A stretch of DNA of 63,995 bases, filler included, from Porpidia crustulata (lineage: Eukaryota): the NCBI GenBank assembly GCA_964255105.1. It is 7 parts of 7 records of this genome, joined end to end, with 100 filler letters (N's around TTAATTAATTAA, not from the genome) between each part and the next. Parts side by side here need not be neighbours in the genome. Positions count along the whole stretch, not along the records: positions 37,144 to 46,306 come from CAXUWE010000980.1; 6 more parts are not named here. The stretch is one strand, 5' to 3'. Under the pieces are notes generated by a model, which was not told the DNA's origin, did no database searches, and was given only the letters and a program-made list of their open reading frames with translations. The first letter of the stretch is position 1. Each line of letters begins with the position of its first letter. Below, one piece after another: positions 1 to 63,995 of the stretch. The translations under genes and the position numbers were made by a program.

Positions 1-181
1 GGAGGGAGGAGGAGGGATATTTTATGCCGTTGTGCTATCTTTTATGAATCGCGCTGTGCACGGATTATATGATAGCTTACATAAGGATAGCCGAGGCTCT
101 TTGAAGTCAGGAGTTCTACTCTGGAGTGCCCATCTTGCTTGAAAAGTATTCATAATAATTCTTGTTGGATGGTTTGTCTCT

Positions 182-1876
182 ATGCTCTATATCCTTACTC
201 AAACGCTCTTTGTCCTTCTTCCGCTGTCTTTAATCTCAACAACTTACCTGTACTCTTATCCGGTCTTTCATAATTGTGCATTCCCATTACCCGGTGTACC
301 TGCAGATACTTCGTCATGGAGCAGATTCAAATCATTCACATACAACAGAAGTTCGCCCATACCAGATCCGGCACCTTTTCGTCTCTTGGCTCTAGGAGAT
401 CCGCAGCTGGAAGGCGACTCCTCGCTACTTAACCTTGAAGGCGGATACTTTCCAAGCGTTCATGAATTATGGTCCAACCTACAGGACGCACACACTACAA
501 ACGAGTGTATCCAGGTGATTCGGAGTCTTACGCGCGGTCTAATTCTCCCCGACGTCCTCCGGATCCTGCAATCGTGGAGGAAGAGATTGGACTTGGTGGG
601 GAATGACTATTATCTTGCTCATATATACCGTACGATGTACCGATATACACGGCCGACCCATACAACAGTACTCGGGGACTTGTTAGGTAGCCAATGGGTC
701 AGCGACAAGGAATTTGAAAATAGAGGATGGCGATTCTGGAACAGGGTCTTCAAAGATGGAGAAAGGGTGAAGGACGAAGTGACTGGGGCAATACACGTGG
801 GAAAACTGGTTCAGGACAATAGCTGGGAAAGGCGCATAATCAACATTGCTGGTAACCATGATATTGGATATGCAGGCGACATGTCTGCGGAACGAATCGG
901 GAGGTTTGAAAGGGTTTTTGGCCGTGCGAATTGGGAGACCCGGTTTACATTAGCTCAGAACCACACCGTTGGGTTGGAATGCCTGGATATCGCCAGTTCG
1001 CAGGAGCTTAGAATCATGGTTTTGAATTCGCTCAACCTCGATACGCCAGCCCTCGATACAGACCTGCAACGAGCAACATATCAATTCATTAACGATGCGA
1101 TCGGCGCTTCTTGCCCTGTCGAAGATCGGACTACCGCTACCGTCCTACTTACCCATCTACCGCTCCCAAAGGACAAAGGTTTGTGCGTTGATGGCCCTCA
1201 CTTTGATTTTTACTCTGAAGAGGAAGGAGGCGGACTGAAAGAGCAAAACCACCTGAGCTACAATGCCGGCAAGGGGATACTGGAAGGTATCTTTGGCATG
1301 AGTGGTAATATTGACGCTCCTGGTAATGGCTTTGGTCGCAACGGCATTATCCTGACAGGGCACGATCATGAAGGCTGCGACGTCTACCACCATCTGCCTC
1401 ACGATGAAAACCAGGAAGCTAGAGTATGGAAAGCTGAACGATGGAGTAACGCTGGTTCAATTAGAAATGAGACTATCCCAGGTTTGCGTGAAATCACAGT
1501 GCGCAGCATGATGGGCGAATTTGGCGGGAATGCTGGGCTGTTGAGCGCCTGGTTCGATGAAGACACACGGGAATGGCAATTTAGTTATTCAACGTGCTCT
1601 CTTGGTGTTCAGCACATATGGTGGTCAGTGCACATCCTGGATATGGCTGTTATCGTACTCATCTTGGCTGCTGCTTGGCCGTGGATTCGGTCTCTTCGTA
1701 TGGCTGACAGGGTAGGAGAATCGGTCAATGGGATGGTTGGGAATAGTGAGGGGACTAGGGGCCCTGTAAAGACGTGTGAACCCAGCGACAGCAACAGAAT
1801 GAATATCAAGATTGGGTCTCATGATTTGGAAATCCCCACAATTGGACATGCGAGGAGACGGCAGCATCGACAATGA
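182..1876 (+). CDS. TED1: Calcineurin-like metallophosphoesterase, Ted1/PGAP5 (MPPE1) family, GPI-anchor remodelling
   Basis: Single 564-aa ORF. Metallophosphoesterase motifs GDPQ, GDLLGSQW, GNHDIG, THLPL and GHDH. Hydrophobic N-terminal anchor and C-terminal TM segment. Confidence 0.8.
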   Translation: MLYILTQTLFVLLPLSLISTTYLYSYPVFHNCAFPLPGVPADTSSWSRFKSFTYNRSSPIPDPAPFRLLALGDPQLEGDSSLLNLEGGYFPSVHELWSNLQDAHTTNECIQVIRSLTRGLILPDVLRILQSWRKRLDLVGNDYYLAHIYRTMYRYTRPTHTTVLGDLLGSQWVSDKEFENRGWRFWNRVFKDGERVKDEVTGAIHVGKLVQDNSWERRIINIAGNHDIGYAGDMSAERIGRFERVFGRANWETRFTLAQNHTVGLECLDIASSQELRIMVLNSLNLDTPALDTDLQRATYQFINDAIGASCPVEDRTTATVLLTHLPLPKDKGLCVDGPHFDFYSEEEGGGLKEQNHLSYNAGKGILEGIFGMSGNIDAPGNGFGRNGIILTGHDHEGCDVYHHLPHDENQEARVWKAERWSNAGSIRNETIPGLREITVRSMMGEFGGNAGLLSAWFDEDTREWQFSYSTCSLGVQHIWWSVHILDMAVIVLILAAAWPWIRSLRMADRVGESVNGMVGNSEGTRGPVKTCEPSDSNRMNIKIGSHDLEIPTIGHARRRQHRQ

Positions 1877-2508
1877 GAAGGCAATCTAGCGCAGGAAGGC
1901 AAAGATTAAGGCAATTTTTTAAGCCTCCAAAAGGCGACTAGGGATTTCCTCATCCGCAGGCTTGTGTGACAAATAACGCTGACCGCCTCCTCTACACCGG
2001 AAGACCATAGAACTTGTGTGCCGTCTCACGCCTCACTTTTTGGAGAAGGAGGTAAACAAGGATCTACGCACCAGGGTATAAATTCGAGCCTAGCTGCGTG
2101 CGGAACCAGGCTGCGAAATAGATGCTCGTTGCTAAAGTACAAGAGTCAACATCCAGACAATCGGCCATGCTATTTGGTTCCTGGATTGATGAAAATGCAT
2201 CGATTCCCGGCAGTGCTGACCCTGTTCTACTGTGATCGTTTTTGCAAATGTGATTGAAAATCTATCTACTTTCGGTCAACTAGCGGTACCTTAAAACCAG
2301 GGTTTGGTTTTCGCTTCTGCAGCCTCAAAGTTGGGAACGGGGCGCAATCTAAACTGACGCCAGTGCGAAGGTTCCATCTTCTCGGGTCCGCACCTCAGAT
2401 GACTTTGACTCTTATCCAACCTGTCTCGCCTGTCAGTCTTATCCTGTCCGTGCCTGCAACATCGACGCTCCGATAATAACAGAGGTAAAGGATGCAGCAC
2501 GAGCAAGT

Positions 2509-3471
2509 ATGGTGGATCCTATCCCTGCAGAACAATGGGAACAGCATAAGAAGGAGATTCTTCGTCTCTACATTGACGAAGATCTGCCACTGAGACACGT
2601 CATGAAACGTGTTTGTACTCGAAATTTCCATCCTGAGTACGTAATTCTTATCCCGGAAGAGACGTGGATGACTGAACCCATTCAAGTGAATCTCAATACC
2701 GTTCAAAACTCAAAACATGGAGGCAACGGAAAGCGAGGAAATCGTACAGAATTGCCAAGAATGCAGAATCAGCAGGTGGCTTAACTTTCGGCACCGACGC
2801 TGCATCAAGTCTTTCCAACATCAACAGCGAGTCTTTGAATTCGAGGCCTTCGGTCAATCGTATCTCTGAGTAAGTATCTCTACTCTTGAACTGTAGACTC
2901 AGAGCTAATGCTGGCGCAGGTCTACACCAACATCCGCCCTTCTTTGTGAACCATGGGCTCCAAGGTCAGCTAGTGATTTTCGAGCGTTTCTATGTATACG
3001 CTGATGGTAGTCAGCGGAGAGCATCGACATGAAGCGCCTGAATTAGCCTTTGATCATTCATTCATGGAGCGTTCTCAATGGAATGCCGTACCGAGCCACT
3101 TTCAACCCCCAGGCGTTGTCGGAGTAACAACACAGGATCCACATCCTGAATTGGCGTACGCTGATCGACAATACTTTCCCGTTGATGAAGTCCGCAAGTC
3201 TGGCGGTGAACTCTCACAAGGCAATGGTGGTCAGTCTCGAGTGGAACGCGCAATACGCCAAAGGACGTCCAATCCTCCTAGCAAAGATGCACCCCCTGCA
3301 CGTATAGAGTATCCGTATGAAACTGGCTCGGGCTTTCCTGGGCAGCTCAGCTCAGTATCAGAATGCGCATTGAGTATCAATCGCGCCTCCTACAATATCC
3401 ACTGGCTGGCCCCGGTCCCGATTTCGGGCTGTGGCAGTGAATGCGATAAAGATCTCGATATCAGTGCTTGA
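2509..3471 (+). CDS. Clr5-domain protein (spliced, about 4 exons)
   Basis: Exon 1 WEQHKKEILRLYIDEDLPLRHVMK, joined across a GTACGT..CAAG intron to ESQYRSKLKTWRQRK, matches the fungal Clr5 domain pattern. Further GT-AG introns near 2870-2919 and 2964-3010 join it to ORF 2992-3471. Confidence 0.65.
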
Positions 3472-3804
3472 TTGTACAATTCTCCTTACATATGCCGAGT
3501 CTCCTTGCTTGTCGAAATCTGAGGTGATGGTATTGTGGCTACCTCCAACATTTCGGGGCCTTTCTGAACAGAAAGGAGAGAGTCTAGCATTGGTGGGCAT
3601 CCTACTATATATTACTCACGCAATCCCTCTATAGAATATGATATTGTAATTGAAAACTTGACATTGCATCCCATTATTGCCATACTCGAGCACCGCGCTG
3701 GAATGCAGATTATACGATTAGTAAGCGACGTCGCTAATGTTTCTTGGGCTTAGGGCTGCAATCCACATGAACAATTGTCTTCTTTATGACTCCTCGAAGA
3801 ATCC

Positions 3805-6370
3805 ATGACTCTCTCGAAATCTCCTCTACACAATCTGATACTCAGAATTTGCAAGCCTTCCAAACATAAATTTTCAAGATACTCATGTAGAATGGCGACC
3901 ACCATCACACAACCTTCCTGGCATCAGCCATTCCTTTCTGCCACTTCAAAGTCTCACATACCTGCTCTGAAATTATGGAATTCTTTAACGCGCACCAAGA
4001 CGCCTTTCATTCCTCTCGATCCTGAAGGACGGAAGATTACGTGGTATGCTTGTGGGCCGACGGTCTACGACGACTCGCATCTCGGACACGCTCGAAATTA
4101 TGTCACCACGGATATTCTTCGCCGTTTACTGCGAGATTACTTCAAATTTGATGTCCGATTTGTTATGAATATAACAGATGTAGACGATAAGGTAGACTTG
4201 ATGTCGATGAATTATTTGGTTGCCGGCTGAGATTTCCTAGATCATTGTTAGAGGCCGGCAACAATATCTTTATTCCAAATTCGTAGTCGAGCATCCCATA
4301 ATTGACGATGATGTCTTACACACCGTGAAACTGGCATGCATAGCTTATATAAAGAAGAATCTACCTTTGATAAGTGCCGATATTCCGCATGCACGCTTTC
4401 AACGAGAAGCCGAGAAGGCATATGCGACTATTCTAAGTGGCGGATTGCTTGAAGGGAGCAAGAAGCCTGGGGACAAGGAAGCCAAGATTCCGATGCACAT
4501 CAAAACGGTGTCATTAGCAAGCAAAGTACTAGACGATACAATCCCGCTATCAGGAAATGTCTCTGCAGAAGCTTTCTATGCAAGCCCTATACAGGATGTC
4601 TTACTCTTCTACTTTGATATGCTGCACGGCTCATCTATTGATGGGGACGATCATTCTATCTTCACCAATCTCACTAAAAGGTTCGAGGATCGGTTCATGC
4701 AAGATGTTCGAGATCTCAACGTGCTTGATCCGGATGAGGTGACCAGGGTTACGGAGTATGGGCCACAAATCATTGACTTCGTCGACAAGGTTGTTCAGAA
4801 TCGATTCGCATACACTACATCAGATGGCTCGGTGTATTTTGACATTGAGGCATTTGAGAATGCGGGCAACACTTACACGCGGCTAGAACCCTGGAATCGT
4901 AGCAATCAGCCTCTTTTGGCAGATGCCGAGGGGTCTTTGACAGACAAGTGGCCTGAAAAACGGTCGCAAACCGACTTTGCCTTATGGAAAGCCTCACGGC
5001 CTGGAGAACCCAGCTGGCCAAGTCCTTGGGGTAGGGGCAGGCCTGGTTGGCATATTGAATGCTCAGCTATGGCATCGGACAGGCTAGGTAAGCAGATTGA
5101 TATACATTCAGGCGGAATTGATCTTGCATTTCCTCACCACGATAATGAGCTTGCTCAAAGCGAGGCTTTTTGGTACAAAGACGATGGGAATAACTCGCAG
5201 TGGGTCAACTATTTTCTGCACATTGGACATTTATCAATATCTGGAGCGAAAATGTCGAAATCTTTGAAGAATTTTACAACCATCAGGGAAGCTCTTACCA
5301 GGGGGACATGGACCGCAAGAAGTCTGAGAATCATTTTCCTACTTGGTGGATGGCGCGAGGGCGTAGAAATAACTGAAGGTCTTGTTGAGACCGGGAATGC
5401 CTGGGAAGAAAAGGTGAACAACTTCTTCCTGAATACGAAGGCATTTGTGCTGCCGGAAGACGCCATTTCAAACTCCAATAGTGTGCTTACCATGGCGCTC
5501 AGAAAGGCGCAAGCTGCTGTTAAGGAGGCTCTACTTGACTCGTTCAACACCCCCAAAGCGATGAGTGCGTTATCAGAGCTGGTGTCCGACTACAATAATA
5601 TGGACAAATCAGAACTAAATCCGCAAGAAATTAGGACCACGGCACTATGGGTGACTTCCATGGTCAATATCTTTGGTCTCAATGGTGTAGCTTCACCCAA
5701 TAGTATGGATATTGGCTGGGAAGGAATTGATATTCTGGAGGTTGCTAAACAATATGTCTATCCTTTGTCTACAATGAGAGATTCGCTTCGAGAAATTGCC
5801 AGATCAAAAGATGGGTTGAACGTTGAAAAGCTGAAGCAAATTGACAAAGCTAAGGAAACTGCCGAAGAAGAGCCTTCAGATTCGGCAAAGCCTTACGCAA
5901 ATCTTCTTTCCAATTTCCGAAAAGATGTACGCGCTCTTGAAGGATCAGCGAATCAGTCTCAAGATATAATGGTTCTTTGCGATCGCGTACGTGACATTGA
6001 TCTCTTCGATCTTGGCATTTACCTTGAGGACAGAGAGAATCAGTCTGCTCTAGTTCGGCCCGTATCCAAAGACCTCATCCAAGCCCGCGAAGAGAAAACA
6101 AAGCGAGCCGCACAAAAACAGCTGGAGAAGGAGAAAAGAGAGCAAGAGTCATTGCAGAAGGCAGAGAAAGGCAAGCTCAGTCATCTAGACATGTTCAAGA
6201 CAAGCGAATTCAGTGCATGGGACGACGACGGTCTGCCGTTGAAAGATGCAGCCGGGGAAGAGCTCACGAAGAGTCGGACGAAAAAGCTGCGGAAGGATTG
6301 GGAGCGGCAGAAGAAATTGCATGAAACATGGTTAGCTAGCAATCCAGCACCATTGACGGCAAAGCCTTGA
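3805..6370 (+). CDS. CRS1: Cysteinyl-tRNA synthetase (class I); two in-frame ATGs at 3805 and 3892; one intron at about 4192-4240
   Basis: [17 protein letters not shown] (HIGH-type motif), NITDVDDK^[37 protein letters not shown] and KMSKS. Confidence 0.95.
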
Positions 6371-7193
6371 GTCGTATGACAAATTGCATTCACAACAGTC
6401 AGATTACTCCCTAAACTGTAAGAAGCACGGTTTACTTGATGATTCCAGACGGCCTGGGCCGATCAGAACGGCCTCTTACGCCTCGAGAACTCCATTGATT
6501 ACGGCTATGTGTGCGTCTATACAATTCTTGACGCACACGCTTCGCAAACGATGTGAGGCAAAGGATTAACCGACTTGAAGATGCAGGGACTCGGCTGTAA
6601 AGTCCTACACCCACTCCGCCATTTCAGTGCGCTCTCTGCGCTCCGGTCGACTTGATCTAGTCTCTACGCTTATTAGAATAGGGGTGCTTGACAGTACAAA
6701 CACAATTGAGAAAAGGAGAGCATGGTCAAGCATTCAAACATGGCCTTCTAGATGTGTATACAGAATCCCTACGAGCACGGAAGTGGAAAGGGATAGAAGG
6801 GGTGGTGGCGGTAGCAGCATGTTATTCATGCGTCCATCATTTACATATTTCACGTTGGATATCATGCCTACTCTGCTGTATTTGCCAACTTCAATCGACA
6901 TGTGACGTCAACCCAGCGTACGACGGCAGGACACCTCGCAGCACTCCTTTATCTTATATAATAAGTGAATTGCCCTAATTCATCCATGATGTCCCTGGCT
7001 AGAGATTAGGTCCCCCGCATCCACTCGTTTCGAGCGTATTGTTCTGTCCTCTCTCCAGCTGCTCTAGGAATGTCACAATCCTGCTTCATAGATTCCTTAC
7101 CTCCTTTAGTAGCTTACGAAATTTCGATCGGTCTTCATCATCAGCTACTGTATAGCTCTCCCTACCTATACTCTACTAGTCGTGACAAGCAAA

Positions 7194-8953
7194 ATGTCAT
7201 CAAATCCAAAAATCACCAAGCATGCCAAATTCGGCCATCTTCCGTTATCTACATCAGGACCTGAAGAATGCGCTTTGACCGTAAGACCCATGTTTCAATT
7301 CTTCTCAAAACTTCAGACTGCACCATGAAACATATTCCGCTGATCATGACTAAGGGGACAGCTCTCCTAGCATCGCCATATCATAACCATCGACAGATTC
7401 TAGGCATAGGCGATCAAGGAGTACGAGGTATCTTAATCTCCATAGCCAAACTCGTCATTACTACATTATGTGCGGGCATTCATCCTGCGTGAACTCTTCC
7501 AGTCGTATTGGATTGCGGCACAGATGTATGTCGAGTTGCCGGAATAACACATATGCAAAGATACTGACCTAGATCTAGAACGAAGAACTGCTAAAAGACG
7601 AGCTCTACCTTGGTCTCCGCAAGCCTCGCGTTCGTGGGAAACGGTACGATGATTTCGTTGACACTTTTGTCAAAGCGGCGCGGAAGCACTACCCACGAGC
7701 CTACATCCACTTGTGAGTCCTCACCCAACAAAAACATCAATCTCATTTCCTGACACCCAGCAGCGGAGACTTTGGCTTGCTCAGTGCCAAGAATCCTCGA
7801 CAAGTACAGTCCGGAAATCGCTTGCTTCAATGACGATGTCCTAGGCACGGGCTGCATCGCCCTGGCGGCCATCATGGCCGGTTTGCGTGTCAGTAAATTA
7901 TCCATCAAAGATATGAGGATGGTCGTCTTCGGATCTGGATCGGCGGGCACCGGAATTGCAGATCAGGTGGTAGGAGCCATGGCCGCCAAGAGCGGCAAGT
8001 CTAGGGAGGAGGCTGCGAAACAGATCTGGTAAGCTATCACGCCCAATCCATAAAAGAGGCTCTGAGTCAATATACTGCTAGGTGTGTTGACAAGCCGGGG
8101 CTTCTGCTCAAATCCCAAGGGAACAAATTGACTCCAGGTCAAACTCCGTACGCACGTGAAGATACCGAGTGGCAAGGGGATGGCAAAGATCTTCTGGCAG
8201 TGGTCAAGGAAGTGCAACCGCATGTGCTGATCGGTACATCTACGAAGCCGAGATCGTTTACAGAGGAGGTTGTCCGAGAAATGGCAAAGCATGTCGAGAG
8301 ACCCATTATAATGCCCTTGAGCAATCCTACAAGGCTTCATGAGGCTGTTCCAGAGGACATGGACAAACGGTGCGGCGTTGGTGTGTACTGGTAGCCCGTT
8401 TCCGCCGGTCGAATATAATGGGCAGACGTATGAAGTTGGTAGGTCAAGTTCTCTGGCATGTCAAATATACGGGAGGAAGGGTCCATGTAAAGTTCTGCCT
8501 CGAGACTGCGCGCTTTCTTCGAAGAATAAAATCAGCATTCGCTAATGTCCTAAAGCCGAATGCAACAACTCAACCGCCTTCCCTAGCATCGGTCTCGGCG
8601 CCGTTCTCTCCCGCACCCGCCTGTTGACCCCCACCATGCTCGTCGCAGCCGTCAAAGCCCTCTCTTCCCAGTCCCCCTGCCTTGAGGATCCACGAGCCGG
8701 CCTCGTTCCCGACGTCACCAACGTCAGAGAGATCAGCGTCCGCATCGCCTCAGCAGTGATCAAACAGTCGATTACGGAGGGCTTGGCAACGGAGAAAGAA
8801 ATCCCCGAGGACGACAAGGAGTTGGAAGAGTGGGTCAGGGAGCAGATGTGGGAGCCACGGTACAGACCGCTGGTGAGGGTAGGGAAGGAGCAGGCGAGCG
8901 CGCACAGGAGGGGAGAAGCGGGGGTGAAGAGCGGGAAGAGGGAAGCGAAGTAG
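7194..8953 (+). pseudogene. NAD-dependent malic enzyme pseudogene
   Basis: Recognisable motifs ILGIGDQG, LPVVLDCGTD, FNDD, GSGSAGTG, LIGTST, PLSNPT, GSPF and ECNN. Lesions: most of the N-terminal domain is missing near 7390, TGA at 7490-7492, frameshifts near 7790 and 8359, and conserved EDF changed to GDF. Confidence 0.85.
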
Positions 8954-9200
8954 AGCGTGGAAAGCTTGTAGGACCGCTTGGAGTCATGCCCATGTAGAAT
9001 ATCTCGGATGGAGCAAAGGGCATGAACTATGATAGCCCGATTCTGATCTTGCAAACATTCGTGTGACCTACTTGGTGAAGCAGGTCCCGAGCAGCCTCCC
9101 GTTGGTAGCAACGCATCACGCGTTTCCTATCACGGGAACTTCATGTTGATGACCTCGTGGGACCTAGATGGGGGGAGAGGGGCTGCTGTGTATGCTGCGG

Positions 9201-9300
9201 NNNNNNNNNNNNNNNNNNNNNNNNNNNNNNNNNNNNNNNNNNNNTTAATTAATTAANNNNNNNNNNNNNNNNNNNNNNNNNNNNNNNNNNNNNNNNNNNN
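9201..9300. other. Artificial contig linker N44-TTAATTAATTAA-N44
   Basis: Identical 100-nt spacer with stops in all six frames, present six times in the window. Confidence 0.98.
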
Positions 9301-10948
9301 CCATTTCCCTACCTCCCTGTACGCGACCTGGCAGATATCATGTATTACTACTTTATTTGCTTCATCTTCCTGACTAGAGACTGGAGCATTGTCGTTTCTG
9401 ACGCTCGCGAAGATCTGGGTCCGGCAACGTTTGCCGCTTTGCGATACGAATGGAAAAGGGATGCTCCAGAAAGTAGAGATCGAGAAGCGGTAAAAGGTGG
9501 AGTCGGATGGTCTCCGTTGTTTCAATCACGTACTTGTTTTCTTCTCTTCATGTATGTATATGTGTAAGAAATGTGAGATGGATAAAGAACGAGAGCGGCT
9601 TTCTCGATAGAGAGGAAAGCGGCGCCGGCTCTATGGTGTTGGAAAATCATGCCCGATGGCTCGGATCGAAGACAGTGTATGGAAAGACAAGGGGCCGGAA
9701 TTTGAAAGTAAATTGGGAGTATGGGATGGACAGGCTGTCATCGCAATAATGCAGTGGTAGATCCTATGCAATTCACCACTATAACGGCGACTCACATCAT
9801 TTCCTCCGTAGCATCGGTGCCGTTGTGCCATCAACAAGGCCGACTCGATCTATACCCTCATTATTGCAACAGAGCATTCACGTTTGATCGGAGCTATAAT
9901 CCACTGCGTGGAGGCTTCACTATCAACTAATAAGAAGACCTCTTGACGTTTTGCCGAAAATGTTCAACTCTGATTTAAAGTTATGGAATCTGATGTTCTT
10001 ACCAAGATATTGCAAATGCAGAAGCGAGACACTCGAACCTCCAAACCTCCCTTCAGAATATCAAACTTTTAATATATCAAATAATCATCTCTGCTCGTAT
10101 ACATCAAAACCACCATCACTCTCGATCAACTTTCCGGGATACGCCCCGAATCTACACTTGTTCCTCCGCCTCAAAATAGGTCAAACGCTCTCGACTCTCG
10201 ATTTCCATGTCTACTGTATCCGCACGTTCAGTGCAAAAGCTCGTGATTGACTTTGAAATGGTTTCGATTGCCGCGGCCGAACACGTTTCGAGGCAACATT
10301 TGGAACCGCTAGATTTGACTCTTATCGATAAAGCAGTTCTTCAGATTACAGTAGACAATGTGGGCGACGGCAGTCACAGGATACACTTTGGCGCTCGACA
10401 AAGAATGAAAACATCGAACAGATAGGGTTGTAGTAGTACAGTGTGTGTACCTCAGCGCAACGTTCTGAATCCGCATGCTGATCCTGTTGCAGTTCCATGT
10501 CTCATCTCCAGTGGACTTTATACTTTTAAGCACTTTCTCACCCATCCCTTGCTCTAAACACTCGAGAATTCTGTACTCATTTTTTCAGGCGCTGTGTGTT
10601 TCAAGCCCTAAACTGTCAATGGTGGCCCGTTTCGAAATCTCGCTGATTTATTTGGAATAAATCGGTCGACTTTGATCTTTCACCGCGGCTACTAGGAAGA
10701 GACTATTCAACGCGGGGGCTGTACGAAGAATTGAACGTATCTAGAATTGACTTGACGAGATAAGACGAATCAAAAGCTCTGTCGAGGCCTTCATCTGTTG
10801 AGAAGTCTTAAAGCCTATTTAGCTGCGCATGGAATCCTATGGGAAGTGGTGAAGTCTAGACAGCAGAAAAGCAATAAGGGCAGCTCAAGTCGAAACAGAA
10901 AATTTTCATTTCAGACTTCTACCTGCTGCGTCTCTGCACTGCCCGATA

Positions 10949-11018
10949 GTGCTCCCACATGCTCCTTCAATGCTCCCGCGTGCTCCCTCAGTGCTCCCGC
11001 GTGCTCCCTCAGTGTTCC
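10949..11018 (+). repeat. Short tandem repeat, 21-bp unit (GTGCTCCCGCGTGCTCCCTCA) x ~3.3
   Basis: Directly visible. The unit itself consists of two GTGCTCCC sub-repeats. Confidence 0.8.
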
Positions 11019-11254
11019 GTCTAAAGCGGCCATGCTCCCTTTCCCGTCCCGGAAGGGTGATTGGCAATCCTAAGTTCGGGGTGTATGTAATGTGTATATA
11101 TCCTGTGGTCTGTCGTATTCCTCCTTCGATTTCTTAAGTATTGCTGGGGTCGAAACGTCCGTCTCAAACAGACACCTTCGACCCAGACTCCCGAACACTG
11201 TTTCTGAAACGTCTAGCGAGACCACTTTCCTTCTTATGAATCAAACCGCTGCTA

Positions 11255-13311
11255 TTAGGACGTTGGAGTATCCTGATGCTTCCTCTTTTCCTTCCACGAC
11301 AATTCTTTCCTCTCCCGCAGCTCTTGACAGAATTTACTATTCGCCCGGATTCGATCGCCATACCGTATGAATGCAAATGGTATAATGGTCATCGCAAGAC
11401 TCAAAAATCCGAGCAAAGTGCTAGTCCAAGGAACACCAAGACTATTGTACATCGGTGCTCCAGCCAATGGCAAGAGAGCGCCGAATACACTCCTACAGCA
11501 GCTCGTCGCTGCCATGGCACTCGCAGCAAAGAGTTCGTATGCGTCTGTCAAATAATTAAGCAAGGCCATAAAGATTAACACGAAGCCTATTCCAAATGGA
11601 AGTCCTGCTAGCATTGGAACAATCCAATGGATGTGTGGTGAAGAAGTCCAGCCAAGCCAAAAGAGCGAGATCACATAGAGGGGACCGCCGATGCAAGCCA
11701 ATGGTAAACGGCGGTACTCCTCAATAAACGACCAAGGGGAGTTGGCCTTCTTTGCACGCTGCAAAACCGAGTCGTAGTACAGAAATATCCCGAGTGCAAA
11801 AAGGGAGCCAATGCCAACTTCAATCGTGTTAGTGGCAACCTCACAGTACGAGCGAATCGTGCCTACTTGGAATAAACGCTAAACCAGAGATCCCAGTATT
11901 CATATGGTGCATGCCTTTCTCATCGTCAGCCTAAAATCTCGCGCCTCGGCTCTCGACAGACAAACCTTGAAAGATCAAAGGATAGGCCGTGAAGAACAGA
12001 TCTACGGGATTCCTTCATTAGAAATCAAAAAGGCCGAGCCGAGAAGCGTGAAGCTTACAGAAGATCGCATAAGCTAAGGATAGGTATGCACACGTGAAAA
12101 GTACTATGGCCTCAAATGCAATCATACGCAGAGGCCTCGTCAAGGTAACAGTCATCATTTGACGAACTCCTTTTTTCTCAAGCTCAATTGGTGCGAAAAG
12201 ATTCGCATTACCCGTCTCTTTCCGCATTTTCTGGGCTCGCTTTTTGAGGATGGTAGGACCATATGTTTCAGGAAGAAATATCATGAGTATCAACGAGGCT
12301 CCAGCGACGACAAGTCCCACCCAGAATGTCCACCTCCAAGTGATAACAGAGACGAAACCTGATATTGTAGGTGCTAATTGCGGGCCAAAGGTTATCGCCT
12401 GGCCGCTTTTAGCATGTTAATCTTCCAAGACTGTCCAAATAAAACTTACTGCCATAAAAACAGCCATGGCCCGACCTCTTGTGACAGGGTCATTGTATAT
12501 ATCGGCGTAGATCCCTCCAACAACTGCGATCGGACTGGAAGCGTTGATTCCACAAATGAGACGAAATACTAGAAATGACGGCCAATTGCGGGCCACAGCG
12601 CATGCCAGAGTGAAAAGGGCGAAAATAACAAAGCTCGACACCATTATCATCTTTCTCCCGTAAGTTTCACTCAATGGTCCAAAGACCAAAGGACCAAGAA
12701 CATAACCGACCAGAAACAACGATATCGGTAGCACTCGTTGTTGTGGGTTTATTACATTAAAGTAAGGCGCGAGGTAGGTAATGGCACCACTTGGCAACGA
12801 CGACCCTAACGTACTGTTGATCACTGCTACAATTCCTACGACAACAATGAAGATTTTTCGCCCCTTCCAAGATGTCAGATAAGCAGGGAAAACGTGGACT
12901 GTACAGGCCTACCGTGGACCAATTCACTGGGTTTTCAGGATCATTATGCGTGAACGACACCATGACCCGGGCCTGATATTCCGTGCTTGGCTGTCTATTA
13001 TCCGCTTCCTCAATTCGAAAGCGTTCCTCGACATCGTTTGTGTCGACTCGGACGAGTGCAGAATTCAGTCGTTGAAGGAGAGAAGGACCTGCGAGTTAGT
13101 CAGAATACATTGGCTATTTCAATGAACATGCCATACCATTCCAAGACATTTCCGAGTCTCTTTTCTGAGGCTTTCCCCTCGTACTTTGTTCAATAGTGTG
13201 TTGGGGTGTGCTCGTGTGGTTCGTGTTCAATGGGAGGTCCTGGGCCTCTATAAATTTAGCATACGCTTGTGATATCTGGCGTCTTGTACGGACCATTAGT
13301 GGTCGCTGCAT
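11255..13311 (-). CDS. MFS drug:H+ antiporter, DHA1 family (multi-exon)
   Basis: DPENPVNWS, GPLVFGPLSETYGRK, LPETYGPTIL, EEYRRLP and NYLTDAYELFAASAMAA motifs across ORFs 12757-12963, 12417-12824, 12018-12320 and 11255-11764, linked by GT-AG introns. Start codon is approximate. Confidence 0.88.
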
Positions 13312-13819
13312 GACTCGGCGGCGCACCTTCGACTGGCATGATCAGGGCGTCGATGCACAGAAATGTCCTTGAGAGGCGTTGGAGATGCGTTGAGCAAGTT
13401 GTAGGTTTTCATACAAAGCCATTGAGAGCTTGACTGAGAGCTTTGATTTAAATCAACCAACTCCAATCCTGGATTCGCGAAAGAAGTACATTTGAATTGT
13501 TGTAGTGGGAGAGCCATTGGTTCTACCGGTTATGACGGCTTTGTGATTAGTACTCTATTCGGTGCTTAAGTTTTCCATCCCGAGGGTAAGCTCAAAGGTC
13601 AAGCTAACGGGGACGTCATCGAGACCCGGTTTCATTAGTGTAGGAGGTTTGTGAGAAGTTTCTATCGCTCGTCAGCACATGGCTTGAAAGGTAAAAGTGG
13701 CCATTGCTTTGGCCGACGTTCTAGCAAATATATGATCTGCGATCATAGCATTCTAAAGAGGCCGTACTCAATCTTCGTTGTGAATATAAATTGAAAGAGT
13801 AAGGTGTTGGATACCACGC

Positions 13820-15540
13820 TAGTCTAGCGCCGTACTATCTATGCAGCTAGAAACCACTAAGGTACCGTACTTGGAACGCATCATATGGTTTTCCCAGATC
13901 AACACGTTGATAAACAAGTAAGCGAAGATGATAAACAGTGTAGCCATGTCAGGGCACCAGCCAGCTCCAACCCGAGCAATACACGATGGAACAAAGAATG
14001 GCGATGTCAGAGCGAACGCGACACTAGGAAGAACTACGATAGCAGCAATCCCGGACGCATTATCCGGGAGGCACTCAATAGTGTAGATTGTCGTGACAGG
14101 TACAATGGCAGTAGATCACCAGATGAGGTAGCGCTGATGACTCAACCGGAACCTAGCCCTAGATAATGCAGGTGACCCTCCAGGGCGGTGTCAGAGTCAG
14201 AGATGCCGAGACCTGCCGGGAGAATGATGAGTCCTGGGACTGGGAGCCATAGGCCGTGAAGATTATATTGGGATCAGATGCCGCCATAGCCGTATGGCTG
14301 GACTAGAATGACTCCCGAGAGGTAACAGGTTGGGACTATTGATTGGCTAAACCTCATAATTGGAATGATGTACTCGGACGACTAGGCTTACATGTAGCGT
14401 CTGCATCCGCTTAAAGCCACATCCGCCATCCATGCGGTGGAGCCTTCAAAACCATTGTCAGCAGAATATTGTTGAATGCAGTAAAGCCAAATTAGACGAA
14501 GGTAAACCCTCCGGAGAGGATTATTACTGGACAGGCCTCGATAACGACGGATGGTTTGAATAAAGGAAGCTATTCCTTGTCAGAACAAAGATACACAGTA
14601 AAGATATCCAGACCTGCTATTTCCTCCATAGAGACCCATGGAACAACCCTATCGCCAAAGGAGTATCACACTTTATTGGTTATCCAACTATCCGCGAGAT
14701 TTGATGCCTTGTGAAGGAGTGCAGCCTCTTCTAGTAAGCAAAGCGCTAACAAGATAATGAGAGCTTTCTATGCATTGCTACACCAGAGCTATACTAGCCA
14801 CACTATAGTCGCGATCGTGATACTGCTAAGCAAAGGTCCTATCACAAATTAAATAGTCACGTAACGTTCAAGACTTCCAAAGCTTTGCCAAGTTAATAAC
14901 GGAAAAAGATGTCAACGAGGGCACCAGTGCCGAGATTACAGGATTATCGGTGAAAAAACCCTCAAAAATTGTGAAGAACGCGGAAGGCGTAGTATTGATT
15001 TGAAGCTGTCATGTAAGCCGACGAACCCCAGTCGTGAGTAGGCCAACCATGGACAAGAAGAAGACAAAACCCTGGCCTTAGCGTTGAGTCAGAGATACGA
15101 CGACTAGAGTTTCGACTGCTATAACGGCAGTCATAGCAACCACCTGGATGTTTCGGCGGTTAGCAATGGCAATAAAAATGATACCTAGATTCTGAGCCGG
15201 AAGAAAATCATAGGCCATCCAGAGAGGTAAGAAGGATATGGCCCACCGTGTATGCCATAGCAATCGGCTCATCGAGGCCATAGGTTTGGGCCTTAACGAA
15301 GGAACCAAGGGTGTTTCCAAGCCCGGAAGCAGTACCTGAGATTGAGCCTAGAGACTAGATGGGAGTGGTGAGAACCGACCGATGAATGAATCACGAGGGT
15401 CATCAGAGGGTCGTGGAGTTGACATAATTCTAGAGGCTAATGTTTGAAGTCTCTGGTACGTTTCGGCTATCTTCATATGCTTCGAACTCCTCTCGATGGA
15501 GTTTTTGATGGAGCTCGATTCCATGCTGTGAGGTTGCATA
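13820..15540 (-). pseudogene. Heavily degenerate MFS transporter (HOL1-like) pseudogene
   Basis: Manual minus-strand translation gives collinear relics: PRPSDDPRD; FFLSMVGLL..SAYMT..NQY..F; VDIFF.Y*LGKA; GGI*SQYNLHGLWLP..GLIILPAGLGI..ALEGHLHY; VPVTTIYTIECLP; PFFVPSCIARVGAGW. Many stops and frameshifts. Ends are approximate. Confidence 0.65.
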
Positions 15541-17178
15541 AGGTAGTGAAGAGTGTTACACACGGGAAGAATCAACAATTGGGATGAGTTGTATCAGATT
15601 GAGAATTTTCCCGGCCACCTATACCTTGGTCTCAGTAATCATGAACGTATGTCAATATGCGGATAATGAATTCAAATATCGGAGATATCACATAATTTCG
15701 GAACCCAATAAAAATGCGCTCAACGTACCCTTTACCATCGACAACGAAATTTGGTATTTAATCATAACTAAAAGCATTCATCCAAAGGAGAGAAGCTAGC
15801 TGCTATCCAGCTTTGGCAGGAACAAGCTGACAGTAATATACCGGACATTCGCTGAGTCCGCCATCCCCTACCGGCCCATCCCAAGAGTTCCGTGGGTGAA
15901 GTGGTACGCAATGATCCATGGGCGTACTGCAAAATGCATTGGACCTGGCTCATTATCAAGCTCTCCGGCATGTGAGAGATCGTAGCTGTGATTGCTAAGG
16001 ATGAAATATTGGTGAAAATAGAAACCATATAGGTATATTGTTCATTGCACTTTCTCTCGTCAAAGTCAAATCAATGAAAGACTTGAATGTGATCGCGTGC
16101 AAGACCTATCAAGAATACACAGGTAGGGCATCCGGTCTATCAAAATCGGACGAAAATACTCAGTGGTTGCCTGTAATGACTACAATTACGATATCGCTGG
16201 ATGTCTGGGAATTTCTCTTTGGGGTGACTTCGATCAATTTCCTTCGAGATCACGGAATGGCCTTTGAGCTCGATTGGCCGTACCCATGGATTCTTAAAAC
16301 CACATCTTCCACTGCGAAGTCTACGAAGGCTAAAGAATTGTTGAGCGCTACTGGGCGCTTCTCTAAGCGCTTGATGGACGATGATTTGCTTCGTCAGTCA
16401 TGGAAGGTATCATTATCCGTACATCCCATTCTCGCGGGTGTATAGATGAAGCGCCGACGATGAAGGACGTGAAGTATCCAGAGTAAGACATCAATAGCCG
16501 AGTTGATCTGGTTACAGAGATGAACTTACCGTTCCTTGCAACCGATACTTGCGTCATGGGTGGCAGGTAAGATGAATGACTTAGGGTAGGTAGGTAGGTG
16601 GTGAAAGTGAATATGTCGTATCTTCGATAACAGCCTCAGTGATTGGAAGAATAATCCTGTCAGTACAAGTACGTCTACGGGTGGGGTGCATTAACGTCAA
16701 GTGATCAAGCGATCGAGCGACTCATGTAAGGGGTATACCTTAGATCCTCGATCTACGGATGCACAGGTTAGAGATCGATCAAGGATCGGAGGGCGGGTAG
16801 GTAGGTTGGTAGTACGATCAGATTCCAAACACAAATACAATCAACTGTGACGGGCCGAAGGGAACTTCATGCAACACACGGTGTTATGCTTTATCAAGTG
16901 ACCTAGCAGGTACTTTCTACTCGCTGTGGTTTGGTGGGAGTGAGCGAGTATCTTTCCTGATCCGACACTAAAGTCTGTTTGTCAATTCATCGTTACAGTT
17001 TCGCTAACCAAGGTGTGCTAGGCCAAGTGGAGGTTGTATAATTAGTTCACCTTACCTTTCTTCCCTCCTGCTAATTCAACTGTAAAGCATCCTTTTAGTT
17101 CTGCATCCTACACTCCATACTTGAGAATTTATCATCTATACTTGTCAACCCTGACATTGGCACGGGTTGGTGGTTATT

Positions 17179-18495
17179 ATGGAGCCAATCAACTTCGGAC
17201 TGACCCCTATGAAGCTGTTGGCTTTCCTGTGTCTCACGTTTACAACAGTAAGTCTTCTATCGTACCTCGAGCATCTACGGCTGAAATTATTAGTATCTCG
17301 TTGGTTCTATTCTTTACAATCTCTTCGTCAGTCCTCTTGCCAAGTTTCCTGGACCAAAGATTTGGGCATGCTCCCGCCTCCCTTATCTACAAACACTCAG
17401 GAAGGGTGATTTAGCACATCGCCTCAGAGAACTCCATGATCAGTATGGTTGTACAGTCCGTATTGCTCCTGATGAGTTATCTTTCACTAGTCCAAAAGCA
17501 TTCAGAGATATATATGGCCTCTTGCCCGGTCGTAAGGAACTTCCCAAGAACCCTATCTGGATAAGGCCCATGGTCAATGGTGTTCACTCCATCCATAGTG
17601 CCAGCAACTTGGATCACGCGCGTATCCGTCGATTGCTTTCTCACGCCTTTACTGACAAGGCTCTCCGACAACAAGAACCTATCCTGCAATCGTACGTCGA
17701 TCTCTTGATCTATCGCCTCGAAGAAAAGATTCGTGCTTCGGCTTCTTCAACGGTGGCAATTGATATCGGCAAGTGGTTCAACTTTACCACTTTCGACATT
17801 ACAGGAGACCTGACCTTTGGTGAATCTTTCCACTGCCTTGAAGAGTCCAATTACCATCCTTGGATGTCCATGCTTATCTCCAGCTTCAAAGTCGCTGCTC
17901 TGTACACATCCTGCAAGTATCTTCCGGGTGCGGAGCGACTGATGCGTCTAGCGTTACCCAAAAGCGTGATTCGCAAGCGGCAAGATCACTTTAACATGAG
18001 CAAAGTCAAGATTGACCGTAGGCTCGGGCAGAGTGGAACGGACCAGAGGACCAATGACTTTATGACGTACGTCCTTCGCTACAACAACGAAAAGGGCATG
18101 ACTGTGCCGGAGATCGAAGCAACCGTGCCATTTCTAGTCTTGGCGGGAAGCGAGACCACCGCTACCACGCTTGGCTGCATTATCAATTGTTTGGTGAATG
18201 ATCCGGATATACTTCAGACACTAGTCGCGGAGATTCGACATGCTTTCGGAAGCCGAGCGGATATCACCTTTGACAATATCAACAAGCTTCCTTATCTCGC
18301 AGCTGTTATTGACGAAGGCCTTCGTATCTGTGCGCCCGTGGCTCTTGGTTCACCTCGTATGGTACCAGCTGGTGGTGGTACTGTTGATAGACACTGGCTC
18401 CCTGGCGGCGTAAGTTTCCTATTTCTCAGGCCACCAGTCTTTCTATCTTCTTTTCACCCACAATCACCTACTCTCAGTCCTCCATACCATCCATT
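17179..18495 (+). CDS. Cytochrome P450, CYP65-like (Tri11/AvnA-type); 3' end truncated at the contig end
   Basis: N-terminal TM exon, then PLAKFPGP, VRIAPDELSF, FNFTTFDITGDLTFGESF, I-helix AGSETT and K-helix EGLR. The heme-binding Cys region lies beyond the gap. Confidence 0.9.
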
Positions 18496-18595
18496 NNNNN
18501 NNNNNNNNNNNNNNNNNNNNNNNNNNNNNNNNNNNNNNNTTAATTAATTAANNNNNNNNNNNNNNNNNNNNNNNNNNNNNNNNNNNNNNNNNNNN
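18496..18595. other. Artificial contig linker
   Basis: N44-TTAATTAATTAA-N44. Confidence 0.98.
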
Positions 18596-19695
18596 GTACA
18601 GAATACGAGTGCGTTTGAACGTAGTTGAACGTGGATGTAAACTTGGGATTGAAGTCGGAACCGAAAAGTGAAAGGGGCACGGATCGATAGAAGATCCTAT
18701 ATATGTAGAATTGGAATTATAAGACCAAGCGCAGTGAGAGCGTGGGTGATCTTCGAACATGCCATGAACCACACCTTTCCAACTCCATGGTCGAAGAACC
18801 CGTACTGCAATCGGCATCACAGGGCTCAAACAATGCCTATCGAGGCTATGAGAGCACGAGATTCCTTTGGCTCACAGGACAGAACAAGCGACTAAAATTC
18901 GCTGCAAATACCAGATCGTGACTTGCACGTTGGGAAATCCCACGACCTACGACTAAAGTGGAACGTCCTGGAACGCCAAGGCGCACAGGATTTGCAGATC
19001 ATTCCGAGGCGTAGCTGCGCATGCTGCAGATGGAGCAAAATCCTGGTCTGGAAGGATTTTGAAGCGAGTTGCGAGTTTTGAGCAGGCACAAGGCGCAGCT
19101 GTAGAACTGATATAGAATAGGAATTGTGTTGAAGGTAGATGGTTGGGTGATGGAGATACTTGAAAATTGCTTCGAAGGATTAATCGGCCAATGAAATGCT
19201 GGTCCTATTACAAGTAATTATTGACGTGACAGCCCGCTAGCTTCGGCTGTCCTTTGCATGGATTCCAACACGCTTCAAGGTTAGAAGTCAGACCTTCGCT
19301 CTTTCAATGGCGAACACAAGTGATAGACGCTTGAGAACCTCATCAAGAGTCAGTGTAAGCTGCTACCAACGCCCAAGGAAACAGCCTGCCCGGGGTTTAC
19401 AAGGCAGATCTCCGCTGTATCAGTTTGATTTCATGTGGCTCTGATCTATGCATGTTCGTATCTTCTGGCAATTCTATTGGGAGTTGGGCAACAACAAGCG
19501 TCTCAAATGGCAAATTCTAGTGTATGCTGGTTTTTTAAATCCATGAGCCTCAGAAGAATCGTAGACAAGTAGATGGTGAGCCTATTTCTATGGCAGACGT
19601 CCGTACTCTTTGGGTATTCTCTCATTACCATCTAAACGCCGCCGTATTTACATTCCTAGCTAATCATACATCCCGGATGCTCGCAAAGTACGAGT

Positions 19696-22013
19696 CTAAA
19701 ATTCTTGGTTCTGTTTCAACCCAGAAGCCAGCCGCTTATAATCTCTAAGTAGCTCCGCTACTTCGCTGAGCCTCAGTTCTCCTGCGTTTGTTACGTCCAA
19801 GAATTTCTGGATTGGGGGAGAGAGTTTTTCTGCTTGGTTTTGAGGTTCTCTAGCCTTTGTTACAGTTCCTTGGTCGCTATTGCTGGTCTTGGATGGCTCC
19901 AACGGTTTGGTTTCCACGCTCGTAGATGATGTGCTCCGACCAAAACCTCGCATCACATTCATCCCAGCGAAGCGGTTCAAGGGGTTCAAAGTGTTGCCCA
20001 GGCTTCGCATAGATTCAACGGCCATATTCGCGGCTTGAGCAGTGTCATGTTGCATTGCAGACACTTGACTCGGTGATCCAGCCTTCTCCTTCGTATGATT
20101 GACTTCCGCTGCGAATGCCACTCGTCTCCCACTGCCTGAACTTTGGACGCTGTCCGTGCTTCTGTCTCGAAGCGGCTGCTTGCGGCCAGCAAAGACACTA
20201 AGCAGCGTATCATCGGCCGAGCTCTTGCCTTCCAGCAGTTGTTCTCGTGGCTCTTCAGCCGGACTTTCAATTATGTTGTCCTCATCTTCGTCTTCAGGCT
20301 TTGGGTCGACTAATTTTCTAGCATCTTCCAGGGTCAATAATTCGCCATTACCTGTTATTTGCTGTTCCTTTAACCGGCCAAAAAGAAACTTAAAGCTAGT
20401 GTCAAGAGTGTTACCAATATTCTTGAATCCTTGGTCGGCAGTCGTCCGCACGGCATCGCTGGCAGCGCCAAGAGCGCTTACAGGAGGCTGGAACAGATTA
20501 CTTAGACGCCGTTGATGAGATGGAGATGCAAGAGGTCTGGGAGACTGGAGAAGATGCGAAAACGCAGGAGGGCTGGAATAGCTAGAGGTCTCTGAAGTCT
20601 GGGCTACTTCTGATGGTATTGTGCCTGCAGAAGTTGCTCTTAAGTCCCAATCTGGGCGGGTCTCTGTACGTGGTGTTGATGGACGACTTGAAGACTTGGG
20701 CGGGCCCTCAAGAAGCTCATTATCCCGAAGGGTGGCAAGATCCACGGTTTCTAGAAACGTAATCGCCGCTTCTAAGTTCGTTAGGCAGTACGCAGATTCG
20801 CCGTCTATCTTGGCTGCGGCTCTAAATCTTTGGGTGAAATGCAAGTTGCTTATTACGTTGATCCCTTCTGGCGGTGTTGTGATAAGTGTATATATCAGGG
20901 TCGGTAATATTTCATCAGCAGATGAAGATGATTGATGCAAGTCTGTGAGAAAATCTACGATGCATTTGTGAGCGGAAGCTAGGTGCTGCAGCTTCCCCAA
21001 TGGGCATTTCGCCTCATTCATCTTCAACAAGCCTTCTCGCGCCTTGGATATCCAATCCTCAATCTGCAACTGCACCTTGTCTGCAGAGCCTTCGCTGGTT
21101 GATTGGGATGGGTCAATGTGGATGCCAAGGTCTTGTAATCCGATGCCAACCAGGGCTAGTGCAGCAGTCCTTGAACGAAGCTTTTCATCTCTCACTTCAT
21201 CAAGAGTACTTCTGTGCTGCCAGATACGACCGTACACTCTTTCACAGACACGTCTTTCGACCGCTTCTTCGAGGGCTAGCTTCTTCCGCTGAAGCAGTCT
21301 TCTCGCTCTTCTACGTTCAGAGATTTCATCCGGTGTCAGCATTTGTTGCTCCGAGGCTCTATCCACCGAGTTGAGAGTGTCTCTAGATGACATAGAACGG
21401 GGTCTCTTTGCCTCTTTACTTGTGATGGATGGTTGCGGAGATGTAGTAGAATGTGGGTATATGCCTCGGTACTGCAAACTTGAGAGAGCATTGATATGGG
21501 TAGCAATGTGTGATTCAGCTTTCACATAGAAGTCTTGAAAATAGCCCGAGAGTCTATCGATTGAGGGCGGTGTGCTGTGTACTTTAGCCCCTAACGAATC
21601 AATGAATCTGATTGTAATTGGTGTCAGCCTTTACACGATTAAAACAGCAGTATAAATTCTTACCTATCTATGAGACTAATGAGCTCAATGGGTAACTCGT
21701 CAAACCCCTCGGGAAGCTCTTGATCCTGAGGGGAGAGTGGATCGGCATTTCGAGCAGACCCATCTCTATCACCACTTGATGTGGCCTGTTCGAACACACT
21801 CCCTTTTTGTTGCAGGCTGCTCCCGGTCTGAGCTTGATTTTCAGCATCGGGGTTTATGGCCTCCGCTATGCTCCCGTTTTCTGATGTGCTTGATCTGCTT
21901 TGAGTAAGAGGACTTGACCGTGACGGCTCAAGGCGCGAGAAGGATTTAGAGATGTGGAGGGTTTGAGGGCGAGGTCCAGGACCACGGTCTGCGATTGTCA
22001 CGGAGGATGACAT
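19696..22013 (-). CDS. VPS9-domain Rab5 GEF (Muk1-like); one intron at about 21610-21663
   Basis: VPS9 signature SSADEILPTLIY and GESAYCLTNLEAAITFL. Exon 1 ends ELPIELISLIDR and joins FIDSL. Confidence 0.85.
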
Positions 22014-22491
22014 CGTCACAAATGTACCCCGAATTAATCGACTGATAGACCTATGGGAAGTGCCCTCTAATTGTCTGAAAATACAGAATATGTCCAAGGT
22101 TTTCGCGTGTCTTGGAAATCGGTGAAGCAAGGTACTATCGGGAGATGGTCTATTCAAATTAGGGTATCATGAGTAGGTATGATACAAAACACATCATCTG
22201 GACCCAGCCCATGATGCTCGAAATCACGGCGACAAGTGTGTTCCCTCAACGAAGGGCTGCAGTGTGTGCTATGCGGCTAGTCAGGGGATAGATAGGTAGA
22301 TACATAATACATGAATACATAGCTGCCAGTGCTGCCTTGGGAGGATTGAATGACGCGCCGTGATTTGCCGCGCCTTGCCCCGCCAACCACATGAACAAAG
22401 CCATCTGTCGCCGTCACCATATTCTTATTGTTGACGAGTATAATTTTCTGAGGTTTTTACCAGCCTTCTACTCTCTATCAAACCTCAAGTG

Positions 22492-24373
22492 ATGATCTTA
22501 CGACGAATCCTACCCCAGAACTCTCCCTCGGCGGGTAGAGTAATTGCAGCCCTACTGTTATCCTTCGTTGCGGTATCATCAACGATAGCCTCCTCGGCAT
22601 CATGGCGCGATGGCTGGATATATGGGCCCAAACAAATCCCGTTGAGCCTCCTCCAACCTCCGAAGCCCCTAGAATCGAAGAAACCTCCGCAGCAACTAAG
22701 TCGAGAGCATGACTTTACACTCCGACACGTCTTCCACCACGGCACTCATCTATATCCAAATCTACACGCACGACTTGATATACGCCCTGGGGACAAAGTT
22801 TGGATCGAGGCAGAAGGAGAGGGCCGAAGAACACCATCCAGTAGCCTCCGTGCGAGATCAAGAAAGACAAATATACAAAGGTTGTCAGACCGTAGGGCTG
22901 TAGTCGTCCAGTCTTTAGTTGAGACAGCTCGTCTTACGGGCGTCCCGTCTACTCCACCTCTCTCGGCATGGACCTTGGACGAGATCGCAGGCCCCAATGT
23001 TGCAGACAAAGAGACAGTGCTCACCTTGGCTCGTATGGCAGGCAATGCATACACTATGGAACCTGGAACCGGCGAATGGCAGGATGTAAATGGAGGCTTC
23101 AATCATTCCCAGAGCCTCGGATGGGAAGGCGACGGCTTACGTGGTCATATATTTGCGGATGCAGATAACTCGACCATCGTGGTAGCACTCAAGGGTACTT
23201 CACCGGCGGTTTTCGACGGAGCCGAGACGACATCGAATGACAAGGAAAACGACAATCTCTTCGCTAGCTGTTGCTGCGGTCAGGGCGGTCACTATTTATG
23301 GCGCCAAGTCTGCGACTGCCAGTCTTCAGCCTTCACATGCAATACAACTTGCTTGGTTAAGGCCTTGAAGATGAAGAATCGCTATTATCAGGCTTCTTTG
23401 GAGCTTTATGGCAACATCACGGCCCTTTATCCCAACTCCAATATATGGCTGTCAGGTCACTCGCTTGGTGGCGCAGTCAGCAGTCTGTTGGGCCTTAGCT
23501 ATGGCTTGCCTGTTACAACTTTCGAAGCTTACGGCGAGGCGCTTGCTGCTGCACGACTGGGAATCCCATCTCCGCCAAGCTCACATCCAAGTGCCCCACA
23601 AACAAGACAAGATACCGCCATTTACCACTTTGGTCATACAGCTGATCCCATTTTCATGGGAACTTGCAACGCGGCCACTTCTGGCTGCACTTTGGGCGGC
23701 TACGCTCTTGAAAGTCAATGCCATCTAGGCAAAATATGTGTTTACGACACTGTGAGTGACAAAAGTTGGCGAGTAGGGATTGGGAACCACAAGATCTGGT
23801 ATGTAATCAAAGATGTTATTGAGGCGTACGAGGAAGTAGCTCCATGCGTGTCCGACTCTGAATGTGTGGATTGTTTCAATTGGAAGTATTTCGAGGGCAA
23901 CGGGTCAGACCCAATTACATCGACAACAAGTAGCATTTCTACCTCTTCGGCACAAACTAGGACAACGACTTGCAAGACGCCTGGATGGTGGGGTAAGTCA
24001 TTGGTCGTCCTTTAGGATAATGCTCAGAGCTATTTTGCTGACTTCTATAGGCTGCCTGGACGAGACCACTACTACCTCTACGGGCACTTCGTCTTCCAGT
24101 TCGACTTCCGTCACAACTACTTCGAGTTCTACGGTAACTTGTCACAGTTACGGGTGGTTTGGCGGATGCTTAGATCCCACGACGACCACCCAAACCAGTA
24201 CAAATGCTACTCCCTCTATTACCGGGACTATCAAGTCGACACTGGCAAGCGCACAACCTACTTCATCCGTGTGTGAGCGCCACTGGTGGCACTGGGGTCG
24301 ATGTGGAAGCCAGGCTTCAATGCCAAAGACGCATTCCATAACCTCGCCGCCTATGGCAGCATCAACGGCATGA
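22492..24373 (+). CDS. ATG15: Autophagy-related vacuolar lipase Atg15; one intron at about 23993-24050
   Basis: [30 protein letters not shown], lipase motif GHSLGG and [14 protein letters not shown]. Thr-rich tail with C..GWWGC repeats. Confidence 0.92.
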
Positions 24374-25114
24374 TTATAACTTATGTGGAGTTACGGATCG
24401 CGTTTGAGGAAGATTGTCTATGTTGGTTCGGCTTTTGCTATGATTTTGCCCTCCCGAAACGCCAACTTCGAGGATAAGTTCCTCATAAGACGGGAACATA
24501 TGAACATGACGGGACGGCGTTTGAGGTATAATACCACACATACGATAGTCAGTTTGCATCTTGGCCATGATACTCAAGCATCTATGTTTTGGGCGTATTC
24601 GTAGCATCAGCGGCATTGCAGGATGGGGGGATAAGACTCGTCACTGGATTTCATTTTTGATGGCGAACACATATGACAAATGGACTTTCCATCACGTCAC
24701 CTCGTCTGTGGGCATTCATAGTTCTGATATTCGCCTTTCTTCTCATCATTCACATTTCCAGAGGTTCACATTTGTCTCCTTGGCAACTTCCGTTTCGGAA
24801 GGATAGTCCGTTTTTGAGTGACTTGTTGTCTTCCAATTCATCTCGCTTCATCCATTCATCAAGTTCATCTGGTGAATGATGGGACCAGTTCACTTCTGCC
24901 ACGCTCATGAATGAAGGTAGAATTGTCGAGGGTGGCTCACAACTACGCGTGTCAGGAGAACATTTACATATACTCTGTCTCTCGTATATTGCCCTTCTCC
25001 CCTTTCCATATACTATCTACCTCTCAAACCCATTAATAGTCAAATACCTTACAACCTTCTCCCGAACCATAGGAGACCTTGAGGATAACGATCCTTCTCC
25101 CAAGGACTCCTGCC

Positions 25115-26461
25115 ATGGATACTTCCGGTCGGCTTCTGCCAGAATCTCCCTACGAACCCAACGCACCTGCCTCGACCTCAGGGGCCACGGCAGACTTCAA
25201 GCCTCTAAACTGGGGCCCAGAAGCAGATACATGTCTGATGACACTTTACAAGAGGACTCCAGTATTTGACATCAAATATTTCAAGAGTCTCATCCCCTCC
25301 ATCAGCCAAGACTCTTACGACCTGCTGTTCCTGGAGAGTCGCCTCGGGAAGCTTCTCGGGCCCTTGGCTCCCGGGTTGGAACCAGCTACGAAGACGAAGC
25401 CGAGCACTGCAGCTCCGAACTACCTCCATAGGACGTGGCTATTGCTTGAACAGAAGGATGGCCGATACAAACACTTAAGTTGTGTAAAGTGCACCACGAC
25501 TCCAGTTGCAATCTACAGGAATGTCAAGACCCAGCATCTGAGATGTGGCCACTGTGGGAACATGGACTGGAGATTCCCTCCCGGAAATGTCAACTCCAGT
25601 CCCAATGGTAGCACCCCACCCGGGAGTCTAGTAGATCGGGGAATAGTCCAGCAATGTGCGGAATCGCGGACGCAATGTCTATCTGCGGAGGGGAGAACCC
25701 AGCAGGGGACCGGCGGATATCTAGCCTTGGGGGAGCCACCAGTTGTGGACCTGGATGGTGTCTCGACGCGCACCCCCCTTGATATGCCAGAGCATTGGAA
25801 CGTCTTCGCCGACATGGCCCTCAAGAAGACGTATTCTACCAATCCGAAGCAATTCAACATCAATGCCTTCAAGAAAAGAATCCATGAGTCGTTCCATGGA
25901 CCGGCCAATTTATGCATCCATCCAGACTCTTATGACTTCGGCTTCCTCCACGAACGCCTGGACCGGCTTATTGGCCCCTGTGTCTGTCGGTGGAGCCAAG
26001 AAGATCGTGCGAAGCTGACCCGTGAACATGAACCATCATTCTTCCATAGAGAATGGAACGCCCTGAAAGTTGATCAGCTTGGCCACCGTCTTTACTGCAC
26101 CCGTTGTGGAGTGACGCCGCCACTCATTAGTCAGAACGAGAAGTTCAAGGAATTCTATCGGTGTGGTGCGTGTGGGAACTCGGCAATCAGCCGGATGCCC
26201 ACCGATGAAGCATACTCTGAGTATTTGAACCACATCATGCAAGGCATCAACTGCATCCTAGGCAAGCGGAAGGCGGCAGGATTACCGGAGTTCTCTACGG
26301 GGGACGTTCAAGCTACCGTTCGGAAACGGATGCGCGTTTTCGAGCAGAATCGGGTCGATAAGCCACAAGCGGTGCAAGAGTCTGACCAAGCTGGTGAGCA
26401 AGAGGTTGCAGGAGTCACAATGGATTCAGTACAGAGACCGGCAGGAGACGGCAGGATTTAG
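25115..26461 (+). CDS. Hypothetical intronless protein with two tandem helical + C4 zinc-ribbon modules
   Basis: 448-aa ORF from the first ATG. Internal duplication with conserved W..AD..L...Y, DSYD..FL..RL..L.GP, HR.W and CxxC-x17/18-RCGxCGN. Basic KRK/RKRMR tail. Confidence 0.7.
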   Translation: MDTSGRLLPESPYEPNAPASTSGATADFKPLNWGPEADTCLMTLYKRTPVFDIKYFKSLIPSISQDSYDLLFLESRLGKLLGPLAPGLEPATKTKPSTAAPNYLHRTWLLLEQKDGRYKHLSCVKCTTTPVAIYRNVKTQHLRCGHCGNMDWRFPPGNVNSSPNGSTPPGSLVDRGIVQQCAESRTQCLSAEGRTQQGTGGYLALGEPPVVDLDGVSTRTPLDMPEHWNVFADMALKKTYSTNPKQFNINAFKKRIHESFHGPANLCIHPDSYDFGFLHERLDRLIGPCVCRWSQEDRAKLTREHEPSFFHREWNALKVDQLGHRLYCTRCGVTPPLISQNEKFKEFYRCGACGNSAISRMPTDEAYSEYLNHIMQGINCILGKRKAAGLPEFSTGDVQATVRKRMRVFEQNRVDKPQAVQESDQAGEQEVAGVTMDSVQRPAGDGRI

Positions 26462-27772
26462 AGGCAGGGTCTCTACTTCGGGGGGTTGACCCGGTAAGAA
26501 TACGATAGATTGTATGGGTTTCGCTACACGGTTTACCTGCAACGCTCGTTCAGTACGTCAATTTGGGATGGTTCATGACGGTGGCGCATTCGTTTCAGCT
26601 CAGTACGATCAGCGAAGGTTTGCAGACTATGGATCCAAGGAGTTATTAGGCGGTATGGACAGTGGCACGGAGGTTGTGTATTGTCTGTGCAATTGTACAT
26701 TTGTGTTCCTTCTCTGTACCTGGCTTATGTGTATGCAGGTATCGTTGCGCAATCCTTGAAGAAGACGGTGTACAAGCAGTGGCGTGCTTGGTGCGCTTTG
26801 CACGGTAGGTTGTCCCTAATTATTAAACTATGATAATATGTCTACGGCGTATAAGTCCGCTCCAACACATAATGAAGATGATATTCATGTCGCATCCCGA
26901 AAGAACTCCACCGCTGCGTGTCTTATGGATTGCCTGCCTGCGTATATTTATATACTTATACATACACTCCTGGGAAAAGGCGTTCTATCGTCACGTGATT
27001 CATACTTTTCCGATGGACTCGTTGACCGAGTTCGTATTCATGTACTGCAGGACTGACTGCTTTATTTGCCCGCCATTCTCTTCAACGGATCCGACATTTG
27101 ATTACTGTGTTCCCAATGAAACGGGAAAGACATGCTACCAGCAGCGATTGAACCGTTTCGTGAGCCAAGCCTCGAGGCATCCCTAAGTGGCATATCAAAA
27201 GCACCCATGCCTTGAGCATCAGTGATTCTTCGCTTAATGAAGTCAAGATGCACTAAGAGGGCTGGAGAGGTTTTGGGAGCATGTGATCTTACTAGGGCGG
27301 GGTCAAGCGAGTGTGAATTCACGATCTGGATGATTAGTCTTGTCCGCAAATAACCTACTTCACTGCGATGAGTGGGTATCAAAGTGTCAGATGGAATGAT
27401 AGGGCATTGATGGATAGTGCGTTAGTAAGGATGTAGTGGATAGAACAAGCATTGTGTTCAGTCAAATAGGTACTTAGTTGGTGGCAGGTAAAGGGTACGT
27501 ATGTAAAGGTACCTATCCAGAGACAGGCCGTCTCGACCTTCTCTTGTCTTCATCCTCGCTCAAATGTAAGCCCGAAGCGGCTTAAGTGTGGCGAAGTCGT
27601 CAGGCTGGATGACGCACCGACGTGATCGCCGTGGCCCGATGAACTGCATTTTCTTTGATGCTCCAAAATAAGAATCGCCCACCAAGATCGTGAATCTACA
27701 TTGCCATGTATCGGAGTGACATTCCCACGTCCATTATCCCATCCCCCCACCCCACCCCAGTCACGCCTCTAT

Positions 27773-27872
27773 NNNNNNNNNNNNNNNNNNNNNNNNNNNN
27801 NNNNNNNNNNNNNNNNTTAATTAATTAANNNNNNNNNNNNNNNNNNNNNNNNNNNNNNNNNNNNNNNNNNNN
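27773..27872. other. Artificial contig linker
   Basis: N44-TTAATTAATTAA-N44. Confidence 0.98.
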
Positions 27873-28268
27873 GTCGATGACAGAGGTGGGTGGGTCATGG
27901 TTGGGGGGAGAGGAGAAGCAATTGGAGTGTGGAGCAGAGCGGTAGGCTAAGCAATCCACGGAGAAGTGTTGGATTTGAAGGGACTAAAGTACGTGCAGAC
28001 AGGAAAGCGACATCATACTTTCGAGGGTCACTACGATGAGGTTACCGGACTAGTCGTTATGGGGCAAACGGTGGTGAGTGTCAGCCTTGACGGAACTATC
28101 AGGCGGTGGTCGTTGGAGGCTGGGGATTTGGATGCTGCAAGGAAGCAAGCTCAGGAAGAGAAAGAAAGTGGACTTGTGGAGGAAGAGGAGCAGGTCGAAG
28201 AGAAATTGATGACAGAGGAAGAGGAGAGAGAATTGGCGGAGCTGATGGATGAGGGTGGAGAAAGCTGA
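27873..28268 (+). CDS. WD40-repeat protein, 3' fragment
   Basis: VGGRGEAIGVWSRA^TGKRHHTFEGHYDEVTGL..VSVSLDGTIRRW is a WD40 repeat. Acidic tail LMTEEEERELAELM. The 5' part is lost in the gap. Confidence 0.75.
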
Positions 28269-29729
28269 AAAACGGGGTGAATTCTGAGGTCCTTGCTCAA
28301 GCATGGTCTGCCAACAGCATTTTCCCAACCCCGTAAGGTAATGTTTTGCGAACCACCATTGGATTGACAAATGGTGGACCAACACCCACCGCCAAGCAAG
28401 AAACATTTGCCACAACGCATACATTTCTCTCTCTGTTCCCAAGCCAATAACTCCTCAGTACTCTCTCAACGATCTCCAGAGCCTGCGTGTTCTACGCCCC
28501 AGCATCGACCTTCAACAGTTCTTGTCATTCTCACTGTACTGTGTCGCAGTTGTCAGCGGACGGTCATGAGGTTCAGCGAACGTCCATTGGCCCTGCATAC
28601 CACGCTGGTAATCACCGAATCGTACCGTAATAGAAATCGTCAGTAATGTCCTCGGGACCCTGGTATGCCGACCGATAAAGGTTGAGCCAGATCTTCTGGG
28701 GTGCAAAACCTCGCGCATGTTGACGATCCTGAGGATCTCACATAGAGCAGCGATTAGATTGTGGTAGCAGATATACAATTAGACGAGAAGGGCATGGTTC
28801 CGCATGCGGAGGGGAGGTGGGTGCCCCGAAGTTCATATTGTCTTGAAATAGAGCTGGGTCGTATATGGATGTGCGAGTTGCTAAATGGGTGGGGATTTGA
28901 TTGATGAACAGAGGGTCAAGGGTAAGATGGTCAGTCCTTCGATTATGTTTGGCACAAGTCACTTTCTAAGCTCCCCAAGCCCATACATTGTTTACGAAAC
29001 TACCAACAACTCTCAGATATATCGAGCCCGATAACCGTTTTGATTGAGGTTGCAGCAGAGCTTCTAGACTCAACGCTGTATACAGAATGATAAGATGAAA
29101 GCCAATAACCGGAAGTTGATTAAAGCATCGCCTCAGGAAGCCAGAGTGAGACAGCCCCTGCATGTCGTAGTACGCTCTCTAAGATACATGTAGAATACCG
29201 TTCACGAACTTCCCAAACTCTGCTTGGCGAGACCGCCAGCCAGCGATTGCTTCTCGCCTTGCAGCCTGTTTTACTACTCCTGAGTCTCAGCTTGACTATG
29301 ATCAACAGGGATCTGCTTTTTTTTAAGGCAGAGCGCCGAAATCGGTTTTGCTTGAACAATTTGGCCAATGACATCCTGCGTCAGATCAAACCGGGCTTGA
29401 AAGAAGTAGATAGGTAGTGAGACTGAACGCGAAGATGATTATCAACCGTCTTCACCGCGAGTGCAGGGATTGGCGTGCGCTAGTGACAGCCTTATGGATT
29501 TCACGATATTTACTGAAGCTCCATGGCAATTCAACACTACCTACCTATCTTACAAACTTCCCTTTACACGACTATTCGCGAACTCTGAATTGTATACAAT
29601 AGCTCAAATAATAGCAATTGACCCGATTTGTTTTATTTAGGCTGCCACATTGTTCATATTGTCAGACTATATTGTGTGTGAACGAAGATCAAACACTGTT
29701 AAAGTTCACATAAGATCAAATACAGTATC

Positions 29730-31424
29730 ATGTCAGCGGAAGCAGCGTCTATGCCTCCAGTGCAGCAGCAACAGGAGTCAAAGAGTGCCAAGAAAAAGAA
29801 GGCAAAGACTGAAGCCTCTGCTAAGCTTACTTCACCCGTGGATGCTGAAACCGGGGCTGCTCAAGGACCGTCTGAGGGCACTGCCAATGGAGTGGACTCA
29901 GCCTATGAGAGCCCATACCTTAAAGAGCTGTACAAGTGAGTATAAATACAGACAGAGTGCAAAGCGTAAGGAAGCTCAACCTATGTGCTAATACACTCTA
30001 CCTCAGGAACATCCGCAACATCAAGAAGAAACTAGTAAGACATTTCTTGTTTGCTCTTAAGAGTGCTTGTATTGACAGTATCTCTTAGAACGCGACCCAG
30101 AAAGTTGATTCCATCATTGCCGAAAACCCGAACCTATCCCTCGACGAACTCCTCTCTAGTCGCAAGATCAACAATGACCAAAAAGCACAAGCGCAGAAAA
30201 AACCCTCGTTACAAGCTTCACTTGCTCAGCTCGAGGAGCAAATCGCGCAGTACAAGCAGTTCGATGAGGACTACCAGAAGCGTCTTTCAACAGAAAAGCA
30301 GACACTTGAAACCACACACAAGGATGAGTTGGAGAAGTTGAAGGAAACAGTTGCCGCAGAAACCAAAGCCGAAGGTCAAAAGGAGGCCAAGGATAATCTT
30401 TTGATTCTGAGCAAGTTTCTGAGAGCAGCGGCAGCCAAACGACAAGGTGGTGATGAGACGTCGCCAGAGAATCGGGCTTTTGAAGGGGCTCTGCTGTTGG
30501 TTTATGGGGGAGAGGCCGGTGCCGTTGTGGCGATGGAGCAGCTGATTTCGGGAAGCGACGAGAAAGTGCCTACAGTGGACCAAATCCCCTCGGAGTTTAC
30601 TTGTGAGCCGGAAACTTTCCTTTTGTCACCATTGAGCATCATCACGCATACGTAGTATCTGAACAGCTAATAATTGATGTGCAGACAAACAAGTCCAAGA
30701 ATTAGCGTTTGAGTACGCTCCCTATGCTGCCGAGGAAGCGTGGGCAGAGGAAGTGGCCCAGTCTGTGCCTGCGCCCCCGACAGCTGAGGAGCCTTCAACC
30801 CAAGTGGCCACCGACCCTACGATTGCTCATGCAGGAATGACAGAAATTGATGCTGAGGCTAACGAGCCAGTGACCAACGGCGCTTCCAACCATGTCGATA
30901 CACCTACTGTTCCAGATGCTTCGAATATCGACGCTGGAGCAGCCAACGCTGCGGCCACAACGAACTGGGATGCCGCCGTAGATCAAGGTGCTGATAGCTG
31001 GGTAGAGGTTCCCCGTGACCTTGCGGAGACGGACACTGGTGTGGCGGCCACTCCTGCGGCTATGGCAGGCACACAGAGCTGGGCTGAGGATGTCCCTGCT
31101 GAGTCTGCGCCAGCTCCTGTCGCCCCTACGGCTGAGCCCAAGGCCGCCGGAGGGGACGGATTTCATGAAGTACACCACGGACGTGGTGGCCGCGGTCGTA
31201 ATGGTTCCTATGGTGAACACCATGGGGAGCACCGAGGTAGTCATCGCGGGCGCGGGGGCTTCAGAGGCGACCGTGGTGGAGACGGTGGCTACCGTGAAGG
31301 TGGGTATCGCGGACGTGGGAGTTTCAGAGGCGACCGAGGCGGAGGAGAAGGTGGGTATCGAGGGCGCGGTAGAGGAGGATTCAGGGGCAACCGTGGACGT
31401 GGCGAAGGTCCTCCTCCTCAGTAG
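29730..31424 (+). CDS. Caprin-like RNA-binding protein with C-terminal RGG box (multi-exon)
   Basis: Spliced N-terminus YLKELYK^NIRNIKKKL^..INNDQKAQ resembles the Caprin HR1 start. It is followed by a coiled coil, an acidic low-complexity middle and many RGG/FRG repeats. Confidence 0.65.
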
Positions 31425-32691
31425 GTTGGAGCGTGATCCACTTGGCATGCCGCTCCGAGCACCTTCTCATATTCCTCTTGGAGTACCAAATCACAGCGAT
31501 TGTCAGCGTGCAGATTTGCTACTGTCTACGGATCTCAGTGTATCTCTGAGGAGTTAAAAATGTCTGGAGCGCTGCGTTGTATATCAAAGCCACCACGTGC
31601 TCGGGTCATAATGTCATACGCATAGCGAATGGAGCATTATACCACTTGACATTGCATTTTAGTATATCATGTGGTTTCGCTTGTCTTACACCTTGGACTA
31701 ATTCCTGCCAGGCAAGCGGATATCGTGAAATGGAAACACCACTCCTTGCCCCATTCTGCCCGGTGTACATGACAGAGGTATCTTACCACAGGTTCGTTCT
31801 CTAGGGTTAATTGCATAGGTAGGGTTGAGGTGGAGTTGAATGGAATATACAGGTATTTTACGACTTCAAGGTCGGTGTTACAGATATTGCTATGAACTGT
31901 CATTCAGGGCGGTAACAACCAAGCATGTGTCTATATCGCCCGTGAATGTCGTGGTATCAAATTTAGAACAAGCGATTCTAGCAGCTCTCGAACTCTGATC
32001 TATACAGAAGCTCCATGTTGATTGAGCGTTTGTAGTCAATAGCAAAGCCTTTACTGAGTATGATGAGGGAAATGGAATCAGTATAAAAAGAAACTGCTTT
32101 GGATAGTGTATGCCTTGATATAATTTGGATCTTTCCAATGGCTGTCGGAGAACACCTCACAGTACTTCACAGTTTGTGGCACATTTCAGGCACACCAAAG
32201 ATTATCACTCAGGATCTATTCTTTCTAGCTACTATTGATCCTGAAGTAGGTAAATAAATAATGCATCGCGAGAAGATCACGATCACGTGCGCATGTCATG
32301 CATCGGCGGGAGGGGCGATTAAGCTTGCGATACTGTGCGCTAAACCATAATAGATTAGGCAGGGCTGGATTCCAGATTTGCCGCAACTCCAAGCACGACT
32401 CCCATCCAATTCTCCGACGACGTCCACCGTTTCTCGATAACTTGAAGAGCAGGTAATGGCTTTTTGACGGCCCAATCTTTCGTTCAAGCTCATGGGTCTA
32501 CTTTGCTCATTACACCTGCGTTTGGGGATCACTTAGCAATCATCAGCGGACTCCCTGGACATATTATTATCCTTGACTCGAGACCAATAATTTGAGATCC
32601 TGTCCTTTACTCGGTTGATTGTCCCAACAATTGTTGCGCAGACTGCGGATTGTGGCAGAAACATATCATATTAAGAATCGCGGCTGCTGCC

Positions 32692-37043
<4,352 letters not shown>

Positions 37044-37143
37044 NNNNNNNNNNNNNNNNNNNNNNNNNNNNNNNNNNNNNNNNNNNNTTAATTAATTAAN
37101 NNNNNNNNNNNNNNNNNNNNNNNNNNNNNNNNNNNNNNNNNNN
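37044..37143. other. Artificial contig linker
   Basis: N44-TTAATTAATTAA-N44. Confidence 0.98.
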
Positions 37144-37360
37144 GGGGGGCGCTGGCCAACTAGAGGGTTTGGCCAACTAGGGGGTAGATCACGTTAGTAG
37201 GCCTTTGGGGCACTTAGTCAACAATATATTCGGCTTCCACCCTCAGAACCCTGCTCCCACCAATTTAGGGCTTTAGGTGTGTTTCCTTTTCTCGAGGGTG
37301 CTGTGGTGATTTTAGCTTGATGGGAGTGATTTATATGAGAGTGGGATTGCGCTAGATATA

Positions 37361-37894
37361 CCCCAGTATTCAGGTTCCTGCCTCGCTCTGAACTTTTTTA
37401 CTTTTTTATTTTATTTTATTTTTTTTGAATCGAAGGGTCAAAATCAGCATTTCACGACACAGTGATCAACGCTTTGTTAATTATCGTTCAAAATCACACA
37501 GATTGTAGATTACATATAGTTTCATCTGTACACGCAGTCATATGAAATTCTAGCTTCATGTTGTTGATGTAACATTGATTTCATGAATTTACAACTGTCA
37601 CGCTGCGTAACAACAAAAAATGTCGAGGTTCAATTTACAGCACGATTTTGCGACACGCTGTACGCTGTACATATCATGAAATCAATTATATATCAACAAC
37701 ATGAAGCTAGAACTTCATATAACTGCGTGTACGGATAAAACTACATGTAATCTACAATCTGTGTGATTTTGAACGATATTTAGCAAAGCGTTGATCACGG
37801 TATCGTGAAAAGCTGATTTTTGATGCCTTCGATCCAAAAAAAAAAAAAAGGCTCTGAAAATTTAGAAAGCGAGGCAGAACCCTGAATATTGGGG
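37361..37894. mobile_element. Non-autonomous foldback MITE with ~225-bp terminal inverted repeats and TA target-site duplication (Tc1/mariner-like)
   Basis: TA|CCCCAGTATTCAGG...CCTGAATATTGGGG|TA. The left arm (~37361-37586) is an imperfect reverse complement of the right arm (~37674-37894). AT-rich, no ORF. Confidence 0.8.
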
Positions 37895-38671
37895 TATTGC
37901 ACTAAAGAAATGTTTGGGTATCAACACCATTCTCGTCGATACACAACCACTATCCATATTGCAAAATCAGAGCCCATCACAAGTCTCAGAAGCCACTACC
38001 TTATCGTGCTCATTCAATTGCTCCAATTAAATCCCTTTAACATGAGATTGCTGAGCGGAAATATTATCAGGGTTTTTGAAGCTGAGGTTGAACTTGTGGG
38101 TTTTCGTTTGTTTATTGTCTAGATACTTTGAAAAGGGTTTATGACCTCGATGTCCGAGAAATGTTTTTTTTTTACTCTGCAGCTTCTCGGTGGGGCTGGA
38201 GTCAGGTTGTACGCAGATAGGCCGGTATTTACAAGTCGGTTTCTTACTTTGGGCTGTGAGAGAAAAGTTTGTATGTAAGGTGGATCTGTTTTTCTAGCCT
38301 TTGAAGAGTTCTACCTTTCGAAGAGTACTACTTGATAGACATTCATTGAGGAGGTGTTCTTGACTTGGGGTCTACTTCGTCAATGATTGTGTTGGCTGGG
38401 GGGTGTAAGATCAAGGAAAATAGCGGTGACTGTTATTCATCGTCTCCGACTATCGCTCTTCTTCTTATTCACAACCGGCCTTTGAGTCTCCAATCATCTC
38501 CAGTTTGGCAACAAATATCACCAGAAAAGGTGACTGCGATCAGAGTCAGAAATTCTCGATTCATTCCCCACTGCAGTCCACCGGAGCTTTGAGAAAGCTA
38601 TAATACTCGCCCACATCTCGAAACGCAACCGCTCAAATGGTCGTCTTCGATTCTGCAGATATTTCGCAATC

Positions 38672-40100
38672 ATGCTTCGACAAGTAGCCATACCGCATTC
38701 CTTGCGAGTAGGAGAAATCCTCACGTTGGTGTTTGGATTCGGCGTCAGCACTGTGGCCGTTTTCGCGCGGGTGTATACTAAAGCGATCATTACCAGAACT
38801 TTGAAAGTAGAGGATTGTGAGTCTGTGCGAAAGTGCAGCTAGTTTACGATCCTGGTTGCTAATTTCTGAAAGATCTCTCGGTTCTTGCTTGGGTAGTGAA
38901 GATTGTCAATTGGTTACAAGCATAAACTGATGTTTATACAGTTTTCCTTTCTTGTATATATGGTGATTGCCATCGTGATTGGTCGGAATGGTGGAAATCT
39001 TGTCCACGTCGCTTATGTAGGTCCATCTCAGGGGGCTACTGATTCGAAGAGGGCACCGGCTGATTGAAGATCTTTTTGGCTAGCTTGCTGCCGTCGAGGC
39101 AACTCTCTATTGCCCCGTAATCGTAATCGTCAAGGCTTCCATTCTGCTGCAATACATCAGCATATTCATACCGCAACGAAGCGGTCGTTTCTTCGTGGCC
39201 ACGCGCATTCTACTTTGGACCAACGTTGTCTATTACACAATCACGACCTTCGGATACATATTCGAAGTAGGCACCAGTTTATAGCGAAGACTCGATGGAA
39301 TGCTGACATATTTGTAGTGCAATCCAAGAGAAAAGCTGTGGAACCCAAACGTCCCGGGGTCCTGTATAAGTACTCATCAAATGGGGGCTGCTTCAGGGGT
39401 TCTGAACATTATATCAGACTTCACAATGTTCATACTGCCGCTGCCAACGATTCACCGGCTGCAGATGTCCACGGCGAAGAAGCTCAGGGTATACGGGTGC
39501 TTTTCTTTGGGTCTTCTGGCTTGTGTAACCAGCGTTGTGCGGCTCGTGTATAGCATCAAGCTATTGCACGTGCCCAGCCATAACCCGGAATACCTGCTGA
39601 TTATCGATATCACTGGACTTTGGAGGTACACTGATCATCCCTCCCAATTGCGTGGGGATCAACTGACACGAAGCAGTTTCGCCGAAATCGCAATCGGCAT
39701 CATCGCAGGATGCCTACCATCCCTCCCGCGCTTCTTCCAGCAATTCAGCCACAAGGAAACCACCTCATTATACATCACCAGAAGGAATACAACCACCGGC
39801 TTTACACGTAAATCGTGGCGCAAGTATCTACCCTGGTCGTCAAGGACCCGCACAAACGGTGACAGCGGACGTTTTACCCACGGAACGAGGGCTCCACGTC
39901 TAGCGACGCTCAACTTGCCCCCTTTCACAGTTCATGAGCTTGATCATGATGGCTTTGAGAGACCCGCGCCGATACGCGGGAAAAGCGCCCCGTTGGAGGA
40001 CATTGAGCTTCAGCCGGCGTCTCCTTCGTGGAGCTCGTATAGGCAGGGGAGGAGCCAGCAACCGTACGGTGGTTTTGGGGCTGTCGGGCGTGCGGCTTAG
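38672..40100 (+). CDS. Pth11-like (fungal rhodopsin-domain) integral membrane protein, no CFEM seen (multi-exon)
   Basis: ARVYTK..KVED^Y, VKASILLQYISIF, CNPREKLWNP..PGSC, NIISDFTMFILPLPTIHRLQM..KK, SVVRL and AEIAIGIIAGCLP. Confidence 0.82.
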
Positions 40101-41292
40101 TAGGGTTTTGTATTGACACTTTGAGGGTTCTTGGGGGCGTTAGGTGACGTTAGGGCGATGTCCGTCCTTTGTTTTTTGCTATAGAGTTGTGTTTTTTACT
40201 ATCTGTGAAGTTCGAAATCCGCCTATCCTGCGTTGAGAATCTTTTAGAGGGGCAAAAGAGCTGTTTGATGTTAAGTATATCTGTCAATCCCGATAAATTG
40301 GCTTGCGAGCTAACATCCCGAGATCAAGTCAATAGTTTAGCATCAATGCCGTTTGTAAAATATTCACTCAGCCTGCGACAAGAAGTCTATTCACACTTCT
40401 GATTCCTAGGTCCTGTAGCTTCTGGAACTTAAAACAAATTAGGGGCTCCGGTCATCAATATCCATGTGAAATCTCGATACATGTAAGAAAAAAGATGATT
40501 TCAATGAAGTTCTGGGCTTTCCCTTTCTACTGCGAATAGCAACGAAGTAATCACTTGGAAGTTGTGGTGTAGCGTCGCCAGTGGCTACTTCAACATTGGT
40601 CAAGATATGGTGGTTTCCCTCCTTCTCAACCCAATGACTTGCATGCCCACTGGCGATTGCGGGACACCATATCGGATTTCTCGGCATCCACGAAGCTCCT
40701 TAGCTTTCTGATAGATTCCACACCAATCATAACCCAACAGACCTCGGACTTCACCTTTCATAAGGTTGTGTTTTCCTTGAAATGCAGTGACGCTTGAAAT
40801 AGATCCTCTTAGGATTGTACATCTTCTCGTTGTCTTGCTTGAGAAAATTATACGGCTTCCAATTCCATGCCGTAGAGTGTTAGAGTGTCAACATTACGTT
40901 TCTTTGTTCGCTAGACCATGGAATTTGCTCCCCATGGTTTCCTGAGTCCAGAGTTGTCCAATGCTGCCAGCGGAACGGAAGAATCAGGAGGATCAGAACC
41001 AGATGATGATGCCAGGTTCGATGGGCTCATCAAAACATCTCATGGCTAGTCACGGTACTAAGAGATTTCGAAGTATTAGAACCGATTCTTATGGTAAAAG
41101 TACAATAAGGTGGAGTATTGTATTTCAACATGTAGGTACAGTAGGCTTGTCGTTGAGTAGGCCACTATGCCCGAAGTAGGTAGAGTTTCTACGTGAGCTA
41201 GACTAGCGTTTCCGCTAAGGACAAATAATACAATACAGTTGACCATCTTCCACTCACGTTCTTTGCACGCATCAACATCACCTCATTACATC

Positions 41293-43618
41293 ATGGCCTG
41301 GCGTAATCAGGGCATCACCGGCTCGAACAACATTCCTCTTGGATCTCGTCGAAGATTTGGAGGTGGTGAATCAACCCCGCCTGTTGAGGAGGGAGGGTAC
41401 AACCCGACCCAGCCGCAAAACGGATTTTCCGATGTGGGCTACAAGCGAGGACGTAGTCCAGAGCGACGTAGGTCGAACACGTTCTCTCTTGAGAGGACTT
41501 CTACTAACGTAGATCCAGCTGAGCCTGTAGAGGCTGGCGAGAGACGACGCAAGAAGCGTAACCGATGGGGAGATGCTGCAGAGAACAAGGCCGCTGGCTT
41601 GATGGGCTTGCCTACCATGATCAAAGCAAATATGACAAATGAGCAACTTGAAGCTTACACTCTGCACTTGCGTATCCAAGAAATTAGTGAAAAGCTAAGA
41701 ATCAACGACGTTGTGCCAGCAGATGGTGACAGGTAAGCCAGTCCAGGCTGTCCTCTCCGAATCTATAATCTAACTGTCTTGAATGGCTTAGGTCTCCGTC
41801 CCCTCCGCCGCAATATGACAATTTTGGTCGTCGTGTAAACACCCGAGAATATCGCTATCGTAAACGTCTTGAGGATGAACGCCACAAGCAGATTGAAAAA
41901 GCTATGAAGATAATCCCTAATTATCACCCACCGTCTGATTACAGACGCCCAACTAAGACACAGGAGAAGGTCTATGTGCCAGTCAATGATTATCCAGAAA
42001 TTAACTTCAGTACGATAACTAACCCTCTAAGTCCTAACCTTCTCCTTTTGTCATTTTTACATTTAGTGATGCATGCGGCATTCCTCGGACGATGTAGCAT
42101 ATTGTCGTCACTAACCCCAATACTACACAAACACGCTGCTTGAATTATTGATCAACAAAGACTAACACTTAGCTTGCGTTTTCGTACTAAAGTTGGACTT
42201 CTCATCGGACCTCGAGGCAATACATTGAAGAAGATGGAAACCGAATCACTCGCAAAGATTGCTATTCGTGGAAAAGGATCCGTCAAAGAGGGAAAGGGTC
42301 GATCTGACGCAGCTCATACCAGCAACCAAGAAGAAGATTTACATTGCTTGATTATGGCAGATACCGAAGAGAAAGTTAACAAAGCCAAGAAGCTTATTCA
42401 TAATGTCATCGAGACGGTGAGTTTGACTTCATCTCTCCGTGTTTAATACGTTATCTAATGTCATCATTTCTAGGCTGCCTCCATCCCCGAGGGACAGAAT
42501 GAGCTTAAACGCAATCAACTTCGTGAGCTTGCAGCTCTCAACGGTACACTCCGTGACGACGAGAATCAAGCGTGCCAGAACTGTACGTATCTTCAAATAT
42601 TCCGGCATCCCCTGCTTTCCCCTTACAGGTCTACTAATATTAATTCAGGCGGTCAAATTGGTCACCGCAAATATGACTGCCCCGAGCAACGTAACTTTAC
42701 TGCTAACATCATCTGTCGAGTTTGTGGAAACGCTGGGCATATGGCTAGAGATTGTCCGGACAGACAGCGCGGAGCAAATTGGCGCAACGATGCTCCGGGT
42801 GCCGCTGTGCCAGGGGCTCGCCCTGCTGGACGTATCGGTGGTGGGGATGCTGTCGATCGCGAATACGAGGTATGTTTTGATCATTGTCTCGCATACTATA
42901 TCTCCTAATATCATCACAGCAACTCATGCAAGAGCTTTCTGGCAATGCACCTGCTGCAAACGGCGAAGCGCCTCAACGTATCGAAGCCGGGCCTGGTGGT
43001 TACGAGAATGGCGGCGGTGATGGCTACGGCGAAGGTGATCGTGATCTGAAGCCATGGCAACGTGGTCCAACTGGTGCAGCTGCCCCTTGGCAACGTAGTG
43101 GAGGAGATCGTCAGGATGACTTCCAAGGCCGTGATGGAGGTTCAGCGCCACCATGGGCCGCTGGCGGTGCTGGACGCGGCGGAGATGGTCAAGCCGGTTA
43201 TGGACAACAAGGCGGGTACGGAGCTCCTCCATCTGGTCCACCTGGTGGAGCTGCACCTTGGCAGCGACAACAAGATGCCCCTCCACCCCCTCCTGGTGGC
43301 CAGCAAGACTACGGCTACGGAGGATACCCAGGTGGTGGTTACGGGGTATCTGGCAGCGGCTATCCTCCTGCCCCAAGTATGGGGGCCCCTCCTGGCCTTG
43401 GCGGTGGTGCTGGTGGACTTGGAGCTCCACCAGGCTTGGGCGCTCTCTTTCAATCATATGGCGGCAACGGGTCTGCTCCCCCTCCGCCTCCGCCTGGTGA
43501 CGCACCGCCCCCTCCAGTAAGTCTAGCCGCTCCCTTGTCTACACATTCATGCATTTTATACTAACCTCTGTAGCCGCCGAGCGATCAGCCCCCCCCACCT
43601 CCACCACCTGGTGCATAA
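41293..43618 (+). CDS. MSL5: Branchpoint-bridging protein / splicing factor 1 (BBP/SF1), 8 exons
   Basis: [26 protein letters not shown]2 NF^[27 protein letters not shown], two CCHC zinc knuckles and a Pro/Gly-rich tail. Introns approximately 41468-41518, 41733-41791, 42010-42192, 42417-42473, 42583-42648, 42870-42919 and 43518-43573. Confidence 0.95.
42010..42192 (+). promoter_or_regulatory. Putative regulatory intron of BBP/SF1 with multiple branch-point motifs, an alternative 3' splice site and a hairpin
   Basis: 183 nt, versus about 50-66 nt for the other introns. ACTAAC x3, CCTAAC and TACTAA. Internal poly-Y+TAG at 42066. Stem 42063-42114. Confidence 0.55.
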
Positions 43619-44820
43619 ATCAAGCTCCTTATTCAAGAGTAGCATGATCGGCCTGGTAGTTGTTATCGAACGAGCATTCGTCAACGATGAGGGAGAATGG
43701 TTTGCGAGGATGTCTGGAGGCTTTTCGCTATCTCGGGGAAGGATTCTGACGTTTCGTTGACAAACTGTCCCGGCGAATGTTGTCCATACAGTTCCCTTCA
43801 GTGGTAATTCACGTTGCTGCGTACTAAAATAGAACGGACAGTCTTGCTTTGCAAATCCTTTATTCCGTGTCTTGTCACATGCGTGATGCTGAGCTGCCAC
43901 ACTTCAAACCAATGGTTGAAGAAGCCGTGTCGGCTTGTTAAGATCCGGGACGTTAAAGCAAGATATGAGGGGAACAGACCACGGCATGGCGCTGAAGGTG
44001 GACACCCCCACTGATCCTTTGGTAGTATCTCAATCTCAGGGGAATCGATAGCGCAAGATGTTTAAGCATGTTTCTCACCCCACCGAGATCTAAGTCATTT
44101 TGAATGATTGACGCCTCGGGATAGGAGCGGGTAAAGCAGCTGGTGCTTCAAGTCGAGTCTCAGGGACATCGGACGACATCTGAAACGACCAGTTGAAGTA
44201 GTTTCCTCGCTTAACACGAGGTTTGACTGGGGTTTGCCCTAAATCCTGCTTACATAACGGTACCTCGGTCGTTGTGCAACCTCGAGAGACACGGGACCTT
44301 CCCCAACCCAAAACTACTCCGACGATCAATTGGAAATAGTTCATTGATTTGAGACATCAGTGGCATTCCTCTTCTAGTCTTTGATAGCTGCCATACTATC
44401 ATCGTATTACTTGGCTCAGGAGACGAAAGGGTTACGATGGCCATGAGGTTTCGTTTCAAAGCAACGACTAAGCGCGCCAGAAGTACCCAATCTGGAAATG
44501 AAGCACCGAAGCCGTCCTATCAACTTTCTAACTACCTCAACTCCAAATCTCCGTTGATGCCGTTCTGCCTACGTTCTCCACCGACTATCATTTCAACGAC
44601 TACTCCTGCACCTCACTTAGGAATGTGGCTGTTTCTGCCATGGACTTGGACAAAACCCATTGGAATCCCCTCATCCTGATTTCTTTCTCTTCTCTTACTT
44701 AACCCTTGCGAAAGCTCCTCCTTTGGCTCTGGTAGTCCGTCTGTTTTTTCTGTTCTTGTACTACTCAATACTGCTGTGTCAGTACCACACTCTTTTCTCA
44801 ATCAACCACATTCGTTCATC

Positions 44821-46306
44821 ATGTTCTCGAGGCTTCTCGCTGCTTTGGTCGGAGCATCAAGCTTGGGCAATGCCCTTGCTGCTGGTGTTGCCTGGGGTGG
44901 GGTCAACATCGCAGGGTACGACTTTGGTTGTGATACAAGTGTAAATCTTTGGAGCCATGAAGATCTGCCGCTAAAATGCTGACATCAATGTTCAGGGTCA
45001 CTGCGTGCTGGGAAGCATAGACCACCCCCTTGATGGCCCACGACAAATGAAACATTTCGTCGACGAAAACAAGCTCAACGCGTTCCGACTTAATGTTGGA
45101 TGGCAATTCCTGGTCAACAATCAGCTGGGAGGAACCCTTGATGCCGCCAATCTTGCCGAATATGATAAACTTGTCCAAGGTTGCTTGACGACTGGCGCCT
45201 ACTGTATAATTGATATTCACAATTACGCCCGCTGGAACGGGCAAATAATCGGTCAAGGAGGCCCAACAGATGATCAATTCGCAAGCCTGTGGAGCCAATT
45301 AGCTACCAAGTATGTAAAGGAAAGCAATATCGTCATGGGATTAATGAACGAACCCCACGATAGTATGTTCAATGTCGATCTCTAATTTCAGCATATATTG
45401 ACTTGTTGCAGTGCCTGATATGGACCGATGGGCAACCTCAGTTCAGGCCGCTGTCACTGCTATCCGCAAGGCTGGAGCAACTACTCAACATATCCTTCTA
45501 CCCGGTAAATCAACCTGCAACTTTGACGGATTTACCACCCTCAACACTAATTTATTGTAGGAAACGGTTACACCAGTGCAGCGAGTTTCGCTACTGGCTC
45601 TGGACCTGCTCTTTCGAAAGTGACCAACCTTGACGGCTCGACCACCAATCTAATTTTTGACGTTCATCAATATTTTGATGAAGATTTCTCCGGCACTCAC
45701 CCCAATTGTGTTACCAATCAGATTGATAAGGCTTTCTCTCCTCTTGCCGACTGGCTTCGTACGAATAAACGCCAGGCCCTTCTCTCTGAAACTGGAGGTG
45801 GTAGCAAGGACCCTTCGTGCTTGACCAGTAGGTGCTCGATATTGTACTTTCTCGTGCAGTATTCTGACATACATATCAGACGTTTGCGAGGCTCTTGATT
45901 TTCTCAACAAGAATTCCGACGTCTATCTCGGCTACTTGGGTTGGGCCGCCGGTGCCTTTTCACCTGATACCTATGTTCTATCGTTGACCCCCAAAACCTT
46001 TATCATCGGCGACCACCAATATCATGACCAACCGCTCTTGACACAATGTTTTGCTGCCAAATTCGCCGGTGGAAGCGGCACTAGCCCAGCACCAGCTCCT
46101 GGCCCAGCTCCTGGCCCAGCCAGCCCAGCTCCTAGTCCAGCTCCTCCCGGCCCAGCTCCAAGTCCAGCTCCTCCCGGCCCAGCTCCCAGTCCACCTCCTG
46201 GTCCAGCTCCTCCAGTATCGTCAGCCCCGGCTTCTTCTGCTGCACCTGAATCATCTAGCCCTGCACCATCTGCCTCAGCATCCGCACCTGCACCCTCCTC
46301 TGACTC
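44821..46306 (+). CDS. Secreted GH5 endo-beta-1,4-glucanase (Cel5A/EGII-like) with Pro/Ala/Ser linker; truncated at the contig end
   Basis: Signal peptide, GVNIAGYDFGC, IIDIHNYARWNG, catalytic MNEPH and LSETGG, DVHQYFD and GWAAGAF. Confidence 0.92.
46085..46215 (+). repeat. Coding minisatellite (CCAGCTCCT-based) encoding PAPGPAP/PAPSPAPPG linker
   Basis: Visible imperfect tandem repeats in the GH5 C-terminal linker. Confidence 0.8.
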
Positions 46307-46406
46307 NNNNNNNNNNNNNNNNNNNNNNNNNNNNNNNNNNNNNNNNNNNNTTAATTAATTAANNNNNNNNNNNNNNNNNNNNNNNNNNNNNNNNNNNNNN
46401 NNNNNN
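46307..46406. other. Artificial contig linker
   Basis: N44-TTAATTAATTAA-N44. Confidence 0.98.
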
Positions 46407-47058
46407 CATTCCTTCCCTTAGCACCGCATGATCTTTCATTCCTGCGTTGTTACAAGTTTGGATTTTTCGGTTGTTTTTTTTTTTTTTTTGCGGTGGTTGG
46501 GGGAAGGATTGGAGGATTGGGAGGATTGGGAGGAGATTAGTGGGGGAGGTATAGGGATAGGAGGTAGAGGAGATGAGTAGGAGATGAGCAGGAGATAGGG
46601 TAAGATCTGAAAAGAAAAAATCGGATTGACGAATGGAGACGGGGAAACAGTAGGAGGGAGTGTAAAATGCTTGGAACCTCTCTAGTGGACAACGATTGAT
46701 ACATAGCAGAATTCCACAGATCATGTTGCACAATCACCAAATTCTATATCATCACTACTGACGATCCAGTGAGAGAATTCATCATACACCAGCTAACCAA
46801 CCGAGCATTCCGTCGCTGCACTACCCATGATGTATTTACAAAACGCCCGAAATGACCAAAAACAAAAATTTATCGCTCTGCTAAATACCAGGGGTCCGGA
46901 ATTTCGGGGTATAAAAGGCGGGCAAAAAAAACCGTATGCAGTACAAGCCACGGTCCATGGGGCTGCTGGAGGCGGAGTGCAATCGAGACTGACGTATAGG
47001 GTACGCAGACTCGAAACCTCCAGACGCAGTCTGAGCAGTAGGATCGAAGAAACTGAAA

Positions 47059-50000
47059 TCAGTTGCTGTGATGCGTCAGCGTAGTTTCATGATACCAATT
47101 CCATCTGAAAAGGGGACTTACTAGATTTCCAAAGGCGCCAGTCCGTCAATACTATACAGCCAATTCCCTCCTTGTTCCTCTCTCATGAGCCTATCGAAAA
47201 CGCAAGGCACACATTAGCCACTTCTTCTCTTACATGGAATTCCTGGACTACAGAATGGAACAAGAATCAAGAAGACTGACCAATCATAAGGCCAAAGCAC
47301 CAAATGCCCCTGCGTCATCCCCATGAGCTCCTCAGCGTCAGGCCTCGAGATGATGTCATCGCTGGCGTGGAATTCTCTCCTCGAATTCCGCGTCGTCGCT
47401 CTCCGCCTGCGTTTTGGCGTTCCTATTGCGGTGGCGTTCTTGTTTAGTGCGTCGGAATATGCAGTGGTGGACAGGGAGTGCGACTTTTGCATGGCTTCGG
47501 AACCCATGCTTGTGCTGGCTTTCAGAGGGGTAAAGTCTTTCAGGCCGTCATTGGAGCTTCTATTGATGGGCTTCTCATTGGTAGTCGAATCGCGGGCAGG
47601 AGATTCTGCTTTTGCGTCCTCGGCTTCGCGGGCTTCTTTTTCATGGCGGGCGAATTGCGCTTTGTTTGCTTCTTCGGCCCATTCTTCAATCTTGCCAAGT
47701 GGTTGGCCATTGTTTTGGTCTTTGGGTGAAAGAGTACTCATTAGCTTTTCGCCAAATGATTCAGTTTTGTTCTCTGCATTAGCAGCCTTTTCCCCCGCAG
47801 GCCCCAACATGCGAATCTTATCGAGGGCCGTACTTTGTCCAGGAGGTCCACTACTACCCTGTGTCTCGTGCTGAATTCGATCTTTGCTCTTGCCACCGCC
47901 TTGGGCTTGAGAAAAGCGTTCATGATAAGCAACGTATTCCTTGTATTCCTTCCAGGTTTTCACTTCGCTATCGGGCATACAACGGAATACCTGACGGAAC
48001 AGTCTTGTATTATTCTCTGCTATAGCATGCCATGTATCCAGGAAGAAAGAATCATTAAGGGGATCTCGCATGCAGTCTTTGTCAACGAAGGGCCTTTTCA
48101 TGTCGGCGACCAGTGGATTGGCCATACCTACGCTTCTTTGAGATGAAGAACGTTGAATAGTAGGACCGCCGATATCAGTATCGTCAGTATTGGGCAATGG
48201 AGGTAATTGAGATGCCATCGGCAATCCTAATTGGGCGGTATTACTCCGATTCAACTTTTGGGGCGGGGGCCCATCAAAGCCAACATCTTCAATCAATCGG
48301 GATGGAGAACGCTTTGGCGACTTCTCTTTGGCGGACGAGGAACGCCGACTTGCCAGATCTGCAGGGACGGGTGAGAGCATGATTTCTTTGCCATCACTCA
48401 AGACAGTATCACGACCTCCCGCGACGCCAGCCCGTTCAGCTGCTTCAAAGCGATCATCACCTTTACCATCGACATCCTTTTTATGCTCTGCGTTACCAGT
48501 GACTCTCGAATCCTCTGTGACTCGTTTGTTCACCATAAGATTCGGATTGTTGGCCTGCTCCCAATCTACGTCATGATTGAAGCTGTACATTTTCTCCGAC
48601 TTGGCCAGTAGCTCATCCTGAATCTGATGCTTTGATCTCAATAGTGTGAGCTCAGTCTCGTGATCTGAACGGGACACATCAGACTTTGCGTCGTTGCCAT
48701 GAAACTTGTCCATATCACGCTCCCACTGAGCATCTTTCTCGTCTTGCCCTTCCTCCCGCTCTTCTTCCATGACCTCGTCAACATCAATGCCAAGATGCTC
48801 TCGCATTAGACGCATGCGCAATGTGTGAGGAAAGCGGCCAACTAGATAGGGTTCGCCGTTCATGGTCGACCACAGCATATCAGTGTCCCTGACGACTGCG
48901 GCACATTCAGAGTCTCGAGAACCGAGCATTGAGCGTTCGTTGATATTGGCGGACCCAATAATAGCAATCTTATCGTCCACAACCATACATTTAGCGTGAA
49001 TATAGAGCTGCTCAGTTACCATCTGCTTCGTCGGTCCAATTTCTCCCCACTTTCGAAGGCTGTAAAATTGAATGTAGTCTTCAGGCTCAATACCTTGAGC
49101 TCGGACTCTCCCGAATATTGAAGTTGCGCCGCGACAGATGCTTCTGAATTGACATTGCATGATCAATCTTACGCTTGTGCCATCTTGACTGTCGACCGTG
49201 TTCTGAAACCCAGGCATTAGAGGGATTACTATGACTGCCCGCCAGTCCTCGCCGTTTTGCGAAGCTCGCATGATACGTTCCACGAGTGCGTTGCCGATGT
49301 GGTTCTCTATACGAGTTCCTTCGACCTCGCAGCTGCTGATGAAGAATTGGTTCTCAACGTACACAAAATGTTCGGATTGCTCAATCATCTTGATATAAGC
49401 ATTCATGATGCTGTGTTCCGTCTGATCTGGCGTGCCAATTGACCACCAGGACGCGGATCGTAATATCTGCACTTCACAGGTACCCCCAAGCCCGAGAGCT
49501 TCAAGATCTGCGTGGTTGAAGTCCGGTGGAGGAAGTAAGAATGGTGTAGGGCGAGTGGGCTTGCGCTGACGGAGGATGTAGTTCCACCGTTGCACAAAAT
49601 GGCGAGTGAGGTCTCGTGCTGGTTGGCCGACTACTTGCATCGAAATATCATGCCAAGGCATCCTAGGTATCTTCGCTCTGTCGTACATTTCCTCGTATGG
49701 CTTATCCAATGCATAAAAATCTTGTACTCTCGGATTTGAATAGTCTTTACCCGGCCAAAGCTGGCAGTGTTCGGCATCTTTTGGGGTGTCAGATGCTTCG
49801 AACCCGGTCAGCTTGTCGTCTACGACAGTATGTTGAGGAGTATCCCATCTTCCGAAACAGAGATCGATGCCACCTACAAATGCCACCATATGATCCACAA
49901 CACAAATCTTTTCGTGATGAGCCCAGAAGAAAGTGTTTTGCCTGATTTGGTTAGGGGATCTTTGCACAAAAACATTTGGGTGTAAATCAAGCAGTGAGAA

Positions 50001-52649
50001 TTTAGTATATTCTGAGTCGATTGGAATTGCAGAGTTAATATTCCGATATACTATTACAAAGACTTTGACTCCCTCTTGGGCCTTGCGCCGAAGAAGTCGA
50101 TCCAGTCTCCATTTCTGACTGATTGCCGCAGGTCTTCGCATGTAAAGCTCAGGACTTAGCCACCAGTCGTGAATATAGATCACGTCTTTAGCCATGCTTA
50201 TGGCTCGTGACACGTTCCACATATAGTCCCTACCATCGACAAGCCACTGTGCAAATACACCCGAGCGAACCGGAGCAAAGCTATCAAACCGGTTTGGCTT
50301 TGCCCATGTTGTGTTTTGAGCCATGAAATTGAGTGAATCCTCAAATTGGTGCAACTGCCGTTCGTTCTTGGCTAATAGCTTCAGTTTCCGCTCTGAATTG
50401 CAAAGCTTGAGACTATGGTGCTGTGGATGAGCTGCTGATTCTTTAGCTGTCTTTGCCAAGTCTTTTGGCTTTGAGTCTCTTAGGCGTCTATTCTTGATTT
50501 GGATAGAGAACTTGGAGTCAACTAAGAAGACGTCGTATATGTTCATTGCCTCCGGTGAATCTACACAAACAACATAACTGTGACGTACAGAGAACCACTT
50601 AGGCCGATGGCGATCCTTGATTAGGGATGGGGTCAAGCGTTTTCTGAAATCTATGCCTTTTCCTGAACGAATGATCAAAAGACCTTCCTTACCGTGATAG
50701 CTTCCTTCAGCAGCCAAACGGACACCCAAAGCGGAGAGCTCGAGGAACTTGCATAGCCGATTACTTTCGGGGCGGAAGATTAGATAGCGAATCATTTGCT
50801 GAAGGTACGCTTCAAGTTTTTTCCGTTGCCTTTCAGGATAAGGTTCTCTTCGAACAGCAATACCATTCGCACCATCACCACCATTGATAGCAATACCGCT
50901 TGATTTTCTCCTTGTTATGCCCATAGATGGACGGGCAGAAGGACGGGGTCTTCTCTTTCTGTTAGTCCTTTCCGTACCGCTCACTTCGCCGCCGCTTGGA
51001 CCGGTACCGTCCCCGTCAACATCTTCCTCTTCTTCTGAATCACTTTCGAGTCCTCTGATACCGCGTAGATATGGAAATGCACTTCTCGGAAAACGAGGGA
51101 GTTTTGTCCGTGCATCGTCGGCCTTCAGCTGAATATACTTCTGGGTACCAATCTGCAATTTGTACCGTGCATGTAGATTTGCAAAATCCCTGAGGGCACG
51201 ATGAATTACCCATTTCATTCGCGTGAGACCGTTACCATACTCAAGCTCAATCCGAAATATCATGTGACGATCTCCAGACTTTGAGTCTACTTGCTTGCTA
51301 TCCGTGAGTCGTACTTTCAGCTGTTCCAGCAAGATGGGTATCCTCTTGTTTCCATGCTCATCACGTTGAAACATGCTGGCCAGAATCAAGGCAGCCGGTA
51401 CGCCAGCTGTTAACTCCGCGAGCAATTCCGCCGATTTCGCATGATCAATGGTATTATCAGCTTTCCGTCGTTGACCAATCATTTTCAACCCAGCCTTCAA
51501 TTGCCTCCATTTTGCTGCGCTCACTGACGACGTGCGATCGCTCCGGCGAAGCTTCCAAGGTGAGACTGGATCATCGCCGGATCCTCCAAAGCCGGTGAAA
51601 CGTCTGATGTTGCCTGGACGCCGCTCCGCGCCGGGCGATTGAGGATTTTGCTTACGAGTACCACTGTAACTTAATCCACGTGGACCATGAACCCAGGCGC
51701 TACCTCTTCGCCACGGGTTCTCGCGGTTTAGTCTATCCCGACCTTCATCTTCAGAGACTCCTTGCCTCGTGTCTTCCGATACATCGTTCATGGTTGCCCT
51801 TCGAGGTAAGAAAGAAGGGCGGGATCTATCATTCGGCGTCATAGAGTTCGATGATAAAATATTCGGTCTACGTGAGAAAGCTGATTTTGGTGTTGTCGGC
51901 GCAGTCTGAGCCCCTTCATCTTCCGGTCGGCGGCTTTTCCGCCTTGCCCTTTGACTGAACGGCTCTCGAATACTATCGTCACCAGCGCTCTGCTCGGCAT
52001 CGGCATCGATTTCACTGCCTTCTTCGTCAAATGGACCACGGTGAGCTGAATCTTCCAGGCCACGCGATACATGAGCAACTGAGGACCGCTCATCGATCGA
52101 ATCTCCACCGACTGTGAAGGAGCTGGGGGTTCTGCTGTGGGATGGTACGCCGGAGGAACTGGTCAAGACTCGTAGTTTGGAGAACAACGTTCCTCCGCGG
52201 CGATCTTTGTTGATATGCTCATTTCCATCAGTATCCCACGATTCAGACCTTGTATTTATACCATCAACTGGATCGCTGTCTACTACTGGCCGTACAAACT
52301 GTACACTGCGGCGATCTCCAACTTTTGTGTCAATTGCGCCGGTCGATCTGTTTGACTGTCTGGCTGGTGGCGGGGTCCTTGCGGATTTAGTTCCATCTCT
52401 TATGGCTCCAAGACCTCGATGACCAGCAGGAATACCAGCTTGTTGGAACGGAAACCCCTCTTGACTCAACTCTGGGCTTACTGATGCTCCCCGTGGGCTC
52501 ACTGGTGGGTCCATGTTTTGCTCTGTAACTAGAGGTGGTTGCACCGGGGCCTGGGAGGTGCGATCAATTTCTGAAGTCGGTTTCTTTAGACCAAGGGACG
52601 TGTTTGCCTGCAAATCTCTAGTCGTCTGACGTACACCTGAATTGTCCAT
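47059..52649 (-). CDS. SPO14: Phospholipase D1 (Spo14-like; PX-PH-2xHKD)
   Basis: HHEKICVVD and IHAKCMVVD HKD motifs, PRMPWHD, GSANINERS and PX/PH regions. Two short 3' introns give the C-terminus ..YDW^LMREEQGGNWLYSIDGLAPLEIY^N*. Confidence 0.95.
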
Positions 52650-53288
52650 TTCTACAGAAGTCCACTTCTTCAATACTACAAGTAGGAAGCCGAAAGTAGA
52701 GGAGCAGAATCACAATGCTGGCGGCCTGGTGAAATATTGGGCAATGAGTTGAGAAGCCCCATCGGTCAAGAACATGAACAGACGTTGGCTCTAGTCTCAC
52801 ACCACTTCTAAGGTGGCCGACGCTACTTTTCCATGTGCTTGAGGTATAACGCGATCCACCTTTTCCGTGATGAATGTCTTGGCCCCGTACACGCCTAACG
52901 AAAGTCCGATACAGAGCTCAAAGTTTTTTGACCAGCTGATTCCAGGCCGAAGCAGTTACTGGGGTGGAGACCTTCGATTAGAGGAGACCTTATCTCGGGT
53001 GAATTTGACTGCTGTTGGCCTGTAACTAAACGTGCCATTATTTACTTCAAACCAAAACAACATGATAATAATTCAGCTCCCATGCACCGTGGCACCCTAG
53101 TGGATGATCGACGTAATTGCGGGCGGATAGACCCCTGCAATGCCGGGTAGCGGAATCCGCCCTGGACCGCATGATGTCGCCGTCGTCTACCAGGGCATTG
53201 GCGAAAGACTTTATTTTAATGCGGCCTCTAGATCTAGACATATACACGCTTCAATGAGTGCAGCTTGCGCTGCATATCGTAAGCATCA

Positions 53289-54411
53289 ATGGCGACACCC
53301 AACCCATTAGAGAATGCATATCCCATTCTTCCGGCTGCAGTCTCCGCAGAGTCCTTCTCCACAGCAGGCATTCTCACTACGGTGTATGGACTCCAAGAGC
53401 TGCACCCGAACGTAAAGGACATAGCCTGTCTATGGCTCCTTCACCCTCGGTTGCAAACACAAGCATGTATGAAACCGGTGGCGGCTTCGGCAATCCACCA
53501 CTGGAACGAACAAGTGGAGCACATAGAAGGCGGCAAATCTACTATAGGCCTCATAGCTGTGTCATTTGACCAAAGAAATCATGGTTCAAGAGAAGTTGAC
53601 GCAATGGCAAACCAGGCATGGAACGCTGGTAACAAGAGACATGCGCAGGATATGTTCAGCATATATCGTGCGGAATCCTGCTTCTTTAGCTTGAATAGGT
53701 CCTAATTTATAGACAGACGGTACCTCAGTCGACACTTCACTTCTGATAGATTATATTTCGTCTTATATATTTCCCACTTCCGACCGTGCCATAAAAACTC
53801 ACATGGTCCTTGGTATCAGCCTAGGTGGACATGCAGCTTGGCAGTGCCTCTTTCATGACCCGCGCATCACTACCGCTATCGTAATCATAGGGTGCCCTGA
53901 CTATATAGCTCTGATGTCAGATCGGGCGAGGCTTTCGAAGCTTTCCACCTGGACGAATGGATCTCCGCCGGGTACAGGTTTCCTAGGATCAGCAGACTTC
54001 CCTGCCGGCCTAATCAAAGCCGTTGAGAAATACGATCCAGTAGGGCTCCTTCTAGGCGGGTGCTCGAAGAACACGGAAGATTCCTTGGCTCGTGAGCCGT
54101 CTGAAGACGAAAAGGCAAGGTTACTGCGGCTTATGAAAGTCTCCCTGCAGGGAAAGAGAATCTTGAATCTGGCAGGAGGGGCTGATAAATTAGTGCCGTA
54201 TCGATGTGGAGAGCTCTTTCTCAACTGGCTGAAGAATGCAACTGCAAAATCAGGCTGGTTTGAAGCCGGCAACGTCACCATAGAAGATATCGTATGTGAA
54301 GGCGTGGGACATGCGTTCAGCCCTGGCATGGCAAGGGAGGTGGATAGGTTTCTACTAGAGAGCTTAGAACAATGGTCCCACGGCTCATCCGGAAAAGGTT
54401 CCAAGATATGA
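53289..54411 (+). CDS. Alpha/beta-hydrolase fold protein (one intron at about 53668-53715)
   Basis: LLHPR, FDQRNHG, nucleophile elbow GISLGG, GGADKLVP (Asp) and GVGH (His). Confidence 0.8.
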
Positions 54412-54538
54412 TGAAGGCTGATCCTGGCGTTCCGATCCCCTGGGATTCGCTAATCCCTCGCTTACCAGAATCTCACCATAAATACTTCGTCGTGAGTTGC
54501 ACCTTCCTCCACTTCTACATTTCCACACCTATCTCGCC

Positions 54539-55259
54539 ATGACTCCTGCCAGCTACGATCCATTAGCCGTTCCTTCCAAAGAGGAGACAAGAAGAGTGGC
54601 GCCCATAAATACTTCTCGAGAGGGAGAAATCCTTCCAACCCACAATCCTCCACCTCAACTTCTAGAAAAACTTCCACCGCCTCCCACCGACGACTCCGAA
54701 GACATTTTCGACGGCATAGCTACCTGCATAATCATTTACGCCAAATTCTCCTTCCTCGCCATGTTCATCATCGGCTTCCTCCAGGGAGTCATCGGAACCT
54801 CCAATTGGCCCGGCGGCGCCGTCGTCCAAGACAGCCTCCCCCACAACTGCACCTGCCTCCCAAACCGCCGGGACGCCTGCGGGCACCCCATCGAGGCTCT
54901 TTGCCGCACGGGCTTCTGGCAAGATATCTTCCGCGTCCTCGGCCAGTACGTCTTTACGGCGCTTGTTTGTCTGTGGTGGAGCTTTGTGGCCGCATGTCTT
55001 CGAATCCGCCAAATGGAAGACCACCGCCCCATTGCCCGCTTGCCTATCTACTGGCCCGACGTTTTCCGGAGGGCGGGTTGGCCTCGGGTCATGCTGCAAT
55101 TCGGCTCCGCCTTCGTGGTCTGGATGATAATGTATGGAGTCGACAAGGCCGGATCGGCAATGCACGATAGCACGTGCTGCGTCGGTAAGTCCTCTTTCCT
55201 TCCTTTCGATATGACCACCTAGAACAGGGGCTAATCAGTAGCGATCAGGCCGCTCCTGA
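54539..55259 (+). CDS. Hypothetical small membrane protein (~3 TM, Cys-rich loop)
   Basis: ORF with three hydrophobic segments and a CTC..C..C loop. A GTAAGT..CAG intron at about 55185-55248 leads to TGA at 55257-55259. Confidence 0.5.
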
Positions 55260-55567
55260 GCCGTCGAGCCATCGACCCCCCCTCTTCTCCCCTCGGCAAT
55301 CGCCCTCCTCCCCTTGGCAATTTTCTTTCTTTTCGTCTGGTGTATAGGTTTTATTCCATGTGGAGCTCGGTGTTCTTGGTGGGCTGGTTGGGGGGGGGAT
55401 TGAGTCGAGGAACCGTGGTGTAGACTAGGCGTTCAGGACAGGTAGATACTGTTGGGTCGACAACATTAATTATTGAATTGGAATCTTTTCTGAATTGACA
55501 CAGACACATCTGCTTTTACTGCATCGATATCAACATGATATGTACACCTCCTTCCCAACCCCTTCCT

Positions 55568-55667
55568 NNNNNNNNNNNNNNNNNNNNNNNNNNNNNNNNN
55601 NNNNNNNNNNNTTAATTAATTAANNNNNNNNNNNNNNNNNNNNNNNNNNNNNNNNNNNNNNNNNNNN
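55568..55667. other. Artificial contig linker
   Basis: N44-TTAATTAATTAA-N44. Confidence 0.98.
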
Positions 55668-56455
55668 GCTTTAGAGCCGGCATCGGATTTTCATTGGCAT
55701 TTCACACTTTGGTAAAATAATTTCCAAAACATGTCGATGTTTTAGGCAAGTGATAAGCTGTTTTTGCCGACCTGTCTTAGATTGCTGCTTTTTTATAGTC
55801 TTTTACTATTTTGAAGCTCGACTTGTTCTATTGATAATTCACATGGGTTGACATTTGATCAAAATCGAAGCCGTCTGTTTTGAGATTCCAAATAGATAAG
55901 AGAGGTTTTTCCTTATATTCAAAAGAGGAAATGAAATACCTTATCTTTCGTGTTGTCATCTTGTCAAGGTTTTCTAACTACAAGCGATAATATCAGTTCC
56001 TAATTACGGCAGAGGATCTATATCAGGGGTACATCGTACCTGGAATCTTTCGAGTCTCCGTATCGGCAATTGACTGCTGTAGATAGGCTTTGTAATTGGT
56101 TTGTTGTCTGGAGAATTAATTCGCTGTGATTTCTCAATCGTCTCAATGCTGGAAAAGGCTTGATGGTGCACTTGTAGTGTTAATATCTTTAGACCGTCAA
56201 TGATCTATTACCGTCTCTAATCTCGTTCAAATCGCCATTTGGTATGACTATTTTTTCTTTTTTACATTGAAGTGCTATTTCTATCGTATAGACATGGAAA
56301 AAGTCTCGAATCCATAAATACTTGGAGAATCTTTCGAAAAGCCATACAAAGTCTTAGGGACGAAGTTCGAAGTTCTTACGTGTCATGCCTGCTGTTGCTA
56401 GTCACCGGTCTGCGTCTCGTCACTCATAACGTTTCTGGTGGTAGCTGGCTGCGTT

Positions 56456-59400
56456 TCAGCTGCCAGTGCTGTCTTTTCCGCCGTCGTAGGTTTTGGAGAA
56501 CTTCTGCGCATCGTCTCTCGTGCTTGCGGACTGCGCGACTGCCGCAAAAGGATTATTTTCATTGGGCCTGTGGCTGGTCTGAAACGGATCGGGGAAAAGG
56601 CTGCCCGTTTGCGCCGGTTCTGCGGGTGTAAGAATGCTTGATGCAGTCGACGTCGTCGACTTGGACGTGCTGATGACCCTGGAGCCGAAGGCCGGGCTGG
56701 TCGATGCCTCTCTAGACGCGCCGAAGGGATTGCTTGATACTGTCGCCGTCGTCGGCTTAGACGTGCTCGCAGTCTTCGTGATGACCCCGAAGCCAAAGGC
56801 CGGGCTGGTCGATGTCTCTCTAGACGCGCCGAAGGGATTGCTTGGTAGAGTCATCGTCGTCGGCTTCGACGTGCTCGCAGTCTCCGTGATGGCCCTGGAA
56901 CCAAAGGCCGGGCTGATTGATGTCTCTCTGGACGCACCGAAGGAAATGCTAGCGGTAGGCATCCGCTTTGTGACTTCGAACGTATCATGGCTGGTAGAAG
57001 CAGTGACGTTCGTGCCAAACCCGTCTCTCGGCGTGGAAGAGGATGTCCCAAATCCGGAAAAACCGGTCGCACTTTGCAAAGGCGCGCTCTCTGTAGACCT
57101 CGCTATTGTGCCAAAGGCAGAGCCTGTCGTGGTCGAAGACGATGGCTGCACTGCTGCCTTGGAAAATCCTGTGGCAGTGGTCTCGGGAATTTTGGTGCTC
57201 CAAGGTGAGAGGTTTGTACCAAAGGAATAGCCTGTAGAACTAACCTTCGAAGTGTGATCATTGACAGCTATGGTATTAGAGCCGAAGAGGCCGCCCTTTG
57301 ATGAAACTCTTGGGACGTCACTATTGGAAGATATGGCATTTGAGCCAAACAGGCCTAGGGACGAGGTTTTGGGTGTGGGAGATGCGTCATTGAAACCAGG
57401 GAAAACGCCTACCGTCGATAAGGGTTCGGTTGATTCGAGTAAATTGCTCCTTGAAGGGGGTTGGGTGGATACGTTGTTACCGGAAGGAGCCGGGTTTGAA
57501 CCAAATGAACTGCCCCCGGAGACTCCATTCTCTTTTGAGAATAACCCGATTGTCTCATTATTGCTTCTCGAGATGCTATTGGTGGTAGAGGAGCCGAAGT
57601 TGGTAAAGCTCGAGACTACAGACTCTTTTCTAGCATCGTTAGTCCCAGTGTCGCTGCTTGTCCCAGCGGTTGTTGCTACTATCCCTTTTGTTCGAGGTGC
57701 AGATGCCCTGGCGAAAGCAATCCCGACCGCCAGCATTGGATGCGTTAAGGGCTTCACAGGCCAAGTGTGTGCTATAAACTCCAACTCTCCATTTTTCCTT
57801 TTCGTCTCGGGGTCAAGATAGATATGCATGCCCGTCTCATCGCCTTTACCCAGATTGAAAATACGACAGATCATATAGATGCTCGAACGGCTTTTGCCAC
57901 CCTCAATTCGCTTGTCCCGAATCTAGTACCGTGTGAGCGATTTCAAGCCTGAATGATAGAGGGCCTTACATGTCGTTTCTGGGCCTTACTCATGAAGAAA
58001 GGTTCTTGCCAGTCTGGACTCGTGATTGTCTTGATCTCGATGTGATACAGGGGTCTCGTGCTATCCCACAACCCTTGTGCTAGATATCCCTTTTGGGTCA
58101 AGAATTGGGTGAGCCCACGTGAATCATCTAGGTACTCAATATCAGCAATGGCACTTCGATCATTGCCTCTCTCGAGCCTATGATAGTCGGCGTGTATCTT
58201 GACTCGGTCTCTGATCTCGCTCTTCCAGTTCTCCAAACCGAATTTTGGCAGACCGAGTCCCTTCAAGTATTCGAACATATAAAGTTCCCCAGCAGCTCCA
58301 ACCTTGAAATCCCGTTCTTGCGTGCGAGTTGCGAAAGCTTCTCGAATAATTCCCTAAGGCAATGCTGTATTGACCGCTGGACCCGGAAAAGAGGCCCCGT
58401 TCGACTCGAAAACGCCACAATGTACACGTTGTCTTGCAACATTGACGACATGTTCGAGGATGTGCTTGTAAGCTGTCTCCTGAGCCTCTCTCTGCCGGTC
58501 CTGATATAAGGGGTTCGACATGATCTTATCGCGTACGTCCTCCGCATTTTCACTTCCGGATTGCCTTTCTCCGCGTCTCGCCCAGTCAACGGGTGTGAAC
58601 GCACGTGGACCAGGAATTGGAGTGGAAACCCTGATATTGCTGGTAGCCTCGACCAGAATCTCAAAGTCAGACCCAGCTTCTGACGCCCCAAGCTCTTCAT
58701 CCAGAGCAGCAAAGTCACAATCAACTTGACCCACTCCTGCGTTCTCGAGGATTTTGTCTATAACTGCCGGGTTGTCTTTCCGAAATACGCCTCCAATAAC
58801 GCCTGGTGCACCTGAATCAGTGATACTCAAGAATGTACACAATCTTCGAGGAAGGTCGGATTCGAAGCAAACATCGCGTTCAACCTCGTCCTTCGGTAAG
58901 TAGAATCGCAGGGCACCTTCTGCTTACTCAAAATGTAGGTTCGCTCGGCTTAATGCGCCCTCAATGCTGCGTCCATACTGCGTGATCTGCAGTGAGCGTC
59001 TGATGCCGTTGCTCACGTAGACCAACGCGCGCTTGAACTTTCGATATAGCGAGGCTACGTCCTGTCTTTTGTTTAGGCTAGTAAAATGAAAAGCACATCT
59101 GTACTAGTGTCAGCCATCTGAAGCCTCATTGCTATTTCATGTTTCTATCAAGGTCCTATGACGAATGACATACCGGACAATAGCCTGACTTTTGATGCGG
59201 AGATTTCTGGTCGTCTCATGATCCTGGGAGCCTCCCCTTACTTCTGTGACTTCTTTCACAAGTTTCGAAGATTACCGTTCTCCCAAGCCCATGGCTAGGA
59301 GAAGTGGTCTGGTATCCCTGATTTCTTCGAGAGAAAAGTCCAAAATCACGATTTTGCCCTTAAAGGCATCCCAGTGAATGGTATTTTCCGGAATCGCAAA

Positions 59401-62400
59401 ATCTACGAAGTCATCCTTGGAAGAAGCTGAGGCGAAGCTGCCCACCCCATTTGCAAGCTTTATTGGTAAGACTTTAGCCTTGACAAGGCTCGAGAGATCT
59501 GTTTCTCCGACACCCATCCCGCAAATCAGTGTCATAGTCTCCTTGATTTGCGCTGCTGATGCTATTCCTTTAGCCCCAGCTTTCAGTGAATCAATGTACA
59601 TCTCGACGGTTGGCTCCGAAATCTCGAGGACTGTTGTGAAGAATGTCTTCTTCAATGGATATGCGTCAGCAATGGAAATTTTCCACGGAATCTTAACACT
59701 CGACTCTACCCAGACGCATTGCGACGGACGGCGCCAAGCGTTCTCTTTTGGAATGTACACCAAGGCGGAGTCTTCGAATATAGACTGCAAGGCGTCTTGG
59801 CTTTCGAGGTTCTCGCCATTTGTCAGGATCGAATGCTTCTGCCACAGGTAATCGTATCGCTTCTCAGCTTCCTCCATGATCTTATCAATTTCGAGTCCAG
59901 CGAATGCTCTTGATATACAGACTGAGGTCTTAGTGCTCAGTGGTTTGCTCCCTGTATTATAATCTTTTAGACGGAGCTCCTTTCAAATGCAATTAGTAAA
60001 GTCTTGTTCGTCAACGGCAAGATCTGTTTACCTCAAATGATTGCTTTTCATATGCCTTCATGAACTAATGCTCTGAAAATTCTCGGTGGGGCCAAAACCT
60101 CCCTCTACTGAAGTAACTTGATATGGCGCGCCGACGGTTCCAATGTTCGGTCGAGTGTAGACGGTGGATTGGCTTCCTAAGGCATTCTTATCTCCACTCT
60201 CGCTCTTCAACATGAGCAGATCATTAACGACATCTATTTGAGAAGCATCGGGAGTTCTTAGAGACACCTTGAAAAGATGCTCAAGATCAAGGTAGACCTC
60301 GATTTTCAAACACTGCTTTGACTTGAGCCACTGCGGACCATCCCAAACACAGTCTGTAATTGGAACCCAGGTAGAGTCGATCCTGTTTGATAATTGTATC
60401 CAGATGATAGGATGCCTGAACGTATCACTAAATACTCGTTAGTCGGGAAAGGGGCCAAATTCTACAGAAGCATACCGAACATGATCAAGACCTTCACTAC
60501 ATTTCGACTGAATGTTCTGGTATATCCTAGCCAATTGGTGTTTTGCAGAAGTAGTGCTGAGCGCAGGGTTGACTGTTTTGAACGCCTCCAGGGCAGAGAT
60601 GTAGAAGTCCAGACTCTCCTCAATTCCGACTTGCAAGTCCTTTACAAATATCCATTCTAATCTTTCCTCATCTCGAAGAGGCTCGGATATGGTAATGAAA
60701 GGACATGCGTCGACAACATGGAGCTCCGCAGCGATTTGCTTAAGCTTGGGCAGGGGCAGGAATGTGCGTAGTAGAGGTGTCCTGCGTCCATTTTCAAGAA
60801 GCACAGCGCTGTTCCGCAGCTCTCCCTCCACGAAATTGTTGATCTGAGGGCGATAGTATGCCCATCCACGCTTTAGAGTTCCTAGCAGCATATTCGATCG
60901 GTGACTAATGATATACTGAAATTCTTTCGACAGTCCACCATAGCCTTTGGCACGAAGCTCGGGTATTCGGCGGACCCCGACTATTTCTTCAAGCCATTTG
61001 ATCCACGGCCGACCGTTGTGCAGAACTTTAGGATCAACCGCCTTCAAATAATCTTCATGTAGATAATTTACCGGAAGGCCAGAAAGCTGGGCATTATGTT
61101 TGAAGAGTTTTGATGGGCCGTAGTCATCTCCTTCCTCAGGAAAGTACAGGTATTGGTCTTTTCTTAGTAGAGAGCCGTTCTGATTGGCAAGTCGGGCCTG
61201 CGGAGCCAAGCTCGAATGGTCTTTCGGAAGGTAGTAATACAAATATCGGATGTGAGCAACAGCATTGACCACTGTGAAGTTGTCAAGGTTTGTAGCACTG
61301 TAGCGTTTGTAAATCAACTCGATCACAGAATTTGGTGGGCAGTTCATCACGCCTAAATTTGAAAGAAGATCTACCCAGGCAGCATTCTTGGCAGCCATAG
61401 GGCAGACGAGATCGAGGCCGATATCTGCAGGAATAGGAGTACCATCACTTTTGGGGAAGTATATTTTGGTCCGAGAAACGCTGGATACCCATTTGCCGTC
61501 ACGCAATGGAATCAAGACAAGCTTTCTCAAGCGCGTTTGGTGACTGAGGGAGTTCTTAATGAAGGCTCTTGAAAGTACCTTGCAGATCCGAGTACGCCAG
61601 TCGTCATTTTCCATCATAAATCTCCATTTCGAGCCGTCCGGGGTGCGGAGATCAGCGTCTAGACGGTCAATAAACTTGTCCCACTTAAGTATTGTTGTCT
61701 TCCAACGTTTGAGTATCTGGAAGTCTGCTTCTGTGTACTTCGGTGAGAGGTAAATTTCTGCACCTTCCAGATCCGGTAACAAAGGACCTTGATCTTCGGC
61801 GATAACACTTTCGGACAGCTTCTCGAGGTCCGAAGGCTTGTAAAGACCATTACCGTTCCATGGCTCTAAAAGGGGAGTCTGCTCGAGCTCCTCGCTAACC
61901 AAGGTCCACAGTGTCCTCCAAAACTCATCTGCAATGGAATCATCAGGAAGGTATCTCATCCACTGATACCTAAGCGATGGATGCTTGCAGAAAACCACCA
62001 CGGCATCCTTAAATGCTTCGGCGACCCCTTTCAGAACAGCTTAGTTCCTTTTGGAATGTACAACATCTTCCCGATTGGCTTGAGTGACGAAGTCAGCTTG
62101 GATTAAAAACTTGAATCCTACTCGACGCAAGGGCAAGAAAGCGTAGGTATACTGCTGCTTGAGGACTGGCTTATCGTGCTCATCCACCGGAAAAGCGAGA
62201 ATGACTTTTGCCTGGTCAATGCTGTTTTTTTGCCTGTCTATTCTCGCCTCGTCGAAAGGGAGATTGTGAAGGTCCCTCTTGATGGAATGATATCTTCGTT
62301 ATGAAATTGACTCTTTATTGCCCTTGCGCGTAGTCTTTGCAAGGAATGTCGTGTATAGCCCATCTTCTTCGGTTTCTCGTTCCGAGTATTGTGTGGCCGT

Positions 62401-63157
62401 AGGGGCATTGCCTGGTTGGCATATCTCTATAGACAGTCGCTGTAACTGAGTCAAGAACATCAGGAAAGTGTCAGGGACGTCCCGGAATTCGGAAGCCCGC
62501 TCCTCGAATTTGGTAGAATCTAAGAGCGTCAATGTCATACGCGTGCGCACACCCATTGGAAGCTCTTCAGCGTCCTCATAGTACGGTGTGATCATGCCCA
62601 GGCCATCGTCATCGTCCTCTCGAGTATGCGAAAAGGCAAAAGAGAACGGCCCGGACTGAATGTGCACCTCCCGTACAATCTTGAATACGGACTTGAAGCC
62701 AATGCCCTTCTCACCGATATATCCTGCACTGTGCTTCTTCGTAGATTTGCCAACGGCGCAGATGGCTCTGATGTTGCTTTCGGAGAAGCCATCCTCATTC
62801 GAGTCAATGATGATTCTATGTGGATAGAGTTTGAAGGCTAGAAACGGCTCTTCACCGTCCGCCGTCGCTGTAAGGTACGAGTTGTCTTCAGCGTTCTGTA
62901 TGAGCTCATATAGAAAGCGAGTTTCTTTCGAATAGAGATTATTGACAACACTGTAAAGGTCAGTCGGATTCTCTAGATGCAAAGGTGTGATACATCTTGA
63001 TAGAGTCCGCGAGCTGTCTTCGTGTGTTTTGCAATGCTCGCAGCGCAGATGCCCGATTAGCAACTAGAAAGGCCCGGTCCTCCACCGTGATGCCGCCATT
63101 GACTTCCCTTACTCCTGTGATGATTTTGCGAGCCCCTTCTTGGGAGAGATTCGACAT
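56456..63157 (-). pseudogene. Sacsin/NO VEIN-like GHKL ATPase + C-terminal DUF3883-type PD-(D/E)xK nuclease, with internal GLEBS motif and FG-rich tail; disrupted
   Basis: GHKL motifs ELIQNAEDN, NEDGF and IGEKGIGFKSVF; FLIQADF..NRE; nuclease-like GAAGELY..ADIEY..HIEIKT..FFMS..Q..RIF. Five in-frame stops and one frameshift; exons are otherwise collinear across five introns. Confidence 0.82.
56640..56955 (-). repeat. 108-bp (36-aa) tandem repeat x ~3 in the FG-rich tail
   Basis: Unit (S/P)FGASRE.S.SPAFG..I..TASTSKPTT...SN. DNA copies start near 56685, 56793 and 56901. Confidence 0.85.
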
Positions 63158-63835
63158 CCTCAAGAGCAGAATTTGACGATGAGAAATGCTTAGTTGATAA
63201 TGCTAATACACGATCAACCCTATTAACGAAAAGCCAAAAGCAAGGACGACGATGAGATCCAAGTCTGTAAGTTCTCTGAAACGGCGAGCAAGGCTGAAAG
63301 AAAGGGACCAGGCAGGTAGAGAAGACAACCCATCGCAGGGGGTATATGCGGTCTCCTAAAGCCGCGTGCGAGCCATCTTGACAGCCTCATGCAGCTGATG
63401 TGTGTGATAGATACAGAAAAGGGCGCAGTAATTCCGCTCTGTACACTCCGTTCTGGCGTCTCTGGGCGGGTAAGATGATTCCAGTACTGTGGGATTGAAA
63501 CCCCCCAACCCCTTTGCAACCAAACATCCAATCTCCCTCCTCGACCACGATCTTAACCAATCGACCCGCACTCTCGCTGCGAAGTAAAATCATAACCCCA
63601 TCTGCCAACCCGTAACCCAAAATGCTCTTCCCGCCCTCCAGTTCAAATATCACTAACAAAACAAAAAAAAAATCGATCCAGTAGGTAATTGAGTAGAATT
63701 CCTGCTAAGCTACATAATTTGTGGCTAATTATTCCTTCTCGCTTAGAGGCGAAAATGATGATGCAATCAGCTAGTTGCTTCTTGATTAGTAAGCAAGTTT
63801 ATATAAAAAAAGAAAGCGAGTTCACGAGCACTTTA

Positions 63836-63995
63836 TGTAACGGTTGTTCTAATAACAACACAACATATAAACAGAGATACAAATGAGTAACGAACTCTTA
63901 TAGCTACTAGACTTGCAGGTCTGGGAATAGCTTAGACAATAGAACTGATTGTATTGACTATTACATGAGTTGAGCACGAAGCTCCTATCTAAGGG
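63836..63995. mobile_element. Possible LTR edge (retrotransposon or solo LTR) running off the window
   Basis: AT-rich segment starting TGTAACGG (reverse reads ...CCGTTACA), a terminus typical of fungal gypsy LTRs. No second end or TSD is visible. Confidence 0.25.

Follow-up and report, generated by a model that had tools for sequence, protein, structure and literature searches.

Intron 3 of the BBP/SF1 gene in filamentous ascomycetes: a conserved array of branch-site motifs, weak splice sites and a candidate self-regulatory switch

BBP/SF1 is the protein that recognises intron branch sites. Autoregulation through unproductive splicing is known for other splicing factors, including SR proteins, hnRNPs, PTBP1, RBM39 and Sm protein B/B'. 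Quaking, a member of the STAR family, regulates itself through ACUAA elements, and OGT is a case in which decoy splice sites are associated with a detained intron. A fungal case is srp2, the orthologue of SRSF5, in which a long intron is retained in Neurospora and Aspergillus; that study describes the sequence of this intron as not notably conserved among Aspergillus species (PMC4379411). The ribosomal proteins RPL22, RPL7B and RPL30 are reported to repress splicing of their own introns in yeast (PMC4838235, PMC12311795). Decoy exons are described in intron 4 of SF3B1 (PMC6097662), and detained introns have been treated as a general class (PMC4281565). SF1 and QKI compete for ACUAA branch sites, and the available portion of the paper that reports this contains nothing on self-regulation of SF1 (PMC13004596). 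The full-text literature that we searched, consisting of main texts outside subscription journals, yielded neither self-regulation of BBP/SF1 nor a CTAAC-rich intron in the BBP gene. How the level of this first branch-site reader is set is not described there, and a conserved cis-element in the BBP gene makes the question directly testable in Neurospora or Aspergillus.

Intron 3 of the BBP/SF1 gene lies in the window, by which we mean the whole stretch of Porpidia crustulata DNA that was analysed (63,995 nt). As in splicing-factor autoregulation and srp2, the encoded protein is a splicing factor, the length of the intron is unusual for a fungus, its retention leads to a premature stop, and the regulated region is conserved. 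Unlike the srp2 intron, BBP intron 3 is conserved in sequence across classes, and the feedback by BBP is one that we infer. It differs from srp2 and the other cases in that BBP is a general branch-site reader, and in that its conserved elements repeat a core splice signal and stand at both splice sites. The likeness to RPL22, RPL7B and RPL30 is that the protein would block splicing of its own pre-mRNA, and that the intron has structure near a non-consensus signal. However, those proteins bind mimics of their rRNA sites, whereas the presumed sites of BBP are linear copies of its normal substrate motif. With SF3B1, OGT and detained introns it shares a single intron left in otherwise spliced transcripts, together with internal splice-site-like elements proposed to engage the machinery unproductively. 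In contrast to SF3B1 and OGT, the decoy here would be a branch-site array and pyrimidine tract only bases away from the donor, within a 183-nt intron of an intron-defined fungal gene. Quaking recognises RNA in the KH-QUA2 manner, as BBP does, and both read the word ACUAA(C).

The features of the locus are as follows.

41293..43618, + strand: BBP/SF1 coding region, 8 exons, 602 aa by model and translation
41293-41467, 41513-41732, 41792-42009 and 42193-42416, + strand: exons 1-4 of BBP/SF1
42474-42582, 42649-42869, 42920-43516 and 43574-43618, + strand: exons 5-8 of BBP/SF1
42010..42192, + strand: intron 3, 183 nt, phase 1, dividing the KH domain between NF and I-GLL
42010..42015, + strand: weak donor GTACGA, with A at +6
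42016..42038, + strand: 5' cluster of branch-site-like motifs, from TAACTAAC (42016-42023) to CCTAAC (42033-42038)
42039..42063, + strand: pyrimidine tract behind the 5' cluster, which together with the cluster resembles a 3' splice site module
42064..42066, + strand: TAG, the "poison acceptor" of the original prediction; not conserved
42073..42100, + strand: hairpin core, 42073-42082 pairing with 42091-42100 (alignment A1)
42109..42115, + strand: mid-intron CACTAAC at the 3' foot of the hairpin
42141..42143, + strand: TGA, first in-frame stop upon retention of intron 3
42148..42154, + strand: TTGATCA block between the mid motif and the branch site, conserved, with no assigned role
42160..42166, + strand: GACTAAC, likely functional branch site; branch A at 42165, 27 nt from the acceptor
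42170..42172, + strand: proximal TAG, conserved, 7 nt after branch A
42185..42192, + strand: terminal TACTAA (42185-42190) overlapping the productive acceptor AAG (42190-42192), a weak acceptor

On the strength of its Pfam domains and orthologues, the gene at 41293..43618 is BBP/SF1, as originally predicted. Single-exon Pfam searches placed SF1-HH (PF16275) in exon 2 (E 1e-12) and exon 3 (E 1e-23), KH-I_KHDC4-BBP (PF22675) in exon 4 (E 1.5e-19, profile positions 10-76 of 76) and zf-CCHC (PF00098) in exon 6 (E 5.6e-11), after the KH-QUA2 domain. Exon 4 was 100% identical to annotated branchpoint-bridging proteins of Lecanoromycetes, and it matched named BBP proteins from many Pezizomycotina at 97-100% identity. 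Intron 1 was backed by the N-termini of orthologues, from which the 15 extra residues are absent. The introns measure 45, 59, 183, 57, 66, 50 and 57 nt in order. The original prediction had described intron 3 as about three times the length of the others and as splitting the KH domain. Both points hold, since the other introns span 45-66 nt and exon 4 enters the KH profile at position 10 of 76. All of the motifs, the donor, the stop and the AGs were likewise found where the prediction had put them. Its translations were also correct: splicing to 42066, or retention of the intron, runs into the TGA at 42141, and use of the AG at 42171-42172 as acceptor adds 20 nt and shifts the frame.

Intron 3 contains four CTAAC motifs in addition to the terminal TACTAA. 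When the intron's own sequence was dinucleotide-shuffled 20,000 times, CTAAC averaged 0.47 and reached four in 12 shuffles (P ~6e-4). Across the whole window the word was depleted, with 42 occurrences on both strands against 88.9 expected, and intron 3 was the sole place within 64 kb where at least three CTAAC on one strand fell within 200 nt. When another 288 kb of related loci were scanned, clusters of this density lay in or beside the BBP gene without exception. There were 47 inside intron 3, 31 running into intron 3 from a CTAAC in exon 3, four directly upstream of the ATG and one downstream of the coding region (in locus L077). The 61 distinct copies of intron 3 had a median length of 185 nt and a mean of 4.56 CTAAC (2.47 per 100 nt), compared with medians of 50-55 nt and 0.38-0.52 CTAAC (0.7-0.95 per 100 nt) for introns 2, 4 and 5 (44, 46 and 24 distinct, respectively).

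The comparison with relatives covered 62 distinct versions of the exon junction, 61 of them metagenomic and one from the window, with intron lengths and junctions obtained by exon-anchored extraction and blastn. An intron was present at the position of intron 3 in 61 of the 62, and since these introns share descent, counts over the 61 exceed the number of independent events. One Pezizomycete-like relative lacked the intron. Judged by the nearest named proteins, the array-bearing loci were closest to Lecanoromycetes (93% identity), Leotiomycetes (88-95%), Dothideomycetes (92-97%), Eurotiomycetes (Penicillium, 91%) and Sordariomycetes (Coniochaeta, 85%; Neurospora, 89%). A search for CTAAC arrays across Pezizomycotina had been proposed as a check along with the original prediction, and it bore the array out, with conservation over five classes. 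The CTAAC load is far from chance.

The layout of the intron was also preserved. The conserved order was a GTAYGA donor, two to four CTAAC, a pyrimidine tract, the hairpin, CACTAAC, ACTAAC with its AG, and an AAG or CAG overlapped by ACTAA. The 5' cluster, which in the window starts 10 nt after the donor, placed a CTAAC at +9/+10 from the donor in 56 of the 61 introns; the first 45 nt contained one CTAAC or more in 60 and two or more in 54. The 25 nt that follow the cluster were 82% pyrimidine in the median, against 62% over whole introns, and this tract with at least two CTAAC near the donor (54/61) gives a decoy 3' splice site module. Splicing could probably not be completed from this module, as it lies too close to the donor. 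A mid-intron CTAAC was found in 57 of 61, and 35 of the 64 mid-intron motifs were CACTAAC. Between -90 and -20 of the 3' end, TTGA occurred in 48 of 61 introns and TGATC in 28, and the block is visible in the alignment. The branch A lay 20-29 nt from the 3' end in 57 of 61, with an AG exactly 7 nt (46/61) or 6 nt (9/61) past it. CTAA followed by AG formed the extreme 3' end in 45 of 61. From its position, GACTAAC at 42160-42166 is likely the branch site in use. ACTAAC accounted for all 60 of the motifs at the working site versus 34 of 139 in the 5' array, and this graded site quality lends itself to studies of commitment and stalling in early splicing complexes.

The distance from the proximal to the distal AG left a remainder of 1, 2 or 0 on division by three in 25, 18 and 16 introns, respectively (n=59). 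Multiples of three were therefore not avoided, and a strict role of the proximal AG as poison by frameshift is unsupported. The extra AG that is conserved is the one at 42171-42172, which the original prediction had mentioned only in passing.

At 85-90% identity in exon 4 (53 pairs), intron 3 was 74% identical, compared with 55-56% for introns 2 and 4 and 64% for exon-4 third positions. By this comparison, intron 3 is under purifying selection. Base counts indicated that both of its splice sites are conserved as weak. Position +6 of the donor was A in 52 of 61 introns, G in six, C in two and T in one, whereas T occupied this position in 85 of 114 other introns of the gene. The acceptor was AAG in 46 and CAG in 15 of the 61, while AAG occurred in just 5 of 114 other introns of the gene family, in keeping with the earlier description of the productive acceptor as a weaker AAG. 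The intron of L077 (97 nt) was the only one with a consensus GTAAGT donor, and also the only one without CTAAC.

The hairpin was supported by alignment A1 (20 sequences), in which 92% of cells were paired compared with 19-57% when the partners were slid. Compensatory changes were present in five of eight pairs, and none of 500 shuffles matched the covariation score. A long-range helix sequestering the donor was considered and rejected. For the 60 introns that reached 100 nt and had a defined CTAAC at the branch site, RNAduplex runs of the first 11 nt against the rest gave no consistent partner for the donor. The partners were scattered from -130 to +29 around the branch site, and only a Leotiomycete subset paired with GATCATA. 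A stwintron arrangement was also rejected. No internal GT..AG pair was conserved, the candidate GT on the 5' side of the hairpin was missing from two loci (L009 and L018), and the outer donor, branch site and acceptor were intact. An intron-hosted small RNA of a described family, such as a snoRNA, was set aside for want of an Rfam match; an undescribed RNA may be present. A search of 41900-42300 with E values up to 10 returned one weak unrelated match inside exon 4, and over the whole window nothing reached the gathering threshold.

Retention of intron 3 breaks the frame in all 61 introns, through an in-frame stop in 60 and a frameshift in one. Retention was seen in contigs of relatives. L016 is 99.6% identical to the genomic L023. 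Two GT..AG introns, of 54 and 46 nt, are precisely missing from it, while the 193-nt intron 3 is kept; this pair alone provides proof at near-same-species level. In L028, L050 and L017, every other intron of their relatives was absent and intron 3 was kept (blastn). These three were called cDNA-like from the missing introns rather than from the record label, and downstream introns are truly missing in some long-contig lineages (P0026, P0062, P0066 and P0086). The pattern of detained introns, with one intron kept and the others spliced, was thus found in four cDNA-like contigs of relatives. Retention is also reflected in the 119 clusters of truncated ORFs, described below, that extend out of exon 3 into intron 3. 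None of 80 loci showed a partly removed intron 3, and the alternative form seen was retention of the whole intron. Run X1 gave two DNA-like contigs over the gene, with no joints.

The observed architecture, CTAAC load, conservation, weak splice sites, selection and selective retention in transcripts of relatives are what a regulatory, and probably self-regulatory, intron would predict. With its array kept over five classes and its selective retention in environmental transcripts, intron 3 looks like a self-sensing switch. We consider it an ancient, selected regulatory intron that is hard to splice and often retained, with negative feedback by BBP as its likeliest mode of working, and put the probability of this reading at roughly one half. 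The identity of the motif suggests BBP as the binding factor and sensor. The proposed mechanism would rest on a layout of four parts. Beside the donor lies an array of mostly second-rate CTAAC with a pyrimidine tract, which by its closeness is unlikely to serve as a branch site. The other parts would be one site at the foot of the hairpin, a perfect ACTAAC as the working branch site, and an ACTAA atop the acceptor. When BBP is scarce, the perfect branch site would be used and productive mRNA made. When BBP is in excess, it would fill the extra sites together with its U2AF65/Mud2 partner. The filled sites could then give dead-end complexes near the donor and mask the acceptor. With intron 3 left in place, the reading frame would be lost ahead of the RNA-binding KH-QUA2 domain, and the transcript would be held in the nucleus or degraded. 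Yeast BBP and Mud2 have been linked to nuclear retention of unspliced RNA in one study (PMC2377449).

Some points count against this feedback. The abundance of the retained form is unlike a target of fast NMD, and the extra branch-site motifs could equally concentrate BBP locally, thereby aiding splicing when BBP is scarce. The original prediction of an autoregulatory switch stands in part: the motif load, weak sites, selection and retention in relatives speak for it, while the poison acceptor that it named at 42064-42066 does not. In its fullest form, the proposal is that filamentous ascomycetes set their BBP level by a concentration sensor built from BBP's own substrate motif. Excess BBP with U2AF65/Mud2 would lead to dead-end complexes and nuclear detention, the arrangement would date to the common ancestor of the five classes, and it would be the first self-regulation described for SF1/BBP. 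We hold this tentatively, at slightly less than even odds. If true, nature would here provide a clean example of regulation through decoy copies of a core splice signal, and intron 3 could become a portable BBP-responsive switch for fungal engineering.

A different sensor is possible, though we think it unlikely. Intron 3 might respond to general spliceosome capacity rather than to BBP, being the first intron to fail when U1, U2 snRNP or U2AF is limiting or overloaded, so that BBP output would track the global splicing load. Conserved weakness of the donor and acceptor and selectivity of retention would be expected here too. The decoys are also a match for the region of U2 snRNA that pairs with the branch site, and in the present data a BBP-bound decoy looks the same as a U2-bound one. 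However, across the 352 kb examined the array is confined to the BBP gene, which speaks for the protein that itself reads the motif. Most motifs of the 5' array (105/139) are also not ACTAAC and would pair less well with U2.

Regulation by BBP as a sensor also has to be weighed against a supportive role of the extra motifs. They could be helpers that secure recruitment of BBP to a long intron, or the intron could carry a structured RNA, with the hairpin as cargo. The covarying hairpin and the conserved TTGATCA block, which has no assigned role, would fit such a view, and zipper-type stems are reported to help splicing of yeast introns (PMC12311795). Yet helpers leave unexplained the conserved weak sites, the motifs over the acceptor and beside the donor, and the selective retention. 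A structured RNA is disfavoured by the lack of an Rfam family in the intron or the window and of a consistent pairing partner for the donor. We regard both versions as improbable.

The mechanism given in the original prediction was more specific. The level of BBP would select the branch point, and CCTAAC with the TAG at 42064-42066 would define a 57-nt mini-intron leading to a premature stop and NMD. The elements are present in the window, with CCTAAC, a 25-nt pyrimidine tract and the TAG in order and a product that stops at the TGA at 42141, and some AG follows the 5' array in every relative. However, the position of that AG drifts, the first one lying 10-109 nt after the array across relatives. 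No AG stands at the aligned site in the nearest relatives, where L001, L002 and L007 read TCTGGTG, TTTGGTG or TTTGATG. The branch A would be just 28 nt from the donor. Moreover, partial removal was seen in 0 of 80 loci, while the whole intron was kept in all four cDNA-like contigs. The mini-intron is thus very doubtful as the working form, and the specific poison acceptor did not survive the comparison.

The retained form might instead be purposefully translated into a short protein of about 204 residues and a tail. This product would carry the N-terminal U2AF65-binding motif and SF1-HH, would be without KH-QUA2 and the zinc knuckles, and would compete with full-length BBP for its partner. Intron 3 is placed exactly between SF1-HH and KH, and retained transcripts are common enough to assemble. 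We found 119 ORF clusters containing SF1-HH only, which run from exon 3 into intron 3, and no fewer than 22 named gene models in databases are truncated in this way. Seventeen of the 119 have a complete contiguous N-terminus on contigs shorter than 3 kb. The motifs of the 5' cluster are read as [TAS]N[PLS] in 116 of the 119. However, conservation of the intron falls on all three codon positions and tracks the RNA motifs, not the peptide, and the tails differ in sequence and length beyond about ten residues. ORF calls on contigs are mechanical, and the protein is putative. A purposeful short protein therefore seems to us a slim prospect.

Chance or neutral drift in a long intron is scarcely credible, for although AT-rich introns do hold CTAAC-like words, the excess over shuffles, the specificity for this intron, the fixed layout, the identity of intron 3 and the uniqueness of the cluster all oppose it, and conservation across classes, in our view, already refutes drift.

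The intron also leaves its mark on annotation. Many public gene models of the essential BBP gene end or err at intron 3, and aberrant junctions were present in P0054, P0099, P0111, P0114 and P0118.

Strong selection acts on intron 3 of the branchpoint-bridging protein gene (BBP/SF1), a genuine feature that is very probably regulatory. We put the probability of a functional intron that is selectively retained at roughly 0.9. The gene and the intron lie in the window as follows.

41293-43618, plus strand: BBP/SF1 coding region, 8 exons, 602 residues, from the gene model and its translation
42010-42192, plus strand: intron 3, 183 nt, between NF and I-GLL, at position 10 of 76 in the KH profile

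The seven introns measure 45, 59, 183, 57, 66, 50 and 57 nt in order. In Pfam searches with single exons, exons 2 and 3 matched the SF1 helix-hairpin domain, exon 4 the BBP-type KH domain and exon 6 a CCHC zinc knuckle. Exon 4 was 97-100% identical to annotated branchpoint-bridging proteins, the top ones from lichen-forming Lecanoromycetes. These domains and identities confirmed the gene assignment of the original prediction, and every motif coordinate it named was exact when checked against the sequence. Its reading of the frame also held: retaining the intron or using the TAG at 42064-42066 leads to a stop at TGA 42141, and splicing to the AG at 42172 causes a frameshift.

For comparison, metagenome loci were fetched with the exon 4 peptide, giving the best 80 of 400 confirmed relatives (L001-L080). 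Exons 3 and 4 were placed on each; 77 of the 80 loci span both, which with the window made 78 rows and 62 distinct versions of the junction, window counted. One version (L069) has no intron at this position, and in another (L077) the intron is an ordinary one of 97 nt, free of CTAAC and with GTAAGT as its donor. The remaining 60 all carry an intron of 137-264 nt with two to six CTAAC each. As controls we took BBP introns 2, 4 and 5 from these loci, with 44, 46 and 24 distinct GT..AG sequences respectively. The median length was 185 nt for intron 3 and 50-55 nt for the controls, with 4.56 versus 0.38-0.52 CTAAC per intron and 2.47 versus 0.7-0.95 per 100 nt.

The motif load noticed in the window is thus kept in relatives, and chance as its source can be set aside, because three observations speak against it. 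In 20,000 dinucleotide shuffles of the window's intron 3 the expected count of CTAAC is 0.47; the intron itself holds four (P ~6e-4). Over the whole window the word occurs at less than half the frequency that dinucleotide shuffles predict (42 versus 88.9, both strands), which fits a general avoidance of the branch-site word outside introns. Finally, intron 3 is the sole place within 64 kb with at least three CTAAC per 200 nt on one strand. Just one further close pair occurs in the window, at 40139-40153 on the minus strand, its two copies 10 nt apart (CCCTAACGTCACCTAACGCC) and about 1.1 kb upstream of the BBP start. By the same threshold, 288 kb of distinct loci contained 83 clusters, and all 83 belong to the BBP gene: 47 lie inside intron 3, 31 are the same array counted with an exon 3 CTAAC, four sit shortly before the start codon (L001, L004, L038 and L040) and one lies downstream of the coding region (L077). 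In L001 (1508-1604) and L038 (1477-1594), three CTAAC fall within about 100 nt directly upstream of the start codon. The final two in L001 overlap (CTAACTAAC) and are followed by CACAG 2 bases before the ATG, which looks like the 3' end of a 5'-UTR intron. In the window, the 90 nt preceding the BBP ATG are free of CTAAC. At 3160-3290, L077 carries two similar units about 100 nt apart (GGGACTAACA..GGCT(G/A)ACTTGCTAG), which partial alignments place, as an estimate, downstream of the coding region; they may be the ends of introns in a neighbouring gene, or a regulatory element that has been displaced.

Selection was examined in 53 locus pairs that are 85-90% identical in exon 4. Identity was 74% in intron 3, 64% at exon 4 third codon positions and 55-56% in introns 2 and 4, the last being about the floor for such alignments. 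Intron 3 exceeded both neighbouring introns in 51 of the 53 pairs. Placement against a panel of named proteins, rough since it used summed tblastn scores, put array-bearing loci nearest to Lecanoromycetes (Pleopsidium 93%), Leotiomycetes (Mollisia 95% and Botrytis 88%, partial lengths), Dothideomycetes (Alternaria 93-97%, Pyrenophora 92%), Eurotiomycetes (Penicillium 91%) and Sordariomycetes (Coniochaeta 85%; Neurospora 89%, partial). Across exons 3-4 the intron-less L069 shared 99% identity with Pezizomycetes (Wilcoxina, Tricharina). The array also appeared in translation. Among the best 120 protein-database matches to exon 4 (matches carry P-numbers), 68 were ORFs started in the intron; 53 of these read LT.S and 52 end T[KE]V, the translation of CTAACNNNAGC ... 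ACTAAAG. Of 119 ORF clusters running from exon 3 into the intron, 116 carried [TAS]N[PLS], 95 NPL[TS] and 59 a third motif. Six Xylariales entries, five named and one with the same tail (P0289, P0308, P0318, P0337, P0343 and P0348), read SEIANPLT after EINF, which implies that GTGAGA replaces GTATGA as the donor and is followed by the same CTAAC array.

The layout was conserved across the 61 introns compared. A CTAAC starts at +9/+10 in 56 and at +17 to +19 in 43, with an additional copy at +20 to +45 in 37; within 45 nt of the donor, 60 introns have at least one and 54 at least two. These 5' array sites are mostly suboptimal, ACTAAC occurring in just 34 of 139. The next 25 nt are rich in pyrimidine (median 82%, against 62% over whole introns), and a hairpin and then CACTAAC follow. 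In 20 aligned Lecanoro- and Leotiomycete-like sequences, 92% of hairpin cells were paired versus 19-57% with slid partners, and five of eight pairs showed compensatory changes. The covariation score was reached by none of 500 shuffles, a test that relatedness may inflate, so the slid control is safer. Between the middle CACTAAC and the branch site lies a TTGATCA-like palindromic block (42148-42154 in the window), its TTGA present in 48 of 61 introns and kept across classes; in the window it gives no in-frame stop codon. The putative branch site is a perfect ACTAAC in 60 of 60, its A lying 20-29 nt from the 3' end in 57 of 61, and an AG follows that A by exactly 7 nt in 46 and by 6 nt in nine.

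The donor is GTATGA in 39 introns, GTACGA in 13 and another GTAYGN in eight. Position +6 is T in one of 61 copies versus 85 of 114 other introns, and the only good donor belongs to the array-less intron. The acceptor, suspected from the window to be weak, is AAG in 46 of 61 and CAG in 15, never TAG, while AAG ends just 5 of 114 other introns; an ACTAA overlaps it in 45. Both splice sites are thus kept poor by selection.

The one sequencing run found, which covers the gene, was DNA-like, and evidence of retention came from relatives. The firm case is L016, which is 99.6% identical to genomic L023, lacks exactly the 54-nt and 46-nt GT..AG introns 1 and 2, and retains the 193-nt intron 3 with two mismatches. 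The L016 assembly (1068 nt) is circularly permuted, jumping from the end of exon 4 back into exon 1, and its splice junctions are exact. L028 lacks five segments that have intron signals in L071 (87% identical) and keeps a 207-nt intron 3; L050 lacks four relative to L080 (86% identical) and keeps one of 189 nt. In L017 intron 3 (245 nt) is the only intron. Among the 119 truncated ORF clusters, 17 lie on contigs shorter than 3 kb with the N-terminus complete and contiguous. The absence of introns is not in itself proof of cDNA, because some long-contig lineages truly lack the downstream introns (P0026, P0062, P0066 and P0086). That intron 3 is kept where other introns were spliced out or lost stands, cDNA or not. 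When retained, it brings an in-frame stop in 60 of 61 cases and a frameshift in one. None of the 80 loci was fully spliced or had intron 3 partly removed. The protein database did contain fully spliced transcripts, namely P0115 (586 aa, contig of 1932 nt) and the similar P0120; both read EINF-I-GLL, confirming the distal AG, ending at 42192, as the productive acceptor.

Through its KH-QUA2 region BBP/SF1 recognises branch sites of the UACUAAC type, together with U2AF65/Mud2, which sits on the neighbouring pyrimidine tract. Intron 3 would offer one perfect working site and a platform of weaker sites with a pyrimidine tract 10-45 nt from the weak donor, too near it for the platform to be a likely branch site. 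An extra candidate BBP site sits on the weak acceptor. The simplest and likeliest reading is negative feedback. At low BBP the perfect site would win and mRNA would be made; at high BBP the weak sites would fill, holding the donor in a dead-end early complex and masking the acceptor, and the intron would stay in. We give BBP itself, as the sensor acting as a brake, about an even chance. The originally predicted idea of self-sensing holds up; branch-point choice as its switch was not borne out, relatives showing whole-intron retention. Nor was the proposed poison acceptor, TAG at 42064-42066, which the closest relatives lack and whose position is not fixed. When the distal acceptor is masked, the conserved AG 6-7 nt past the branch A (42171-42172 in the window) may serve as a second, unproductive one. 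So short a distance is probably usable here, because in intron 1, which is backed by orthologue N-termini, the AG used seems to lie 5 nt beyond the branch A. A frameshift cannot be the whole purpose of the conserved AG, since its distance to the distal AG is divisible by three in 16 of 59 cases.

Unproductive splicing is well known in splicing-factor genes. Parallels to intron 3 include yeast ribosomal proteins that repress splicing of their own introns, decoy splice sites and detained introns. A fungal example is srp2, a splicing-factor gene whose long intron is retained and is described in PMC4379411 as not notably conserved in sequence among Aspergillus species. Yeast cells that lose BBP or Mud2 let unspliced RNA escape to the cytoplasm, where it is subject to NMD (PMC2377449); a BBP-coated transcript should therefore stay nuclear, which would account for a retained form plentiful enough to be assembled. 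Neither BBP/SF1 self-regulation nor a description of intron 3 was found in the literature searched, which is no proof of absence in print.

Intron 3 is also an annotation trap for public models of the essential BBP gene. At least 22 named models (among P0245-P0348) end inside it at 213-294 aa with SF1-HH only. The truncated models include Aspergillus, Penicillium, several Xylariales and others, and five more models (P0054, P0099, P0111, P0114 and P0118) have aberrant junctions across the intron.

Follow-up and report, generated by a model that had tools for sequence, protein, structure and literature searches.

A decayed Tiamat/NO VEIN-like ATPase-nuclease gene of Porpidia crustulata with an apparently captured Nup98-type GLEBS motif and a predicted FG-repeat tail

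The locus described here lies in the window, the whole stretch of 63,995 nucleotides from Porpidia crustulata that was analysed, and raises the question of how a motif known from nucleoporins comes to lie within a gene for an ATPase-nuclease, and what it would do there. An earlier note had read on the minus strand a GLEBS peptide, a 1-nt frameshift, a 52-nt intron at 60031-59980 and an in-frame ELRLKDYNTG, and every one of these sequence statements holds. The Nup98/Nup145-type GLEBS is encoded at 60165-59950 (minus strand), where it is cut by both the frameshift and the intron. Its first exon part (60032-60165), recognised by alignment to the orthologue and Nup145 motifs, comprises the N-arm (..GTVGAPYQVTS..) and the core FQSIS-x-MKAYEKQSFE. 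The minus-strand stop-to-stop ORF at 60058-60438 ends ...RPNIGTVGAPYQVTSVEGGFGPTENFQSISS and then meets a TGA; the frame one base on from that TGA reads F-MKAYEKQSFE, followed by GTAAAC. Intron 3 (59980-60031, 52 nt, phase 0, GT..CTAAT..AG) separates the FE from the ELR of the motif, and the second exon part, ELRLKDYNTG (59950-59979), lies in the frame of ORF 59272-59982. Since this is also the upstream frame, one missing base together with the 52-nt intron restores the reading. The base is missing at 60062/60061, in the codon between FQSIS and MKAY that specifies F or C in the orthologues, and the same frameshift is present in the Logan contig of run X1.

Split in this way, the motif escapes Pfam, which finds no GLEBS match in the unjoined pieces of the window. 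This blindness, and the spread of the motif across three frames, are what might suggest a chance likeness or a chimeric assembly of a nucleoporin gene with a NOV-like gene. However, a GLEBS HMM made without the window sequence was applied to the window's six-frame stop-to-stop pieces, 3119 in all, so that no joins were presupposed, and three consecutive pieces took ranks 1, 2 and 4 in collinear order: 60061-60438 (HMM positions 2-34, E 4e-4), 60014-60064 (positions 35-45, E 1.8e-3) and 59275-59982 (positions 46-55, E 0.14). Joined, they score 63.2 bits, with an E of 9e-22 for one sequence. In addition, the same architecture is found in five orthologues of other genera. The chimeric misassembly against which the earlier note had warned has left no sign in an independent contig, the Logan contig of run X1, which covers 56400-63200 with 0 differences at a depth of 12 and probably derives from the same raw data as the window; relatives that are about 92% identical span the whole gene in three further runs (X2-X4). 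An artefact of either kind is thus scarcely credible.

In the homology-based gene model, the gene is a single 6.7-kb unit on the minus strand (63157-56456; 6 exons, 2145 codons) that is collinear with orthologues P0001-P0006 and 74-76% identical to P0001 by tblastn. The protein is predicted to begin with a GHKL ATPase of the sacsin type, which is followed by a large helical core and, at the C-terminus, by a PD-(D/E)xK-like nuclease. The ATPase domain (62404-62961) is recognised by TmtA and Pfam SACS matches, and the putative NOV_C-like nuclease domain (57749-58353), which is split by intron 5, contains the motifs GAAGEL, ADIEY and IEIKT. Apart from intron 3, the model has intron 1 (62951-62993, 43 nt, GTATCA..CTGAC..CAG), across which the orthologue alignment runs on; intron 2 (60428-60475, 48 nt, GTATGC..CTAAC..TAG); and, placed by the gene model together with the orthologue alignment, intron 4 (59099-59173, 75 nt, GTATGT..CTGAC..CAG) and intron 5 (57923-57969, 47 nt, GTAAGG..TAG).

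The copy in the window is a pseudogene; the gene, which occurs in lichen-forming Teloschistaceae fungi, was here inactivated recently. Three short contigs in run X1, roughly 88-92% identical and at a depth of 2-3.6, hint that an intact paralogue may exist. The window copy has five in-frame stops in addition to the one frameshift, which lies inside the GLEBS. The stops, all on the minus strand, are TAA at codons 272 (62299-62301; Q or E in orthologues), 358 (62041-62043; Q, E or K), 1248 (59272-59274; F or L) and 1339 (58924-58926; E or Q), and TAG at codon 1529 (58354-58356; Q). (The stop that seems to stand in frame at 60439 falls inside intron 2 and so is no lesion.) RIP was considered as the origin of the stops and rejected: TpA/ApT (0.66), (CpA+TpG)/(ApC+GpT) (1.26) and GC (0.49) are all like those of the flanks.

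To which family does the gene belong? It had been described as sacsin/NOV-like; the NOV-like ATPase-nuclease part of this description stands, but fungal Tiamat/NO VEIN-like fits better than sacsin, as indicated by the TmtA HMMs and the ESM Atlas clusters. A TmtA HMM (PADLOC) matches residues 35-220 of window ORF 62299-63063 with an E of 2.5e-49, and TmtA HMMs match six homologues at E 1e-66 to 1e-87 (1e-77 to 1e-87 for the orthologues); the C-terminal pieces of the window give no TmtA match. Pfam SACS (PF25794) reaches 48.5 bits in the window, above its cut-off of 32.8. Human sacsin (SACS) has the same kind of ATPase domain, but three of them, whereas the window protein has one and is not a sacsin orthologue; the window pieces and 8 homologues match neither a J-domain (DnaJ) nor HEPN. 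At the C-terminus, the nuclease motifs E..D..ExK are conserved in an alignment of 25 family members, the window included. NOV_C (DUF3883, PF13020) is matched at the corresponding position in 6 of 18 relatives of full length, at 14.2-19.4 bits and so below the 22.1 cut-off; no orthologue is matched. The closest clusters in the ESM Atlas bear the name NO VEIN C-terminal domain proteins, and 18-77% of their members have NOV_C. These motifs and sub-threshold matches make the C-terminal domain a putative PD-(D/E)xK-like nuclease.

The protein thus resembles the antiphage ATPase-DNase Tiamat (TmtA), NO VEIN and the fungal Tiamat-like proteins in its ATPase, which matches the TmtA HMMs, in its large core, which carries PF27504 (a precomputed assignment), and in a C-terminus with E..D..ExK. 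Like the fungal members described in two preprints (10.64898/2026.09.30.754977, 10.64898/2026.09.30.755639), it lacks the N-terminal region of the plant and animal proteins. According to the same two preprints, the family is related to immune proteins and includes fusions to LOTUS, HET/het-6, CDK and other domains, among them HET-domain fusions in fungal members; one of the two gives a predicted localisation at the nuclear pore complex for just one eukaryotic homologue. The words nucleoporin, Nup and GLEBS are absent from both preprints, supplements aside, and compared with the described Tiamat/NO VEIN proteins the FG and GLEBS modules are a new element. A literature search found no description of an ATPase-nuclease with GLEBS and FG repeats, in agreement with the note, which had known of no described protein with this architecture; the GLEBS-bearing family proteins are listed publicly as 'hypothetical', one of them with a precomputed PF21240 label.

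Insight into the intact form of the motif comes from the orthologues. In five Teloschistaceae orthologues an intact GLEBS lies at the same site as in the window gene, and at least two of the orthologues, P0003 (GLEBS at residues 973-1027) and P0005 (970-1021), are full-length. P0001, the closest orthologue model, is without GLEBS, and the models of P0002 (1250 residues), P0004 and P0006 are cut short or spliced in unusual ways, so that the gene may often be dispensable. In its ~55 residues the motif corresponds to the GLEBS of Nup98/Nup116/Nup145N (PF21240), with an N-arm, an FQSIT..Y core and an EELR..DY end that holds the EE pair. The profile comparison that had been proposed as a check gives support of two kinds and stops short in one respect. 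PF21240 (Nup98_GLEBS) is found in five of eight homologues (26.8, 24.2, 23.5, 21.8 and 18.4 bits, E 5e-6 to 2e-3), and a profile search of the PDB has Nup98 as the top 8 of 15 matches (E 4e-8 to 2e-4); for P0002, Nup98 GLEBS peptides from Rae1 complexes are the top 4 of 14 PDB matches. However, every PF21240 score stays under the 27-bit cut-off, which is strict for these fungi, since even the genuine Ikaeria Nup145 scores only 15.5 bits. Within a single species, the GLEBS of P0003 is identical to that of Nup145 at 26 of 46 positions (57%, E 4e-10), a match with an E of 1.8e-4 in a search of 5.8 billion proteins. The EE pair, which is reported to form salt bridges with Rae1 (PMC3783196), is invariant in all 8 rows of GLEBS alignment A1 and is present in the window too; the pair and 11 columns of the alignment are invariant across two distant family clades and Nup145.

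A different partner must nevertheless be considered. Bub3 is a paralogue of Rae1/Gle2, and both of these WD40 proteins recognise GLEBS motifs; on this ground the motif could bind Bub3 instead of Gle2, as the GLEBS of Bub1, Mad3/BubR1 and BuGZ do, which would send the enzyme to kinetochores or chromatin. We regard this as very improbable. The significant matches are all Nup98-type, with no Bub1/Mad3 chain and no Bub3-bound GLEBS peptide of the Bub1/Mad3/BuGZ type among PDB matches up to an E of 1; moreover, the Nup-specific N-arm (G-x-x-x-P-F/Y-Q..T), the likeness of the P0003 motif to its own species' Nup145, the Nup145 intron considered below and the FG repeats that accompany the motif all speak against it. 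Bub1, Mad3/BubR1 and the Bub3 binder BuGZ (PMC9203020) do provide a precedent for GLEBS in other proteins that recruit a Rae1/Bub3-type WD40 partner, but the partner of their motifs is Bub3, and in sequence those motifs are unlike that of Nup98.

The intron within the motif indicates where the Nup98-type GLEBS may have come from. In metagenome loci of the Nup145 type, found by a scan with a 2-row GLEBS alignment (a scan with the whole Nup145 protein found no relative), an intron lies exactly at FE^ELR, in phase 0, in all 15 loci (3 sequence types), so that the comparison with Nup145 called for in the earlier note yields the same position and the same phase; in the five of these 15 loci that were checked by tblastn, collinearity with Nup145 was seen each time. 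Because this phase-0 intron has been kept, the module was copied as genomic DNA from the fungus's Nup145 gene. The intron sequences themselves are 47-53% identical between the window and the Nup145 loci as against 45-46% for shuffled controls, which is no likeness beyond the controls; with only position and phase shared, the capture is old. The linker that houses the insert is poorly conserved and has no counterpart in outgroup homologues. All of this is consistent with a Tiamat/NO VEIN-like gene that gained its ~55-residue Nup98/Nup116/Nup145-type GLEBS by copying from Nup145.

A C-terminal FG tail, which did not figure in the earlier reading of the sequence, follows the nuclease. It occupies 56459-57748 (minus strand) and has 430 residues with 15 FG, 2 of them GLFG, as opposed to 2 FG in the remaining 1715 residues. 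Across the window gene and its homologues, the tails have 13-21 FG per 368-430 residues versus 1-3 in bodies of ~1700 residues, so that FG is roughly 25-60 times as dense in the tails as in the bodies. Pfam Nucleoporin_FG gives 18.3 bits (E 0.004) for the window tail and 18-21 bits in the window and homologues together, all under the 32.2 cut-off, and the tail of P0003 aligns with the GLFG region of Nup145 at E 7e-7. The window tail is more charged than the Nup145 FG domain (D+E 6% versus 1.1%, K+R 7.4% versus 1.8%). It includes a tandem repeat of 108 nt (36 residues) at 56635-56950 (minus strand), in ~2.5 copies with two FG per unit, at which the relatives in runs X2-X4 are missing 204-216 nt. 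By these counts and alignments, the 370-430-residue GLFG/FG-repeat tail appears to be a second nucleoporin module, placed after the nuclease.

GLEBS nucleoporins likewise combine the motif with GLFG-type FG repeats, but the protein is not a Nup98/Nup116/Nup145N nucleoporin. PF04096, the C-terminal autoproteolytic/NPC-anchoring domain, and PF12110 both match the real Nup145 (P0013; E 7.6e-49 for PF04096), and neither matches the window pieces or the 8 homologues; the host protein is thus without the Nup98 autoproteolytic domain and without Nup96. In addition, the GLEBS here lies in the linker of an ATPase-nuclease, apart from the FG repeats.

Is the association of these modules with the enzyme accidental? 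A functionless Nup145 fragment could have lodged in a tolerant linker, with an FG-like tail that is merely low-complexity, and it is true that parts are broken or missing in the window copy and in several models of orthologues, and that the insert lies within a linker of poor conservation. Yet among the 6 Teloschistaceae sequences the GLEBS core has a mean pairwise identity of 70%, compared with 36-40% for the flanking linker and 63% protein-wide. Across two distant clades and Nup145, the EE pair and 11 columns have stayed invariant, and the tail is far denser in FG than the body. Finally, a second, independent clade has the motif. In this separate clade of 13 rows (support 99), which includes Hyaloscypha, eight proteins have GLEBS at another site, in one to three copies per carrier (3 in P0071), with 10-20 FG ahead of the GLEBS in P0163 (an intact protein, GLEBS at residues 893-948), P0121 and P0164; of 26 family proteins of at least 1400 residues that were examined, 22 are without GLEBS. 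The occurrence of FG and GLEBS at a different site in a distant clade points to at least two captures, and argues that the association was selected and not accidental. A neutral passenger is, in our view, quite improbable.

Taken together, these data uphold the earlier claim that a GHKL-ATPase/nuclease protein captured a Nup98-type GLEBS, through the intact orthologues, the resemblance to their own Nup145 and the shared FE^ELR intron, with further support from the C-terminal FG tail and the second clade. The best explanation overall, and one that we hold to be reasonably likely, is that the window has a dead copy of an ATPase-nuclease with captured GLEBS and FG modules, whose intact relatives are stationed at the nuclear pore. 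In these intact proteins, the GLEBS hairpin would bind the WD40 mRNA-export factor Gle2/Rae1 through the conserved EE pair, and the FG tail would partition into the FG phase of the pore or bind transport receptors. Acting together, the two modules may place an ATP-driven nuclease at the nuclear pore and on the mRNA-export route. Both Gle2 binding and pore localisation are inferred from the motifs. There, the nuclease would most likely inspect or destroy nucleic acids in transit, in a defence-type role like that of bacterial Tiamat. This role is carried over by analogy: a defence function, with ATPase and DNase activity, is known only for bacterial Tiamat and has been proposed for plant NOV (10.64898/2026.09.30.754977, 10.64898/2026.09.30.755639).

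The modules might serve as bait instead of, or as well as, an address. As an integrated decoy, a GLEBS with bound Gle2 plus FG repeats would mimic the surface of Nup98/Nup145 on which viruses, retroelements or effectors dock or mount their attack, and binding of an invader would switch on the ATPase-nuclease, as in the integrated decoys of plant NLRs. We know of no fungal pathogen factor that targets Gle2-Nup145, and sequence cannot tell a decoy from plain localisation, although the two are not exclusive. On the other hand, the family is related to immune proteins, as seen in the TmtA matches and in the HET-domain fusions reported in the preprints; capture has been recurrent, at different sites and in 1-3 copies; the distribution of orthologues is patchy and decaying, as is typical of immune genes; and viral proteins target Rae1-Nup98, as the matched PDB entries 4owr, 7vpg and 7byf attest. 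On balance we think the decoy unlikely. A broader proposal, which we consider doubtful, is that fungal immune nucleases of the Tiamat-like kind took over the FG/GLEBS front end of Nup98/Nup145 repeatedly, to serve as a guard resident at the pore or as a decoy of it. In either role the ATP-driven nuclease would capture invaders that have to dock on GLFG repeats or on the Gle2-GLEBS surface in order to cross or sabotage the pore, such as retroelement particles, viral proteins and perhaps foreign DNA.

The joining of these modules to another protein has a parallel in human disease. In NUP98 fusions, Nup98 FG repeats and GLEBS are joined to a nucleic-acid-directed module, and the modules work when transplanted. 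The fusion oncoproteins of this type, such as NUP98-HOXA9 (PMC12627784), show the same pairing as the window gene. However, they arise by somatic translocation in human leukaemia and keep the Nup98 N-terminus as a block, whereas the fusion described here is an evolved germ-line gene, in which GLEBS and FG are separate or an internal insert.

The locus provides a clean natural case of exon capture from an essential nucleoporin gene, in which the donor intron is the fingerprint, and it shows a Nup98-type GLEBS in a protein that is not a nucleoporin. The family members, with 1-3 copies of GLEBS and with or without FG, are natural constructs for the study of transplanted modules. Tiamat/NO VEIN-like proteins have only lately been seen as a defence family common to bacteria and eukaryotes, and the gain of a putative Gle2-binding motif and FG repeats twice, at different sites, offers a testable hypothesis for where the fungal enzymes work, namely the nuclear pore and the route of mRNA export. 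If the bait reading were true, an innate immune sensor with a nucleoporin bait would be a eukaryotic integrated decoy outside the NLR world.

Used as tblastn queries, the closest homologues align with minus-strand positions 63157-56456 as one collinear gene, for which the homology-guided model has six exons, 2145 codons and five introns of 43, 48, 52, 75 and 47 nt. At the N-terminus lies a sacsin/Tiamat-type GHKL ATPase (Pfam SACS, 48.5 bits, above the cut-off; PADLOC TmtA, E 2.5e-49), and the folded part closes with PD-(D/E)xK nuclease motifs of the pattern E..D..ExK (GAAGEL, ADIEY, IEIKT), which are conserved in 25 family members. Pfam NOV_C has no match in the orthologues and only sub-threshold matches in 6 of 18 full-length relatives; the nearest clusters in the ESM Atlas bear the name NO VEIN C-terminal domain proteins. 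The last exon, in a feature that the earlier note had not seen, runs on for 430 residues as FG repeats, with 15 FG (two of them GLFG) versus 2 in the other 1715 residues. Within this tail, a unit of 108 nt (36 residues) is repeated in tandem about 2.5 times (56635-56950). In relatives that are about 92% identical (sequencing runs X2-X4), 204-216 nt are absent at this place, so repeat number varies between close relatives. (Just downstream of the 3' end of the gene, positions 55500-56499 are AT-rich, with a GC content of 0.36 versus about 0.48 elsewhere, and hold no long ORFs.)

The earlier note had claimed, from sequence alone, a GLEBS (the Gle2/Rae1-binding motif of Nup98-type nucleoporins) at 59950-60150, and its minus-strand reading of this segment is exact, including the frameshift, the intron and ELRLKDYNTG. 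The stop-to-stop ORF 60058-60438 on the minus strand ends with ...NIGTVGAPYQVTSVEGGFGPTENFQSISS and then TGA; the frame that follows reads F-MKAYEKQSFE and passes directly into GTAAAC. Intron 3 (60031-59980, minus strand, 52 nt) contains CTAAT as its branch site and ends in AG, and after it ELRLKDYNTG forms the start of ORF 59272-59982. The frame upstream of the break is also the frame downstream of it; one missing base (between 60062 and 60061) and the 52-nt intron explain all. In a test that involves no joining, a GLEBS HMM built without the window sequence was run on all 3119 six-frame pieces of the window. The three consecutive pieces took ranks 1, 2 and 4 and were collinear at HMM positions 2-34, 35-45 and 46-55 (E 4e-4, 1.8e-3 and 0.14); joined, they score 63.2 bits.

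With the 533-residue central ORF as query, 12 long homologues were found, the closest being hypothetical proteins of lichen-forming Teloschistaceae (Wetmoreana, Pyrenodesmia, Ikaeria, Fulgogasparrea and two Caloplaca-like taxa). GLEBS is intact at the same place in five of these orthologues (P0002-P0006), as part of an approximately 85-residue insert that is absent from the outgroups Xylographa (P0007) and Cudoniella (P0008), and the FG tail is present in P0001, P0003, P0005 and P0006. Of the six orthologue models, four are odd or incomplete, which may reflect frequent gene decay or annotation problems: P0001 is without the 57 residues that hold GLEBS, P0002 stops five residues ahead of where the window has its third stop, P0004 continues into intron 5, and P0006 skips from mid-protein to the FG tail, with the nuclease absent.

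Pfam Nup98_GLEBS, with a cut-off of 27 bits, matches all five carriers (P0002-P0006) just below that level, at 18.4-26.8 bits; a genuine Nup145, that of Ikaeria, reaches only 15.5 bits. When the whole 1250-residue P0002 is searched against the PDB, the best 4 of 14 matches are Nup98 GLEBS peptides of Rae1 complexes (7vpg, 4owr, 3mmy, 7byf), and a profile built from eight GLEBS segments, including one from a true Nup145, has Nup98 as all of its eight best PDB matches (E 4e-8 to 2e-4). From a database of 5.8 billion proteins, the GLEBS of P0003 retrieves the Nup145 of its own species (P0013, E 1.8e-4), to which it is identical at 26 of 46 positions. An excerpt of PMC3783196 describes salt bridges between two GLEBS glutamates and Rae1/Gle2, and this pair is invariant in the eight-segment alignment. 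Mean identity among the six Teloschistaceae sequences is 70% in the GLEBS core versus 36-40% in the linker on both sides. Bub3 could be proposed as the partner of this GLEBS; the Nup-specific features of the motif make that unlikely.

When metagenome contigs were scanned with the P0013 and P0003 GLEBS, 15 loci of three sequence types emerged. All five loci checked by tblastn are collinear with Nup145 (GLEBS, autoproteolytic domain and Nup96), and none of the five matches the NOV-like protein. Intron position matches throughout: 15 of 15 loci have a phase-0 intron of 49-56 nt at FE^ELR, precisely between the two E residues, which is the position and phase of window intron 3. In sequence, the introns of the window and of the Nup145 loci resemble each other no more than shuffled controls do. 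The shared position and phase together with the unlike sequences show that the GLEBS is an old copy from Nup145, taken as genomic DNA. The proposed capture of a nucleoporin module by an ATPase-nuclease gene is supported by the orthologues with GLEBS, the 26/46 identity to the species' own Nup145 and the shared FE^ELR intron. As a separate observation, Nup145 genes of three fungal kinds (L001-L015, e.g. L009 6001-6236) carry this short phase-0 intron, a conserved intron mid-way in a short linear motif.

HMMER against 1.84 billion representatives gave 1352 family members, and a scan of the best 150 of the 1352 with our own HMM revealed further GLEBS carriers (P0071, P0085, P0094, P0107, P0113 and P0121); two more, P0163 (1957 residues, from Hyaloscypha variabilis) and P0164, came from a subsequent search. 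In all eight the GLEBS occupies a different site, inside the central domain, where it directly follows a conserved ..YLY.. motif; a stretch of 221-324 residues with 10-20 FG lies ahead of it in P0163, P0121 and P0164. P0071 has three tandem, near-identical GLEBS copies at residues 341-510 with a few FG ahead, and might bind several Gle2 molecules at once. In a FastTree analysis of 147 central regions (rooted at the midpoint only, with supports less reliable than bootstraps), the eight carriers fall in a clade of 13 rows, and the sequences from Teloschistaceae and Xylographa in another, of 12 rows, that is far from the first; each clade has a support of 99. As both the sites and the clades differ, at least two captures must have taken place. 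There is no GLEBS in 22 of the 26 fetched family proteins of at least 1400 residues. The Xylographa protein P0007 has no internal GLEBS, but where its partial record breaks off, the FG tail closes with a segment that resembles the first half of a GLEBS (..KFQSVT....YSFE, residues 2115-2149); being cut off, this end scores below the GLEBS HMM threshold. An FG tail leading into a GLEBS would make a third way of combining these modules.

The window copy is a pseudogene. Besides the frameshift within the GLEBS it has five in-frame stops, at codons 272, 358, 1248, 1339 and 1529, where the orthologues have Q/E, Q/E/K, F/L, E/Q and Q, respectively. (A sixth apparent stop, at 60439, was rejected as a lesion because it lies inside intron 2.) No RIP signature was found at the gene, and neighbouring genes (Cys-tRNA synthetase, VPS9, JmjC, phospholipase D and P450) have long open frames. 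A Logan contig from X1, the one run in which the stretch occurs, is identical across all 6801 bases at depth 12 (probably from the same raw data), which argues that the lesions are not an assembler's artefact. In the tree of central regions the window branch is just slightly longer than those of its relatives, and thus the decay is recent. X1 also contains three 151-nt contigs of depth 2-3.6, about 88-92% alike to the gene at 56579-56672, 58406-58495 and 59465-59615; their source may be a diverged second copy of the gene or another, related fungus present in the sample. Relative to the window, contigs of close relatives (X2, X4) lack one base at 60903, in exon 2, and have one extra base behind 57512, in the last exon.

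Our literature search found no paper joining GLEBS with sacsin, and among the papers listed none joins it with DUF3883, Tiamat, NO VEIN or GHKL. The accessible portions of two preprints of October 2026 on Tiamat and NO VEIN (10.64898/2026.09.30.754977 and 10.64898/2026.09.30.755639) describe fungal Tiamat-like proteins with HET fusions, and one of them a single homologue predicted at the nuclear pore complex; the words nucleoporin, Nup and GLEBS are absent from these portions of both, and the supplements might list such proteins. The sequences show that the modules are present, homologous to those of nucleoporins, conserved and recurrent. The gene belongs to the known Tiamat/NO VEIN-like family, with captured Nup98 modules as the new element, and its function is one that we infer. 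An integrated decoy would present the same sequence picture as localisation to the pore, and the two are not mutually exclusive. In the main reading, pore localisation, the GLEBS would recruit Gle2/Rae1 and the FG repeats would interact either with the pore's FG phase or with transport receptors. This would place an ATP-driven nuclease from a defence family on the pore and the mRNA-export route.
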